Under the pieces are notes generated by a model, which searched no databases, was not told the DNA's origin, and worked only from the letters and a program-made list of their open reading frames with translations. A DNA stretch of 64,000 bases, from NCBI GenBank assembly GCA_963734545.1, contig CAVTHO010000007.1, forward strand, positions 352,001 to 416,000, read 5' to 3'. The DNA comes from an uncultured Spirochaetota bacterium. GTDB taxonomy: Bacteria > Spirochaetota > Spirochaetia > SZUA-6 > Fen-1364. Shown piece by piece: positions 1-64,000 of this stretch (position 1 is the stretch's first letter; each line of letters begins with the position of its first letter). A program made the position numbers and the translations under genes.

Positions 1-53
1 GGAAGGAAATCGCGGAAGCCCTTGGGGACCCTTGGCTCGATGAGATCCTTCAT
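1..53 (-). CDS. hisS: histidine--tRNA ligase, 5' fragment (runs off the window)
   Basis: Minus strand reads MKDLIEPRVPKGFRDFLP, matching the HisRS N-terminal xGxRDxLP motif. The ATG overlaps the upstream stop (ATGA). Not in the ORF track. Confidence 0.75.
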   Translation of the reverse strand, partial: MKDLIEPRVPKGFRDFL

Positions 54-1186
54 TCTGAAAGGTCCTTTCGATAGATGCGCCACGTGCGGTAGCGCTCCAC
101 GGGCATCCTTACCAGCGAGCTGATCATCGGCTCATTGTTCTCCACGATCATCGACGCCTCGACCTCGTCCACGCCCCTGCGGAGCCCTTCCTCGATCACG
201 TGCGTGTAGAGCGCGATTTCGATGCCCTGCCGGCGGTACTCTTCCAGCACGCCCATGAGAATCAGCCTGACCCTGCGCGTCTTCCTCATTGTGGCCAGCA
301 GGGTGATGAACCCGAACGGGAACAGCCGCCCGTTGATCTTCTTGACTGCCTGGTTTGCATCGTAAAGGGAAAGCGCGAATCCGATGGGTTTTCCTTCCAG
401 CTCGACTATGAAGGAAAGCTCCTCTACGACCGTCTGCTTCACGCCGTCCTTCAAGCGCAGGAACTCGCCGTCCGAGAGCGGAACGTGTCCCCAGTTCCTG
501 TTCCACGCGGTGGCAAAAATGTTCTGGACGATCTTCGCTTCACGTTCCAGATGATGCCGAATGTCAATTTCCCGGACTGAGATTCCATCCCGCTTGAGCA
601 CTCTCTGGGTAAGGCTGAAGTAGCGGGGGTCGAGCTCCTTCTGGAACGTGGCCGCTTTTCCGCGAAACGCGTACCAGTCGATGGATTTTTCCCAGCCGGA
701 TGACTCGAAAAGCTGCTGGTAGTACGCCGGATTGTGGGACGTGAGGATGTAGGGGTCCGTGTCGAAGCCCTCGATCAGGATTCCCAGCTCGTCGTAGACG
801 CCGAAGCTCAACGGACCTTCCGCCTCGTGTCTTCCTTTCGCCCGCAGCCAGTTGCAGGCGCAGGTAAAGAGAGCGGCCGCGGTTGAAGGATCATTCTCGC
901 ACTCGAAAAAGCCCACGAATCCCTTGTTGCCCCCGAAGACCTCATCGTAGCGGCGGTTGATGTGCGCGGAGATGCGCCCGACGGGCTCGGCGCCCCTGTA
1001 GGCGAGGAAAAGCTCGGCTTCGCCGTGCTGAAAGAAGACCCCCTTCGACGGATCGATGAACCTCGTCTGGTCACCGATGAGGGGCGGGACCCAATGGCTG
1101 TCCTCGCGGTAAAACCGCCAGGCCATCCTTACGAACACCGCCCTGTCCCCGGCCGTGCGCACGCGGCGGATCTCGATAGGCAGCAT
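50..1186 (-). CDS. YghO-like double-GNAT acyltransferase (bacterial ceramide synthase-like family)
   Basis: WVPPL, GRISAHIN, GFVGFFEC and NWGHVPL motifs; C-terminal acyl-CoA motif MGVLEEYRRQGI; AAGGAG RBS. Confidence 0.75.
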   Translation of the reverse strand: MLPIEIRRVRTAGDRAVFVRMAWRFYREDSHWVPPLIGDQTRFIDPSKGVFFQHGEAELFLAYRGAEPVGRISAHINRRYDEVFGGNKGFVGFFECENDPSTAAALFTCACNWLRAKGRHEAEGPLSFGVYDELGILIEGFDTDPYILTSHNPAYYQQLFESSGWEKSIDWYAFRGKAATFQKELDPRYFSLTQRVLKRDGISVREIDIRHHLEREAKIVQNIFATAWNRNWGHVPLSDGEFLRLKDGVKQTVVEELSFIVELEGKPIGFALSLYDANQAVKKINGRLFPFGFITLLATMRKTRRVRLILMGVLEEYRRQGIEIALYTHVIEEGLRRGVDEVEASMIVENNEPMISSLVRMPVERYRTWRIYRKDLSE

Positions 1187-1200
1187 GCAGTCTCCTTCAA

Positions 1201-1290
1201 AGCGCCGCGGTATTCCCGCGGATTTCTTAGAGCGCCGCGGTATTCCCGCGGATTTCCAATAGCGCCGCGGTATTCCCGCGGATTTTTACG
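1201..1290. repeat. 3 tandem 30-bp units, core AGCGCCGCGGTATTCCCGCGGATTT (hairpin repeat family)
   Basis: Identical 25-nt cores start at 1201, 1231 and 1261, each followed by a variable 5-nt tail. Each contains CCGCGG-TATTC-CCGCGG. Confidence 0.95.
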
Positions 1291-1360
1291 TGATGGACAA
1301 GTTAATGCGCAGGATGATCGCGATGTCAAGGATGTCCGGATTCTCGGCCCGGCATGCGTA

Positions 1361-1388
1361 TTGACATTCGGCGTTGTCAGGATACGAT
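1361..1388 (+). promoter_or_regulatory. sigma70-like promoter for pcnB
   Basis: TTGACA-N16-TACGAT. Confidence 0.55.
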
Positions 1389-1395
1389 GGGGCCA

Positions 1396-1441
1396 GAATC
1401 CGCGGAGTACCGCGGCGCGAATCCGTGGAATACCGCGGCGC
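1396..1441. repeat. 2 tandem copies (23-bp period) of the hairpin repeat, opposite orientation to 1201-1290
   Basis: GAATCCGCGGAGTACCGCGGCGC followed by GAATCCGTGGAATACCGCGGCGC. Confidence 0.9.
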
Positions 1442-1470
1442 ACACCCTTACCAACACCTGGGATTGCAGA

Positions 1471-2708
1471 TTGCTGTTCAGATACGGCGCAACGGAAAAC
1501 GGCACCATAGAAAAGAAGGCACACATCTACACGATGGCGGAGCACGGGATCGATCCGCGCCTCGTGGACCCCGACGCAATGTGGGTGGTGCGCGGGCTGC
1601 GCAAGGAGGGCTTCCACGTCTATGTCGTCGGAGGCGCTGTCCGTGACCTGATCGTGGGCCGGGTACCCAACGACTTCGACGTCGCCACCGATGCCCACCC
1701 CCACCAGATACGCAGGATCTTCCGGTCGGCGCGAATAATCGGAAGAAGGTTCCGTCTCGTCCACGTCTATTGCGGGCGGGAGAAGTACATCGAGGTCAGC
1801 ACCTTCCGTTCGCGGGGCGCAGTCGGCACGGCGGAAAACACGGACAGCAGGGAGCAGAACAACCTCTTCGGCACCATGGAGGAGGACGCTGAGCGGCGGG
1901 ACTTCACGATCAACGCCCTGTACTATTCTCCCATCGACAAGCAGGTGATCGACTACGTCGGCGGCTTTCCGGATCTCCGCCGCCGACGGTTGCGCACTCT
2001 CGTTTCCGCGGAGACCTCCTTTGCTGAAGACCCCGTCCGCATGATCCGGGCGGTCAAATACGCCAGCCTCCTGGGGTTCCCCATTCCGCTGTCAATGGCG
2101 GGATCTGATCAGACGGATGCGCGAGTCGATCCTCACCTGCTCGCGGGAACGGGTGACCGAGGAGGTCTACAAGATCCTTTCCTCGGGCTTCGCGGGGGAG
2201 ATTCTGGAGCTCTCTCACCGGCTGCGTCTGTTCGAAGTGATTTTTCCGCGCCTCGCGGACACGCATCGCGAATCCCGGAAGAAATTCGACGAGCATTCCC
2301 TCGGGCAGAGGTTGAAAGAGCTGGATCGCCGCGCCCGGGAGGGCAAGGTCCTGGATCGGAACGACATGTTCGGGTTCCTCTTCCGTGATCTCGTGCTGGA
2401 AAGGAAGGATCTGTTCGAGGAAATCGCCCCGGCTCTTCCCATCCAGCAGTTCATCCGCGGCGCCTCGGAGCCGCTCTTCCCTTCGAAGAAGGACCTCGCT
2501 ATTGCCGCTGATTCTCTGCTCAGGGAAGTGCGGCCGCTGCACAAGCCGCGGCCTGCCCGGCCGCGCGCACGGAGGGCACCCGGGCGCGCCGCATGACGCG
2601 GGCATTCAGAAAGATGCGAGGGTGAGACACCGCAGGCGGAGGCGGGGTCGGGGCAGACGCCCGGGTCCTGGTCCCGGCCAGGGCCCTGCCCCCCTGCAGA
2701 AGCCGTAG
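1471..2708 (+). CDS. pcnB: poly(A) polymerase PcnB (frameshifts near 2105 and probably near 2560)
   Basis: VVGGAVRD, DFDVAT, IIGRRFRLVHV (PAP signature), RRDFTINALYY, EDPVRMIRA. Continues in ORF 2117-2596; an Arg-rich tail in another frame ends at 2708. TTG start inferred. Confidence 0.85.
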
Positions 2709-2732
2709 CGAGGTGACCGGGTTTTCAGGGCT

Positions 2733-3954
2733 CTACTTTGCGCTTTCGATCCGCTTCAACAATGCGTCGACCCGCTCACCGTAGGTTGCCTTGTCTGCCT
2801 GCTTGGCGAGCGTCAGGTACTTGGTTGCATCGGCGTTTTTTCCCGCGGCGAATGAGTTGACCCCCAGTGCGTAGTTGATGACCCCCGCGTTGGCTCCCAG
2901 CTGGAACGCCTTCATGTACTGTTCCTCCGCCCGGGGATAATTCTTGCGCGAATACTCTATGAGTCCCAGATAGTAGGTGGCGGTCCCGCTGGCGGGCTCC
3001 TGCGCGAGCGACTTTCGTGAAGGAGAGCTCGGCGTTCGCCATGTCTCCCCGGCTGTACAGGTCGATCCCGTCTTTTACCAGCTCGACTGCCGTCTTGAGA
3101 GACAGCATGTAGCCCTGGAAATCCTGGAAAAGCTGCTGGTCGGTCACCCACGAGAAACCCTTCTTCTGCGCCTTCTGCGAGTTGTCTTCCAGCGTGGCCT
3201 TCGGGTCGAGCGCGACGATGCTGTCCCACAAAACCCGGCTGTACGAACGGTCGACCGCGTTCAGCAGAAACTGCACCAGACCCCACGATTCGGGAGCGAA
3301 GACATCCATCTGGGCCTGCGCCTGCTCGCGCGTGATGGTGAGCAGGTCGGCGAGCGGGATGAGCTTGTTCGGAGTCTCACCGCGGATGATGGATTTCAGG
3401 GTATCCAGCCATGCGAGGTTCGGCCCCGGCGTGAAGGAGCCGGCCGCGGGGTCCCAGAGAGAGCCGTCGAGGTAGGTCGCCACGCCTTCGCGCAGCCAGA
3501 CGGGTGGGTTGTCGATGAAACCCTTGACGAACTGGATGCAGCCCTGGTGGAGCAGGGACGCGGTGAACGCCTTGTCCTCCTTGGGGAAGGTGAGCAGCTC
3601 GGATCTCTCCGGGTCCGACCACGCGACGAATACGAAGTCCGTGCGTGTCTGGGAAAGGACCTTGTCGAGGTAGACATTGAAACTGCCCAGATCACGAAAC
3701 ACCTTCACTCTGAATTTCGTGGCAAGCTGGGAAAGATCGAAATGGAAGATGCTGTTGTACAGCGCGAGGGCGGCCTCCATCCTCCTGGCAACGTCCTCCG
3801 CCTGGGTCTGGCTCGTCTCGGCGAATACGCGGTAGTGCTCGGTTTCCGCAGTGAACGTAAACTCCACGGTGGCTCCCGGTGCCGGGGCCGCATCCTGGGC
3901 AAAAGCGAGCATCGAGACGCATAGAAAGAAGGCGGGGAAGAGGGATTTCCGCAT
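2733..3954 (-). CDS. exported peptidase-MA/DUF1570-like protein with C-terminal TPR (frameshift near 3010)
   Basis: Signal peptide; PVWLREGVATY motif; HExxH position reads HQGCI; TPR-like helices in ORF 2733-2915. Confidence 0.6.
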
Positions 3955-4028
3955 ACAGCCTCCTCATTTCGATCATATTCAGGCTGTTCGGAGCTGTCAA
4001 ATGTATTTTGGGCCTTCGCGGGGCTCTC

Positions 4029-4670
4029 CTACTTGGCCGGAGGGCCCTGGGGCAGCGGCTTTCTGCCTTTGCCGTATTCCGGGCGTACCACGGTCTTCTC
4101 GATGATCTCGTCCGCGCTGCCGCGGAGCCCCTTCTTGGCCTTGAGCAGTATCTTCACTGACTCGAAGAATATGTGGGGGTAGCTCCGTTTGATCTCCACG
4201 GCCGGCACAGGAATGATGTGCTTGCCCTGTTCGGCCCGGATTTTGAGCGCGCGGGCAATCTCCTCGCGCGTGGACACCTCTTCTATCGGGATGACCCGAT
4301 GGAGGGGCAGCAGATCCAGGGTCGCGGCGATGCGCTGGATCATTTTCCGCGAGGTGCCGATGATGAGCACCCGTCCATACGTCTGTGCGGCAAGTGTTCG
4401 CTTGACTTCATCGATCTGGTCGGCATTGGCGAACACGGCGGTCTTGATGGCACTGAGGATGCCCTTTTCCTTTTTCGCGGATTTGCCGGCGATGATCTTC
4501 TGTCCGCGTATGAGCAGCCCGTCGTCGATGATCAAGTCGATGCGGAACCTGCGCGCCACCTGGCGCGCCTTGAAGCTCTTGCCCGTCCCGCTCTTGCCGA
4601 CAAGCGCGTACGTGCTCGGTTTTCGAACCAGCCAGGGGAAGAGCCGGCGGAGTGGTGTGAGAGCTCTCAT
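4029..4670 (-). CDS. P-loop NTPase-like hypothetical protein
   Basis: Walker A GKSGTGKS; IIDDGLLI and AGKSAK motifs. Confidence 0.65.
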   Translation of the reverse strand: MRALTPLRRLFPWLVRKPSTYALVGKSGTGKSFKARQVARRFRIDLIIDDGLLIRGQKIIAGKSAKKEKGILSAIKTAVFANADQIDEVKRTLAAQTYGRVLIIGTSRKMIQRIAATLDLLPLHRVIPIEEVSTREEIARALKIRAEQGKHIIPVPAVEIKRSYPHIFFESVKILLKAKKGLRGSADEIIEKTVVRPEYGKGRKPLPQGPPAK

Positions 4671-4794
4671 GCGCGGGTGCCTGATCCTCGCTCAGAGGAT
4701 ATACCGCGCCGGGTCGAAGTGAAAGCGGGGCGAATGTCACCAGGCTCCGCCCAGCTCCGCCAGGAGCGGAAGGAAGCGGAAGGAGTGACCGCGA

Positions 4795-6204
4795 TCAGGT
4801 GAGCGCGGGAGCGGGTCTCAGCAGCCGCAGGAGGCGCAGGTAATCCTTTTCCTGCAATTGCCACCGCTTGTTCAGGGCCCGCGCATAGACACCGACGATG
4901 AATCCGGCCACGCGCCCCCGCAGGAGCCTCGCGACAACGTGAACGGGGGAATAGAAGCGCGAATGTGCCTCGATCTGCATGCGCTGAAGGTCCCAGGGGG
5001 TGAAGCCGCGCGGCAGGAATTTCACGTGGTGTGCGTCGTACGTATCCCACTGCGTGTCGATGATTCTCTTCTCGGCGAGCATGCGGTCGTAGAAACCCGA
5101 TCCGGGGAGCGGTGTGAGGATAAGGAACTGCGCGGAATCGACCTTCTCTTCCAGCGCGAAGCGGACCGTGGCGCGCGTGCTTGCGACCGTGTCCGAGTCG
5201 AAACCGAACACGAACATCCCATGCACGTGGATCTTTCTCTTCCGTATTTCGCGGATTGCGCGGCGGATTTCTTCCACGCTCTGGTTCTTTTTCATTTCCT
5301 TCAGCGCCACGGGGTCGACCGACTCGAATCCGATGAAAAGAGTGACGCATCCCGCTTCGGCCATGAGGTCGAGCAGCTCGCTGTCCTTCGCGATGTCTGA
5401 ACGCACCTGTGTCGACCACTTGAAGCCGAGCTGGAGACGGATCATCTCCCGGAGAAGCTCCTTTGTCCTTCGGGGGTTGGCGGCAAAATTGTCGTCGTAG
5501 AAGAAGATGTTGCTCTGCTTCGGATTGTAGAGCGAGACCTCGGCGATGATATTCTCCATGGACCTGTAGCGATAGCGGTGTCCGAACATGCCCGTCACGG
5601 AACAGAAGGTGCAATCGAATGGGCATCCGCGGGATGTCTGGATGGGGATCGTCGTCTTCCCGAATCCCATTGTGCCCAGTCGTGCTCCCGTGCTCATGGT
5701 GAGAAGGCTGAAATCAGGGAAGGGAAGACCGTCCAGGTCCTCGATCGGAGCAGCGGCCGGGTTGCGCCGGATGCGGCCGTTTTCACGCCACACGAGGCCC
5801 GGGACCTCTTCGAGGCTGCCGTTCCCGTTCAACGCCTCCACAAGCAGAGGAAAGCCCGTCTCGCCTTCTCCCGTGATGCAGAAGTCGGCGTGCGCGAGCG
5901 CCTCTTCGGGCAGGAAGCTCACGTGAGGGCCTCCGAAGACCACGGGGATGCCCCTTGTCCTGAGGTCGTCGGCAATGGCATATGCGCCGATCGCGGTGGC
6001 CGTGATGGTGGAGATGCCGGCCAGGTCGGTCTCGATGCGGCGCGCAAGGATGTCCTTGGTCTGCATGAAGACAGATGACGCCTCGAAACCCCTGTCCTGC
6101 ATGATGGTCGCGAGCAGAATGCTGCCGAGTCGGGGAAGCTCGAACTTGGAAAAGATATGAAGGTGATCGTTCTTCGGCTCGATAAAAGTGATTCGCCTTA
6201 TCAT
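4795..6204 (-). CDS. cobalamin-binding (class B) radical SAM protein
   Basis: GGPHVS B12-binding domain; SRGCPFDCTFC; DDNF; IGFES; TPLPGS. Confidence 0.9.
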   Translation of the reverse strand: MIRRITFIEPKNDHLHIFSKFELPRLGSILLATIMQDRGFEASSVFMQTKDILARRIETDLAGISTITATAIGAYAIADDLRTRGIPVVFGGPHVSFLPEEALAHADFCITGEGETGFPLLVEALNGNGSLEEVPGLVWRENGRIRRNPAAAPIEDLDGLPFPDFSLLTMSTGARLGTMGFGKTTIPIQTSRGCPFDCTFCSVTGMFGHRYRYRSMENIIAEVSLYNPKQSNIFFYDDNFAANPRRTKELLREMIRLQLGFKWSTQVRSDIAKDSELLDLMAEAGCVTLFIGFESVDPVALKEMKKNQSVEEIRRAIREIRKRKIHVHGMFVFGFDSDTVASTRATVRFALEEKVDSAQFLILTPLPGSGFYDRMLAEKRIIDTQWDTYDAHHVKFLPRGFTPWDLQRMQIEAHSRFYSPVHVVARLLRGRVAGFIVGVYARALNKRWQLQEKDYLRLLRLLRPAPALT

Positions 6205-6252
6205 GGCCGTCCCTCCCACTCAAACGTGATCGAATAGGTTTAGATGAGGGAC

Positions 6253-6281
6253 AAGATATACGTATACGTACAGTTTGTCAA
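6253..6281 (-). promoter_or_regulatory. sigma70-like promoter with a perfect 12-bp palindrome in the spacer
   Basis: Minus strand TTGACA-N17-TATCTT; TACGTATACGTA at 6259-6270. Confidence 0.6.
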
Positions 6282-6306
6282 TAGGGCCGGTCGGGCCAAT
6301 CTTCCC

Positions 6307-7251
6307 TTATTTTGTCTCGAAAATAGTGCTCACTCCCTGAACGATCTTCTGGGTGTCCCGGGTCACGGTGAGCAGCTCCTTCGAGATTGCCTCCAGGTTC
6401 TTCACGGTCGTTTCCAGGCTTTTCGCCGTGTCGGGGGCGCCCAGCGTCGAAATAACGGAGTTCTTTGCCGTCAGCTCCGCCACGGCGGTCTGGATATCCG
6501 CGGTGCTCTGACGGATCGATTTCATGGAGGCTGCCAGGTCATCGGAGCTCGACGAGAGGTTGCCTTCCAGCTTTGCGAGCAGCTTCTTTGTGGTCTGGGA
6601 GACATCCGTTGCGGCTGACTGGAGCTGGTCGACAGAGGAGGTGATTGCAGCGGTCATATCGGGAACCGACTGCGTCAGCTCGACCGCCCTGTCGGTCACG
6701 ATCCGCACGTTCTGCGCCGTCTTGGCAATATCCTTGAGGGAGCTCTCCAGCACGCCCTGATTTTTCTTGAGGAGGTCCACGATGCCCTTGATGCTGCTGG
6801 CCAGATCGGTGACCATGCCCATCGTATCTCCGCCGAGAAGATCCGTGATATTGAATGCGGGCTGGCCTTCGAAAAGGTAACCCGATCCGACCTGGGGCGA
6901 TTCCTTGGGCCCCGGGTTCTGCTCGATATACATGTCACCGAGGATGCCCTTCGCAATCAGGGCGAATTTGTCGTCCCTTCGGACGGTCTTCCCGGGACGA
7001 AAGGTGAGGGTGGCCATGATGGTCTTCTCGTCGTCCGCCGGCTCGAGCCGGGTGACCGATCCGACTTTCAGCCCTGCCTTTCGCACCCATGCGCCCGTGT
7101 TCAGGTCTCCCACGCTGGTGAAATGAACACGCACCTCCACCCCGCGCGTGAACTGAAAGTTGTTGACGAGGAGGTAGAGGAGGGCGGAAGCGGCGACCGC
7201 GAAGATGATAATGACGATGACGCGGATGATCTTGCTTGCTCTAACTGGCAT
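6307..7251 (-). CDS. mlaD: MCE/MlaD family protein
   Basis: N-terminal TM, MCE domain (GLKVGSV...GILGDMYIE), long helical C-terminus. Confidence 0.85.
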   Translation of the reverse strand: MPVRASKIIRVIVIIIFAVAASALLYLLVNNFQFTRGVEVRVHFTSVGDLNTGAWVRKAGLKVGSVTRLEPADDEKTIMATLTFRPGKTVRRDDKFALIAKGILGDMYIEQNPGPKESPQVGSGYLFEGQPAFNITDLLGGDTMGMVTDLASSIKGIVDLLKKNQGVLESSLKDIAKTAQNVRIVTDRAVELTQSVPDMTAAITSSVDQLQSAATDVSQTTKKLLAKLEGNLSSSSDDLAASMKSIRQSTADIQTAVAELTAKNSVISTLGAPDTAKSLETTVKNLEAISKELLTVTRDTQKIVQGVSTIFETK

Positions 7252-7990
7252 TTTCCTGGCGGATCCTTTCTCTCTTTTCTATAAAGTGATCGTACACCGC
7301 CGAGGTTTTGCTGAACGCCTCGTCGCGTTCCTCGAGGGTGACAATGCGCCCGTCCTCCAGGAGCGCGATCCTGTCGGCGATATACCGGGTGAGGTCGATG
7401 TCGTGCGTCACGACCAGGGAGGTGATTGCGCGCTCCGTCTGCAGGCGCCTGATCATGGACTCCACGATGGCCGAGCTGGCCGGGTCGAGACCCGACGTCG
7501 GCTCGTCATACAGAAGGTAGCGCGGCTCCAGTATCATCGCGCGCGCCACCGCGACCTTTCTCTTCATTCCCCCCGAGAGCTCGCGCGGCATGGCGGTCAT
7601 GGACTCCCGCATGCCGACGAGGTCCAGGTATGCGTGCACCTTTTTCTCGATCTCCCGGGCGGAGCACGACTTGTGGTAGGCGAGGGGAAAGGCGACATTC
7701 TCGAACACGTTCATCGAGTCGAAAAGCGCGCCCTCCTGGAAGAGCATCCCTATCTTTTTCCTGATGAGGTACAGCCGGCGGCGGTCCGCGCCGACGACCT
7801 CGTCCCCGTCTATGATGATGCTGCCTGACTGCGGCCGCAGCAGTCCGGTGATGCACTTCAGAAGCACGGACTTGCCGATCCCGCTCGCGCCGATGATGAC
7901 GGTGGTGAGCGATTCTGCCACCTCGACGCTGAGACCGTCCAGCACAGGGCGCTCGGGAAACGCGAAGCACACATCCCGCACTCGGATCAC
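7241..7990 (-). CDS. mlaF: MlaF-type ABC ATPase
   Basis: GASGIGKS, FQEGALFDS, LSGGMKRKV, YDEPTSGLDP. GTG start overlaps the mlaE stop. Confidence 0.9.
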   Translation of the reverse strand: MIRVRDVCFAFPERPVLDGLSVEVAESLTTVIIGASGIGKSVLLKCITGLLRPQSGSIIIDGDEVVGADRRRLYLIRKKIGMLFQEGALFDSMNVFENVAFPLAYHKSCSAREIEKKVHAYLDLVGMRESMTAMPRELSGGMKRKVAVARAMILEPRYLLYDEPTSGLDPASSAIVESMIRRLQTERAITSLVVTHDIDLTRYIADRIALLEDGRIVTLEERDEAFSKTSAVYDHFIEKRERIRQENAS

Positions 7991-8769
7991 ACGACGCTCC
8001 AGCCGGTGATCTGGTCCACCACTCCGAAGATCGAATCCACGACGATGACCACGATCAGGTTGATGACGATCGACTTCGTGGTGGTCTTGCCCAGCTCGAC
8101 GGCACCGCCCTGGAAGTAGAAGCCGAGTCCGCAGGCGTTGATGGCGATGAAGAACGCCATGATCATGCAGCGGACGTATGAGGTCGTCAGGATAGGATGC
8201 CGCAGGACCTCGAAGACGTGCTGGAGGAATATCGCGGGGGAGATGCCGAACCACCATTGCATGCAGGCGATGGCTGTACCGATGGCCACCACGTCACTGA
8301 GTGCCTTGAGGATGGGCAGGCTGATGATCGCGGCGAGCACCCGCGGGATGACGATCTGCTGAGAGGGCTCCACCGCCATGAGACGCAGCGCATCGAGCTG
8401 CCCGCTCATGTGCATGGATCCGATTTCCACCGTGAAGGCGGTGCCGATCCGCGCGGCAAACATCATCGAACCGATGATCGTGGTGCTTTCCGACAGCAGC
8501 AGGTAGACGACGATTGACCCGGTCCAGTTGATGACGCTGAATCTGCTGCCGTCCCACCCGCCCAGCCAGGCGAAGAGTCCCCCCTGCACGACCCCGGTGA
8601 TCATCATCGCGCCGAACGCTTCCAGTATGACGCGCACGATCTGCTGGCCGAGCTGGGCAACCGGAAACGGCTCGCGGAGAAGCCAGAAGAAGAAGTTGCC
8701 GTACATGCTGACTATGGACCTGGCGGCGAGTGACCACTCCTGAGATTCTTCGCTTTTTGCCCTGGACAT
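7987..8769 (-). CDS. mlaE: MlaE-type ABC permease
   Basis: RIGTAFTVEIGSM...QLDAL, IPRVLA, GGAVELGKTTT. Confidence 0.85.
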   Translation of the reverse strand: MSRAKSEESQEWSLAARSIVSMYGNFFFWLLREPFPVAQLGQQIVRVILEAFGAMMITGVVQGGLFAWLGGWDGSRFSVINWTGSIVVYLLLSESTTIIGSMMFAARIGTAFTVEIGSMHMSGQLDALRLMAVEPSQQIVIPRVLAAIISLPILKALSDVVAIGTAIACMQWWFGISPAIFLQHVFEVLRHPILTTSYVRCMIMAFFIAINACGLGFYFQGGAVELGKTTTKSIVINLIVVIVVDSIFGVVDQITGWSVV

Positions 8770-8778
8770 GCTGCGGTG

Positions 8779-8807
8779 ATAGTAGTTACGGCGCAGGAGG
8801 GTGTCAA
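8779..8807 (-). promoter_or_regulatory. sigma70-like promoter for mlaEFD
   Basis: Minus strand TTGACA-N17-TACTAT. Confidence 0.6.
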
Positions 8808-8833
8808 GGATTTGGGCTCCGCCGTCTGAAAGG

Positions 8834-8851
8834 GACACGGAATACCGTGTC
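8834..8851. repeat. hairpin GACACGG-AATA-CCGTGTC between divergent promoters (covariant member of the repeat family)
   Basis: Perfect 7-bp inverted repeat with the family loop (TATT on the minus strand). Confidence 0.6.
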
Positions 8852-8891
8852 TGGCTTGACAAATGCGGAGGCCTCAAGGGACACTCTCTCG

Positions 8892-9374
8892 ATGCTTTCC
8901 CACCGCGCCGTCGACATTCTCGCCAGGGCCCTGTCGAACCCTGTCTTCCTTTCCGCGCTCTCGAGCTGGCTCATCGCCCAGATCCTCAAGTCCTGCATCA
9001 TGTTGTTCCGCAATCGGCCGCAGACCGCAAAGGAAATACTCCTGAACCTGTTCTGGACCACCGGTGGCATGCCCAGCAGCCACTCGGCCGTCGTTGCCTC
9101 GCTCGCCACGTCGGCGGGATTCGTGGAAGGCCCTGATTCCACCCTGTTCATTGTGACCCTGTTCTATGCGGTGCTCACCTTCCGGGACGCGCTGGGCGTG
9201 CGCCGCGCCGCCGGCGCGCAGGCAAAGGTGCTGAACCAGCTCATTCGCGACCTGTCCGTGCATTTTTCGCTTCGCAGCAGACCCGTGAAGGAGATCCACG
9301 GTCACACGATGTCCGAGGTATTCGTCGGCGCCTTGCTGGGGTTCTTTATCGCCCTGGCCTACTGCACACTCTGA
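8892..9374 (+). CDS. divergent PAP2 / DUF212 family membrane protein
   Basis: TGGMPSSHSA, DALGVRRAAG and GHT..EV..G motifs. Confidence 0.85.
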   Translation: MLSHRAVDILARALSNPVFLSALSSWLIAQILKSCIMLFRNRPQTAKEILLNLFWTTGGMPSSHSAVVASLATSAGFVEGPDSTLFIVTLFYAVLTFRDALGVRRAAGAQAKVLNQLIRDLSVHFSLRSRPVKEIHGHTMSEVFVGALLGFFIALAYCTL

Positions 9375-11044
9375 TGGCGCGCGGCAGTCCCGTCCGTCCC
9401 GCGGCGCGCGCGTCGCATCGCACCACGGCCCGGCATTCTTCGTCTCCGCCCGCGCGCCGTACGACCAGGCGGCGGGCGGCCCGGCGTCCTCCCGCGCCGG
9501 CGCCTGCCAGGAGTGAGGTGCCGCGGGCCGCGATTCTCCTTCCCCTGATTCTCCTGCTTGCGGCCGCCCTGCTTCTGCTGCCTTCGGCGGGGCGGATTTC
9601 TCCGAAGCCCACGTCCATCTGGCGCGGCTTCCAGACCCTCCTGGTGCGGGGAAGCGCCGCGAAAGCGGAATCCATGTCAGCGCTTGCCGTTCGGCTCGGG
9701 CCGGGAGTCGTCTCCGAAGTCACCGCGCCGTTTGAGTTCTGGGACTTTACCGGTCTCTCCACGGCGACCTACCGGGACCTGAATCTTCGACTGGATCCAC
9801 AGGACCCGCGTCGGGACAGATTCATCGATGGCGCGGTCGGGTATTTCCTTGCTGCCGACAGGCAGGGGGAGTGGCACATCCTCTACATCCCCGCGGTGCA
9901 AACTAGCTTCCGTCTCTGGATTCGGATCTCGGGTGCGCTGGGGCTCCCCTTCCGGGGAGAATGGCGGTTGGTCGAGTTTGATCCCTTGGGCAAATTGCTT
10001 TCGCTCGGAGCGCTGTTCGGGCTTGCTGTTCTGCTCGCGCTCGCGCAGGAGGAGAGAAGACGCGCCGCGCTCGCCTTCGCCCTTGCCGGCGCGCTTCTGT
10101 GGACGCCCTTCCTCCTGTCGGGCGGGTTGGCCCGGTTTGCACTTACCTTGATTCTCCTGCCGGCCTGGTTCCCCCTGACCGGGGCCGACATCTCCCTGGC
10201 CGGAGACGCCAGGGAGTTCGCCCGATTGAAAAGACCGCTCCTCATCTACGGCAGCGCCGCCGTCTTGTCGTGTGGGCTTCTTCTGGTCACTTCCGGTGTT
10301 TCCGGTTCAAATCTCGCGGGCTTTCTCTCGCCGTTTGCCGTTTCGATTCTGATGCTCCTGCTGCCGGCGGTCATGCGGGGAAAAGGTCGCCGGTACAGCG
10401 GCCGCATGATATTCGAGCCGGTGCCCATTGTGCGGCCGAGGAGCGACGCCCTTCGAAGCCGGCCGCTGGCGCTCATGTGCGCCGCGGCAAGCCTCGTTCT
10501 CATCGGTCTTCTCTTCTTCGTGCGGGGGCCGGCGCTTCCCACTCCGTTGCCGGTCGCACGTGCCACGGACTTTTCCTGGGGCGCCCTGGACAGGATGAAA
10601 CGGGCGAGCCCCGCCCCGGTGCTGCCCGACTTTCTCGGCCTCGTGACTCATGCGGCGTTCCAGGAAACCATTGCATTCGGGAGACCCTGGAGACCACCGG
10701 AAATGGACGAGCGGGTGTACATTCGCGAGTTCACTCTGAACCCCCTGACGGGCGCCACGATGGCACGCCAGAGGATCGTCAAGGTATTCGACGCGACATG
10801 GCTCGCGAGCGTGCAGCGGCGTTCGACGCCGGGAAGCCTGGGCGCGTTATTCTACGCACAGGGGCGTCCCACGATAACCGCGTTGCGCGGTCCGGAGAGC
10901 GCCTCCCTGCGCGAGCTGCCCGCCGCGTTCGTGGTGCTCATGGCGTTCCTCGCGTGGCTGCGGAGGGACCTCATCCGTGGACCCTTGATCCGCGCCAATC
11001 TTCTGCGCTTAAATAGCTCGGCGCGGCGAAACCAGGCTCAATGA
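9374..11044 (+). CDS. multi-pass membrane hypothetical protein
   Basis: Long ORF with several hydrophobic segments; start and stop overlap both neighbours. Confidence 0.6.
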   Translation: MARGSPVRPAARASHRTTARHSSSPPARRTTRRRAARRPPAPAPARSEVPRAAILLPLILLLAAALLLLPSAGRISPKPTSIWRGFQTLLVRGSAAKAESMSALAVRLGPGVVSEVTAPFEFWDFTGLSTATYRDLNLRLDPQDPRRDRFIDGAVGYFLAADRQGEWHILYIPAVQTSFRLWIRISGALGLPFRGEWRLVEFDPLGKLLSLGALFGLAVLLALAQEERRRAALAFALAGALLWTPFLLSGGLARFALTLILLPAWFPLTGADISLAGDAREFARLKRPLLIYGSAAVLSCGLLLVTSGVSGSNLAGFLSPFAVSILMLLLPAVMRGKGRRYSGRMIFEPVPIVRPRSDALRSRPLALMCAAASLVLIGLLFFVRGPALPTPLPVARATDFSWGALDRMKRASPAPVLPDFLGLVTHAAFQETIAFGRPWRPPEMDERVYIREFTLNPLTGATMARQRIVKVFDATWLASVQRRSTPGSLGALFYAQGRPTITALRGPESASLRELPAAFVVLMAFLAWLRRDLIRGPLIRANLLRLNSSARRNQAQ

Positions 11045-12351
11045 CACACGCGAACAGTCTCCTCAGGGGCGGGGTGAACCCGCCGGACACCAGCCTCATC
11101 TCCCGGGAGGCGGCGATTGCGAACGCGGTCGTGCCGTCTGTCGCCGTGATCCCGATGCTTCAGCATGCCGGTCGCGCGGCCATCTGCGTCGTGAAGCCCG
11201 GTGATCTCGTGCGCGAGGGAATGCTCATCGGCAGGGCGGACGGGATACGTTCCGCAAACGTCCACTCATCGATCCCGGGGCGGGTCGTGGAAGTACGGCG
11301 CCTCCCGCAGCCGGCAGGATGTGATGCGGCAGTGATCGAGCTCGGCGGCGAGTTCGACAGATCCGGAAAGCCGCGGACGCTCCACGGCTGGGAGAAGCTT
11401 TCGCGCATCGATCTGCTGGGCAGGATTCAATCGGCGGGCGTCGTCGGTCTCGGGGGTGAGCTCGTTCCCACGCACCTGAAGCTCGCAACCATGGCCGGCA
11501 AGGCAGGCTCCCTCCTTGTCGCAAACGGAATCGATTGTGAGCCCTCCCTCAGCGCGGACTTCGCGCTCATGCGGGAAAAACCCGTTGAGATCGTCGAGGC
11601 CCTGCGCATCTGCCAGGCCCTTGTGGGCGCGGCGCGGGTCGTGCTCGCCCTGGGCGAGGATGCGGAAGGGCTGGTGCCGGAGTTCGAGCGCGCGTTCAAG
11701 AGGGCCGGCCTGCCGGGCGAGACAGCGCTGATGCCCTCGCGCTATCCGCAGGGAAACGAGCAGCTCGTTCTGTCCTCCCTCGACGGGGTGCGGCCGTCCG
11801 GACCCCGCGCGCCGTCCGTTGTGCTCAATGTCGCCACGCTCTTTGCCGTCTACGAAGCTGTCGTCATGGACAAGCCGCTGATCGAGCGAGTGCTCACGGT
11901 GACGGGAACGTCCGTGGCGGCACCGCGCAACCTCAAGGCCAGGCTGGGCACTCCGGTCGGTGACCTCTTCGATGACTGTGGAGGCCTCACGACGCCGGCC
12001 GGCAAGATCGTCGTCGGCGGCCCGATGAGGGGGGTGGCAATTGCCTCCCTGGACGTCCCCGTGACCAAAGGCACTGCCGGCGTCACCGTTTTTGCAGGCG
12101 CAGAGGCGCGCACCCGCAAGGAATGGCCGTGCATCCATTGCGGGATCTGCGTGGAGGTCTGCCCCTGGGAGCTGGTTCCCACACGGCTCCACAAGCTCAT
12201 CCAGCAGGGAGAAATCGAGACCGCGATGAGTGAAGGCCTGGGTCACTGCACGGAATGCGGATGCTGCGCGTTCGCCTGCCCGTCCCACATCCCGCTCGTG
12301 GATATCCTGCGGACCGGGAAGCGGTCCCGAGGGCGAGTGGTCGATGGCTGA
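11041..12351 (+). CDS. rnfC: Rnf complex subunit C
   Basis: QHAG, AGVVGLGG, NGIDCEP, YPQG, GGPMRG; two 4Fe-4S motifs CIHCGICVEVCP and CTECGCCAFACP. Confidence 0.9.
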   Translation: MTHANSLLRGGVNPPDTSLISREAAIANAVVPSVAVIPMLQHAGRAAICVVKPGDLVREGMLIGRADGIRSANVHSSIPGRVVEVRRLPQPAGCDAAVIELGGEFDRSGKPRTLHGWEKLSRIDLLGRIQSAGVVGLGGELVPTHLKLATMAGKAGSLLVANGIDCEPSLSADFALMREKPVEIVEALRICQALVGAARVVLALGEDAEGLVPEFERAFKRAGLPGETALMPSRYPQGNEQLVLSSLDGVRPSGPRAPSVVLNVATLFAVYEAVVMDKPLIERVLTVTGTSVAAPRNLKARLGTPVGDLFDDCGGLTTPAGKIVVGGPMRGVAIASLDVPVTKGTAGVTVFAGAEARTRKEWPCIHCGICVEVCPWELVPTRLHKLIQQGEIETAMSEGLGHCTECGCCAFACPSHIPLVDILRTGKRSRGRVVDG

Positions 12352-13460
12352 TACGAGCACCACGCGCGCGCCCGGCAGGCTTATCCTGTCTCCCGCGCCC
12401 CATCTCGGCGCCCCCACATCCGCCGCACGCATGACGTGGCTTGTCAGCCTGTCGCTGATTCCCGCGTCAGTCTGGGGCAGTGTTTCTCTTCGGGTTTCCC
12501 GCCGTGCGGGTCATCCTGGCTTCGCTCTGCGCCGCGCTCATCGCGGAGGTCGCTTCCTCGGCTCTGTTCCGTCGGTTCACTCTCGGGGACGGCAGCGCGT
12601 TCCTCACCGGATTGCTCGTGGGCCTCCTGATGCCTGCCGGCGTGCCATTGTACGTGCCGGCAGCTGCCGCCGCATTCGCCATTCTCGTCGTCAAGCAAAG
12701 CTTCGGGGGCCTGGGCCGGAACTGGATGAACCCGGCCCTGGGAGGCGTGGTGTTCGCCCTGCTCTCGTGGAGCAGCTCAATGACGCGCTGGGCGCCCGTG
12801 GGGGACGCTTCCGCGGGCACGGCCGCCGTGCCGCCGCTGGAAGCCCTGCGTTCTTGGCTCGTCGGCTTCGGGCGCGGTCGGGAGACCTCTGGATGTCCTT
12901 GCGAGCCACGGATATGTCTTCAGCGGCCTGGACGGGAGGATCGTTTCCTGGCTCAACGCGCACATACTTTCGCCGATCCATGCCGACCCTGGCCGCAGGT
13001 TCTTTCGACATTCTCGTCGGGTACGTGCCCGGGCCGCATAGGCGAGGTGTCCGCTCCCCTGCTTCTGCTGGGCGCGGCATTCCTTGTTTCGAGGCGAATC
13101 GTGCGCTGGCAGGTGCCGGTCGCCTATGTCGGCTCATTTGCCCTTCTCACCCTGGTTTTCGGCGGTTTTGCCGGGGGACAAGGCTGGTTTTCCGGAGGCG
13201 CCCTGTTTCACGTTCTTTCCGGCAGTCTCATCCTCGGCGCATTCTTCATGGCGGGAGACCCGGTGACTTCGCCCCTGGCGCCAACAGGAAAGTGGATCTA
13301 TGGGATCGGACTCGGCCTGTTCACTTTCCTGCTCCGCTTCTACGGCGCTCTGGGGGACGGGGTGGCTGTCTCCGTCCTCCTGGGCAACTGCGCGGTGCCG
13401 TTCCTCGACAGGCTTCTTCAGCCGCGCGCGCCTGCCGGCGCGCGGGAGGGCAGTGCATGA
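12344..13460 (+). CDS. rnfD: Rnf complex subunit D (several indels)
   Basis: SPAPH, DGSAFLTG, FGGLGRNWMNPA, GEVSA, GAFFMAGDPVTSP, spread over frames. Confidence 0.85.
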
Positions 13461-14105
13461 CCCCGAGTGAAGTATTGAGCAGAGGGATCGCCCGGGAGAA
13501 CCCGACCGCAGTGCTTCTCCTCGGCCTGTGCCCCGCGGCTGCCGTGTCGGTGCGAGTCATCGACTCCCTCTGGATGTCGGCAGGTGTCTTTTCGATCATG
13601 CTGCTGTCCAGTCTCTGCATGACCCTCATCGCGCCGAGAAGAACGGACGCGGATGAGAAGGGGCCTGCGGCGGCTGCCGGAGGATGGCTGGCCGCGCTCG
13701 TGCTTTCCTCCTTTCTCACGGCATCATTCGAGCTCGTGCTCCTCGGGGTCGCCCCGGAGGCAAGCGCCACCCTGGGTATCTATGCCCCCCTGATCGCGGT
13801 GAACTGCCTGGTCCTCACGGTGATCGACGAGAGCGCGCGCGGCCCCCTCAACGGGACGTGCACTCCTGGACGCGGCCGGCAAGGGAGCGGGATTCGCCGC
13901 CTGCCTTCTCCTCATCGGCGTGGTCCGTGAAGTGCTGGGCGCCGGGACGATCACCCTCTTTCCTCTCCCGGGGTTTTCGGGGACCTTTGTGATCGGCTCC
14001 CTTTCCCGTGACCCGGCGCGCGCCCTCAGCTTTGCCGGCGGCGGCCTGCTCTGCCTTGGCTACCTCGCGGCCCTGGCGCGCGTGGTGAAGGGACGGCGGC
14101 TGTGA
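13457..14105 (+). CDS. rnfE: Rnf complex subunit E (frameshift near 13860)
   Basis: ENPTAVLLLGLCP, LGIYAPLIAVNC, VREVLGAGT. Confidence 0.85.
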
Positions 14106-14695
14106 GCTGGGTGGGGATCATCCTCCTGTTTGCCCTGGTCGACAACGTCATTCTCTCGCGTCTGCTCGGCATCTGCCCGCGTGTGGGGGGCGCAGGGAAC
14201 ATGCGCGCCGTTCTGGCGATCGGCGTATCGACAGCCGTGCTCATGGCCGTCTCCGCCCTCGCCGGTTGGGCTATCGACACGCTGGTGCTGGATCCGCTTC
14301 GGGTCGGCTTCCTCCGCACCCCCGCGTTCGTGCTGGCGGTCGCGGGTCTCGCGTTCTTTCTCCAGGCAATGGCTTCCCGCATTTCGCCCGTTCTCGTGCG
14401 CACTTCCGGCTTCTCCCTGCCGGGCGTGGCCATCAACTGCGCCACGCTCGGGATCGTCCTCATCACGACGCGCGGGGGGTACACGGCCGCCGAGAGTCTC
14501 ATCGCGGGACTCGCGGCAGGGCTCGGCTTCATGCTCGTGCGTGCCCTGATGTCCGCCATCAGCGAACGGCTGGCAATCGAGCGGATTCCCCGGGCCTTGA
14601 GCGGGTTTCCGCTCGAATTGATATCGGCGGGTCTCATGGCATACGCGTTCATGGCATTCGACCGCGCGTTTCTTGCGCGTATCCTCGGCGGATAG
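14102..14695 (+). CDS. rnfA: Rnf complex subunit A
   Basis: NVILSRLLGICP, INCATLG, LISAGLMAYAF. Confidence 0.85.
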   Translation: MSWVGIILLFALVDNVILSRLLGICPRVGGAGNMRAVLAIGVSTAVLMAVSALAGWAIDTLVLDPLRVGFLRTPAFVLAVAGLAFFLQAMASRISPVLVRTSGFSLPGVAINCATLGIVLITTRGGYTAAESLIAGLAAGLGFMLVRALMSAISERLAIERIPRALSGFPLELISAGLMAYAFMAFDRAFLARILGG

Positions 14696-14705
14696 GATCC
14701 GGATC

Positions 14706-16738
14706 ATGGGAAAGGTCGGAATCATCATCGGCACGCACAACCATCTGCCCCTGGGACTGGACCAGGCGGGTGCGGAGCTCCTGTACCAGCAGGCGTTCAA
14801 GCCCCTGCTGGCCGTCCTGTACCGCTACCCGGGATTCCCCGTCACTCTTCATTACAGCGGTATCCTGATGGAGTGGCTGGAGCAGCTTCATCCCGAGTTC
14901 CTGACCCTGCTCGCTGAAATGGTCAGACGCGGGCAGGTCGAGGTGCTGGGGGGAGGGTACTATGATCCCATCCTTCCCTTGATCCCGACGAATGACAAGC
15001 TCGGCCAGCTGGAGAAAATGACCACGCTGCTGCGCGTCCGGTTCGAAACGCGACCGCGCGGCTGCTGGATAGCGGAGAAGGTGTGGGAGCCGTCACTGGC
15101 CTCCGTGCTTCGCGCGAGCGGCATCGACTACACGTTCGTGGACGACGGCCAGTTCAGAATCGCGGGCGTGCCCGAGGCCGGACTCTGGCGGCCCTGCATC
15201 ACCGAAGACCAGGGAAAGACCATTTCTCTCCTTGCCGTCTCGGGGGCCCTGCCCGCCCTCGCCGCGAGCGCCGGCCCGGCGGAGGTAATAGCCTTTCTCA
15301 AGGAGCTGCCCCGGAGCGGCGATGGCAGCCCGGTGGCGGTGTATCTGGATGACGGGATTGCCGCGCCGAAAACCCTGCTCAGGAACGGCTGGCTGGAGGA
15401 GTTCATCGCGCGCGCGGCGGAGAACACCGACTGGCTGGAACCCTCCACCCCGGGACTCTATCTGAGAGGCAATCCTCCCACCCGCCGGATTTTCGTTCCG
15501 TCCAGCTCGTCGATGGAAATGATGCAGTGGGCGCTGTCTCGCGACCGCCGCACGGCATTCAAAGAGCTGCGCCAGCGCTCTGCGTCGCCGGAGCACGACC
15601 GCCAGTTCATGGTGGGAGGCCAGTTCCGGCAGTTCCTCATCCGCTATCCCGAAGCCTGGCTCATGTACGCCAAAATGATGAACACGCACGTACTCGTGAA
15701 TCAGGTACGGGGCGATAAATACAAGAAGAAAGCGGCGCAGAACGAGCTCTGGAAAGGGCAAAGCCACCATGCATACTGGCACGGCGGAAGCGGGGGAATC
15801 TACGAGAACGCCCTGCGCAAGTCGGTGTACCAGTCGCTGATCGAGGCGGAAAAGATCACCCGGGCCACGGAAATTTTCGCTCCTTCCATCATCAGCGTCG
15901 ACTACGACATGGACAATTGCAATGAGTACCTCTACCAGGGCTCGGAGCTCAACGCATACATCCATTCCCGCGGCGGGGCCATGTTCGAGCTGGATTTTCT
16001 GCCTTCTTCATGGAACTACCTCGACACCATGATGACCGGGAAGAAGAATGCGGCGAGGGGCTCGACGGCGTCTCACCCCGCGGGGAGGAGCCGTCCTGCG
16101 CGTATCAGAGGAAGGCTTTCATCGATCACTTTTTCACGGACGGCTGCGCGCTTCGGGATTTCGAGTCGGGGCGTCACACCGAGGCGGGGGATTTCGTGGC
16201 AGGGCTGTACGAGCTGGTGGATCTCAACCGCGCGCTGCCGGAGCTCCTCATGCGCCGCACGGGCTCCATTTCCGTCGGGGGCGTTGCCCAGGCGGCGGGC
16301 ATAGAAAAGCGATTCGTTTTCCGTCCCCGCTCGATCGACGTGTACTACCGGGTCTCCAATCTCGGTCCCGCCGACATCACGACACGATTCGGAGTCGAGA
16401 TCAACCTTTCGCTCGCCGCGCGATCCGCCGACTGCGGAAGGCTCTTTCTCCTCGACGAGGACAGGAAAAGGGAGATCGAATCTGAAGCCACCGAGATCGA
16501 GGGAGTGAAGGGCCTGCTGGTGCGCGACGTGCGAAACGAGGTCTCCGTCACCCTGTCGTCCGCCCGGGAGTTTCGCTGCTGGAGCATTCCCGTGGAGACC
16601 ATGACATCCGACACGGCTGCCGGCGCCCGCGTGTTCCAGTCGTACTGCTTCGTGCCGCAGTGGGATCTGCGGCTTGCGGTCGGAGAGGCATGGGAAAATC
16701 ACATGAGCGTCGGTTTCGAGAAGACTCAGGGGCCATAG
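14706..16738 (+). CDS. GH57 alpha-amylase / 4-alpha-glucanotransferase (frameshift near 16040)
   Basis: HNHLP, GGGYYDPIL, GCWIAEKVWE (catalytic Glu), AYWHG; DUF1926-like C-terminal beta domain in ORF 16010-16738. Confidence 0.85.
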
Positions 16739-16900
16739 CCATGGACGGCGAGGGCGAGCGAGTGCAGGGACGACACGAAAGCGAGGCCGTAGCCATGGAC
16801 GGCGAGGGCGAGCGAGTGCAGGGACGCACAAAAGTGAGCCCGTAGGCATGGACGGCGAGGGCGAGCGAGTGCAGGGATGCGCGTAAGGAAGAGCCCATAG
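16736..16900 (+). ncRNA. candidate CsrA/RsmA-binding structured RNA: 3 tandem 53-55 nt units, each with two ANGGAN-loop hairpins
   Basis: Units start at 16736, 16790 and 16843 with core TAG(C/G)CATGGACGGCGAGGGCGAGCGAGTGCAGGGA(C/T)G. Hairpins are GCC-ATGGAC-GGC and GTGC-AGGGAC-GCAC. The repeat is certain; RNA function is inferred. Confidence 0.45.
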
Positions 16901-16925
16901 GCCGGCAGCCGCGCGTGCGCGGCGC

Positions 16926-16951
16926 AGAATCCGCGGAGTACCGCGGCGCGC
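16926..16951. repeat. single copy of the hairpin repeat
   Basis: AGAATCCGCGGAGTACCGCGGCGCGC, directly abutting the stop codon at 16952. Confidence 0.9.
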
Positions 16952-18249
16952 TCAGTTGTCCGTCACCGCCAGCTTCTCGAAGCAGGCGTCCTTCCAGGAC
17001 TGCACTTCCGGGTAGTAATAGTCTTCGCTCAGAATGAACTCCATGAGCGCGTCGCGGGCCCTCTCCTGGAAGTAGTAGGTCTGACCGAGGTAGTACCGGG
17101 CATGCGCCTCGACCTGCGCGGTGCGCGGCAGACGCAGAAAATCAATCAGGCTCCTGGCAGGCTCCCGCCATGTCCCCCTCGCTGAAAGGACCCGTGATGA
17201 TAGCCTGCAAGCCGCGCAAGCTCGCCGTTGGGCAGTGGGCGTGGCATCCGAGGAAAGCACTTCCCGCGTCCGCTCCTTCACCGCGGGTGGCTGCACGTTT
17301 CTCATGAGGAGCCGGATCGATCTTTCTGTAGCGGGCGACACCTTTGTCTTTTCCGGGAGCTCCGGCAGCGTCGGGTCCGGCGAGCTGCAGCCCGTTCTGT
17401 ACGCCGAGGGTGACCACGAGGGACGGCAGAGGCATGGGCCTCCGCGCCGTGGGCAGCGAGGGGGAGGCCCTGCCGACTGAGACCGGGATCTGCACGGGGT
17501 CGACAGTCGTGTTGACTCCGCCTCACCAGTGTGGCCTGCCCGATTCTGTAGAGGCCGGCATCCATCACGGCAAACCAGTAGTCAACGCCGGGGAAGACCG
17601 GGAGAAAGTAGCTGGTTGTGCCCGGGTCGAGCTGCGTGACGGCTGTCGAGGTGAGGAGATCGTCGGGTTTCGAGAGGGGGGCAGTACCCCAGAAGAGGAG
17701 GAGATTACGGGCAGGGGAGGAGGAGGTGAAAGTGACGTCAACGCCATCTCCGACCGAGCTGACCCTGGCTTTGATGCCGCTTATCCGCGCGGCGAGCTCC
17801 TCTTCAGGCGCCGCTGACTGCCCCGATGCCGCCACGCTCGTCTTGTTGCGGTAGGGGATGAGAACAGGATAGAGGGTCCCGGCCGGGTCCTGGACGATGA
17901 CGGCGTAGAAATACCCCTTCTGATCGGGCGGCGTATCCACATAGAACTCCACCCCGGCATCCACTTTGGCTATGAGGAGCGCCTTCGAGAAACTCTGCGA
18001 CGTGATCTCCTCGGGCGACCGGTACACGACATAGAGGCCCTTGAGGTCCGGCGAGTCCTTCCAGGTCAGCTTGACCTGGAAGTCGATGACCTGGGCCTTC
18101 AGACGCGTGGCAAAAGGAGCGAAACCCGCTGTTTCCCGCTGGCCGGAGGGCGCTTCCTGGCCCGAAACAAGAATCGGGGCGAGGAGGAACGCGATCATGA
18201 CGATCGGGAACCGCATTCTGCCTGGTTTTCGGTCATGGTTCCCCCTCAT
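16952..18249 (-). CDS. exported protein with fibronectin-III-like domains and C-terminal TPR (indels near 17520 and 17370)
   Basis: AAGGAG RBS; signal peptide; VKLTWKDS...YVVYRS...YFYAV; TPR ARYYLGQTYY in ORF 16952-17341. Confidence 0.65.
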
Positions 18250-18271
18250 CCGTATCTCCTTCATACCAATG

Positions 18272-18298
18272 TTGTCGGCTTTCGGCGAGTTGTCTATA
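18272..18298 (-). promoter_or_regulatory. possible sigma28 (FliA)-type promoter
   Basis: Minus strand TATA-N15-GCCGACAA versus consensus TAAA-N15-GCCGATAA, about 23 nt upstream of the start at 18249. Confidence 0.4.
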
Positions 18299-18384
18299 AG
18301 GGGCGTACGAGGTGCCGGGAGCCTCTGGTGGAGGCGGGTGAAGACTTTACACGTCCGGGCCAATGCCTTTACATTCATGGGAGT

Positions 18385-18658
18385 ATGTTTGTCGCTGTCG
18401 CCTGCGATTTTGCGAACGACGACCATCGAAAGTCCGGGTACGACCTGCTGGCGCAATACGGCTTCCGAAAGGTGCTGAAGGACGCCTTCGAGAGCGCTAC
18501 GGTCTCGGAAACCGCGCTGAACCGGCTGAAAAAGGACCTGGACAGGATCGCGGACTCGTATGACAGCATCCGCCTTTACCAGTATCCTGTTGATGGCACG
18601 CTTGCCATCACCGGTTCTGAAGGAAAAAAAGTGGCGGCGGCTGATCGTCAAGTCATGA
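18385..18658 (+). CDS. orphan Cas2-like (Cas2/VapD fold) small protein, about 90 aa (one extra base near 18613)
   Basis: MFVAVACDF (Asp at position 8), YGFRKVLKDAFES, DSIRLYQY. Removing one base gives the C-terminus ITVLKEKKWRRLIVKS*. GGGAG RBS. Confidence 0.65.
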
Positions 18659-18660
18659 GC

Positions 18661-18710
18661 GCATGCACGGTACTCCGTGCATTTCTGTTAGCATGCACGG
18701 TATTCCGTGC
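18661..18710. repeat. 2 tandem (30-bp period) covariant hairpin repeats GCATGCACGG-TAYT-CCGTGC
   Basis: Copies at 18661 and 18691; stem sequence differs from other copies but pairing is kept. Confidence 0.85.
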
Positions 18711-18734
18711 GTGTACGTGATAGAAAGGAAAGAC

Positions 18735-19913
18735 GTGTTAAGCGAGCTGGAACCAGAAACTGAACTCACTCGGCGCCCAGATCGAGGAAACCTGGAGGGG
18801 GCTTTGACCCGGAATCACTGACAAAGGAAATCGGGGAGATAGAAGCGCAGCACCGCGCAGCCTGATTTCTGGCAGGACAAGGACAAAGCGGGAGGGGCAC
18901 TCACGCGACTGAAGACGCTCAAGCGACGGTACGAACCATGGGTGAAGCTGCGCGCGGATATCGACGACCTCAAGGGAGATCTGGCGTCTCGCCGTCGAGG
19001 AGAAAGACGAATCACTGGAGGCGGATCTTCGCGGCAATTGGGAAATCGCTGGACAGAGCGATACGGTGAGTTGAAGGTCCTCGAGCTCCTCGGCGGTGAG
19101 AATGATGCCTCGTCCGCATTCGTCACCATCCATTCAGGCGCAGGCGGCACGGAGGCCTGCGACTGGGTCAGCATGCTCTACCGGACTGTACACGCGCTGG
19201 GCGGAACGGCACGACTACACGGTGCGACATCCTCGACATTCTTGAAGCAGAGGGCGGCATCAAGAGCGTCACCATGCAGGTGAACGGCCCGTACGCATAC
19301 GGCTACCTGAAGGCGGAAACGGGAATCCATCGACTCGTGCGCATTTCGCCGTTCGATTCGAACTCCCGGCGCCACACGTCCTTCGCCTCCGTCTTCTGCT
19401 TTCCGGTGCTCGACGACACGATCGAGCTGGACATCAGGCCCGAGGACCTGCGCATCGACACGTATCGCGCGGGCGGCGCGGGCGGCCAGCACGTCAACAA
19501 GACAGATTCCGCCGTACGGATCACCCACCTGCCCACGGGCATCGTCGTGCAGTGCCAGAACGAGAGAAGCCAGTACAAGAACAAGGCATTCGCCATGAAG
19601 GTGCTGCGCTCGCGCCTCTTCGAGTTCTACAAGAATGAGCGGGACAAGGACAGGGAAAAGCTCGAGATGGAAAAGAAGGACATTTCCTGGGGCAATCAGA
19701 TACGGTCGTACACTTTTCAGCCCTATACCCTGGTCAAGGATCACAGGACCAAGCACGAGGTCGGGAAACATCCAGTCGGTGATGGACGGCGATATCGACG
19801 TCTTCATCGAGGAATACCTGAAACAGCAATGGCTCGCGACGCGCGGCGACGCGAAATCAGGCGTGTCGCGCGGCCTCGCCCGCGGGAAAGAAAGATGGCG
19901 GTCAACGTACTGA
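18735..19913 (+). CDS. prfB: peptide chain release factor 2 (programmed +1 frameshift plus several probable sequencing indels)
   Basis: [34 protein letters not shown] (SPF), GGAGGQHVN (GGQ), WGNQIRSY. Confidence 0.9.
18796..18808 (+). promoter_or_regulatory. prfB autoregulatory +1 frameshift cassette
   Basis: AGGGGG (internal SD)-CTT-TGA-C. Confidence 0.9.
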
Positions 19914-20263
19914 TAGTTGATGACCTGGCCTTTATCAGGATCGTCCTCCGCGACATCCTGGAAAAGTCGGGTTTTCGCGTCGTGGGTGAAGCATCCGATG
20001 GCGGCCAGGCAATCACTCTCTATCAGGATACGCGCCCGGACGTGGTGCTCATGGACATCACCATGCCCGGGATGGACGGGTTGACCGCGCTGAAAAAGAT
20101 CAGGGAGCTTGATCCCGCCGCGCGCATCATAATGTGTTCCGCGCTCGGCCAGCAGCGGCTCATCGTGCAGGCGATTCAGCTGGGGGCCATGGAATTCATC
20201 ATCAAGCCGTTTCAGCCGCAGCGGGTCGTCTCGGCCCTCAAGAAGGCTCTCGACATTTCCTGA
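19895..20263 (+). CDS. cheY: single-domain CheY-like response regulator
   Basis: [33 protein letters not shown]. Confidence 0.85.
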
Positions 20264-21849
20264 TGAGAACCGCGGCGCCGCTCCTGATTCTTCTGTGCCT
20301 TCCCCTGCCGCTTGTGTGTGCGCAGACTCCGACGGGAGCCCCCGCACAATCGTTGCCGGCAGGCCGGGTCGACAGGTACCCCCAGCACGGCCTCCCCGGC
20401 GCCGCTGACACGGCCCCGGGCACGGGGACCACCGCTGCCCGGGCACGTCCGCCCCCGCGCGGAATCCGGCCATCCGGATCTGTCGATCCCGGTGGACACA
20501 GCCAAGCAGTGGACGGTGGGCTTCAGCGTGTTCGGCGCAGAGTACCTTTCAAAGGAGAATGCGTATCTGGCGTACAGCCTGCCCCTTCTGCTGAAGAACG
20601 AGGTAAGCGGACTGGAGGCGCATGCATTCACCTCGGAGGAGAGGGACCTGGCACGGAGCGCCATCATCTCCCGGGAAGGCTGCCCTGGCGGAGCAGACGA
20701 TCACGAAAATCCGCAAGGAAAGGGATTCCCTTGCCTTCGGTGCTGCCCCTCCGACCCCCTCCGCCCTGAAAGGGGTGGATGACAGGCTTGCCGCCGTGGT
20801 CGTGCGCAGGGAATTCCTGCAGATACTCGACTCGGCAAAGGTGGACGTGGCGGCGGAAAAGCCGGTCACGTTCAAGGAGGGAAGCGGCGTCGGGAAGCTT
20901 CTCGATCTGTCCGGGTGTCAGCGCGGCTGCATATTGCGCCAGCCAGGGGCTCGACCTTCTCGTGGGAGGCACTCTGAGGGAGGTCCAGGGATACCTCCTG
21001 CTGGAAGTCTGGGCATTCGATGCCACGAGGGGGAAGATCGTTCTTTCCTCCCGGGAGGCGGCGGAACGGGAGGAGATCTACGCTTTCATGCCCGCCGTCG
21101 GGAAAGAGCTTGCGGGCATCATACTGGGCCGCGAGTGGACGCAGCTCGTGTTCAATCCAGATCCTCCGGGCGCCTCGTTGTACGTCGATGATGCCCTCAT
21201 CGCTTCGGGTGTTTCGCCGGCCCTGTATCTTTCACCCGGGACCCGGGCAATCAGGGTCTCCGCGCAGGGCTACCGGGATGAATCCCGCACGGTGACCCTC
21301 GAGGCGGGACAGAAGTTCCCGCTGGATGTGAAGCTCGAAAAGGAGATCACGGGATCGGTGTCCGTCACGTCGGAACCGACGGGCGCGGACCTGTACGTGG
21401 ACTCGGTATGGAAGGGCAAGACACCCCTCTCGGTGGAAAGACCGCCGTCCCGGAGCAGGGGAGTCCTTTCCCTGGCCGGTTTCTACGATCTCCCATTCTC
21501 GATCGGGCAGGACTCGATGGAGCAGCTCTCGTTCTCTCTCCAGAAGGATATCGGGGCCCGGGATATTCTGCAGAAGCAGGCGCGAAACGACTTCTATGTC
21601 TCATTCGGGTGGTTCGCCGTTTCCATCGCGGTTCCCCTGTTTTCGTATGCGCTTGCCATTGATTCCGCCGTTCACGAAAACGAGTTCCTGCTGCAGAACA
21701 ACTTCTCGAAGGCTGCGAGCGCACACCTCAATTACCAGATTTTCCTGGGCGGCTACTATGGGGGCATGGCGGTCAGCGCCGTCCTGTTTACCTGGATGGT
21801 CTTCCGCATCGTTCACTATGTCGCGGTCTCCAATGGGACCGCGGGCTAG
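20263..21849 (+). CDS. PEGA-domain membrane protein (indels near 20675 and 20910)
   Basis: Signal peptide; two PEGA repeats (PDPPGASLYVD; TSEPTGADLYVD..GKTPL); C-terminal TMs. Confidence 0.75.
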
Positions 21850-21861
21850 GGAGGACTTTCA

Positions 21862-22740
21862 GTGCCCTGGAAGGGAATTGGCAGGCGGCTGCGCGAGCTG
21901 TTTCAGGCCCGTGAATTCGACGAGGGCTTCTTTCACGAGCTCGAAGACGCGATGATCGAGGCCGACCTGGGAGTTCGCATTGCGTCGGAGACCGTGGACG
22001 CTCTTCGAAAGATAGTGAAAGAAGAAGGGCTTCGGACCCGAGCGGATCTCCTTGCCGCCTCCAAGGCACGCCTGAAGTCCTTCCTCCGGGCGGATGAGCT
22101 GCGGTTGATGCCGGGAGCGCTCAATGTGTTTCTTGTTCTGGGTGTGAACGGAGTGGGCAAGACGACGACCATCGCCAAGCTCGCGCAGTATTTCCGTGCC
22201 CACCGCGGCGTGTCGAGAATCCTCCTTGCCGCGGGGGATACATTTCGTGCCGCCGCGATCGAGCAGTTGAAGCTCCTGGGGGAGAAACTGGCGCTGCCGG
22301 TGGTCGCACAGGACCACGGCGCGGACCCGGGCGCCGTCGTTTTCGATGCGATTGCGAGCGCCACTGCCCGGGGAGATGAGCTGCTCATCGTCGACACAGC
22401 GGGGCGGCTTCACAACAGGGATGCGCTGGTGAAGGAGCTTGCGAAGATCGATAAAATCGTGCGCGGCCGGATCGGGGACGGCTTTTACAAGAAGATACTC
22501 GTGCTGGACGCCACCACGGGGCAGAACTCGCTGGCCCAGGCGGAGGTCTTCCACAAGGCGGTAGGCATCGACTCGATCGTGCTTTCCAAATGTGACTCCA
22601 CGGCAAAGGGCGGCATGGTGGTGCCTGTCTGCCGGGACCTGGGAATCCCGATCTCCTTCATCGGTCTGGGCGAGAAGCTCGACGATCTGGAGGCATTCGA
22701 TCCGGACGGCTATCTGGATTCCCTGTTTGGAACGTCATGA
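21862..22740 (+). CDS. ftsY: SRP receptor FtsY
   Basis: GVNGVGKTTTIAKLA, DTFRAAA, DTAGRLH, DATTGQN, TAKGG. Confidence 0.95.
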   Translation: MPWKGIGRRLRELFQAREFDEGFFHELEDAMIEADLGVRIASETVDALRKIVKEEGLRTRADLLAASKARLKSFLRADELRLMPGALNVFLVLGVNGVGKTTTIAKLAQYFRAHRGVSRILLAAGDTFRAAAIEQLKLLGEKLALPVVAQDHGADPGAVVFDAIASATARGDELLIVDTAGRLHNRDALVKELAKIDKIVRGRIGDGFYKKILVLDATTGQNSLAQAEVFHKAVGIDSIVLSKCDSTAKGGMVVPVCRDLGIPISFIGLGEKLDDLEAFDPDGYLDSLFGTS

Positions 22741-23822
22741 AGCTGCTCCTGCCGGCGCTCCTCCTGCTCTCGTGTGTTCTCCCGGGATTCGGCGATGCGC
22801 TGCTCTACAAGTCCAACGAGTTCGGGATGCTCCTGCAGCGCATCGAGCCCTACCGGCGCGACGAATCGCAGTGGGTCCTGGAGGTCAGCACGACGGGCGA
22901 GGACGAAGTGCGGCGCCTGTACGACCGGGGGAAAGAAGCGCGTCGGTGGGAGATTTCCTGGACGGAAGGCGGGACGAGAAAGGTGGAGCGCGAGCTTTCC
23001 GCGGGCGTCCTGTCCGCCAGAAGGCTGTATGACGGCGCGGGCGCATTGCTTCAGGAAGATCAGTATGACAACGGCGAGCTGGCGCAGAAGACTTTCCTGA
23101 CCTACACCGGGGGCCGGCTCACGCGCGTGCGGGTTCAGGCGGCGGACGGGAGCCTGAACTACGCGGAGCAATACGTGTACGGCATGAAGGGCACGCTGCG
23201 GGAAGTGAGGCGAACCGGGACCGGGTCGGAGGTGCGGACTTCCTCGTACGTTTTCGGATCTGCCGGTGTGTCGGAAGAGCGCACGAGCTCGAAGGACACG
23301 CTCTTCATCTCCCGCTATGATGCCCAGGGCAGGCTGGCGAGCCGCGAGAAGCGGAAGGGTGATCAAACGTTGTCCCGGGAGGATTTCTCGTACCGGCTCG
23401 AGACAGACGCTCTGGTGAAATCCACGGAAAGACTGCCCCAGGAAGGAAAGACCATTGAGCGACTATACGATGAGGCGGGCAGGCTCGCGTCCGAAGCCTC
23501 GACAGTGGGCGGCGCGGTCGTGGAGGAGAGCTTCTATGCCCGGAACGACAAGGGAGGATTGATCTCCCTGAGCCGCAGAAGCCCGCGCGGGATGGAATTG
23601 TGGAGGTACTCCCTCGACGACAAGGGGAAAGTGGGCCGGGAGGAGTACTTTCTGCGCGGAAGCCTTCAGAAGGTCACCGTGTATGGCCCGGGGAAGCTTC
23701 GCACGGAGGAAATCTACAAGGACGAGGAACTCTACCTGAAAGTGTATTTCGACGGAGATTCCCGGCTGAGGGAAGAAGTTTTTGCCGGAGGAAAGATCCT
23801 GCGGGAAAGGAAAGCCGATTGA
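22737..23822 (+). CDS. exported beta-repeat (YD/MORN-like) hypothetical protein
   Basis: Signal peptide; recurring YD.xGxL motifs. Confidence 0.6.
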   Translation: MKLLLPALLLLSCVLPGFGDALLYKSNEFGMLLQRIEPYRRDESQWVLEVSTTGEDEVRRLYDRGKEARRWEISWTEGGTRKVERELSAGVLSARRLYDGAGALLQEDQYDNGELAQKTFLTYTGGRLTRVRVQAADGSLNYAEQYVYGMKGTLREVRRTGTGSEVRTSSYVFGSAGVSEERTSSKDTLFISRYDAQGRLASREKRKGDQTLSREDFSYRLETDALVKSTERLPQEGKTIERLYDEAGRLASEASTVGGAVVEESFYARNDKGGLISLSRRSPRGMELWRYSLDDKGKVGREEYFLRGSLQKVTVYGPGKLRTEEIYKDEELYLKVYFDGDSRLREEVFAGGKILRERKAD

Positions 23823-25225
23823 AGACACCGCTGTCGGTCCTTGTGGCGGCCAGGTACTTTCGCACGAAGCGCCGCGATACCGGCAACGCCTCCTCCCTTC
23901 TCTCGGTGGCCGGGATCGCCATTGGCGTCATGACGCTTACCGTGGTCCTCGCGGTGATGAACGGATTCCAGCTCGGATTCATCGACAGCATCGTGGAGAT
24001 CAGCTCGTATCATCTTCAATTGCGCGCGGAGCTTGCCGGGCAGCCGGGATGCCGCGGCGAGGAGCGGCCTGCCGCGCCGCGGTACTCCGCGGATTTTCCT
24101 CCCGCGCCGCGGTACTCCGCGGATTTTCCTCCCGCGCTGGATGCCGCGCTCATTGCGCGCATCCAGTCGGCCGTCGGAGTGACCGCGGTCGTGCCCTTCG
24201 TCGAGAGACAGGCGCTCGTCGAAGGGGTATTCCAGCGGCCGCGCGCGTGCTCGGTCCGCGCGGTACCCCCGGAGCTTTTGTCTCTCGACCCGGTGCAGGC
24301 GCGGATGCTCGCCCTTCGCCAGGGCTCATTCTCCTTGGGTGATCAGCGCTCCCTGGTGATCGGCTCCGAGCTTGCCGCCGCGATGGGCGCGCGCGTCGGC
24401 GACGCGCTTTCTCTCACCTCGTACGCGACAGGCGCGGGCGGCCGTCCCTCCCCGCGCCGCGACGAATTTCAGGTGTCGGGCATCTTCCATACCGGATACT
24501 ACGATTTCGATACGGGGCTCGTGTTCATGTCACTGGAGGCCGCAGACGCGCTCTATGGCGCGGGCCTGCCGCTGCCCCGCACGTGGGGAATAAAGATCGC
24601 CAACCGGTTCGACGACTCCCGGACGCTGCGCGCCGTGTCCGGCCTGCTCGCGGGGACCGGCTACGGTGCGGAGAGCTGGCGGACCTACAATCGGTCTTTC
24701 TTCGACGCGCTGTTCGTGGAAAAGCTCATGATGATGGTCCTGATCGGGATCATCTTCATCGTCGTCGGCTTCAACGTATACCATTCACTGCGCCGCAGCG
24801 TATTCGAGAGGATGGAAGAGATTGCCGTTCTCAAGGCGGTCGGCATTCCGCCCCGGCGCGTGCAGGCGATATTCATCCTCGAGGGGCTCTTCATCGGCCT
24901 GGCAGGGGGTGCAGCGGGGTTGATCGCGGGGCTGGTCCTCGCGGTGAATGTGAGCGGGGTATTCTCCGCCGTGGAAGGAGTGATCAACTGGGTTCTGCGC
25001 ACGGGGTCGCTCCTTCTCTCTCCTTTCGCCTCCGGGGAGGCGGCGGGCACCTTTGCGATATTCTCGCCCACGTATTTCTACCTGACGCAGGTGCCGTCCC
25101 ACGTGTATCTTCGGGAGGCATTCCTCGTCTCATTCTTTGCCGTGATGGCGTGCACCGGCGCTGCATGGGCCGCCACGCGCGCCATTTCCCGATTCCGACC
25201 CTCGGAGGTTCTGCGCTATGAGTGA
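23819..25225 (+). CDS. LolC/E-family ABC permease
   Basis: VLAVMNGFQ, GIFHTGYYDFD, EIAVLKAVG, PSEVLRYE. Contains an in-frame hairpin-repeat insertion. Confidence 0.85.
   Translation: MKTPLSVLVAARYFRTKRRDTGNASSLLSVAGIAIGVMTLTVVLAVMNGFQLGFIDSIVEISSYHLQLRAELAGQPGCRGEERPAAPRYSADFPPAPRYSADFPPALDAALIARIQSAVGVTAVVPFVERQALVEGVFQRPRACSVRAVPPELLSLDPVQARMLALRQGSFSLGDQRSLVIGSELAAAMGARVGDALSLTSYATGAGGRPSPRRDEFQVSGIFHTGYYDFDTGLVFMSLEAADALYGAGLPLPRTWGIKIANRFDDSRTLRAVSGLLAGTGYGAESWRTYNRSFFDALFVEKLMMMVLIGIIFIVVGFNVYHSLRRSVFERMEEIAVLKAVGIPPRRVQAIFILEGLFIGLAGGAAGLIAGLVLAVNVSGVFSAVEGVINWVLRTGSLLLSPFASGEAAGTFAIFSPTYFYLTQVPSHVYLREAFLVSFFAVMACTGAAWAATRAISRFRPSEVLRYE
24072..24137. repeat. 2 tandem 30-bp hairpin repeats in frame within the lolC/E gene
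   Basis: CCGCGCCGCGGTACTCCGCGGATTTTCCTC x2, encoding APRYSADFPP twice. Confidence 0.9.
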
Positions 25226-25928
25226 TTCGGCCGGCGCGATCAAGGACGCTGCCGCTCCCCTGGTGTCCGTGTCCTCACTGGTCCGACGCTTTGTCACGGG
25301 CGGGGAGACCCTGGAGGTGCTCAGGGACGTCAGCCTCTCCGTCCCGGAAGGCAGCACGGCCGCCATCAGCGGGGAAAGCGGATGCGGGAAAAGCACGCTG
25401 CTGGGACTCATCGGCGGCCTGGACCGGCCGACGGCGGGGAAGGTGAGCGTGGGAGGGAGGGACATTACCGAGCTCGGAGAATCGGATCTCAGCCGATACC
25501 GGAACCGTGAAGTCGGCTTTGTGTTCCAGTTCCACTTTCTGCTGAAGGACTTCACCGCGCTGGAAAACGTCATCATCCCCGGCATGCTGGGAAGCGAATC
25601 GGCGCGCGCGCTGCGTGAGCGCGGCCGGCAGCTTCTCGCCGAAGTGGGGCTCGACCAGAGGATGGACGCCTGGCCCCTGGAGCTCTCCGGCGGCGAGCGG
25701 CAGAGAGTCGCCGTGGCGCGCGCCCTCATCAACGAGCCACGGCTGCTCCTTGCGGACGAGCCGACAGGGAACCTTGACGAGCGCAATGCGCGCACGGTGG
25801 AGGACATGCTCTTTGCCCTGGTGCGGCGGCATGGCAGGACGATGATCATGGTCACCCATGACTCGGCCCTCGCATCACGGGCGGACAGCCGGTTCCTGCT
25901 CGCCACCGGCACCCTGAGCCGGGTATGA
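25218..25928 (+). CDS. lolD: LolD-family ABC ATPase
   Basis: GESGCGKS, GFVFQFHFLL, LSGGERQRVA, ADEPTGNLD. Confidence 0.9.
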   Translation: MSDSAGAIKDAAAPLVSVSSLVRRFVTGGETLEVLRDVSLSVPEGSTAAISGESGCGKSTLLGLIGGLDRPTAGKVSVGGRDITELGESDLSRYRNREVGFVFQFHFLLKDFTALENVIIPGMLGSESARALRERGRQLLAEVGLDQRMDAWPLELSGGERQRVAVARALINEPRLLLADEPTGNLDERNARTVEDMLFALVRRHGRTMIMVTHDSALASRADSRFLLATGTLSRV

Positions 25929-27229
25929 ACTTTCGATTCGTGTTCTTTCTGGGCCGGCGCGTGCTCAGGGGCAGAGGCGGAACGGCGCGGTATCTGAAAG
26001 GAGCGGTCCTCGGAATCGCCCTGAGCCTCGTGCCACTTGTCGTGGTCATGGAGGTGTCGACGGGCATGATCAACGGGATCACGGCGCGCCTGCTGGAGGT
26101 CGGCACCTACCACCTGCAGATCGCCCTGCCGTCGAACACCTCGGAGACGCGGCTCGCGGAGATCGCCGCTGCGGTTGAAGGCGTCGACGATGTGGTGGCG
26201 GCCGTCCCGGAGAGGCAGGGAACCGCCATGCTCGTCTCGGCCCGAGGCGCTGCCGGGGTGAGCATCCGGTGCGTCCCCCCTGACGTCTTCTCACGCGACT
26301 CCGGCTTTCGCTCATTCGTCACGATCAGGGCCGGCAGCGCCGACCTTACGCGCGCGGACTCTCTTCTGGTGAGCTCCGCCCTGGCCGCCACACTGGGCAT
26401 TGCGCCCGGGGATGCGGTGAACGTTCTCACGACCTATGGAGAAGGAATGACCGGGCTGCCGAGGCTGACGCAACTCCGGGCGGTCGGCATCTACGAAACG
26501 GGATACCAGGACCTCGACAAGACCCTCGCGTACGCTCCGCTGGGCATCGCGTCGCGAATCCTTTCTCCGCGCGCAGCGAGAACGCTGATCGGCGTGAAAG
26601 TCAGGGATCCGTTCGGCGAGCTTGGCCCGATAGCCCGTACCATCGCCGGAGTGGCGGGGAACGACCTTCGCGTGGCCACATGGAACGAGATCGAATACGT
26701 GCGCCTTGCGAGCTTTCGCACCACGAAGGCGCTCCTGCTTTTCATCATGGCGCTTGTCGTGGCAGTCGCCTCGGTCAACGTGTCTTCCTCGGTGATCATG
26801 ATCATATTCGAGAGGCGGCATGACCTGGGAATCCTCAAAAGCGTGGGGGTTGCGCCGCGCTCGCTCTCCCTCTCGTTCCTGCTCGCCGGCTTCACCACGG
26901 GCCTGCTGGGCACGACTCTCGGTGTTGCCATCGGCCTGCTCGTGGCCGTGAATATCAATGAGGTCATCGCCGGTCTGGAATGGACCGTCAATCATATCCT
27001 TGCCCTCGCCTCGCTCGTGCGCTCCTCCTTCGTTCCTTCCGCGCCCGCCTTTGACGGCTTCACCCTTTTCAACAGCGCCTACTATCTGAAGTCGATCCCG
27101 ATAAGAATCCAGCCTCTCGAGGTGATCGCCGCGGCCGTTGCCGCGCTGCTCCTCTCCGCTGTCGCCTCCTACCTGCCCGCATCGCGCGCCGCGCGGACGC
27201 AACCGCTGGAAATACTCCGCAAGCTGTAA
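25925..27229 (+). CDS. LolC/E-family ABC permease
   Basis: FtsX-like C-terminus (ERRHDLGILKSVG; YLPASRAA..PLEILR). Confidence 0.85.
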   Translation: MNFRFVFFLGRRVLRGRGGTARYLKGAVLGIALSLVPLVVVMEVSTGMINGITARLLEVGTYHLQIALPSNTSETRLAEIAAAVEGVDDVVAAVPERQGTAMLVSARGAAGVSIRCVPPDVFSRDSGFRSFVTIRAGSADLTRADSLLVSSALAATLGIAPGDAVNVLTTYGEGMTGLPRLTQLRAVGIYETGYQDLDKTLAYAPLGIASRILSPRAARTLIGVKVRDPFGELGPIARTIAGVAGNDLRVATWNEIEYVRLASFRTTKALLLFIMALVVAVASVNVSSSVIMIIFERRHDLGILKSVGVAPRSLSLSFLLAGFTTGLLGTTLGVAIGLLVAVNINEVIAGLEWTVNHILALASLVRSSFVPSAPAFDGFTLFNSAYYLKSIPIRIQPLEVIAAAVAALLLSAVASYLPASRAARTQPLEILRKL

Positions 27230-27307
27230 CTTTCCGCGGCCGAGGCTGCGCCGCGCACTGCCTCCCGTAGTATTCAAGGCGCATTTTATGTATAATTGGA
27301 TGTGGCC

Positions 27308-27802
27308 ATGAAATGTGAGATTTGCGGACTGAAAGACGCAGTCATTCATATCAGACAGATACAGAAGGACCTGGTGCATGAGCTCCATATCTGCGAGGAG
27401 TGCGCCCAGGAGAAGGGCCTGATCAGGGAGGAGGATTCGGAGCTTCCGATCGCTAACCTGCTCTCCGGCCTTCTGGAAGGGAAGGATGTTACAGGCGCCT
27501 CCGAGGTGAAGGACGTGTGCCCGAAGTGCGGATTGAAGGTTTCAGAGTTCCGCAAGCAGGGAAAGCTGGGTTGCCCGGAGTGCTTCCTGGCTTTCGAGAA
27601 AGATGTGCGCGCCATCGTTTCCCAGATGGCGGCCCGGCCCCGGCACACGGGGAAGCTGCCGCGAACCCTTGTCGTCGAGCACGCGGCCTCTGCGGAGGGC
27701 GACGGGCTGCGCGAGGAGCTGAGAGAGGCAGTCGAGCAGGAGGATTACGAGCTGGCGGCGCAGCTTCGCGACAAGCTGCGGGAGATGGAATCCAATGTTT
27801 GA
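27308..27802 (+). CDS. mcsA: McsA (zinc-finger/UVR activator)
   Basis: Four CxxC motifs (CEIC, CEEC, CPKC, CPEC) and UVR EDYELAAQLRD; TATAAT at 27291. Confidence 0.85.
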   Translation: MKCEICGLKDAVIHIRQIQKDLVHELHICEECAQEKGLIREEDSELPIANLLSGLLEGKDVTGASEVKDVCPKCGLKVSEFRKQGKLGCPECFLAFEKDVRAIVSQMAARPRHTGKLPRTLVVEHAASAEGDGLREELREAVEQEDYELAAQLRDKLREMESNV

Positions 27803-28889
27803 GTTCACCGGCCTGGCGGACATGAAGGGATGGATGCGCAATCCGACCGTGGAGGGGGCAACGACAGCCGCGGACTCCACCGGGTCCGTCGTGATTTCCA
27901 GCCGGGTCCGCCTGGCGCGCAATCTCTCCGCCTACTCCTACCCGGGACGAAGCCCCGCCGACCAGGAGAAGGAGTGCCGCGAGCGGATCGTGGCCGCCTT
28001 CCGTCGGTTGCCGAACGCGGAAGATTTTACGATTATCTATATGGAAGAGATCTCCGCTCTGGAGAGAAGGATTCTCTTCGAGAGAAACCTGGTTTCCCAG
28101 GGTTATTCAATAGAAAAGCAGAGGGCAATGGTTGTGAGCGGTGACGAATCCGTCACCGCGATCATCGGGGACGAGGATCACCTCCGTCTCGTCGGCATGC
28201 GGAGCGGCGCGTGCCTGGAGCCGCTGCTGGCGCGGCTGGATGCGCTGGATTCCCAGTTGGAGGAGATGCTCCCCTACGCTGCGTCACCCGAGTGGGGATA
28301 CCTGAATACGGCCATCACGAACCTCGGCACGGGGCTGAAGGCATCGATGATGCTGCACCTGCCCGCGCTCGCGATGAGCGGGCTCATGAAAAGGGCGGTC
28401 AAGGCCTCTGCGCAGCTCGGTCTTTCGATCAGGGGATTCTTCAGTGAGAGCATGGAATCTCTTGGTGACATGTACATCATTGCCAACGAGATCACCATCG
28501 GTCTGGCGGAGAAGGAAATCATCGGCAATCTGGGCAGGATTGCCGTGCAGCTTGCGGGGTACGAAAACCGCACAAGGGAGGAGCTGATGGAGAAAAGGAG
28601 GGTGGACATCGAAGACCGGGTCTTCCGCGCCTGGGGACTGCTCACCTGGTGCCGCTATGTCTCCCACCGTGAAGCCATCGAGGCTCTCTCCGCGCTCCGC
28701 CTGGGGGTGGCCCTCGGGCTCATCGGGACGGTGGATGCGCCCACCATTACGGCGCTCCTTTTCCTGTCCCAGAAATCGCATATCCAGCGGGTCCTCCAGT
28801 CACAGGCGGACGCGGTGGACAGCAAGCTGATCGACTATACGCGCGCCAAGATCATCCGAGACGCGCTCACGCCGGCGAGGGGAGGCTGA
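27795..28889 (+). CDS. mcsB: McsB-like protein-arginine kinase (degenerate active site)
   Basis: [21 protein letters not shown]; located between mcsA and clpC. Confidence 0.8.
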
Positions 28890-28893
28890 CGCC

Positions 28894-31425
28894 ATGTTCA
28901 AGGGTCTTACGCAGAGGGCACAGAAGGTACTCACCATCCTGGCTCAGGAGGAAGCAAAGCGCTTCCACTCCGACCAGCTGCTGCCCGAGCACATCATCCT
29001 TGCGCTGCTGAAAGACGGTGAAGGAGTCGCGGTCAAGGCATTGCAGCGGATCAAGGTGACCGGCTCGGAGATGCAGGCGGAAATCGAGAAAAGTCTTCCG
29101 AAGGGCAAGGGCGGCCTCATCCTCGGCGACGTGCCTCCGTCGAAGCGCGGACAGAAGATACTGGAAGATTCCGCCGAAGAAGCCCGCAGCATGGGCCACG
29201 AGTACATCGGCACGGAGCACCTGCTTCTCGCCGCGATCAAGGAGCAGGGGAGCATCGTGGCGCGCTATCTCGCGCGCTACAACATCACGCCGAACGGCCT
29301 GAGGGAAGCCATCCTGCAGATCAGCGGGACGGGAGACTACAAGGGCTCACCGGCCCAGACGGCAAAGAAGAAGCCGCAGTCGCCCACCAAGAAACCGACG
29401 CCGACCCTCGACGAGTTCGGCAGGGATCTCACCGCATTCGCCCGGGAAAACAAGCTGGACCCTGTCATCGGCCGTCAGAAAGAGATCCAGAGGGTCATCC
29501 AGATACTCGCGCGCAGGACGAAGAACAATCCCGTCCTCATCGGCGAACCGGGCGTGGGGAAGACGGCAATCGTGGAAGGCCTCGCGCAGAAGATCGTGGA
29601 CGGAACCGTCCCGGAAGTGCTGGTGGGCAAACGCGTGCTCACGCTCGACCTGGCCTCGCTCGTGGCAGGCACGAAGTACAGGGGCGAGTTCGAAGAGCGG
29701 CTGAAGAGGGTCATGAAGGAAATTCTTTCGGCGGGCAACGTGGTGTTGTTCATCGATGAGCTGCATACCATCATCGGAGCCGGTGGAGCGGAAGGCGCAA
29801 TCGACGCCTCCAACATGCTGAAGCCCTCACTCTCCCGGGGCGAGCTGCAGTGCATCGGCGCCACGACGCTGAACGAGTACAAGAAGCACATCGAAAAGGA
29901 CGCGGCCCTCGAGCGGAGGTTCCAGCCCATCTATGTGAGCGAACCCACGGTGGAGGAGACCGTAGAGATCCTCAAGGGCATCAAGAAGAATTACGAGGAG
30001 CACCACCGGGTGGTCTACACCCCGGCAGCCATCGAAGCCGCCTCCACCCTGTCGAGGCGCTATATCACGGAGCGCTACCTGCCCGACAAGGCGATCGATC
30101 TCATCGACGAATCCGGGTCCCGGCGCAGGATCAGGAACTCCATACGGCCCCGTGAGCTCGCCGATCTGGAAAAGGAGATCGAACGGCTCAATCTCGAGAA
30201 GACGAGCCTCGTGAACACGCAGAACTACGAGAAAGCGGCTGCGGTGCGTGACATGGTCCGCCAGCTCAAGGGCAAGGTGGACGAGATAAAGAAGACCTGG
30301 GAGAGCACGATCACCGTGGAAGAGAACGTGGTCGATGTGGAGGACATCCAGCAGGTCATCTCCGACATGACCGGCATCCCCCTGGCGCGCATCATCCAGA
30401 GCGAGTCGCAGAAGCTGCTCCACATCGAAGAGGAGCTGCACAAGAAAGTCATCGGCCAGGAAGAGGCCATCTCGGTCATTGCCTCGGCGATCCGCCGCTC
30501 GCGCACGGGACTCTCGTCGGCGCGCCGACCGCTGGGATCATTCGTTTTTCTTGGCCCCACGGGCGTGGGGAAAACGCTGGTCGCCAAGACGCTGGCGGAG
30601 TTCCTTTTCGGAGATGCGGACGCCCTGGTGCGCATCGACATGTCGGACTTCATGGAAAAGCACAATGTGTCCCGGCTGGTCGGGGCTCCCCCCGGGTACG
30701 TCGGCTACGAGGAGGGCGGGCTCCTCACGGAGAAGGTGCGGCGCAGGCCTTTCAGCGTCATCCTGCTTGATGAGATCGAGAAGGCGCACCCGGATGTCTT
30801 CAATATCCTTCTACAGGTACTGGAGGAGGGGCAGCTGTCGGACAACCTCGGCCATGCCGTCTCGTTCCGCAACTCGGTGCTCATCATGACCTCCAACCTC
30901 GGCGCCCGGGAAATCAACAAGGATTCCTCCCTCGGATTCCAGTCCGAAGAGGGGGCGGGCATGAACTTCAAGGACATCCGCAACTTCGTGATGGGCGAGG
31001 TGAAGCGGGCGTTCAACCCCGAGTTCATCAACCGCATAGACGAGATCGTGGTGTTCCATAACCTTGACAAGACCCACCTCACGCAGATTTTCGATCTGAT
31101 GGTGCAGGAAATCTCCAACCGGCTCGTCGAGCAGAAGATCACCATCTCCGTGCGCAAGAAGGCGCGGGAGTTCCTGATCGAGAAAGGGTTCGACGAGAAG
31201 TTCGGCGCGCGGCCCCTTCGCCGGCTCTTGCAGAAGGAAGTGGAAGATCCGCTGTCCCTGGAGATCCTGAAGGGCGCATTCGCGGCGGGGGACGCCATCG
31301 ACGTGGATATCAAGGGGGACAAGATCACTTTCCGCAAGCAGGCGTTGAAAAAGGAGCTCAACGCTCCCGATCAGCCCGCCGGGCTCCTGACCGGAGAGAA
31401 AGAGGCGGAGAAAGTCATCACATGA
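28894..31425 (+). CDS. clpC: ClpC AAA+ ATPase
   Basis: Clp-N repeats, [11 protein letters not shown] middle domain, [17 protein letters not shown]. Confidence 0.95.
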
Positions 31426-34187
31426 GACCAGGCCCTGCCGCGCCTCCCGCTCTCCTTCGCTCGCGGCGATGGCGCGGGGGCGCGCGGCGGGGCGCCGCGG
31501 TACACCGCGGATTTTGGGGCGCCGCGGTACACCGCGGATTCTGGGGCGCCGCGGTACACCGCGGATTCTGGGGCGCCGCGGTACACCGCGGATTCTGGGG
31601 CGCCGCGGTACACCGCGGATTCTGGGGCGCCGCGGTACGGCGTACTCGCCGAACGGGTACGGCCTTCGGGCCGAGCGCGTGCTCGCGCACTCCCGTATTC
31701 CGCGGATTCTCCGCGGCGCGCCTTTGGGCCATCGTGGCGGCCATGCTCCTGTTCATTACTCCGTGTTTTGCCGAGCAGGCCCAGGGCCGAATGTCTCCGG
31801 AAGGGACCTTTCGGCTCGCCGGGGCAGCCTACCGGGCCGAGGATTACGCGCGTGCGCGTGATCTGTACGGAAAGATAGTCCTGGAATATCCGCTGACTCC
31901 ATTTGTCCGTGATTCGCTGTTCTTCCTGGCCGAATGTGAGCTTGCCCTGGGCAACAGCGCGGAAGCGGACAAGCGCTATCGCACCCTTCTCTCCCTTTAC
32001 CCTGATTCACCTTACCGGGAGGCCTCCACCTTTCGACTGGCCGATATTGCCTGGCGCGCCAGGAATGTTTCAGAGGCTCTTGTGCAGCTCGACGCGCTGC
32101 AGAAGCAGTTTCCGGATGGCGCTTATCGCGGCAACGCACTCTGCATGGAAGGGGATATCCAATTCACGCAGAACGACTATGCGCGGGCCCTTTTCGAATA
32201 TGAAAGCGCCATTGCGCGCTTGAAGGAAGGCCCCGGCCGGCAGACGGCCTGGTATGCGAAGGGACTCACCCTTCTCGCGCTGGGAAGGATTGGCGATGCA
32301 CAGGCATCGTTCGCCATGGCTGCAGCGGGCGCTGCGCCTGATATAGCGGAAAAGGCGGGCTTTCGGCGCGCGGTGCTTCTCGCGGGCGCCGGCAACGATC
32401 GAGATGCGGTGCCGGCCTTGAGCACGTTTCTGAAGCAATTTCCCGGCAGCGCCGAGACTGAGAAGGCCGCCGCGCTCATGGCGTCACTCCTGGTGAAAAG
32501 CGGCGATTCAGCGGGAGCGCTCGCCCGCTGGGACTCGCTGGTGAAAGGCTTCCCCCTGTCCGATTCGTTGCCAGAATATCTCTACAAAAGGGGCCAGGCC
32601 CTGGTCGCGCTGAACCGCGTCTCAGAGGCGCTGGACGATCTGCAGGCCGTCGTAACCCGATACCCACGCTCGCCCTGGAGCGCGCAGAGCTCCTACATGA
32701 TAGGCTATGTCTACACCCGGCGCGCCGAGTATCCCCGGGCGCTGCCGTATTTCCAATCCGCGGCGCAGAGTTCCGCGGAGGAAGAGCTCTCCGAGCGCAG
32801 TCTCTTTTCCATGGGGATCTGCCTGTTCAACATGGGCAGCTTCGACAGGGCGCTTGCGCGCTTTGAAGACCTCCGTTCCCGGAAGCCGAAGAGCATTTCC
32901 GAGGGCACAATCGTCGTGTTGATCGGCAGGACCCTCTATCGCGTGGGGAGGCTGGAAGAGGCTGTCCTGCGCCTGGGCGAAGCGGCAAGGCTGCTCGCGG
33001 CTGATTCCCTCGCTGACAGGACACGTGACGCTGCGGACGGGTCCGATGCCGCGTACTGGCTCGGATGGGCGAACCTGCGCCTGGGGCGTCTCGTCGAGGC
33101 TCGGGATGCCTTTCTTGTCCTGGCCAGGGAGTACCCTGCTGACGCGCGGCGCGTCGAGTCGCTGCTTCGCGCCGGCATCTGTGAAACCATGCGGGCGGAG
33201 GACACGGCCGCCGTGCGGCTCTTTGATGAAGTCATTGCCGCTCCCCGGTCGGCCGGAAATGGCGACCCGCGGGAGCAGGCGCTCTACGAGGAAGGCAGGG
33301 CTCTCGGCAGGCTTGGCAAGGCGCAGGAGCGCGCGGATGTGTTCGAGCGTCTTGCCGCGGAATTTCCCGCAGGGAAACTGGCACCGCAGGCCTTTTTCAA
33401 GCTCGCCGAGGAGGCTCTCGCGGACGGCCGCTACGCAGCGGCCGAATCCGGCTTTCAGAGGGTTGTGCGGGATTTTCCGGCGAGCGGCCTCGCTCTGCAG
33501 GCGCTCTATTGGAAGGCGCACGCAGTCTGGGAAGCAGGCGATCCCCGCGCAGCGCTCGACGGTTTCTGGGAATGCCTCGCGCAGGGCGCCCGGGCCGGCC
33601 TGCTGACAACCGCAACGGACGCGTTTCGCTCCGCGCTTCGCGCGACAGGGGACCTGGAGCTCGCCCGAAAGTTCTCGGAAAGGGCTGTCGGAAGCAGGGG
33701 ACTTGCGGTCGAAGCCGCAGCCGGGATCCAGCTCGAATACGCGCAGATGCTCCTGGGATCCGACCCGGAAGCGGCGCGAGCCGTCATCGATGACGTGAGG
33801 CGTGCCATGCCCCCTGAGCCTCTTGCCGGAGAAGCGAGCCTTCTCCAGGGAAGGTACCTGGCCGCGGTGGGTGACTGGAAAAAGGCCGAGGACGTATTCA
33901 GGTCCCTGGAAAGCGCACGCACGGACGAAGTGGGAGCACGGGCGGCAGGCGAGCATGCGCGCGTCCTGGAATCTACCGGGCGAACCGCCGAGGCGATCGA
34001 TGCGTACGTGACGGTCTCCTCCCGGTTTCCGGAATTCCAGGACATTGCGGCCCAGGGGCTCTACGAAGCGCGAAGAGTTGCCCGTGCTCGTGGAAACATG
34101 GGCAGGGCAGCGGAGATCGAGGAACGCCTGAGAAAGGCCTACCCTGACAGCCCATGGGTCCGGAAGCTGGATGCGACTATTGAATAG
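31422..34187 (+). CDS. large exported TPR protein (start either 31422 via ATGA coupling or near 31743)
   Basis: Many TPR/BamD-like repeats (xxYPxSP); signal-like segment [17 protein letters not shown]. Confidence 0.8.
31489..31638. repeat. 5.5 tandem 27-bp hairpin repeats GGGGCGCCGCGGTACACCGCGGATT(C/T)T
   Basis: Units at 31489, 31516, 31543, 31570, 31597 and a partial at 31624; half copy at 31695-31710. Confidence 0.95.
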
Positions 34188-35616
34188 CGCGCGCGGAGAG
34201 CTCGCGGGTAAGGCTGAGGAGCTTAAGGCGCGTTCCGTCTCCCTGGGCAAGGCGTACGGACCTTCCCTGCAAACGCACCGGCAGGGGGACCACGTACCTT
34301 ATTTTCCCCTGGTACAATCCAAGCTTCAGGATCACCGAATCCTCACCGCCGTCAGTGCCATCCATTCCGGGAAAGACAAAGTTGCCGAGCGAATAGGCGA
34401 TCAGACTGCCCTGGAACACCTGCAGGCCCTGGAGAACGTGTGGATGCGACCCGACGACCAGGTTGGCACCCGCCCGGACCAGCTCCGCGTAGAGCTTCCT
34501 CTGACCGGCAGTCGGCAGCGAGCTCCATTCCTCGCCGCCATGGACGAGGGCGATGTTGAAGCAGCCCGGCGAGAATGCGCGGGCAGCAGCGGCGAGCCCT
34601 TCCTCGTCCAGCCAGAGCGTGCCCGGCCTGTCCGGAGTCGCGCGCGCTGTTTTTCGTCCGTCAAATCCAGTTCGATCCACGGGGTATGCGGCGAATGAGA
34701 GAATACGGACTTCAGTTACGCCGAAACGGGCGATAAATGGCAGCGACGCCTCCCCCGCATTGCCCCCGGCCCCCGAGGTGCCCAGACCCCATCGGGAGAG
34801 ATTGGTCAGCGTGTCGAGGAAGCCCTGCATGCCGAAGTCAAACGTGTGGTTGTTGGCGAGCGAAAGGTAAGAAAAGCCTGCCTGCCTCAGCGCGCCAAGG
34901 GCCGCAGGTGCAAACCGGAACGTATAGGTCTTTCTGGTCCTGGAGCCTGCCGAGGTGGCGGCTGACTCGAGGTTCCCGAGCAGCAGCGCGCACGACTGCA
35001 GCGTGGGCAGCGTATCGCGGAACACCCGTTGAACCCCGCCGGATGAAAGGAGGGCTTCGTCCACTCCGCGTGCAGGCATGATATCACCCACTGCTCCGAT
35101 CCAGAGGATGTCGGTATCAGCCGCCGCGGCGGAGGGAATCGAGTCGAACCACCCGCGGAGCTGCTGGTCGTCGCCCTGGAGACCCACGGCCGCTTCGCCG
35201 GCCAGCCGGTAGCCTGGCTGGTCCGGAAACAGACCATCCACGGGAAGCGCGACATCAGGGAGGGTGACGCTTTCCAGGGGAACAACATGAACGACGCCCG
35301 CCTGCACGGCGTCCAGACCAGCGCTTCCCTGGGGCTCTCCCATCCGTATGACAGGGGCGCGCACGACGCGTGCGAAGACCTTGAATCCAGGCTCTGCGCC
35401 GATCTTAAGGGTGATCCTGTTGATCGTATCATTCCGTGTCGATTGTTCTCCCTGCGCCACGCGCTCCTCGTGCACGCCGGAGGGGAGAGGGTGGACTGCC
35501 ATGAGCCGCTGCCAGGCCGGCCACAGCCCCTCTTCTGCCTGCACGAGCACGGTCATGCCGGTCGCGCGGACGACACCGATGAGAAATACGGCAAAGAATA
35601 TGACGAGTTGCCTCAT
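34177..35616 (-). CDS. CapA / PGA_cap family metallophosphoesterase-like protein
   Basis: AVGDIM, GNLES, LANNHTFDFG, HGGEE, GSHPHVLQ, YSLGNFVF. Confidence 0.85.
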   Translation of the reverse strand: MRQLVIFFAVFLIGVVRATGMTVLVQAEEGLWPAWQRLMAVHPLPSGVHEERVAQGEQSTRNDTINRITLKIGAEPGFKVFARVVRAPVIRMGEPQGSAGLDAVQAGVVHVVPLESVTLPDVALPVDGLFPDQPGYRLAGEAAVGLQGDDQQLRGWFDSIPSAAAADTDILWIGAVGDIMPARGVDEALLSSGGVQRVFRDTLPTLQSCALLLGNLESAATSAGSRTRKTYTFRFAPAALGALRQAGFSYLSLANNHTFDFGMQGFLDTLTNLSRWGLGTSGAGGNAGEASLPFIARFGVTEVRILSFAAYPVDRTGFDGRKTARATPDRPGTLWLDEEGLAAAARAFSPGCFNIALVHGGEEWSSLPTAGQRKLYAELVRAGANLVVGSHPHVLQGLQVFQGSLIAYSLGNFVFPGMDGTDGGEDSVILKLGLYQGKIRYVVPLPVRLQGRSVRLAQGDGTRLKLLSLTRELSARAIQ

Positions 35617-35715
35617 GCCCGGGGCGCAGAGCATACACGGTTCCCCGATAAATGTCACGAAACTCAACGGCATGCCGCGCATTGCACGCGTAAACCAGAA
35701 CGGCTATCATGAACC

Positions 35716-37116
35716 ATGGCCAGACGTATTGAAGTATTCGACACGACCTTGCGCGACGGAAACAAGCTTCCATTCGCGGTGCTCTCTCCCCTGGATCGGC
35801 TGCTGCTTGCGCATCAGCTCGCGCGCCTCGGCGTGGACGTGATAGAGACCGGGTTCCCCGCGGCCTCGGACGAGGAGGCGGGGTGCGTCTCCCGCATCTG
35901 CGCCGAGGTGGAGGGGCCGTTCGTGGCGGCGCTGGCACGCGCCATCGACAGTGACGTCGACAAGGCGCTGGAATGCATCCGCAAGGCCGGGAAACCTTAC
36001 CTGCACGTGTTCATGTCCGTGTCCCCCCAGTTTCTCTCGCAGGTGCTGAAGCAGAAGGAAGAGGAGGCGCTGAAGAGCATCTCGCGCAGCATCCGGGCAG
36101 CCAGCGCGGCGAAGGTGCGGGTGCAATTCTCCCTCAGCGAGGCGCCTCATGCGCGAAAGGAGTTTCTACGGGAGGCATGCCGCGCGGCCCGGGAGGCGGG
36201 GGCCGACGTGATCAACCTTGCGGACACGAATGGAATCCTCGTGCCGGAGGATATGGCCGCGCTCGTGACCGAAGTACGAGACCTTTTCCAGAAAGGGAAA
36301 TCGGGCGCGCCCTCGATCGGGGTCCATTGCCACAACGACCTGGGCCTGGCGACCGCGAACAGCCTCGCGGCAATCAGGGCGGGCGCCTCGCACGTCGAGG
36401 TGACCGTCGGCGGTTTCGGAGAGAGAGCGGGCAATGCGGCCCTGGAAGAGGTGGCGTTTCTTCTTTCGGCCTGGGGGGAACGCTATAACGTTTCCCACGG
36501 AATCCACCTGGAGGAGATCGCGCGTACTTCCCGGCTTTTCGACAGCCTCACGGGCATCCGGACTCACCCGAACAAGCCGATCATCGGCCAGTGCGCGTTC
36601 GTGCCTGCTCCAGGAGGCTTCACAGGCAAATCGCTAGATCCCCTCATGCGGGACCTGCTTCGGGAAAAAACCATCGGCGGGCCGCAGGATGTGGCTCTCC
36701 CCGAGCCCGAGTCCGCGGGACCCTACACGCTGGACGCCTTCAATGTACTGACGAGCTCTCATTCTCCGCCGGTAGGGGTGGTGGTGATCCGCCGGGCGGG
36801 AAAGACGCTCACACAGACCTCCCACGGAAACGGACCCATCGACGCGCTCTTTCGGGCCGTGGACAAGGCGCTCGGGTTCACGACGCGCATGATCCTTTAC
36901 TCGGTCTCCACCCTGGCCACGGGGACCGAAGCGAGGGCCGAGGTCATTGTGACCGTGGAGCTCCGGGGCCGCAGATTCCACGGCCGGCACACGAGCACGG
37001 ACGTGATCGGTGCGAGCCTCCAGGCCTACATGAACGCCTGCAACGCCATCGGCGAGTCCGGAGTCCTCGAAGGGCCGTCGGACTTTCACGTGGCGGGAGA
37101 ATATCTCTGGGAATGA
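35716..37116 (+). CDS. LeuA-like DRE-TIM metallolyase with C-terminal regulatory domain
   Basis: DTTLRDG, GFPAAS, HCHNDLGLATAN, GERAGNAALEE, GNGPIDA. Confidence 0.8.
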   Translation: MARRIEVFDTTLRDGNKLPFAVLSPLDRLLLAHQLARLGVDVIETGFPAASDEEAGCVSRICAEVEGPFVAALARAIDSDVDKALECIRKAGKPYLHVFMSVSPQFLSQVLKQKEEEALKSISRSIRAASAAKVRVQFSLSEAPHARKEFLREACRAAREAGADVINLADTNGILVPEDMAALVTEVRDLFQKGKSGAPSIGVHCHNDLGLATANSLAAIRAGASHVEVTVGGFGERAGNAALEEVAFLLSAWGERYNVSHGIHLEEIARTSRLFDSLTGIRTHPNKPIIGQCAFVPAPGGFTGKSLDPLMRDLLREKTIGGPQDVALPEPESAGPYTLDAFNVLTSSHSPPVGVVVIRRAGKTLTQTSHGNGPIDALFRAVDKALGFTTRMILYSVSTLATGTEARAEVIVTVELRGRRFHGRHTSTDVIGASLQAYMNACNAIGESGVLEGPSDFHVAGEYLWE

Positions 37117-37129
37117 GGCGCGGCCGGCA

Positions 37130-38347
37130 CTATCCACGAGGAAGGCGCAGGCAGGAAAGAATCGCGAGCAGAGGGAAAGCGCCCACGATCATCATCATCC
37201 CCGGCAATCCGATCAGCTCGCCTATACCGCCCAGGGGCACCATGGCAAGGCCCGCCAGGCCCCAGGAAAAGCCCATAATGAGGGAAGACGCCATGGCAGG
37301 GGAGTCACCTGAATGTCTCTGCGCCATGAGGATCAGGAGCGGATTCGAGAAAGTCAGCACGGTTCCGGCCAGGACGATAAGAATGCTTCCTGCCGGGCCG
37401 GGAAAGAGGAGATAGCCGGCGATGGCAAGGGGCGCGCCGGCTGCGAGGGATGTCAGAACCAGCACCCGCTTGCCCGTCCTTCGGGAGAGCGCGCTCACGA
37501 ATACTGAAATCGCCGCGCCGAGCGCCAGCATTACCGTAAACAACACACCGATCGAAGTCAGGGGCATGGACAGCTTGGCCATGTAGACGGGCAGGAACGT
37601 GCTCAGGCCTCGCACGGCAACGGTGAGGCAGAAGTTGATGAACACAAGCCTCAGAAGAACCGCGCGGTCCCGACGATTGGCGAACAGGCCTTTCCACGTG
37701 ACGCGCACGGCCGGGACTGTGCGCGCCTTGAGCTCACGGGCGGGCAGAAGGAGAAAAAGGGCCCCGGCCACCAGCGCCGCGGGGACCGCCAGGACGGGGG
37801 TCGACTGGAATCCCCACGCGGAAATGAAAAATGCAATCACAGCCGGTCCTGCCGCGAAACCGAGATTGCCGCCCGCGCTGAATATCGCCATTCCGATCTC
37901 TGGATGGCTTCCGCTCAGCGTCGGCGTGACGGAGGCGCCCTTGGGGTGGAACGCAGCGGATCCCAGACAGCCGAGAAAGAGAGACGCGAGAAAGAGGGGG
38001 TAGGTAGGAATGACACCGACGAGGCTCACGAGGATCGCCGTGAGCAGGGGAGCCAGGTACAGGGATGCGGTGAGGCCGAACCTGTCGAAGAGCATTCCAA
38101 AAAGGGGCTGGCTCAGCGCGGACGCAAGGGCCGCCACCATGGAAATCGCTCCGACCATGGACAGGGTGAGCCCGAACTTCTCCATGACGATGGGAAACAG
38201 GGGCGTGAAAAAGCCCACGTAGATGTCATTGAAAAAGTGAGCGGCCGCGACGAGGAAGAGAATCGGGGAGACAGCGATCAGCGCACCTGCCGCCCCGGGT
38301 GCCCGCAGGGCCTCTTCGGGCGGGCGTCCCCGCGTGTGTGGGATCAT
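37130..38347 (-). CDS. MFS transporter (Fsr-like)
   Basis: About 12 TMs; HFFND, QPLFG..DR, AAFHP, GGNLGFAAGP. Confidence 0.85.
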   Translation of the reverse strand: MIPHTRGRPPEEALRAPGAAGALIAVSPILFLVAAAHFFNDIYVGFFTPLFPIVMEKFGLTLSMVGAISMVAALASALSQPLFGMLFDRFGLTASLYLAPLLTAILVSLVGVIPTYPLFLASLFLGCLGSAAFHPKGASVTPTLSGSHPEIGMAIFSAGGNLGFAAGPAVIAFFISAWGFQSTPVLAVPAALVAGALFLLLPARELKARTVPAVRVTWKGLFANRRDRAVLLRLVFINFCLTVAVRGLSTFLPVYMAKLSMPLTSIGVLFTVMLALGAAISVFVSALSRRTGKRVLVLTSLAAGAPLAIAGYLLFPGPAGSILIVLAGTVLTFSNPLLILMAQRHSGDSPAMASSLIMGFSWGLAGLAMVPLGGIGELIGLPGMMMIVGAFPLLAILSCLRLPRG

Positions 38348-38363
38348 CTTTCCCCTGCGCCTG

Positions 38364-38927
38364 CTATGAGTTGACCCTCTCCTGGTATTCCATTGTCTCC
38401 GTGTTGACGAGTATCTTGTCGCCCTGCTTGATGAAAAGAGGCACCTTGACCTTCAGACCCGTTTCGCAGGTGACCACTTTCGTCGCGCCGCTCACCGTGT
38501 CGCCGCGCTCCGCCTTCTCCGCGGCAGAGACCGTGAAGACCATCTTGGTGGGCAGCTTGATGTCGATCGGCGTCTGCTCCCAGAACACGACCTGGTAGTT
38601 TTCCCCGTCTTTCAGGAAGTCCCGCTTCTCTTCCTCTCCCTCGATGGGGATGGTGAACTGCTCGTAGGTCTTCGTATCCATGAACGCATAGTTTTCATTG
38701 TCCGCATACAGGAACTGTACTTCCTTGAATTCCACGGAAACATCTTCAAGAGTGTCCTGGACCTTGTTCGTCTGGCGCAGCACGCTGCCTGTCTTGATGT
38801 TTTTCAATTTCAGACGCACAAACGCCGACCCCTTGCCCGGATTCACGTACTCGCGCTCGACGCATACATGAGGCTGATTGTTGATGAGTACGAACGTGCC
38901 TTTCATAACGTCGCTGGCCCTGATCAT
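38364..38927 (-). CDS. efp: elongation factor P
   Basis: NPGKGSAFVR, RGDT, ETG..VKVPLFI..GD. Confidence 0.95.
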   Translation of the reverse strand: MIRASDVMKGTFVLINNQPHVCVEREYVNPGKGSAFVRLKLKNIKTGSVLRQTNKVQDTLEDVSVEFKEVQFLYADNENYAFMDTKTYEQFTIPIEGEEEKRDFLKDGENYQVVFWEQTPIDIKLPTKMVFTVSAAEKAERGDTVSGATKVVTCETGLKVKVPLFIKQGDKILVNTETMEYQERVNS

Positions 38928-38937
38928 GTGATTCCTT

Positions 38938-39942
38938 TCACCGTGTTTCGGATTGCCTGTCCAATATAGCTGAAAACGGGAACAAGATCACCCCCCGCAG
39001 AGAGCTTTCTCCGTTGAACACCATTTCAAGCCGGTCGACACCGAGCGCCGTACCGGAGCACGGAGGGAAGCCGGGAGGGAAGAGATCGGCCAGCCCCTCG
39101 TCGATGCGGTGGAGGACCCTGCACGACTTCTTCCTCTCCGATTCCTCCTTGATGAGGGCCCGCAAGGCCCGGGGATCGGTCTCCTCCGTATAACAGTTGG
39201 CAATCTCGACGCCGTCGACGTACAGCTCCCATCTTTCCGCCCAGGGCGTGCCCGGCTTGCGCCGGGCGGTCGTGGGCACGAGCGCGGGATAGTCCGTCAG
39301 CACCAGCGGCCGGCTCCTGGGCAGGCCCGGCTCCACAAGGGTAAGGAATACGATGTGGAACGCCTCTTCCCAGGTGAGGTCGGCCGACATCGCCACGCCC
39401 TGCCGGATCCCTGCCTCTCTCATCCTGCCCGCATCCTGGCAGGCGGCAAGCTCGATGCCGGCGAAACGGCGGAAGGCCTCCTCCATCGACACGCGGAGAA
39501 ACGGCGGCGCAAGCTGCTCCCGCGGCCGTCCCGGCGTGTTTTCCGCAAGCAGGCGGGAGAACAGATCTTCGGTCACGCCAATGGAATCGAGGTAGTCGGA
39601 GCCCGCCGTGTACCATTCCAGGAGCCTGAACTCGGGATTGTGCAACGGCCCGCCCAGGTCGCCGTTGCGGAAACTATGGCTGATCTGGAAGATGCTGCCG
39701 GAGCCCCGTGCGAGGAGTCTCTTCATCCACAGCTCGGGGGAGGGCGCGAGCCAGAGGGGCACGGCGGCACCCCGCGAGGCCAGGTACTCTGTACGAAATA
39801 CCTCGATGGCCGGCTCGGGGATGAGGTACGGGCTGAGGCAAGGAGTGTCCACCTCCGCATATCCATGATCGGCAAAGCATGAGCGGATGGACCGGATGAA
39901 TCGCGCGTGCGCGTGAAGGCTGCTGCGTATGGGACCTGCCAT
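38938..39942 (-). CDS. epmA: EF-P lysine-34 lysyltransferase
   Basis: SPELWMKRLLA, HNPEFRLLEWY, ERWELY..G.EIAN, CSGTALGVDRL; adjacent to efp. Confidence 0.9.
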   Translation of the reverse strand: MAGPIRSSLHAHARFIRSIRSCFADHGYAEVDTPCLSPYLIPEPAIEVFRTEYLASRGAAVPLWLAPSPELWMKRLLARGSGSIFQISHSFRNGDLGGPLHNPEFRLLEWYTAGSDYLDSIGVTEDLFSRLLAENTPGRPREQLAPPFLRVSMEEAFRRFAGIELAACQDAGRMREAGIRQGVAMSADLTWEEAFHIVFLTLVEPGLPRSRPLVLTDYPALVPTTARRKPGTPWAERWELYVDGVEIANCYTEETDPRALRALIKEESERKKSCRVLHRIDEGLADLFPPGFPPCSGTALGVDRLEMVFNGESSLRGVILFPFSAILDRQSETR

Positions 39943-40026
39943 GGAGGGCGAGTATAGCACGAACAAAACCCGCGCGTTTCCCGTCTCGTAGACACGGGAA
40001 GGCACGATCCGTATATTCATAGCGCA

Positions 40027-43005
40027 ATGGAAACCCGTGACAGGATCGGCGCATTCGACGTGCTTTCCCGACGCGAAATACCCGAGTATCGCGCGCGCGG
40101 CGTGCATCTTCGGCACACGCGCACCGGCTGCGAGGTCATGCACCTCGAGGCGGCGGATACCGAGAACCTGTTCGCGTTCTGCTTTGCCACCCCGCCGCGT
40201 GACGACACGGGTGTTTCGCACATCATCGAGCACTCCGTCCTGAGCGGCTCCCGCGCGTACCCGCTCAAGGAGCCGTTCTCCGCGCTCATGAAAGGAAGCA
40301 TGCACACCTTCCTCAACGCCCTGACCTATCCGGACAGGACCGTCTACCCGGCGGCAAGCTGCAATCGCGCGGACTTCTTCAATGTGCTCTCCGTGTATGG
40401 TGACGCGGTATTTCATCCCCTGCTCCGAAAGGAAACGTTCATGCAGGAGGCATGGCGCCTGGAGGAGGAGGGGAATGGAACCGGCGGTTTGAAATATGCC
40501 GGAATCGTCTACAATGAGATGAAGGGAGTCTACTCGAGTCCTGATTCCATCGTTGCGGAATTGACGACACGGTCGCTTTTTCCCGACACGCCCTACCGGT
40601 TCGATTCGGGCGGGGATCCCCGCTCCATACCCTCTCTCACGCTGGAGTCGGCACGCGAGTTTCACGCACGCTACTACCACCCCTCGAACTGCAAGATCTT
40701 CCTCTACGGTGATATCCCGCTGCCGGACGTCCTCGGATTCCTTGAGGAAAAATTCCTTTCGGATTTCGACGCGTCACGCATTGACGCCGGTATACCCGCG
40801 CAAAGACGCTGGGACAGCCCGCGGCGGCTGGAGAAGACCTACCCGGTCAAGCCGGATACCCCCCTGGAGGGAAGGACGAGCGTGACGGTGAGCTGGCTGC
40901 TGCCTGCCGTCACCGACTCGGTGGCGCTGGTGACGCATGAAGTCCTCTCCGAGGTTCTCATAGAGAGCGCCGGTTCTCCGCTCCGAAAAGCACTCGTCGA
41001 TTCCGGGCTGGGAGAGGATCTGTCCCCTGTCAGCGGGCTGGAAACTGACCTGAAGGAGATGATTTTTGCGGTAGGCCTGCGAGGGGCCGAGCCGGACAGG
41101 GAAAAGAAGATCGAATCGCTCATCCTGGACACTCTGCATGCACTCTCGAAGGACGGGCTGGATCGGAATCTTGTCCAGTCCATGATCAATCGGGTGGAGT
41201 TCAGGCACCGGGAGATAAGGGGCAATGGGTCCCCCTATGCGCTCCGCCTCATGGGCCGCGCGCTCCGCGGGTGGGTTCACGGCATGGATCCTTTTTCCTC
41301 CCTCGAGTTCTCCGCTTCAATGAAGGAATTGAAGGCGCGGTTCGCCGGGAACCCGCGGTACCTGGAGGAGTGCCTTGACCGGAGCTTTTTCTCCAATCCG
41401 CATCGACTCACCCTTCTTGTCCGTCCTGACAGGGGCCAGGAGGCGCGGGAGGCGGCGGAGGACAAGGAGCGTCTGGACGCAGCCATACGAAGCCTTTCCG
41501 CGGAACAGATGGAGGCGGTGCGGAGCGAAGCGCGGCTGTTCCGCGCGTACCAGCTGGCCCCGGATTCGCCGCAATCTCTGGCGCTCATCCCCTCCCTTCG
41601 ACGCGCCGACCTCCCGCGGGAGGTGGAGAAGATCCCGATCGTCGATACCCGGACCCCGTCGGGTATTCCACTGGCCCTGCATGACATTTTTACCAACGAG
41701 ATTGTCTACCTGGACCTCGCTTTTCCCACGAACGACTTGACGGGTGAGCTTTCACTCCTGCTCCCGCTCTTCGGCAAGACCGTGTGCGGGACCGGTCTCC
41801 CCGGCCTGCGCTACGACCAGGTTGCGCTGGAGCTCTTCCGCCTGACCGGCGGGTTTTCCGCTGCCCTTGATGCCGGGGGAATCGTCGGACAGCCGGACGG
41901 CATTGGCCAATATGCGTTCTTCCGGTTCCGTTGTCTGCGCCAGAATCTCCCCGAAGCGGCGAACCTGGTGGCCCGGCTGGTCCAGGCAGCCGATTTTCGC
42001 GACCTCGCGCGGCTTCGCGACATACTGGTCGAGCTCCGCAATGACATGAAAGCCGCCCTCGTTCCGGGAGGCCACCAGTTCGCGATGCTCCGGGCGGCCA
42101 GCATGCTCTCCGCATCGGTTGCGCGGGAAGAAGAGTGGCGCGGCATCACCCAGCTCCTTTTCCTGGAGGGGCTGGTGGAGGGTATAGACGAGAAGCTGCC
42201 CCGTATCGCCGAGCGGCTCGAGGAAATCCGCCGGACTCTCCTGGTCCGGCCCCGGCTGATCGCCAATGCCACCGCGGGGAGCGATTCATTCGCGCAGGTC
42301 GCCCGGGCGGTAGATCTCATTGCGGCAGGCTGCGCGGAGCGGCTCCCTGCGGGGGAGCATGGCAATGCATCGTCGCGGCCGGCGGCCCAGGCACCGCAGC
42401 AGGAAAAAATCCGCGCGGAATCGTTCCTTGCAAGCGCTTCCGTCGGGTACATTGCCCGTGCCATTCCCGGCTTCCACTACGACCACCCGCTGAACGGCCC
42501 GGGCGCGGTCCTCGGCCATCTTCTCTCGACGGGGTACCTCTGGGAAAAGGTGCGCATGGAAGGAGGCGCCTACGGGGCGTTCTCCTACCCGCGCAACACG
42601 GACGGGCTTTTCCTGTTCGGCTCCTACAGGGACCCGCATATCACGCACACCCTCCACGCCTTCGGCGACGGTTTGCAGCTGATGGAGAATGGCGAGCTTG
42701 CCGACACGGAGGTTGAGAAAGCGGTCATAGGCACGATCGGCCGGGAAGACCGACCCATCGACCCGGGGGAGAAGGGATTCGTCAGCCTGCAGCGCAAGCT
42801 GCACGGCGTCACCGACGCTGCCCGGCAGGCCCGCCGGGAGAGGCTCCTCGCGGTGGACAGGCGCGCGGTGGGTCGGGCTGCGGCGGCGCTCCAGGAAGGG
42901 TTCGCTCAGGGCTTCACGGCCATCATCGCCAACCGCCAGACGGTGGCGGATGCGGCGGTGGAAATGCCCGAGCTCGGCCGCAGGGTCGTCGATCTTCCCG
43001 AGTAG
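40027..43005 (+). CDS. M16C (presequence protease-like) insulinase-family peptidase
   Basis: HIIEH (HxxEH), FLNALTYPDRTVYP, VYNEMKG, GGAYG, SYRDP. Confidence 0.9.
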   Translation: METRDRIGAFDVLSRREIPEYRARGVHLRHTRTGCEVMHLEAADTENLFAFCFATPPRDDTGVSHIIEHSVLSGSRAYPLKEPFSALMKGSMHTFLNALTYPDRTVYPAASCNRADFFNVLSVYGDAVFHPLLRKETFMQEAWRLEEEGNGTGGLKYAGIVYNEMKGVYSSPDSIVAELTTRSLFPDTPYRFDSGGDPRSIPSLTLESAREFHARYYHPSNCKIFLYGDIPLPDVLGFLEEKFLSDFDASRIDAGIPAQRRWDSPRRLEKTYPVKPDTPLEGRTSVTVSWLLPAVTDSVALVTHEVLSEVLIESAGSPLRKALVDSGLGEDLSPVSGLETDLKEMIFAVGLRGAEPDREKKIESLILDTLHALSKDGLDRNLVQSMINRVEFRHREIRGNGSPYALRLMGRALRGWVHGMDPFSSLEFSASMKELKARFAGNPRYLEECLDRSFFSNPHRLTLLVRPDRGQEAREAAEDKERLDAAIRSLSAEQMEAVRSEARLFRAYQLAPDSPQSLALIPSLRRADLPREVEKIPIVDTRTPSGIPLALHDIFTNEIVYLDLAFPTNDLTGELSLLLPLFGKTVCGTGLPGLRYDQVALELFRLTGGFSAALDAGGIVGQPDGIGQYAFFRFRCLRQNLPEAANLVARLVQAADFRDLARLRDILVELRNDMKAALVPGGHQFAMLRAASMLSASVAREEEWRGITQLLFLEGLVEGIDEKLPRIAERLEEIRRTLLVRPRLIANATAGSDSFAQVARAVDLIAAGCAERLPAGEHGNASSRPAAQAPQQEKIRAESFLASASVGYIARAIPGFHYDHPLNGPGAVLGHLLSTGYLWEKVRMEGGAYGAFSYPRNTDGLFLFGSYRDPHITHTLHAFGDGLQLMENGELADTEVEKAVIGTIGREDRPIDPGEKGFVSLQRKLHGVTDAARQARRERLLAVDRRAVGRAAAALQEGFAQGFTAIIANRQTVADAAVEMPELGRRVVDLPE

Positions 43006-43018
43006 GATACGGCAACAG

Positions 43019-43945
43019 ATGAATCTCGAAGCATTCGTACTTGGCACCGGCGGCATGATGCCCCTGCCCGGCAGGGGGCTGACGTCCGTCCTCGTGCGGA
43101 GGGAAGGGGAGCTGTTCCTCTTCGACTGCGGGGAGGGCACGCAGATCGGCCTCCGGCGGTTGAACCTGCGATGGAAGAAAATCACGAGCATTTTCATCTC
43201 TCACACGCATGCGGATCACGTGACCGGCCTTCCCGGCATCCTTATGCTCTCTTCCCAGGTGGATCGGGACGAGCCGCTCTATATCTACGGGCCTCCGAAA
43301 ATCCGGGATTTTGTCGAGGCAATGCGGCGGACGCTCGACATGTACATCAACTATGAAATCGTCGTGCGGGAAGTGGAAGGGAGCCTGGTCCTCGTACAGG
43401 CCGAGGACTACGCAATCCGCTGTCACCCACTCGTCCATACGAAGCCGTGTCTCGCGTACAGCATCGAGGAGAACATGAGGCCGGGCATCTTCTTTCCCGA
43501 AAAGGCCCAGGCCCTCGGCGTGCCGCGCGGTCCGATGTGGTCCCAGCTTCAGGGGGGAGAGAATGTGTGCCTCCCGGATGGAACGGTCGTGCAGCCCGCC
43601 CAGGTCATGGGAAGCGAGCGGAAGGGGAGGAAGTTCTGCTTTGCCACGGACACGGTCGTCGCTCCCGGTCTCGCGGAGTTTGCGAGAAACGCTGATCTGT
43701 TCATTTGCGAAGGAATGTTCGCGGACGAGCTGGCGGAAAGCGCCGCGGACAAGAAGCACCTGACGGCGACCCAGGCAGCGCGCATTGCGAGGGAAGGCGC
43801 CGTGAAACAGCTCGGCCTCATCCACTACAGCCCGCGCTATTCCGAGCGGGAGCTGAAGAAACTACTGGGGGAGGCGCGCGAGATATTCCCCGCGTCGTTT
43901 CTCACAAAGGACCTTCAACACATCGAGATGCCCTTCGACGATTAA
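43019..43945 (+). CDS. rnz: ribonuclease Z
   Basis: LGTGG, DCGEGTQ, SHTHADH, GVPRGP arm, IHYSPRY. Confidence 0.9.
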   Translation: MNLEAFVLGTGGMMPLPGRGLTSVLVRREGELFLFDCGEGTQIGLRRLNLRWKKITSIFISHTHADHVTGLPGILMLSSQVDRDEPLYIYGPPKIRDFVEAMRRTLDMYINYEIVVREVEGSLVLVQAEDYAIRCHPLVHTKPCLAYSIEENMRPGIFFPEKAQALGVPRGPMWSQLQGGENVCLPDGTVVQPAQVMGSERKGRKFCFATDTVVAPGLAEFARNADLFICEGMFADELAESAADKKHLTATQAARIAREGAVKQLGLIHYSPRYSERELKKLLGEAREIFPASFLTKDLQHIEMPFDD

Positions 43946-43972
43946 CCTGTACCGGGCAGACGAAGTCCGCCC

Positions 43973-44716
43973 TCAACAATTCGAGCGGTGCCCCGCGTTG
44001 GCCTCGTACGCCGATATCCTCGCGGCAAACCCTGCCAGGGCGTCGAACGTCTCTTTCCGGGCGGCTGCCGCGTCACCCGCGAGCACGGCGGCCGCGATCC
44101 TTCGGTTGGCAGGCAGGACCTCGGCATTATAGGCGATCTCTTCGGGCGTCATGCCCACGTCCCCGATGGACAGGGAGAACTCCGCGTCCATGAACAGGCG
44201 CATCAGAAGCTCCTCCACGACCTTGAGGAGCCGGTTTCCCGTGAGCTCTGCCAGAAGGATGTAGAACTCCCATCCTCTCTTCGAGCCGCCGTGGGTCCTG
44301 AAATCGCATTCGTGTGCCGCAAGGAGAGAGGAGATTCTCGCGGCCCCCTCCGGGGTCATCTGCCGGGCCGCGGCTTCCGCGATCACGGGCTCGATAAGCT
44401 GCCGGGCCTGCATCAGATCGGCGAGAGAAAGGTGCGTCAGGCTCAGGTAGTTGGCAAGCACGCTGATTCCCATTGTAGGGGCCATGTCGAGCACTATGTT
44501 CCCCCCGCCGGGTCCGCGCTTGCGCGTGATATGCCCGTATTTTTCCAGGGTCTGGAGGGCCTCACCGAGGACGGTCTTGCTCACGTGAAATCGCTCGACC
44601 AGGTTGAACTCCGGCGGCAGGCGGTCCCCCGGCTTCAATTTGCCTTCCAGGATCATTTTCCATATCTCTTCGACAATCAGATCGGATTCTTTTTGCGGCG
44701 CACTCGCGCTTCTCAT
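43973..44716 (-). CDS. FadR-subfamily GntR regulator
   Basis: LKPGDRLPPE..L...F.VS winged HTH plus FCD-like C-terminus. Confidence 0.85.
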   Translation of the reverse strand: MRSASAPQKESDLIVEEIWKMILEGKLKPGDRLPPEFNLVERFHVSKTVLGEALQTLEKYGHITRKRGPGGGNIVLDMAPTMGISVLANYLSLTHLSLADLMQARQLIEPVIAEAAARQMTPEGAARISSLLAAHECDFRTHGGSKRGWEFYILLAELTGNRLLKVVEELLMRLFMDAEFSLSIGDVGMTPEEIAYNAEVLPANRRIAAAVLAGDAAAARKETFDALAGFAARISAYEANAGHRSNC

Positions 44717-44746
44717 TTGCGCAGATAGTAGATTCTGCGCAGCCGC

Positions 44747-44756
44747 TTGTCTACAA
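44747..44756. promoter_or_regulatory. candidate GntR/FadR operator
   Basis: TTGT-CT-ACAA in the divergent gap. A second inverted repeat TGCGCAGA-N8-TCTGCGCA lies at 44718-44741. Confidence 0.4.
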
Positions 44757-44837
44757 AAATCCCCGGCCGGGCAATTGCTCAGGCATCGTGCGGCCCGGGC
44801 TCTGGACGAGAGGGCGAAGGCCCTTTAGGCTGACCGG

Positions 44838-45762
44838 ATGAAGATTGCCATGATCGGGTCGGGGGCCATGGGCTCCCTTTTCGGGGGAAAGCTTTCGCTC
44901 GCCGGACATGAAGTCGTCCTCTACGACGTGTACGAGGAGCATGTGGAAAAGGTCGCGCGGGACGGGCTTTGCATCGAGGATGCCGCCACGGGTGCGGTCA
45001 CCACGGCCCGCCCTCGGGCGAGCGTTGACCCCGGAGCCGTCGAGGGATCAGAGGTTCTCGTGTTCTTCGTCAAGTCGACGGCAACCGGGCAGGCGGCGGC
45101 CCAATTTGCGCCGTTCGCGGGAAAAGATACAATCGCTCTCACACTCCAGAACGGCCTGGGCAATGAGGGGATCATCCGCCGCTTCTTCGGCCCCGAGAGA
45201 ACAGCGGCAGGGGTCACCTCCCAGGGTGCGACATTCCTCGGTCCCGGCCGCATCCGGCATGCCGGCAAGGGACCCACCCATATCGCCATGTCGGACGGGA
45301 AGAACGAGAAGCTCGCCGCACTTGCGGAGGCTCTGGGCAGGGCCGGATTCGAGACTCACGTGGAGAAAGACGTGGCCGCGCTCGTGTGGAGCAAGCTGGT
45401 GATCAATGTGGGCATCAACGCGCTCACGGCAATCAGCGGGCAGCCCAACGGGAAGCTGCTGGAGTCCGAGGAAGCGAAGGCTGTCATGGCGGACCTCGTG
45501 GCAGAAGCGGTGGCGGTGGCCAGGGCGAGCGGCATCCGCATTGCCTACGAGGACCCGCTTGCCACTGTCTACGGCGTGGCGGGAAGAACAGGGGCAAACC
45601 GCTCTTCCATGCTGCAGGATTTCGACAAGGGGCGTCGAGACGGAAATCGACTTCATGAACGGCGCAATCGTTCGGGAGGCTGCCGCCCGGGGCGTCGCGG
45701 TGCCCGTGAACCTCACCATCACCCGGCTGATCAAAATGCTGGAGAAGGCGGGGAAGGCGTGA
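44838..45762 (+). CDS. panE: 2-dehydropantoate 2-reductase (frameshift near 45638)
   Basis: GSGAMG, VKS, LQNGLG, WSKLVINVGIN, SSMLQD, then TEIDFMNG in the next frame. Confidence 0.85.
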
Positions 45763-47006
45763 TCAATGCGCGGGAAAAGAAGCTTCTCTCGCGTATCGAC
45801 CGGGATGAGCTCGTGCGCCTCACCTCGGATCTCGTGCGCATCGATTCCGTCATCCGGCCCGAAACAGGCGGCACCGAGCGGGACGTCGTCACCCATATCG
45901 CGGGCTGGATCAGACGCGAGCTCGCCCTGGAGCCATTGATCGATGAGGTGGAACCGGGCAGGCAGAACATCATCGTCACCCTCGATTCGGGCGTGCCGGG
46001 ACCGTGCCTCATGCTGGAAGGTCACACGGACGTGGTGAGCGAAGGCAGCCGGGAGAGCTGGACGCACGATCCCTTCGGAGGGGAAGTCATTGACGGGCGG
46101 ATCTACGGCCGGGGTGCCTGCGACATGAAAGCGGGGATCGCGGTTGCCCTCGCCGTCGTCAAGGCCTTCCGCACGGCGGGTGTCCCGTGGGCCGGCAGGA
46201 TCCGGCTGGGTCTCGTGTGTGATGAGGAAGGAATGATGCTCGGCATCAAGCATTTCATCCGCAAGGGGCACGCGGATGACGTCAATGCCTGTCTTGTGCC
46301 CGAGCCCGAAGAGAACAATCTCTGCCTCAGCATGAAGGGGGCTATCCGGGCCGTCCTGCGGGTGCACGGCAGGATGGCGCATGGAGCAATGCCGCTCGCG
46401 GGAATCAATCCCAACACGCGATTGGCGAGGATCATCCTCGCCTTCGAGCGGTTCGAGGCGGAAGAAAAGACCCGCTGCGGGAAGGACGAGTTCCTCGGGC
46501 TGCCCTCCGTCACTTTCACGGTGGTACAGAGTCCTCCGGCGGGAAGCCCTGCGCAGCTCAATGTCATGCCGGGCGAGGCACAGGCGTTCATCGACATCCG
46601 CACCACCCTGGCGCAGAACCATGATGCGGTCAGGGAGAACCTTCGCAGGATCCTCCGTGACCTTGCGGCGGCGGATCCTGACTTCAGCGCAGACTTGGAT
46701 TTCATCGAGGACCGCCCCGTGGTCGGTATCTCGAAGGAAGAGCCGATCGCCAGGGTGTCGGCGGAGGCATTCAGGGAGATAACGGGCAGGGAGCCGGTCT
46801 GGAACGGCGTGCCGGGCGCAACGGATGGCACCTTTCTCAGCTCCGAGAAGCACATCCCATGCCTGGTCAATGGTCCAGGCCCGCGCCACATTCCCCACCA
46901 GGCCGACGAGTACGTGGAGATCGACGAGCTGGAGGAATGCGCAAAGATCTACGTGCTTTCGGTGTCCAGGTACCTGTCTCAGACTGATATCTCAGGGACG
47001 CGTTGA
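45759..47006 (+). CDS. M20 (ArgE/DapE-like) amidohydrolase
   Basis: EGHTDVV, GRGACDMKAG, DEE, EPE, HQADE. GTG start overlaps the panE stop. Confidence 0.85.
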   Translation: MINAREKKLLSRIDRDELVRLTSDLVRIDSVIRPETGGTERDVVTHIAGWIRRELALEPLIDEVEPGRQNIIVTLDSGVPGPCLMLEGHTDVVSEGSRESWTHDPFGGEVIDGRIYGRGACDMKAGIAVALAVVKAFRTAGVPWAGRIRLGLVCDEEGMMLGIKHFIRKGHADDVNACLVPEPEENNLCLSMKGAIRAVLRVHGRMAHGAMPLAGINPNTRLARIILAFERFEAEEKTRCGKDEFLGLPSVTFTVVQSPPAGSPAQLNVMPGEAQAFIDIRTTLAQNHDAVRENLRRILRDLAAADPDFSADLDFIEDRPVVGISKEEPIARVSAEAFREITGREPVWNGVPGATDGTFLSSEKHIPCLVNGPGPRHIPHQADEYVEIDELEECAKIYVLSVSRYLSQTDISGTR

Positions 47007-47031
47007 CACGGGAGTACTGATTTTCTAAACT
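47003..47031 (+). promoter_or_regulatory. sigma70-like promoter for the ABC transporter genes
   Basis: TTGACA-N17-TAAACT. Confidence 0.55.
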
Positions 47032-47043
47032 CCGCTCAACGAT

Positions 47044-47811
47044 ATGGACGGCTGCCTGTTGCAAGTCACGGGTTTGAGCAAGTACTTCGGCGCCATCCAG
47101 GCGCTGAACGGAGTCGATATCGGCATTGCGGAAGGCAGCATACACGGGATCATCGGACCGAACGGGTCCGGGAAAACGACACTTTTCAATTGCGTGACAG
47201 GCCTGCTCAAGCCCACGGCCGGCCGGGTACTGCTGGAAGGCCGGGACATTACCCATCAGAGGCCGTCTCACATCGCGCACATGGGCGTCAGGCGCACATT
47301 CCAGGCAGGCAAGCTGGTCCCCGGCCTGACTGTGATCGAGAACGTGATGGCCGGGGTCAACGACGCGATAGGCAGGGCAACGGTCGATGCCGCCCTTCGG
47401 CTCCCATTCGTGCGTTCCCGGCGCGAGTCGGAAATAAGGGAGCGCGCGGCGCGCATTCTCGGGCTCGTCGGCATGGAGGAGAGCGCGGAACGCTGGGCAA
47501 GCGACCTGGTGTGGACAGAGCGGCAGCTCGTGCAGATCGCGCGCGCTCTTGTTGCAGAGCCGAAGCTTCTCCTCCTGGACGAGCCGGGCTCGGGCATGGG
47601 CCGCCGGGAAATCCAGAAGGTCGAGGAAATCATTCGCCGCATCCGGGACATGGGCATCACGGTCGTTGTGGTCAGCCACGACGTGAAGATGCTCATGAAC
47701 CTTTCGGATCTCGTCACGGTGCTGAACTTCGGGTTGAAGATCGCGGAAGGCGTGCCTGCCGAAATCCAGGCGGATCCCCGGGTGCTGGAGGCGTATCTTG
47801 GCGCTGAATAG
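47044..47811 (+). CDS. HAAT (Liv-type) ABC ATPase, LivG-like
   Basis: GPNGSGKTT, LLDEP, V.EAYLG. Confidence 0.9.
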   Translation: MDGCLLQVTGLSKYFGAIQALNGVDIGIAEGSIHGIIGPNGSGKTTLFNCVTGLLKPTAGRVLLEGRDITHQRPSHIAHMGVRRTFQAGKLVPGLTVIENVMAGVNDAIGRATVDAALRLPFVRSRRESEIRERAARILGLVGMEESAERWASDLVWTERQLVQIARALVAEPKLLLLDEPGSGMGRREIQKVEEIIRRIRDMGITVVVVSHDVKMLMNLSDLVTVLNFGLKIAEGVPAEIQADPRVLEAYLGAE

Positions 47812-48517
47812 CACGCCCCTGCTGTCCGTGGACAATCTTTCGGTCTCGTACGGGCACATCAATGCGCTGAAGGGCGCGACCCTCCAGGTGTTCCCCGGAG
47901 AGATCGTGGTGCTGATCGGCGCCAATGGGGCGGGCAAGACGACCCTCCTGGAGACGGTGCTCGGAATCAACGCGCTCACGACCGGCAGCATCAACTTCGA
48001 CGGCGCCTCCATCGGCGGGGTCAACGCGGACCGCAATGTGCGCGCGGGGCTGTGCCTCGTGCCGGAAGGCCGCGGAGTCTTTTCCTCGATGAACGTCCTG
48101 GACAACCTTCTCCTGGGCGCCCATCACAACATGCGCAATGTGGCCAGGAATCTGCGCCGCGTGTTCGACTGGTTTCCCATTCTCGAGAAGCGGCGGAACC
48201 AGATTGCGCGGACATTGAGCGGCGGGGAGCGCCAGATGCTGGCCATCGGCAGGGCGCTCATGTCCGCGCCGAAGCTCATCATGGTTGACGAGCCCTCCAT
48301 CGGGCTTGCCCCCATAGTCGTGAACGACATTTTCACCATCCTTGCGCGGCTCAACCACGAGGGATATGCAATTCTGCTCTCGGAGCAGAACGCCTACAAG
48401 GCCTTGAAATGCGCGCATCGCGGGTACGTGCTGGAAACAGGGGTGGTCACCCTCTCCGGAACCGCCGATGAGCTTCTGAATGACCCCGGCGTCAAAGAAG
48501 CGTATCTGGGAGCATAG
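47798..48517 (+). CDS. HAAT ABC ATPase, LivF-like
   Basis: GANGAGKTT, VPEGR, LSGGERQMLA, DEPSIGLAP. Confidence 0.9.
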   Translation: MALNSTPLLSVDNLSVSYGHINALKGATLQVFPGEIVVLIGANGAGKTTLLETVLGINALTTGSINFDGASIGGVNADRNVRAGLCLVPEGRGVFSSMNVLDNLLLGAHHNMRNVARNLRRVFDWFPILEKRRNQIARTLSGGERQMLAIGRALMSAPKLIMVDEPSIGLAPIVVNDIFTILARLNHEGYAILLSEQNAYKALKCAHRGYVLETGVVTLSGTADELLNDPGVKEAYLGA

Positions 48518-48519
48518 GA

Positions 48520-49404
48520 ATGCAGGTCTTCATTGCCCAGGTCATCAACGGATTGTCGCTCGGCAGCATATACGTGCTCCTTGTCACCGGCTTCAACCTT
48601 CTCCTCCTCGTTGCCATGATCATCCATTTCTCCTACCCGCAAGTCGTCGTATTCTCGATGTACATCGTGTGGGTCGTGCTGCGGGCCACGGGCAACAACC
48701 TGGTCCTCGGCATCCTGGCAGGAGTCGTCTCCTCTGTTGTGATCAACCTCATCTCGGCACCCCTGTTCCAGAAAGTGATGAAGAAACGCGGAGAGGTCGA
48801 CATCAACAGCACCATGGTCCTTTCGATGGGGATCGGGATGATCATCACGGATGTCCTCTCCCACACTTTCAACCAGGGATTGCCTATCGCGTTTCCCGAC
48901 GCTCTTGCAAGCGATGCGCCCATCGTGCGCCTCGGGCTCATCAGTGTCCTCACCGGACAGGTGTGGTCTCTTGCGGTCGGCATCGCGGCAGTCTCCGCTT
49001 TCTTCCTGCTTCTCTACAGGACCCGGCCGGGCAGGGCATTCCGCGCCATCGCGGAGGACCCGAACGGCGCGCGCCTGGTGGGAATTCCGCTCCTTCGGAC
49101 GGGACTGTACAGCTATGCGCTTTCGGGGGTGCTGGGCGGGGTCATCGCCGTGCTCCTTGCCATGCTTCTGGGATCCGCTTCGCCGGGGCTGGGCGAGCAG
49201 GTGGCGCACAAGGTGCTCGCCGTCTCCATCATCGCCGGACTGGGCCATCTCGCCGGCGGCTTGGTGGTAGGCCTCTTTCTGGGTATTCTTGAGGCAATCG
49301 TGCAGGGCTATATATCAGGCACATGGTCTGACGCGATTGCGTTCGTCATCATGCTGGTGGTGATACTGGCGAGGCCGAAGGGCCTTTTCGGCACCAAGCT
49401 CTAG
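48520..49404 (+). CDS. HAAT ABC permease, LivH-like
   Basis: INGLSLGSIY; GRAFRAIAED...ARLVGI; RPKGLFG. Confidence 0.85.
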   Translation: MQVFIAQVINGLSLGSIYVLLVTGFNLLLLVAMIIHFSYPQVVVFSMYIVWVVLRATGNNLVLGILAGVVSSVVINLISAPLFQKVMKKRGEVDINSTMVLSMGIGMIITDVLSHTFNQGLPIAFPDALASDAPIVRLGLISVLTGQVWSLAVGIAAVSAFFLLLYRTRPGRAFRAIAEDPNGARLVGIPLLRTGLYSYALSGVLGGVIAVLLAMLLGSASPGLGEQVAHKVLAVSIIAGLGHLAGGLVVGLFLGILEAIVQGYISGTWSDAIAFVIMLVVILARPKGLFGTKL

Positions 49405-49414
49405 GGAGGACGAC

Positions 49415-50305
49415 GTGCCGCTGCCTTTGTACTATTTTCTCGCCATCACGGCCGTCAACGTGCTCATGGCATGGGCGCTGTACCTCCCTTACCGCGTGGG
49501 CCACCTGCACTTCATCACCGTTGCCAACATGGCGATATCGGGCTACACGGCTGCCTGGCTCGTGATGTCCCTGCACGTGCCGTTCGGATGGGCCCTTCTC
49601 GTCGGTTTTGCCCTCGGCGGGATCCTGGGATACATCGTTTCTCTTTTCATCGGTGATGCCCCCACATTCGCCGTGGTGATCGTCGGGTTCACTTTCATCT
49701 ACATAACCCGTACCGTCATCGAAAACCTCAAGGCCGTGGGCGGGACCATGGGAATGTTCGGCCTGCCCAATATCGCCGGAAATCCCGCTGCCCACAGGTG
49801 GATCATCCTCGCGATCCTGTACGGCCTGCTGCTTCTGGTGGGATTTCTCATCCATCGCTTCGACCATTCGCAGCTGGGCCGGGCCGCCTCCGCGGTGTTC
49901 GTTGACAAGGACCTGGCCGCGTCTCTCGGCGTGGATATCCGAAGGCTCGGCATGCAGCTGCAGACGTTCAGCTGCACGATCGCGGGCGGGTGCGGAGTTC
50001 TGTACGGCTTCATCTACAAGAGCTTCCACCTGGATTTCTTCACGTTCGCGCTCGTCGGCATCGCCATGACGATAATCTTCGTGGGCGGGTACGCGACGAT
50101 GTGGGGTTCTCTCGTCCTCGCGCCCATCCTGTACGGTGTCCCGCTCCTGTTTCCGCCCGCCATCCAGTCCTGGCGGATCGTGATCTATGGCGCGCTCCTG
50201 ATTCTCGTGCTCGTGCTGAAACCGGAAGGGTTTGTCACACGGCGGTTCGTCTATTCCCTTGAATCCTTTCTTTCGGGAACCCGGAAGAAAAGAAATACTC
50301 TGTGA
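49415..50305 (+). CDS. HAAT ABC permease, LivM-like
   Basis: S.LGRA....D..LA.SLGVD; IFVGG; KPEG. Confidence 0.85.
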   Translation: MPLPLYYFLAITAVNVLMAWALYLPYRVGHLHFITVANMAISGYTAAWLVMSLHVPFGWALLVGFALGGILGYIVSLFIGDAPTFAVVIVGFTFIYITRTVIENLKAVGGTMGMFGLPNIAGNPAAHRWIILAILYGLLLLVGFLIHRFDHSQLGRAASAVFVDKDLAASLGVDIRRLGMQLQTFSCTIAGGCGVLYGFIYKSFHLDFFTFALVGIAMTIIFVGGYATMWGSLVLAPILYGVPLLFPPAIQSWRIVIYGALLILVLVLKPEGFVTRRFVYSLESFLSGTRKKRNTL

Positions 50306-50314
50306 GGAGGATAT

Positions 50315-51474
50315 ATGAAGAAAGCTCTCGGTGTGCTTCTCGCTGCAGCGCTGCTTCTCGCCTTTGTCGGGTGCCAGCAGCCGGCACCAAAGGAATGGAC
50401 CGTTCCGTTCCTGAACTCCCTCACCGGCCAGATTGCGAGCATAGGTGAGTACCTCGAGTGGGGCGCGGAACGCGCTGCCAAGGAGATCAATGACGCCGGC
50501 GGAATCAAAGGCAAGCCGGTCAGGGTGGTCGGAGTGGACACCGCTCTGGACCCGCAGAAGGGCTCTGTTGAAATGGCCCGGCTGGTGAAGGATACGCTGG
50601 TCGCGCTGGGACCCGTGCCCGAGCCCGTCATCATGGCGGCCATGCCCATCGCGGTCGAGAACGGCATGGTGTCCATGACCGCGACGACCTCGCTGGAGTA
50701 TGCGCAGAAGTTCTTCCCCTGGACGGTGAGCTGGTTCCCCTCCACGGAAGAACGGCTTGCTCCGCTGGTAGCAGCGTGGGCCAAGCAGTTCCCTGAGATG
50801 AAGCAGGTCGTGCAGTTCGTCGAGCCGTACGGACCGTGGCCTGGAATGGCGGACGCGCACGTGAAGGGACTGGAAGGCCTTGGCCTCAAGGTTCTGGACA
50901 AGGTCGAGGTGCCCGACGAACGCCGTCACATTCGGACCGCTCGTCGTGAAGGCCCTCAATGCGAAGCCTGACGGCATGGTGTTCGTATGCAATGCCGACG
51001 GCAACGGCAAAGCTCATCAAGGAGCTCAAGAGCCGTGGATGGAAGAAGATGGACCACCTGCTGGTCTTCAGCAGCGGCGACGCTCCCGAGCTCTACGCGA
51101 CCGGCGGCAAGGACATCAACGGGGTGGAAATCTACAACTACATCAACCCGAATCTCGACAATCCCCGCTGGAACGCCTTCAAGGAGGCCTACGCGGCCGC
51201 GCACAACGGCAACCAGCCCCCGAGCCTCTCCACCAACTACTATGACGCCCTGTACATGATCAAGGATGCAATCGAAAAGACGGGTGTCACGGGCAGCCCG
51301 AGCAAGCTCAAGGCGGAGCGCAAGTTGATCGCGGATTACCTCCAGAATGTAAAGGGGTTCCACGGCATCATGTTCGACTGGGACATGAAGGACGGAGTCC
51401 CCACGAACAAGCCGACCTTTATCTTCCAGATCGAGGACGGCAAGAAAGTCCTCGTGCAGGAAGTGAAGGGCTGA
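50315..51474 (+). CDS. periplasmic substrate-binding lipoprotein, Liv/PBP1 type (indels near 50918 and 51000)
   Basis: Lipobox FVGC; EINDAGGIKG; YDALY; GAGGAGG RBS. Confidence 0.85.
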
Positions 51475-51513
51475 GGGTTTTCGAAGCGGGTGCTTTCACC
51501 TGCTGAAAATGAC

Positions 51514-51541
51514 AGGGCGCCGCTGACGGCGCCCTTTTTTT
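51514..51541 (+). terminator. rho-independent terminator
   Basis: AGGGCGCCG-CTGA-CGGCGCCCT followed by a T run. Confidence 0.85.
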
Positions 51542-51569
51542 GTGCGCGCCGCTCTGCGCGCGCCCTTTC

Positions 51570-52568
51570 CTATGCGTGCCGCCGGGGGCCAGTCTGATCC
51601 TGCGTGCGGCCGATTTCCCTGCAGCCGGGAACACCGAACAGGGTATCGGCGGCGCGGATTGCATTCACCACGGCCTGCGCCATGACCCAGGCGGCAAGCG
51701 CCCCGACCCTGTTCACATCCGCCGAGACACCCCCTGTGCCCAGGGTGAAAATCACGTCTCCATCCCCGAGGGTATGGATGGGATTGATCGTCCGGGCATA
51801 TCCGTCATGCGCCATCAAAGCGACTCTTGCTGCCGCGGATTTTGTCAGGATGGCGTTCGACGCCACGACGCCAATGGTCGTGTTGGTCGGGAACACCTCC
51901 TTGTACGTGCCAGTAGTGCCCATCAACAAGCCCATGGCGCCTGCGACGCGCGCGCGATCCGGTGTCAGCGTTCCTGCCAGAACTTCACCCGTTTCAGGAT
52001 CCGAGACGTCGCCGTTGCAATTCACGGCGACGATGGCCCCGACCACCAGCTCGCCGACACGGACGCTCGCGGTTCCCAGTCCTCCCTTCACCATTCCCTT
52101 CAAGTTGCCGGACAGTCTTCCCACGGCTGCGCCCGTGCCCGCTCCGACGTTTCCCTGCCGGGACTCACGCGCGCTTGCATCCTGGCACGCCCGGTAGCCC
52201 ATGGCGGCATCGGGCCGGGCCCTGCCGCCCGTGAATGCCAGATCGTTCAGGACAGCTCCGGCAACGATCGGCACGACGGTCACCCCCACGTCGAAGCCGA
52301 TCTTCCGCTCCTCCAGAAAGCTCATGATTCCCGTGGCGCAGGCGAGGCCGTAGGCGCTGCCGCCGGACAGGAAGATGGCGTGGGCAGCGGGGACCACATT
52401 TTCCGGACGGAGGCAGTCTGTCTCCCGTGTGCCCGGGGCCCCGCCGCGTGCATCGACGCCGGGTACGGCCCCGGCCCTGCAGAGAATGACGGTGCAGCCG
52501 GTCATTCCGGAGGGATCCTGGGCATGCCCGACCTCGATGCCGGGAACATCGGTAATACTGCCGCTCAT
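51570..52568 (-). CDS. peptidase S58 / P1 (DmpA/ThnT-like) Ntn-type hydrolase
   Basis: ITDVPGIEVGH, RGGAPGTRET, LSGGSAYGL, GNVGAGTGA, NTTIGVVA (Thr nucleophile), DGD..F. Confidence 0.9.
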   Translation of the reverse strand: MSGSITDVPGIEVGHAQDPSGMTGCTVILCRAGAVPGVDARGGAPGTRETDCLRPENVVPAAHAIFLSGGSAYGLACATGIMSFLEERKIGFDVGVTVVPIVAGAVLNDLAFTGGRARPDAAMGYRACQDASARESRQGNVGAGTGAAVGRLSGNLKGMVKGGLGTASVRVGELVVGAIVAVNCNGDVSDPETGEVLAGTLTPDRARVAGAMGLLMGTTGTYKEVFPTNTTIGVVASNAILTKSAAARVALMAHDGYARTINPIHTLGDGDVIFTLGTGGVSADVNRVGALAAWVMAQAVVNAIRAADTLFGVPGCREIGRTQDQTGPRRHA

Positions 52569-52671
52569 TGGTACGCCTCTCTGGATTGGCTCCGCGTGCA
52601 ACGCGGTGTGAACAAAGGCACGTTAATGGCCCGCATGCGGTTTGTCAATGCGGATTGAAAAGCGGCTCCAT

Positions 52672-52711
52672 ATTACCGCGGCGCGCCAGAATCCGCGGAT
52701 TACCGCGATGC
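52672..52711. repeat. half plus degenerate full copy of the hairpin repeat upstream of panB
   Basis: ATTACCGCGGCGCG then AGAATCCGCGGATTACCGCGATGC. Confidence 0.7.
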
Positions 52712-52770
52712 CTTGTGCGCGACCCGGTTTTTCGCTACGCTGTTTTCACACCAGAGGAGGACAAACCACC

Positions 52771-53628
52771 GTGAGCGACATCAAGAAGCTGATGATCCCC
52801 GACCTGCACGCCATGAAGAAGGAAGGGAAGAAGATCTCCATGATCACCGCCTACTCGTATCCGCAGGCCCAGTGCGTCGATGAGGCGGGCATCGACATCA
52901 TTCTCGTGGGTGACAGCCTCGGGATGGTCGAGCTGGGATACAAGGACACGGTTCCCGTGACCATGGAGGAGATGCTCAACCACACCAAGGCCGTCATGCG
53001 GGGTGTGGCGCGCGCGCATGTCGTGGGTGACATGCCCTTCATGTCCTACAACATCTCGAAGGAACAGGCGATCACGAACGCGGGCATCCTGTACAAGGAC
53101 GGTGGAGCAGACTCCATCAAGCTGGAAGGCGGGCAGGAGATGGCGGCTTCGGTGAACGCCATCGTGAAGGCGGGGATCCCTGTGTTCGGCCACATCGGCC
53201 TCACGCCCCAGACAGCGGGAATGCTGGGAGGATTCAAGGTGCAGGGCAAGTCGCTCGACCAGGCCCGGAAGGTGATGGACGACGCGATTGCGCTGGAGGA
53301 GGCGGGCGTATTCGCGATCGTGCTCGAGGCCATACCCCGGCAGCTTGCCGCCCTCATCACGGAGAGGCTCAAGATCCCGACGATCGGGATCGGCGGCGGA
53401 ATGGACTGCGACGGGCAGGTCCTGGTGCTGCACGACATGGTGGGGCTCTTCAAGCGGTTCACGCCGAAGTTCGTCAAGGTCTATGCCGACCTTTACTCCG
53501 TCCAGCTCGATGCCGTCAAAAAATACGTCGGGGAAGTGAAGAACGGGACGTTCCCGTCGGAGGAACACACCTTCACGATGAAAGAGGAAGCGGTGGCGGA
53601 GCTCCGCAAATCGCTGGGAATGAAGTAG
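52771..53628 (+). CDS. panB: 3-methyl-2-oxobutanoate hydroxymethyltransferase
   Basis: ILVGDSLGM, DMPFMSY, KLEGG, GHIGLTPQ, TIGIG, DGQVLV; GAGGAGG RBS with GTG start. Confidence 0.95.
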   Translation: MSDIKKLMIPDLHAMKKEGKKISMITAYSYPQAQCVDEAGIDIILVGDSLGMVELGYKDTVPVTMEEMLNHTKAVMRGVARAHVVGDMPFMSYNISKEQAITNAGILYKDGGADSIKLEGGQEMAASVNAIVKAGIPVFGHIGLTPQTAGMLGGFKVQGKSLDQARKVMDDAIALEEAGVFAIVLEAIPRQLAALITERLKIPTIGIGGGMDCDGQVLVLHDMVGLFKRFTPKFVKVYADLYSVQLDAVKKYVGEVKNGTFPSEEHTFTMKEEAVAELRKSLGMK

Positions 53629-53656
53629 GGAACCGGGGAGGGCGCGGACCGGGGAA

Positions 53657-55003
53657 TCAGGTCCGCGCGGTGCTCAGAGAGTCTCGATACCGGGCGGGAT
53701 CCGCGCGGAAGCCCATGACCTGGTTCCCGCCTTCTCGTGTGGCCTTTGCCGCTGACACACTGGCCTCTTCGAGAAGCGTGATGTCCTCGATGAGGCGTCC
53801 TCCGCGCGAGCTCACGCCGATGGAGACGGTCCGGTTTCTCCCCTCGATCACCGTGTCCGCCACCTTGCCGCGGAACTCGTCGAGGACACGCACGGCAGCG
53901 TCCACCTCGTTGTCCGGCAGAAGAAGAGTGTAGGAATCGTCGCCCGCCTCGAATATCAGGTCGTGGAGAGGGAAGGTCTCTCTGAGAAGCCTCGCTATTG
54001 CGGTATAGACCTTCGGCAGCCGGGAATCGACGAACGGCTCATCGATCTGGACCCGCGCCAGCGCGACGTCCTGATCCGCCACGGCGGCCCGTTCAAGCTC
54101 GGCATGCAGCCGCGGCTCGAGGTGCTCTGCCCAGACAAGACCGGTGCGCGGGGACGTGAGACCCCTGGTCAAAGGCTGCGGCGATTCCTGCCGCGGCGGC
54201 TCCGGCTGCGGTTCCGGCTGCGGCTCTGGCATCATCGGTGCCAGTATCCGAGGTTCCGGACGCAGCGGTTCCGGGCGAGGCGGCGGGGCTCGCAGCGGTT
54301 CCGGCTGTGGTTGTGCCGCCTGAGGCTGCGCAGGCGGGACAGTCGAATAGCTCTGCTCACGCGGAGGAGCCCGGTCAGGCGCCTGAAAATCCGGGGGGGT
54401 CGGCGCGGGCGAGTAGCCAGAAACGCCGGAGCGTCCACGGGTCTCTGATGAGCTTTCCTGGATGCTCGTGACGATCAGTATGATCACACCGCAGACCAGC
54501 AGAAACGCGAGGAAAAGGTAAAGGTCGTCACGCACAATCGGGTAGAGATCTTCCCTGCCCATGATGACGAACATCGCGTCGAGAGCCAGGGGAGCCTGGT
54601 CGTTGCCGATCTCCCTGCTGAGAAGCAGCTCATATCCCTTGCTCACCTGATAGACCGGTGTGCCGCGCCAGGCAGGCGTAACGGGGCTCGGCTCTTTCAT
54701 GTACGTTCTGTTGCGCGCCACCAGGTAGAGGATGCCATCCTGCGTGGAATGCACGGAGAGCAGGAGCAGCCGCGGCTCCTCGTCGAAGACATCCCGCATG
54801 TCCTTCTTGAACTGGGGAGCATCGAAGCCGCCCGTGCTGTCCCGGATCGACAGGGTTTTGGACGCAAGCCCGGGCAGGCGCTCCCGCGCGGCTGCGGCGT
54901 TGGTCGTTCGGGCATTCTCGATCCTGTAACCGGTAAGGCCGACGATGAATATGAAGAACACCGCGCTCAAAGCGAGAAAAAACCAGGAAAAACCCTTATT
55001 CAT
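53657..55003 (-). CDS. 2-TM membrane protein with Pro-rich linker and degenerate GGDEF-like domain
   Basis: Two TMs; SPRTGLV...; AGDDSY at the GGDEF position; TVSIGVS; A...GGNQV. Confidence 0.7.
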   Translation of the reverse strand: MNKGFSWFFLALSAVFFIFIVGLTGYRIENARTTNAAAARERLPGLASKTLSIRDSTGGFDAPQFKKDMRDVFDEEPRLLLLSVHSTQDGILYLVARNRTYMKEPSPVTPAWRGTPVYQVSKGYELLLSREIGNDQAPLALDAMFVIMGREDLYPIVRDDLYLFLAFLLVCGVIILIVTSIQESSSETRGRSGVSGYSPAPTPPDFQAPDRAPPREQSYSTVPPAQPQAAQPQPEPLRAPPPRPEPLRPEPRILAPMMPEPQPEPQPEPPRQESPQPLTRGLTSPRTGLVWAEHLEPRLHAELERAAVADQDVALARVQIDEPFVDSRLPKVYTAIARLLRETFPLHDLIFEAGDDSYTLLLPDNEVDAAVRVLDEFRGKVADTVIEGRNRTVSIGVSSRGGRLIEDITLLEEASVSAAKATREGGNQVMGFRADPARYRDSLSTART

Positions 55004-55098
55004 GCTCTTCCCCCGCCGCATTGTGGAGTATAATCAGGGGCGCGCCTGCCGCGGAGCTCCGGGCGGAGCGCGGAAAGAAAAGTGGTTCGGAGGTGCCC

Positions 55099-55926
55099 AT
55101 GCGTGTGCGAAGAAGGTACCTGCCGCCGGGGTGGTATCCGGGCGCCGAAGAGAAGGCCCGGGAAGCAGTCGAGGACATGGAGAGATCCATCGATCCCGAG
55201 CCGGCCCATGGGATTGCGGGCATCGTGCCGCACGCGGGATGGGAGTTCTCGGGCAATCTGGCGTTCGAGGTTTTTTCGCGCATTTCGCGTACCATGGATA
55301 CCATCGTAATTATCGGCGGACACCTGGGCCCGGCTGACGGAATCTTGTGCGCATTCGAAGACTCCTACGAAACCCCTTTCGGGCAGCTCCCGGCGGATCT
55401 CGAGCTTCTTGCTGCTCTCCGCGCAGCCGTGCCTGTTTCCGAGGACCGGTCGGCTGATAATACGGTCGAGGTTCAGCTCCCCTTCGTGAAATACCTTTTT
55501 CCCAACGCAAGAGTGCTCGGCATGCGCGTATCTCCGTCACGCGACGCGGATCGGCTGGGCAAGGCGCTCGCGGAGGCAGCGCGAGGTCTCAAGAGAAGTG
55601 TCGGTGTCGCAGGATCGACCGACCTCACGCACTACGGGTCGAGCTATGGTTTCGCTCCCGCGGGAAGCGGCAACAAGGCGCTGCGATGGGTGCGGGAGGT
55701 CAACGACCATCGATTCATCGAGAGCGTCCTTGCCATGGAGTTCGACACTGCGCTGGAGCGCGCACTGAAGGAGAGGTCGGCCTGCTCTGCCGGCGGCGCC
55801 CTGGCGGCACTGAGCTTCGCGCGTGAAAATGGTGTCCGGCAGGGGAAGCTTCTGCGCTATTCGACCAGCTTCGATGTGCATCCCGGCGACTCTTTCGTAG
55901 GGTACGCGGGCATCCTCTACTCCTGA
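55099..55926 (+). CDS. MEMO1 / AmmeMemoRadiSam protein B family
   Basis: G.WYP, IVPHAGWEFSG, ETPFG, EVQLPF, STDLTHYG, SFVGYAGI. Confidence 0.85.
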   Translation: MRVRRRYLPPGWYPGAEEKAREAVEDMERSIDPEPAHGIAGIVPHAGWEFSGNLAFEVFSRISRTMDTIVIIGGHLGPADGILCAFEDSYETPFGQLPADLELLAALRAAVPVSEDRSADNTVEVQLPFVKYLFPNARVLGMRVSPSRDADRLGKALAEAARGLKRSVGVAGSTDLTHYGSSYGFAPAGSGNKALRWVREVNDHRFIESVLAMEFDTALERALKERSACSAGGALAALSFARENGVRQGKLLRYSTSFDVHPGDSFVGYAGILYS

Positions 55927-57606
55927 AACGACCGGGACCCTTCGATCAACCGTGAAATCCGGGAGAGCGTCCATTGTCGGGCGCCGTCGAGCGCCGCGGC
56001 TCCCGGCGGAGTCTCGGGAGATTCCATGAGCACACGCGCCGCAACGGGAAGGAGCGTTCCCCAGAGCTCCTTTTCCGATGCCCGAAGCATCCGAAATGAG
56101 CTCCCGCCGGGGTGCGTGAGCAGAGGCAGCGCAGCAAGATCTCCCGCATAGTCGGCAATGAACCGGCGCCAGCTGCATCGCGGCTCCGACTCCCTCCAGC
56201 CGTCTTCCCCGGAGACCGTGCTCCGCGGCACATGGTTTTCCTCCGCGTGGTCCAGCGCCAGCCCCGCTCCCGGCACGCTCACCACCTCGGCAGGGATTGC
56301 CTCCATGAGACGGATAAGGCGTTCCCGGTAAGCGAGCATGACGTCGGTCGTATACCGGAAGCTCGTGCCCGCGCGCTCCTTGCGCGTGTCGGGTGTCCGA
56401 TAGAGGAAGGAAAAGAATCTGCTCTCCGGAGGCGCAAGACCGGGTCTGGCTCGACTCGAAGAGATCATACAGGTAGGTGCCGCGTGAATACGGTTTCCCT
56501 TCGGGGTACGAGAAGTCCGCCCCGTAGACGGTGATGGTGCGCGCCCCGAGACGGTGCGCCAGTGACACGGCAGCATGCGTGACGTTTCCACCGGAAGTAT
56601 CCATTTTGGGAAACCTCTTCCACCGCGCGTCCAGGTAGACGGCAAAGGGATGCCCGCTTGCAGCGAAGAGGGGGCGCGCCGATCCTCGCGCAAGGAAGGG
56701 GGGAGAAGCGAGGTCGAGGAAGAGGATGGATTGCGGGTGAATGCCCTGGAGAAAATGGTGGTACCCGTGGCTCTGGCAGTCGATGGAGAGCACGGCGTTC
56801 GGCTGAATGCCGGCCCGGCGAAGGGCGGGCAGGGAAGTGTCGGAGGCGATGAGGAAGCCCGCGTCGTCGCGGGCGGCGATCATGGCGAGCTGGCCTTCCA
56901 GGGAAGGACCGGCGGCTGTCACATGGGCGTGCGTGATGAGAGGGAGACCCGTGGCGCCGGTTGACGCAGGCTCCATGTTGAGGAGCATGTTCGTGAACCA
57001 GCGCTTTCCGAAGTGGGCCTGCACGCTGTAGTCTGCGCGCATCTCATCCACCACCGTGCGAAGCTCCGCGGTCGCTGCGGTGAAGAAAAGATTTTCCCTC
57101 TCACACCAGGGCCGGAGCGGCGCCGTCACAAGGCCTCCCATGAGGGCCGGCTGCCAGGCGGCAAGCAGGGCAGACCGTATCCCCTTCAGGCCGGCGGCCA
57201 CAAAGACGCGCGAATCCTGAAGGATCGCTGCAATCGGAAGATTCTCCATGAGCGCGCGCAGGATCGATGCATCCTTTTCGATCACGAGGACCGACGAGAC
57301 CCCCTTGTCCTCGAGAGAAGCGGCAATCGTGAACCCGGCGCCCATGCCGAGCGCGACGACGCACCCCGCACCGCGCAGACCCGCCATGATCTTTCTGGAC
57401 TCGCCCATGGGATCGTACAGCGAATGCAGCGGCGCTTTTCCGTCTGGGAGCCGCACGGCGGGGACGAGCGCGCCGTTCCGGGCATTCACGAAGGTGAGGG
57501 AGGGGTCGGCTGCACTCGCGCGCACCGCGGAGGCCAGCGCTTGATTTCCGCGCGCCAGCGCGGCCAGGTTTGTTTCGAGAACGCGGGCTGAATCAGGCCG
57601 CGGCAC
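55917..57606 (-). CDS. Maf / DUF115 (MptE-like) glycosyltransferase-family protein (frameshift near 56430)
   Basis: LHSLYDP, AAGPSL, SDT, SGGNV, GADFSY. Confidence 0.75.
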
Positions 57607-59251
57607 CCGTCTTCTCCGCGATCTCCCGCAGGAAATCCACGCACCCGTCGAGCATCTCCCTGGCCGCCTCCCGCGCGCCCGTGGAGTCCCCCTGTCGCGA
57701 TTTTCTTCTTGCCTCGAGCAGCCGTCGGGGCTCGATGTAGTAGGCAAGAGAAAGAAGTGACGGCGAGCGGCCGAGCAGTTCCAGCCTTTCGGAGGACACG
57801 GCCGCCGCACGCGCCCGGGAAAGCTCGGCGGTCCACCCTTGAAGAAGACCTCCGATGATCCTGTGCCGCTGTTCACGCCCGGGAAACTCGTCCTCCCTGC
57901 GCAGACGGGGACCCCGGGGCGCTTCGGCACGGCCCTCGAGCAGCTCCCGGAGGGAGACCGCATCCAGGGCCCGCATGCCCTCGAGCGCAATGCGGGAAGG
58001 GAGCAGCCTGTAGACACGCCCCGCGTGATCGCCGCGCGTCTCATTGAACCAGCCGGCATAGGTGCTGAGGGACGGTGAGGCGCGCACTCCCTCGATGCCG
58101 GGGACCGGCTCGACCCGCTGCGTCGCCGCCCTCTGGAAGCTGAGGCTGTAGTGCGGGGAGAGCCGGGTGGACTGGAGATGGAGCAGCCGGTCGAAAGCGC
58201 CGGGCCTGGCGTGAAGGGAGATGTCACGCGTGCACATGTCGAGACCGGCAACGATGACAGGCCCCCGGGTGCTGGCGAGCGCGAGATCGAGCGCGGTTGC
58301 CGCGACGGTGCCATGCGGCGCGATCAGGGGCGCGTGCACCCCTGCCTCTTCCAGGAGCGATTTCTCGAAGAAGCCGGGCTGCGCGAGGAGGAACGGTGCG
58401 GCGTCAGCCTCCTGGACGCCCCTCCGGGAGAAAGACCACGCTCCCCGGGCCGCGGAAAGAGGCATGGCGAGGGGACACCCGTGAGATGAGAATTGGATGT
58501 GGTGCAGGGAATAGTATCCAGGATCGGTCATGACAAGGAGGTCGGGAGAAAGATCCCTGTCCTGGAGCAGAAGGGAGCTGGAGGGAAGCGCCCACAGCTC
58601 CACTCGGGAGCGGACTTCAGCGATCAACCCGGCCGCTTCTTCCAGGCTCGGTCCCGGAGCCGCGAGAAGGACAGGTCTGTCCGTCGGGCAAAGCTCCCCG
58701 ACAAGGGCGGAATCGATGGCGAGAAAATTGGTGATTGCGTTGCGTATCCACAGACGTCCCGCTGCCACCGTGGTCACCAGGCTGCCGTTCAGCTCCTGCA
58801 CCACCTGGCGAACCGATTGATTCACGGTTCGCGACAGGACGGGGAAAATGCGCGCTGAGGGCGGCCATTCGACCAGGCGAAGGCCTTCCAGATCGAGCTC
58901 CCCGAAAGATCCGGCGAGGAACGAAGTGATCCCCGCTTTCATCCCGGGGCACCAGGCGGGGGCGGCTCCGCCGGGCGCGGCGGTTCCCGCCGCGCGGGCA
59001 TTCCCGATCGTCATGATCTCCGCTGAATAGAAGATCCTGATCACACGGACGCCGGGATACAGACTTTCGACAGCGGCCGAGACATAACCCAGCCCTTCCC
59101 CGAGGATCACCACGGCGGAAGGGGTATCCGGGCCGACATTGGCTTCCACAAAACGCCTGGCCTCCCGGACAGGGTCGTAGGGCGAATGGAGCGCGACGCC
59201 GTCGACCCGGGCGGTCAGCGCTCCCGATCTTGCTGTGAATGTCTCGATCAT
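57593..59251 (-). CDS. Maf / DUF115 (MptE-like) glycosyltransferase-family protein
   Basis: LHSPYDPVREA, APGPSL, TDPG, HGTVA, GLDM. Confidence 0.75.
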   Translation of the reverse strand: MIETFTARSGALTARVDGVALHSPYDPVREARRFVEANVGPDTPSAVVILGEGLGYVSAAVESLYPGVRVIRIFYSAEIMTIGNARAAGTAAPGGAAPAWCPGMKAGITSFLAGSFGELDLEGLRLVEWPPSARIFPVLSRTVNQSVRQVVQELNGSLVTTVAAGRLWIRNAITNFLAIDSALVGELCPTDRPVLLAAPGPSLEEAAGLIAEVRSRVELWALPSSSLLLQDRDLSPDLLVMTDPGYYSLHHIQFSSHGCPLAMPLSAARGAWSFSRRGVQEADAAPFLLAQPGFFEKSLLEEAGVHAPLIAPHGTVAATALDLALASTRGPVIVAGLDMCTRDISLHARPGAFDRLLHLQSTRLSPHYSLSFQRAATQRVEPVPGIEGVRASPSLSTYAGWFNETRGDHAGRVYRLLPSRIALEGMRALDAVSLRELLEGRAEAPRGPRLRREDEFPGREQRHRIIGGLLQGWTAELSRARAAAVSSERLELLGRSPSLLSLAYYIEPRRLLEARRKSRQGDSTGAREAAREMLDGCVDFLREIAEKTGAAA

Positions 59252-59257
59252 CGTCCG

Positions 59258-60509
59258 TCAGGTGGAGAGAAACTCAAGCAGCTCACGGACATCTCCCCCA
59301 TCCTCGGGCCAGTCACGCGTTTTCAGGATCTTCGGTCCTGTTGTGGCACCCGACTTCCCATTGCCCCCGAAAAGACCGCGGAGAAAGGAAGAAAGCTGGT
59401 GCAGAAAGAGGTCGAGATCCGTCGCATCAAAGCCTTGGAGGGCGACGAGAAAGAGTCCCTGTCGAATCGGGATTGCCAGCCCCAGGTCGACGACAAAGGA
59501 GTCGAGGAAATAGTGGAGGTCCTCGTGCAGGCGGAAAGGGTCCAGGTGCGCGTGCGCGGCAATGATATGCCGCGAGTATTGCTCCAGCGAAAGGGCGAAG
59601 AAACAGGATCCTCGTGCCCGCCGAGCCAAAGGAGGATATGTATCGGCCGACCTCTTCCTCCGGTGACGCGCCAGGGCGCATCCCCTGCGCGCCCACCCTG
59701 CGCAGTTTCTTCTCGCGGGCTTTCTGGACGCGCGGTGAGCCGGCATCCGCGATGCTCTTCAGGCACGGGAGAAGCTGCGCGTCCCCTTCGAACGGCGGCT
59801 TCAGCGCCGTGAAGAGGAGCACGCCGATGAGCTTTTCCGCCGCAATGAAGGGTGTCAGCAGGATCCTTGAGAGAGTGGAAAACTCACGCGCGGAGAAGTA
59901 TTGCTCGTATGCTGCCAGGGCGGAAGTGCCCTCCACGATAACCGGGCTGCCGTTGGCCAGCTCGTTGAAGGTGCCGTTCGCGCCGAGGGGGATGCGCATT
60001 CGGTGAAGGGTGGTCTGATCGTAGCCCTGACTTGCCCAGGGAGCATAGACAAGGCGAATAGGATCGAACAGCAGGAGCGCGCCCTTTTGTACCGACAATC
60101 GCGCGGTGAGCACGGTGAAAAGGTGGGACGGGAGCTCCACGCCGTCAGGCAGCGCCTGGATGGCGGCAACGATCCCGCGGGCAGCCTGTTCAGGATCCAG
60201 CGTCTTGCCGGGTTCCTGCGCATCCTGCATGCCGGCGCGAGCCCGTTTCCTGGCCGCGTCTCTCGGCCGGGGCGGAGCGGCGAGCTCGACGCCGAGGGGG
60301 CTGCGCAGCCTTTCCGCGACAATGGCCAGGCTTTTTCGGAGCAGTCCGCGCCGGGGAGCAGCGGCCGCAATCCGGGAAGCCCGCGCGGTCACGGAGGCGG
60401 CGATTCGGAAAACGCGATCTTCGGGTGATGCAGGGACGGAGTAAGGGGCCTCTATGCTTCCTTCAGCATCGCGGGTGGCGGCGTGCGCAGCCTTCCGGAG
60501 AAGACCCAT
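59258..60509 (-). CDS. hypothetical protein with GAF-like domain (frameshift near 59600)
   Basis: MGLLRKA N-terminus; GAF-like core (KGALLLFD...P...LIGVL); continues in ORF 59258-59746. Confidence 0.55.
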
Positions 60510-62343
60510 CTACTCACCTATGCCGAGGTCCTCGAAAAGCTTCTTGTACATGACAAAATAGTCGGAGCTGGCGAACTCCTGGATTTTCTCATCGGGAAGC
60601 GCCTCGAGGAGCTTGTCCATGTACCCGAGCACCGTCCGAAGTTCATCCTTGAGGTTGTCCGGAATTCCCGCCGCGCTGTCCGAAGAAGTCGGGGACGCAG
60701 CCGGTTCCACATCCAGAACCTCTTCGGCCTCGAGGATCTGGTCACCAGTATCCAATCCGCTGCCTTTGGCGGACTTCGAGGAAGGCTGCGACAGAACATC
60801 CGGCTCACTTTCGAATGCGATCTCGATCTCCTTTTCAGATGACTCGGCCGCTTCCTCGTCTTCCGACACGCTCTCCAGCTCGCCGATCTCCAGATCCTCC
60901 GCAGGTGCGAATGCCGCGTCATCCCCGAGCGTTTCCGCTTCGGAGGCCAGCGCTTCGAGGTCGACTTCCGGCGCACCGGAGCCTACGCTGCCCGCGGCAT
61001 CTTCGTCCAGTGCCTCGGCCTCTGGAATGGCCTCCAGATCCTCGACCTGTTCCGGAACCGCCTCGATGACGGTGGGCTCTTCGCCCAGGTCGAGCGTTTC
61101 GAGGTCTATCGTCTCGTCGCTGCGCTCGCTCTCCGCGCGCGCCGCGCCGCCAGATGCGGAAAGGGCTTCCGGGGCTTCCGTCTCGATCTCTTCTATCCCT
61201 TCCATATCGAGGCCGGGCAACTCTTCAACATCTTCCGCGGGCGCCGGCTGAGCGGTGAGCGGTTCCGCGTCAAGCTCCTCGAGGACGAGCTCGGTGGGAA
61301 GCTCTTCCAGGGTCGCGGTCCCTCCCTCATCACCGACCTCTTCCGCAAGGGGAATAGTGTCGTCCGCGGCGAGGGCCTCTGAGGAGGATCCCAGATCGTC
61401 CATGGCCGGGACAAGCGCATCCTCCTCCAGCGAAGGAGCATTCGTATCTCGAGGCATCCCTGGCCGGTCCCGCCTCCTCCGCCTCCTCGACGAGACCCAG
61501 CGCGTCCAGGCCCGATTCGACGCGCGGCGTCTCCGCCGCCTCTTCCGTGATGTCTGCCGTATTGAGGATATTGTCCAGCTCGTCTCCCGTGAGCGCGATT
61601 GTTTCATCCTCGTCTTCGTCGAAGAACCCGCTCGGTGCCTCGGCGCCCGCCGCCGGCGCTTCCACCGCAGGGGCGCTCGCGCCCTTGCGCAGTCCGGAGA
61701 GCTCGCCGCGCAACTCGGTAAGGTCTCTCCTGATCGAACGCAGCTCGTCCTCGATTTTTGCGAGTATTTCAGCGGACGATGACGAAGCCTTCTGCGTGGA
61801 AGTGGTGACGGAGGCGAGCTCGCTCTCCAGCGCCTCCAGATCGTCGAACCGGTCTTCCTCGAGGGCGTCTTCCGAGAGAGTCACCTCCACCTCGCCCGAA
61901 TCCCGGGTCCGGGAACTCCTCTGCCCGCCGGCTCGCGCGCCCCGGGCCGGCGGGACCTCTTCCAGATCAGGCAGCTCTTCGATCCCTGCATCTTCGTACG
62001 CGGGAGCGGTGCCTTCCCCGCCCACTGTCTCGATGTCGGGAAGCTCCTCCTCTTCGGCAAGGAGCGGTTCTTCCTCCGGAACACCGACCTCGGCAGATGC
62101 CTCTTCAGGGCCGAGCTCGCTTTCCAGCTCGTTCAGCAACTTCTCCTCATCGTCGGTCAGGGTACTTTCGTCGGACGCTGCTCTGCCGATCGAGGCGCTT
62201 TTCGGCGTTTCCAGGTCGGAGAGCTCGAAGGACGACTCGCTCTCAGGGAGCTCGGATACCTCCCGCGGCTTGACCTTCACCCAGACGCCGTATTGTTCGA
62301 GTTTTTTTTCACCCGCAGGGCTGCCCTGTGTTTCCCTTGCCAT
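60510..62343 (-). CDS. very acidic low-complexity protein with ordered termini (frameshift near 61450)
   Basis: LEQYGVWVK N-terminal motif; central coiled coil; DETIALTGDELDNIL; C-terminal LKDELRTVLGYMDKLLEALP...YKKLFEDLG. Confidence 0.7.
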
Positions 62344-62380
62344 TCCTATCTCCTGAGGATGCGGTTTTGCGCTATCCCGA

Positions 62381-62407
62381 TTATCGGCAAAAGGCGCCCT
62401 CACTTTC
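62381..62407 (-). promoter_or_regulatory. sigma28 (FliA)-type promoter
   Basis: Minus strand GAAA-N15-GCCGATAA (perfect -10) ahead of the AGGAG RBS. A TTGACA also lies at 62451-62456. Confidence 0.6.
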
Positions 62408-62537
62408 GTGCAATCCGCACTAGGCTAATGTAATCCGGGTGTTTCCGGGTTGTCAATGGCGGGATCGGGCGCGGCAGGGGAGGGCACCTTTCCGCTCATT
62501 ATTATGTCGCCGGCAGCCGTTATGAGGAAAGAAGGCT

Positions 62538-62987
62538 ATGCGGCGTCTCTCCCCCATCCTCATCGTCATTTTCCTGGTCGCCTCTGTCCTGATCTTTCTC
62601 TTCGGGGACTCGGGCGTGCTTGCTTTCAGAGACCTGGAGAGCTACCGCCAGAGGCTGGCGCTGAATGTCGAGAGCCTTCAGCAGCACAACAGGAGCCTGA
62701 CGGCCGAGCTCGCGGATCTCAAAGAGAATGCCGAGCTGAATATCGTCCTTGCCCGGCGCCTGGGTCTGTACAGACCGGGCGACGCAGTGGTAAGGCTCGA
62801 AGGCCTGTCCACATCCCGGGTGGAGCGCTACGTCGTGGGGGACCTCCTGAAGCTCAGGAAGAGCGGCGGGGCACGGAGCGCGGTGGTGAAGACCGTCGCA
62901 ATATGTCTTTCGATGCTGCTCACCTTCTACGCTCTTCTTTCCGCCCGCGCGCTGCGAAGAAAAGCCCGTGGTAGTCAAGGCGGCTAG
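62538..62987 (+). CDS. FtsB/DivIC septum formation initiator family protein
   Basis: TM + FGDSG, coiled coil, ARRLGLYRPGD; extra C-terminal TM. Confidence 0.75.
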   Translation: MRRLSPILIVIFLVASVLIFLFGDSGVLAFRDLESYRQRLALNVESLQQHNRSLTAELADLKENAELNIVLARRLGLYRPGDAVVRLEGLSTSRVERYVVGDLLKLRKSGGARSAVVKTVAICLSMLLTFYALLSARALRRKARGSQGG

Positions 62988-63534
62988 CCCGGAAGCCTTC
63001 CGCTCGCTCGTACGGGTCCTCGCCTCCGGGGGCGTGGCAATCGCTCCCGGAGACACGATGTACGGCCTGGTGGGCATTGCTCCCGATTCGGGAGACCGGA
63101 TCCGGGAGATCAAGGGCAGGGGAGAGGACAAGCCGTTTCTCCAGCTCCTCCCGGATCCATCCTGGGTAGCGAAGTTTTCCCCGCTCGCCGCGCCTGCGAA
63201 CCTCCTGAAGCACTGGCCGGGCCCCCTGACACTCGTGTTTCCCGCCCGCGAGGGGGGGACGGTCGCCCTTCGCGTCCCTGACTCGCATTTTCTCCGGGAA
63301 CTGCTCGAGGCTGTCGGGCGACCGCTCTATTCCACGAGCGTGAATCGGGCGGGCGCTGCTCCCCTCCAGAGGGTGGAAGAAATGCGGCGGGAGTTTGAAG
63401 ACGTGGTGGATCTCATCTACGACGCAGGAGATCTCCCGCCCGGCCCTCCTTCCACGCTGGTGGACGTCACCTCCCGGCCCTGCAGGGTCCTCCGCCCCGG
63501 TGCTCTGCTGCTTTCCCCCGACGATCTCGCCTGA
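62968..63534 (+). CDS. tsaC: L-threonylcarbamoyladenylate synthase (YrdC/Sua5)
   Basis: PGDTMYGL, KGR...KP, WPGPLTLV, STSVN, PSTLVD. Confidence 0.9.
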   Translation: MVVKAASPEAFRSLVRVLASGGVAIAPGDTMYGLVGIAPDSGDRIREIKGRGEDKPFLQLLPDPSWVAKFSPLAAPANLLKHWPGPLTLVFPAREGGTVALRVPDSHFLRELLEAVGRPLYSTSVNRAGAAPLQRVEEMRREFEDVVDLIYDAGDLPPGPPSTLVDVTSRPCRVLRPGALLLSPDDLA

Positions 63535-63538
63535 GCCT

Positions 63539-64000
63539 TCAGAAAATCAAGCCCATGACATCTTCCATCGTGGACACCGGTTGAAACGTGATGCCCTCCC
63601 GTACGTGATCGGGAATCTCGTCGAGGTCCTTCTGGTTTGCCTGGGGATATATCACCTTTCTTATCCTGTTCCGCCGCGCGGCGATCACTTTCTCCTTGAG
63701 CCCGCCGATGGGGAGAACACGGCCCACGAGTGACAGTTCGCCCGTCATGGCGAGCGATTTCTGGATCTTCTTCCCCGTCGCAAGGGACAACAGCGCGGAT
63801 GCCAGCGTGATGCCCGCGGAAGGTCCATCCTTCGGGGTTGCGCCGGCAGGCACGTGGAGGTGGATGAGATTCTTCTCCCAGAAATCGGCGCTCACCCCGT
63901 GCCCCGCGGCTATGTGCCGCACGTAGGAGTAGGCGATGTTCGCGGATTCCTGCATCACTTCACCCAGTTTTCCCGTCAGCTTGAACCCTTCCTTGCCTTC
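63539..64000 (-). CDS. lon: Lon protease, C-terminal part (gene starts beyond the window)
   Basis: HLHVPAGATPKDGPSAG, AMTGE, IGGLKEK. Confidence 0.95.
   Translation of the reverse strand, partial: EGKEGFKLTGKLGEVMQESANIAYSYVRHIAAGHGVSADFWEKNLIHLHVPAGATPKDGPSAGITLASALLSLATGKKIQKSLAMTGELSLVGRVLPIGGLKEKVIAARRNRIRKVIYPQANQKDLDEIPDHVREGITFQPVSTMEDVMGLIF

Follow-up and report, generated by a model that had tools for sequence, protein, structure and literature searches.

CsrA of spirochaetes and Firmicutes is a flagellin-specific regulator that is checked by the protein FliW, and FliW-type CsrA presumably acts near stoichiometry with FliW and flagellin. A CsrA dimer reaches across 10-63 nt between paired sites and, to our knowledge, RNA antagonists of CsrA have been established only in Gammaproteobacteria. 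REP sequences, in turn, begin with a G-T-A-G head and block 3'-exonucleases or mark transcript ends, and Liang & Deutscher are said to have reported in 2015 that REPs near stop codons affect translation. A FliW-CsrA-flagellin circuit has been described in Borrelia burgdorferi (PMC12327847), and the CsrA SELEX consensus, as given in PMC4347634, has ACA and GGA fixed with the GGA placed within a hairpin loop. The closest known system to the locus described here is TwoAYGGAY (Rfam RF01731; Weinberg 2010, PMC2864571; Gardner & Eldai, PMC4333381; Li et al., bioRxiv 10.64898/2026.09.22.753630), for which a role as a Csr/Rsm sponge has been proposed. MIRUs, according to PMC12548453, are small mobile repeats of ~50 nt, often in tandem, that sit exactly on a translational signal and disturb the host gene little.

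The array behind the GH57 gene

The window analysed here is a stretch of 64,000 nucleotides from an uncultured Spirochaetota bacterium. Reading of the sequence places an array at 16733-16900 of this window, consisting of three units of 53-56 nt with six C-A-N-GGA-Y-G hexaloop hairpins, and Tandem Repeats Finder reports 16731-16877 with a period of 53, 2.8 copies, 93% matches and a score of 250. The upstream ORF 16010-16738, the frame of which has the top codon score among the six, matches PF09095 (AmyA-gluTrfs_C; Pfam, E 2.6e-26), the C-terminal domain of a GH57-type amylase/glucanotransferase. The first-pass annotation had described three units with six GGA-loop hairpins, the first unit overlapping the GH57 stop codon, and this was confirmed by the sequence, Tandem Repeats Finder and PF09095; its individual irregularities, i.e. 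a mismatch in hairpin A of unit 3 (G.G) and, in hairpin B, a bulge in unit 1 and a U.G pair in unit 3, are also as claimed. The features of the locus are the following:

16010-16738, + strand: C-terminal part of a GH57-family alpha-glucan enzyme gene (ORF list), with its stop codon TAG at 16736-16738 being part of unit 1
16733-16788, + strand: unit 1 (sequence; nhmmer and covariance-model matches at C7:368733-368786; alignment row), with head CCATAG 16733-16738, hairpin A 16738-16749 (GGA 16743-16745), P1 5' strand 16752-16759, hairpin B 16762-16776 (GGA 16768-16770, bulge A16773), internal-loop GAAA 16777-16780 and P1 3' strand 16781-16788
16787-16841, + strand: unit 2 (sequence, nhmmer, alignment; single-unit fold), with head CCGTAG 16787-16792, hairpin A 16792-16803 (GGA 16797-16799), P1 5' strand 16806-16813, hairpin B 16816-16829 (GGA 16822-16824) and P1 3' strand 16834-16841
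16840-16896, + strand: unit 3 (sequence, nhmmer, alignment, covariance model), with head CCGTAG 16840-16845, hairpin A 16845-16856 (GGA 16850-16852, one G.G mismatch), P1 5' strand 16859-16866, hairpin B 16869-16882 (GGA 16875-16877, one U.G pair) and a degenerate P1 3' strand 16887-16896
16894-16900, + strand: terminal direct repeat CCCATAG (sequence)
16931-16946, no strand assigned: hairpin module (CCGCGG-AGTA-CCGCGG) belonging to a second family of repeats; it separates the array from the convergent gene
16952-17341, - strand: convergent 129-aa ORF (ORF list), its stop 52 nt past the array

Each unit is composed of five parts, namely a C-R-TAG head, the 3-bp hairpin A, the 8-bp helix P1, a 2x4 internal loop and the 4-bp hairpin B. 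In the window, hairpin A reads G-C-C / AUGGAC / G-G-C and its first base is the G of the stop codon, while in the alignment P1 encloses hairpin B alone and no basal stem surrounds both hairpins. P1 had been overlooked in the first-pass annotation, and the supposed small loops GAAA, AAAA and GUAA turned out to be the 3' side of the internal loop that connects hairpin B to P1. The terminal CCCATAG has the appearance of a target-site duplication, since the rare A variant that it contains recurs in the unit 1 head. The 129-aa ORF, for which a Pfam search returned no match, adjoins the GH57 gene in relatives too and is thus a conserved neighbour; the CCGCGG module next to it belongs to the same family as tandem arrays at 1201, 1396, 24068 and 31489 (Tandem Repeats Finder).

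With six GGA hexaloops in 170 nt positioned 3' of a carbon-storage-type gene, in a genome that possesses csrA, the array invites the interpretation that it represents a dedicated sponge gene of the CsrB/RsmZ type or a small RNA derived from the 3'UTR of this glucan gene specifically, and the presence of several GGA motifs in hairpin loops, invariant across 80 units, agrees with a sponge. The latter proposal, made at first pass, did not hold up, and we consider a dedicated sponge highly improbable: the locus is one of 63 in the genome, only four of which carry three units, at least 8 of 20 congeners have nothing inserted at the orthologous position, and a consensus scan of 16300-17300, thus including 16300-16900, found neither promoter-like nor terminator-like sites (0 of each), so that the array does not present itself as an independent gene at a conserved locus with promoter and terminator. 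In addition, Rfam searches of 16700-16960 and 16000-17600 with E up to 10 gave no match to RF01731, CsrB, CsrC or RsmX/Y/Z. The data instead show the other option of the same annotation, namely a mobile repeat with CsrA sites, the sites themselves being candidates. On balance, and by a modest preference, we regard the array as three copies of a ~55-nt non-autonomous mobile element whose RNA would dock CsrA dimers.

A mobile family inserted at C-R-TAG and enriched at stop codons

Counting of copies revealed a dispersed family. In its own genome BLAST retrieves 46 matches, nhmmer finds 80 units in 63 loci, and the covariance model at least 95 units among the 150 candidates scored; since the covariance-model searches were confined to the top 132-150 candidates of each genome, copy numbers are to be read as lower bounds. 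The element was detected in all 20 further genomes of the genus (15-65 matches each, again lower bounds) and in all 24 genomes searched of the taxonomic family, including 4/4 from other genera, while outside this taxonomic family three of 16 genomes are positive, all three weakly. Units are nested with other hairpin modules, e.g. the CCGCGG family.

Presence and absence at orthologous sites have shown that the element inserts at C-R-TAG and duplicates that motif, the two features that are expected of a MITE-like element. For example, the rpsL-rpsG spacer is filled in 2 of 20 genomes, empty in 15 and occupied by other modules in 3; a 99%-identical relative is empty at this site, and the insert is bordered on both sides by duplicated (C)ATAG. 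The GH57 3' end is filled in 5 of the 20 genus genomes by different subfamilies (other subfamilies in 4), and a class II aaRS site is filled in 7 of 13 orthologues ending in TAG versus none of the 7 ending in TGA or TAA. All filled sites possess C-R-TAG (5/5 for GH57, 7/7 for the aaRS and 2/2 for rpsL-rpsG), and the A/G variant of the 5' and 3' ends agrees across loci (4, 2, 1, 10; Fisher p 0.028). Arrays can combine different subfamilies, which suggests growth through successive insertions into the site that has been duplicated.

As regards the mobilising enzyme, a RAYT/REP origin was considered and rejected: the sole Y1 transposase (PF01797) is an IS200-like gene bordered by its own unrelated hairpins, and searches of 21 genus genomes did not recover PF01797 in nine, every one of which carries the element; three of these nine are 96-97% complete and have 55-65 copies (lower bounds).

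At 39 of the 63 loci, the leading TAG closes a frame that is open for 80 codons or more. Based on open frames, six-frame codon score and Pfam, 34 of these 39 were retained because no other frame scored higher, and the other five were left out as another frame did. In 34/63 loci, then, a real gene, such as rpsL, rho, lon, tsaD or an aaRS, ends on the TAG of the unit. Pfam domains were recognised in 30 of these 34 host ORFs, and the host genes are unrelated and without a common function. As the site used is most often such a stop TAG, with the element in the orientation of the gene, the reading frame is left untouched. C-R-TAG sites are occupied at 34 of 207 gene ends as compared to 29 of 2479 intergenic positions, and the stop-linked share of 54% compares with 7.7% expected from site availability (binomial p 1e-21), a sevenfold excess beyond what target availability explains. 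Of 18 arrays in other genomes of the genus, 14 are likewise stop-linked. Among loci that are not stop-linked no orientation bias is seen: the upstream gene shares the strand of the element in 15 and runs the opposite way in 14. Eight loci are antisense to the genes on both sides, and the stop-linked copies show no better preservation than the rest (median 36.4 versus 32.4 bits, p 0.20).

It may be argued from this placement that the family acts as an mRNA 3'-end element without CsrA, the stem of which, made of P1 and hairpin B, would block 3'-exonucleases, mark transcript ends or bind another protein. Units follow stop codons directly and in gene orientation in 34/63 loci, 20 of which lie between convergent genes; single units fold stably, with energies of -23.8 and -33.6 kcal/mol (z -2.5 and -3.8), and the window locus lacks a U-tract terminator, so that another end signal would be useful there. 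However, the remaining 14 of the 34, including rpsL-rpsG, lie between co-directional genes and cannot be transcript ends, hairpin A is just 3 bp long, and stability alone leaves two invariant A-N-GGA loops unexplained, all of which renders this explanation rather unlikely.

A stronger competitor, albeit one that we still find doubtful, is a selfish REP/MITE-like DNA element whose hairpins are read on single-stranded DNA by a transposase or recombinase, with the likeness to CsrA ligands being inconsequential. Occupancy differences at orthologous sites with a duplicated target, unrelated host genes, nesting with other hairpin modules, the lack of orientation bias away from stop codons, the antisense loci, copy numbers ranging from 15 to 65 among congeners (lower bounds) and a G-T-A-G head that recalls REPs are all consistent with it. 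Difficult to reconcile with it are the nature and patchy detection of the Y1 transposase described above, the strictly direct arrangement of units (all 13 multi-unit loci are single-strand, and 0/63 loci are mixed in orientation, i.e. inverted pairs never occur), the sevenfold stop-codon excess, a loop pattern that is exactly that of CsrA ligands and flagellin leaders, and the fact that A-N-GGA is invariant across genera while the TAG head is kept in only 12 of 29 units of other genera.

Folding, loop conservation and the proposed link to CsrA

The informative structural signal resides in single units and in covariation, not in whole-region folding. Shuffled sequences fold as well as the entire 236-nt region does (z -0.54 for the + strand and -0.07 for the - strand), whereas window unit 2 (16786-16846) has a fold z of -2.54 with 1 of 200 shuffles as good and a minimum-energy fold made up of P1 and hairpin B, and another copy of the family reaches z -3.84 (0/200). 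When 43 copies from the genome are aligned, pairing holds for 90.0% of cells versus 69.3% in shuffles, none of 500 shuffles reaching 90.0%, and the covariation score is 0.420 versus 0.097; within the same genome 10 of 15 pairs changed on both sides, and slid controls are only 28-42% paired. In other genera, for an alignment fitted to the model, 97.4% are paired versus 68.8% when shuffled, with both-side changes in 12/15 pairs. Thus the stems covary and single units fold beyond shuffles, but this does not extend to the array as a whole. Structure is assigned to the given strand by the count of G-U versus A-C (8 versus 2), P1 contains 48 G.A/A.G cells forming tandem G.A pairs (42 distinct copies), and no terminal inverted repeats are evident in the unit alignment.

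The loops are conserved to a high degree. In the copies of its own genome the first A is found in 62/62 and 74/74, and the GGA in 75/75, 76/76 and 76/76 for loop A and in 74/75, 76/76 and 76/76 for loop B, whereas position 2 is free (loop A: U 41, G 19, C 7, A 3; loop B: G 49, U 19, C 4, A 4) and position 6 is U in 54/76 and 59/76. In four other genera the first A and the GGA of the loops are kept in 28-30 of 28-30, and the loops of homologous copies are invariant in this sense, contrary to one objection anticipated at first pass. Both hairpins display C-A-N-GGA-Y-G with 25 nt from GGA to GGA, in agreement with the sequence features of CsrA operators, and this pattern of fixed and free positions is exactly that of published CsrA ligands and of the flagellin leaders. 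The genome has 321 intergenic hairpins of the C-A-N-GGA-N-G kind, 102 of them from the family, and control triplets give 85-224.

A candidate partner protein is available: the genome contains csrA and fliW, for which a check had been advised at first pass, adjacent to each other, csrA overlapping fliW behind a flagellin-like gene. The core of CsrA, 55 residues in length, is canonical, and among solved structures 5dmb_D matches best (E 1.5e-19). Flagellin leaders from six genomes have a C-A-N-GGA-N-G hexaloop hairpin in 15 of 19 cases, about 39-50 nt upstream of the coding start, and their ribosome site is AAGGAGG in 14/19, the other five being AGGGAGG (3), ACGGAGG or GAGGAGG. In one genome of another family loop position 6 is G or A in elements and U in leaders, i.e. 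element and leader do not covary, a comparison that is uninformative because this position is free in known sites. csrA occurs in 36 of 41 relatives, including families of the order without the element, and its presence is therefore not predictive of the element; the sole csrA-negative genus (2 genomes, too few to count) also lacks it.

Under the preferred reading, transcription would place the element at the very start of the 3'UTR of the host mRNA or of an intercistronic spacer, and each unit would fold into two hairpins showing C-A-N-GGA-Y-G hexaloops 25 nt apart, with hairpin A beginning at the stop-codon G and hairpin B resting on the 8-bp helix. This motif would equal the hairpin upstream of flagellin start codons and the published high-affinity CsrA ligand, so that one CsrA dimer would clamp each unit. 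With 80-95 units or more spread over dozens of mRNAs, of which some, such as rpsL-rpsG, must be abundant, the family could constitute a distributed, mRNA-borne reservoir of CsrA sites and may soak up or recruit CsrA. Locally, a unit could shield or label the host message at its 3' end. Several points speak against docking of CsrA. The covariation would fit hairpins read on single-stranded DNA equally well, host genes without a common function are expected of a selfish element, and a large constitutive sink might disturb the FliW-CsrA-flagellin stoichiometry; orientation is unbiased outside the stop-linked class, whose copies are no better preserved, csrA is also present in families lacking the element, and the whole array folds no better than shuffles.

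A bolder version, which we consider unlikely, is that the family represents the RNA antagonist that FliW-type CsrA was thought to lack, wired to translation termination and linking growth rate to the flagellar FliW-CsrA checkpoint. As the G of the UAG opens hairpin A, the terminating ribosome and CsrA would compete for the same bases, CsrA occupancy of dozens of housekeeping messages, among them rpsL-rpsG, rho, lon, tsaD and an aaRS, would depend on translation load, and the stop-codon excess would be kept by selection rather than by the insertion mechanism.

Comparison with known systems

Throughout this lineage, genomes contain tens of copies each of a module that imitates the lineage's flagellin operator hairpin and is embedded in ordinary mRNAs right at the stop codon. 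If CsrA binds, this would amount to a different, distributed buffering of a global regulator and to a mobile element whose success is tied to a host RNA-binding protein; regardless of CsrA, it is a clear case of a mobile element with a five-base target that mostly ends on stop codons. Gene callers and RNA-motif scans will misread such sites, as lone arrays resemble small-RNA genes.

The likeness to sponge RNAs (CsrB/CsrC/RsmX/Y/Z) and to the hag and flaB operators consists of multiple GGA hexaloop hairpins with a spacing that fits a CsrA dimer, the hairpin form being the same as in the flagellin leaders of this lineage; a FliW-CsrA-flagellin circuit like that of Borrelia burgdorferi (PMC12327847) is a further common trait. 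Sponge RNAs are separate genes, whereas the present family has no promoter or terminator of its own and is embedded in many mRNAs; it has no sequence or Rfam relationship to them, and its CsrA sites are candidates.

With TwoAYGGAY the family shares two hairpins with C-G-closed hexaloops of the A-Y-GGA-Y type, tandem G.A pairs in a stem, here P1 (PMC4333381), and many, strongly varying copies per genome with mobile-element-like spread. Yet TwoAYGGAY has both hairpins on one basal stem whereas P1 holds hairpin B only, its loop position 2 is Y whereas any base occurs here (G being commonest in loop B), it forms divergent doublets instead of direct tandems, and its taxa are Pseudomonadota or Bacillota, that of the present family Spirochaetota; anchoring on TAG stop codons also sets the present family apart. 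The RF01731 model gave a single match in the whole genome (26.5 bits, E 0.154), below the gathering score of 43; this match (E 0.035 in a 281-nt search) covers part of one array with tips GCC-AUGGAU-GGC. Variant architectures in figures S26-S29 of the preprint may bear on how close the two are.

Like REP/BIME sequences, the family consists of extragenic repeats that are short, rich in GC and structured, number from tens to hundreds, and are mosaic with other modules and often directly 3' of genes, but it differs from them in having no cognate RAYT and no inverted pairs of the REPIN/BIME kind, and in its free stems, fixed loops and duplicated C-R-TAG target. MIRUs, as characterised in PMC12548453, are comparable as small mobile repeats placed precisely on a translational signal; they occupy start codons and bring a coupled small ORF, while the present family occupies stop codons and brings GGA hairpins and no ORF, its placement being the mirror image of theirs.

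The window array and its repeat family

The window array (three units, 16733-16900, plus strand) belongs to a dispersed repeat family with units of about 55 nt, referred to here as the GGA element. Reading of the sequence gives three units with two short hairpins each, all carrying six-base A-N-GGA-Y loops, and TRF reports a tandem period of 53 nt (2.8 copies, 93% matches, window 16731-16877), as the first-pass annotation had described, including the positions of a hairpin mismatch, a bulge and a G-U pair. Its claim that unit 1 overlaps a GH57 stop codon is likewise borne out by the following ORF, which codes for the C-terminal domain of GH57-type amylase/glucanotransferases:

16010-16738, plus strand: GH57-type ORF, C-terminal part; its stop TAG (16736-16738) is the TAG of unit 1

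Two overlapping frames share the GH57-family gene, window 14673-16304 (GH57 and middle domains) and 16010-16738 (C-terminal domain). In the nearest relative the orthologous frame runs uninterrupted over 678 codons or more to this same stop; the split is a frameshift, and either marks a pseudogene or stems from an error in the assembly.

The annotation's "small loops" GAAA, AAAA and GUAA are actually one side of an internal loop, and it missed an 8-bp helix, P1, on which hairpin B rests in every unit. Single units beat shuffled sequences in folding (z -2.54 and -3.84); the 236-nt region taken whole shows no advantage over its shuffles, on the plus or the minus strand.

BLAST found 46 matches to the 170-nt array in the 5.1-Mb genome that carries it, and nhmmer, started from the three window units and iterated until it converged, recovered 80 units on both strands, distributed over 63 loci, of which 50 are single, 9 double and 4 triple. 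A covariance model built on 43 full-length copies puts the genome's count at 95 or more (E no higher than 0.01, 150 candidates scored). The copy count in relatives, which the annotation had also suggested, was made on metagenome-assembled genomes and placed the element in 20/20 genomes of the genus (at least 15-65 covariance-model matches each) and in 4/4 genomes from three other genera of the family (at least 6-46 each), with weak matches only, in 3/16 genomes, outside the family.

A second repeat family has a CCGCGG-loop-CCGCGG hairpin as the core of its 27-30 nt units, which form tandem arrays with as many as 5.6 copies. At nine or more loci elsewhere in the genome this module sits within hairpin A of the GGA element, always in one position, and it occupies the rpsL-rpsG spacer in three relatives. 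Individual GGA units also enclose further hairpin modules, 20-50 nt long, within hairpin A or B, and the repeats thus combine at least four types of module in a mosaic:

Window 1201-1285, 1396-1441, 24068-24137, 31489-31638, 16931-16946: CCGCGG-hairpin family
G000 (the window's own genome), contigs C7:154892-155031, C9:252395-252470, C8:55506-55578, C4:290046-290115: GGA units with nested 20-50 nt modules

Structure and loop conservation

Each unit opens with C-R-TAG, hairpin A (G-N-C, loop A-N-GGA-Y, G-N'-C), G-A-G and the 8-nt 5' strand of P1, and continues with G-A, hairpin B (G-N-N-C, A-N-GGA-Y, G-N'-N'-C), G-A-A-A, the 3' strand of P1 and a repeated C-R-TAG. The proposed pairs covary in the model that the annotation had called for: across its 43 own-genome copies, standard pairs fill 90.0% of pair cells vs 69.3% in column shuffles (0/500 shuffles reach 90.0%), both-sided changes occur at 10/15 pairs, and a slid-partner control is 28-42% paired. 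Several versions of P1 occur, with compensating changes between their strands, and some of them have tandem G.A/A.G pairs (48 cells). G-U combinations outnumber A-C by 8 to 2, and therefore the GGA-displaying strand is the structured one.

Across the loops, position 2 is the only one that is not fixed. Position 1 is A in 62/62 (loop A) and 74/74 (loop B), GGA is kept in 75/75, 76/76 and 76/76 (loop A) and in 74/75, 76/76 and 76/76 (loop B), the closing C and G in 61/61, 76/76, 80/80 and 75/76, and position 6 is U in 54/76 and 59/76. The same architecture recurs in 31 copies drawn from five genomes that belong to four other genera, one of which lies in another family; there an alignment fitted to the model has 97.4% of cells paired vs 68.8%, with 12/15 pairs compensated. 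The A and GGA of these loops are invariant (28-30 of 28-30), and the TAG head survives in only 12/29. The GGA loops, on whose conservation the annotation had staked its reading, are near-invariant in the own genome and invariant across genera.

Stop-codon anchoring and mobility

In 39/63 loci the leading TAG terminates a frame that is open over 80 codons or more, and codon scoring ranks that frame first of six in 34 of these 39. Pfam domains are present in 30/34 of these host ORFs, whose final codon is N-C-R in 30/34 and which are unrelated to one another, encoding ribosomal protein S12, Rho, Lon, TsaD, a class II aminoacyl-tRNA synthetase, PEPCK, kinases, regulators and sugar enzymes. TAG closes 1199/3895 genes genome-wide (our own gene calls); the element occupies 34/207 gene ends in C-R-TAG vs 29/2479 intergenic C-R-TAG sites, a gene-end share of 54% where 7.7% is expected from site numbers (binomial p 1e-21). 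Among loci extracted from other genomes of the genus, 14/18 arrays are stop-linked, three of the 14 at GH57 orthologues. Outside the stop-linked class, no orientation bias was seen among neighbour strands in the own genome (upstream-downstream: same-same 10, opposite-opposite 8, opposite-same 6, same-opposite 5).

Three sets of orthologous sites were read. In 15 of 20 genomes the rpsL-rpsG spacer (S12 and S7 confirmed) consists of just 14-18 nt with no insert; three others have CCGCGG-type modules there and two the GGA element. The site is empty in a relative with 99% identical S7. In the window's genome a 52-nt insert directly follows G-C-A-TAG and ends in C-C-A-TAG, which is the duplicated target with the rare A variant. 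At the GH57 3' end, units are present in 5/20 genomes, all at C-R-TAG and of differing subfamilies, even in the nearest relative; in at least eight genomes the TAG is followed immediately by unrelated spacer, with C-R before it in only 2/8, and the remaining orthologues end in TGA/TAA or have an unreadable stop (truncated alignment in two, other repeats after TAG in one). The class II synthetase gene natively ends Ile-Tyr-Pro-stop (13 TAG, 5 TGA, 2 TAA), and units occur at 7/13 TAG sites, all C-C-G-TAG and two of the seven degenerate or composite, and at 0/7 TGA/TAA orthologues.

The A/G variants of the 5' and 3' ends agree beyond chance across loci (4, 2, 1, 10; Fisher p 0.028), and some arrays combine different subfamilies, which fits repeated insertion at a duplicated site. 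The dispersed family and its filled and empty sites uphold the second reading of the first-pass annotation, a mobile repeat carrying sites that are CsrA-type by sequence. In relative G018 (locus L071), a short repeat other than the GGA element, likewise starting with C-C-G-TAG, comes after the GH57 stop C-C-G-TAG; other elements may use this target too.

The single Y1 transposase gene in the genome is IS200-like and low-GC, with hairpins of its own:

G000:C4:159529-160089 (locus L049, 1400-1960): IS200-like Y1 transposase gene, framed by two copies of a 19-nt hairpin whose 8-bp stem carries a 3-nt loop

Congeners carry 0-5 copies, and the transposase family was not found in 9/21 genomes of the genus. 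It was rejected as the mover of the GGA element: its hairpins are unrelated, and three of the nine genomes in which it was not found are 96-97% complete and hold 55-65 element copies.

CsrA setting and comparison with known systems

Both csrA and fliW, whose presence the annotation had left to be checked, were found, overlapping each other:

G000:C4:34554-34919 (locus L031, 1294-1659), minus strand: csrA, 121 aa, overlapping fliW, after a flagellin-like gene

The protein has a canonical core of 55 residues (best solved relative 5dmb_D, E 1.5e-19) and keeps the arginine aligning with E. coli R44; a low-complexity, Pro/Ala-rich tail of 66 residues follows.

A GGA-bearing hairpin lies about 40 nt before the coding start in 4/4 flagellin genes of the own genome, with a C-A-N-GGA-N-G hexaloop on a GC stem in 3/4, and the ribosome site is AAGGAGG in 3/4 and AGGGAGG in the fourth. 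The same hexaloop hairpin was found in 12/15 flagellin leaders of five further genomes, at -39 to -50 and with covarying stems. The leaders with this hairpin across the order are entered as follows:

L087, L088, L090 (flagellin loci), about 1455-1480, and L208-L222: leader hairpins with C-A-N-GGA-N-G hexaloop, at about -40 to -50

Across the order, flagellin ribosome sites (n=19) read AAGGAGG in 14, AGGGAGG in 3 and ACGGAGG or GAGGAGG in the rest. The leader hairpin is a conserved putative CsrA operator across the order. The leaders seen here share their two-site layout with flagellin mRNAs under CsrA control, such as hag. For Borrelia flaB, PMC12327847 describes a circuit of FliW, CsrA and flagellin.

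The family supplies 102/321 intergenic hairpins of C-A-N-GGA-N-G form, the other 219 being near the level of control triplets (85-224). Its GGA motifs are spaced by 25 nt within and 28 nt between units, both within reach of a CsrA dimer. The element's fixed and free loop positions are those of the CsrA consensus given in PMC4347634. From its position the element is probably transcribed, most convincingly for the rpsL-rpsG operon copy, and it is a predicted CsrA ligand with a putative effect. Against a regulatory role stand the functionally random host genes, eight loci antisense to both neighbours, equal preservation of stop-linked and other copies, and the presence of csrA where the element is absent.

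The nearest described system is TwoAYGGAY (RF01731), for which the literature (PMC2864571, PMC4333381, bioRxiv 10.64898/2026.09.22.753630) reports two AYGGAY hairpins, tandem G.A pairs and many copies, suggests mobile-element-like spread and proposes a putative Csr/Rsm sponge role. Its model aligns with part of one array at 26.5 bits vs a threshold of 43, and gave no match at all with the window array; given this score and the differing architecture, the GGA element is a look-alike or distant relative rather than a member. The literature found on CsrA with REP elements and on TwoAYGGAY held nothing on spirochaetes or stop-codon anchoring. The interest of the element lies in three features jointly, namely its anchoring at stop codons, its match with the putative flagellin operators of this lineage and the FliW-type setting. 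Its repeat lifestyle is common to REP/BIME elements and MITEs, and MIRUs (PMC12548453) likewise land on a translational signal.
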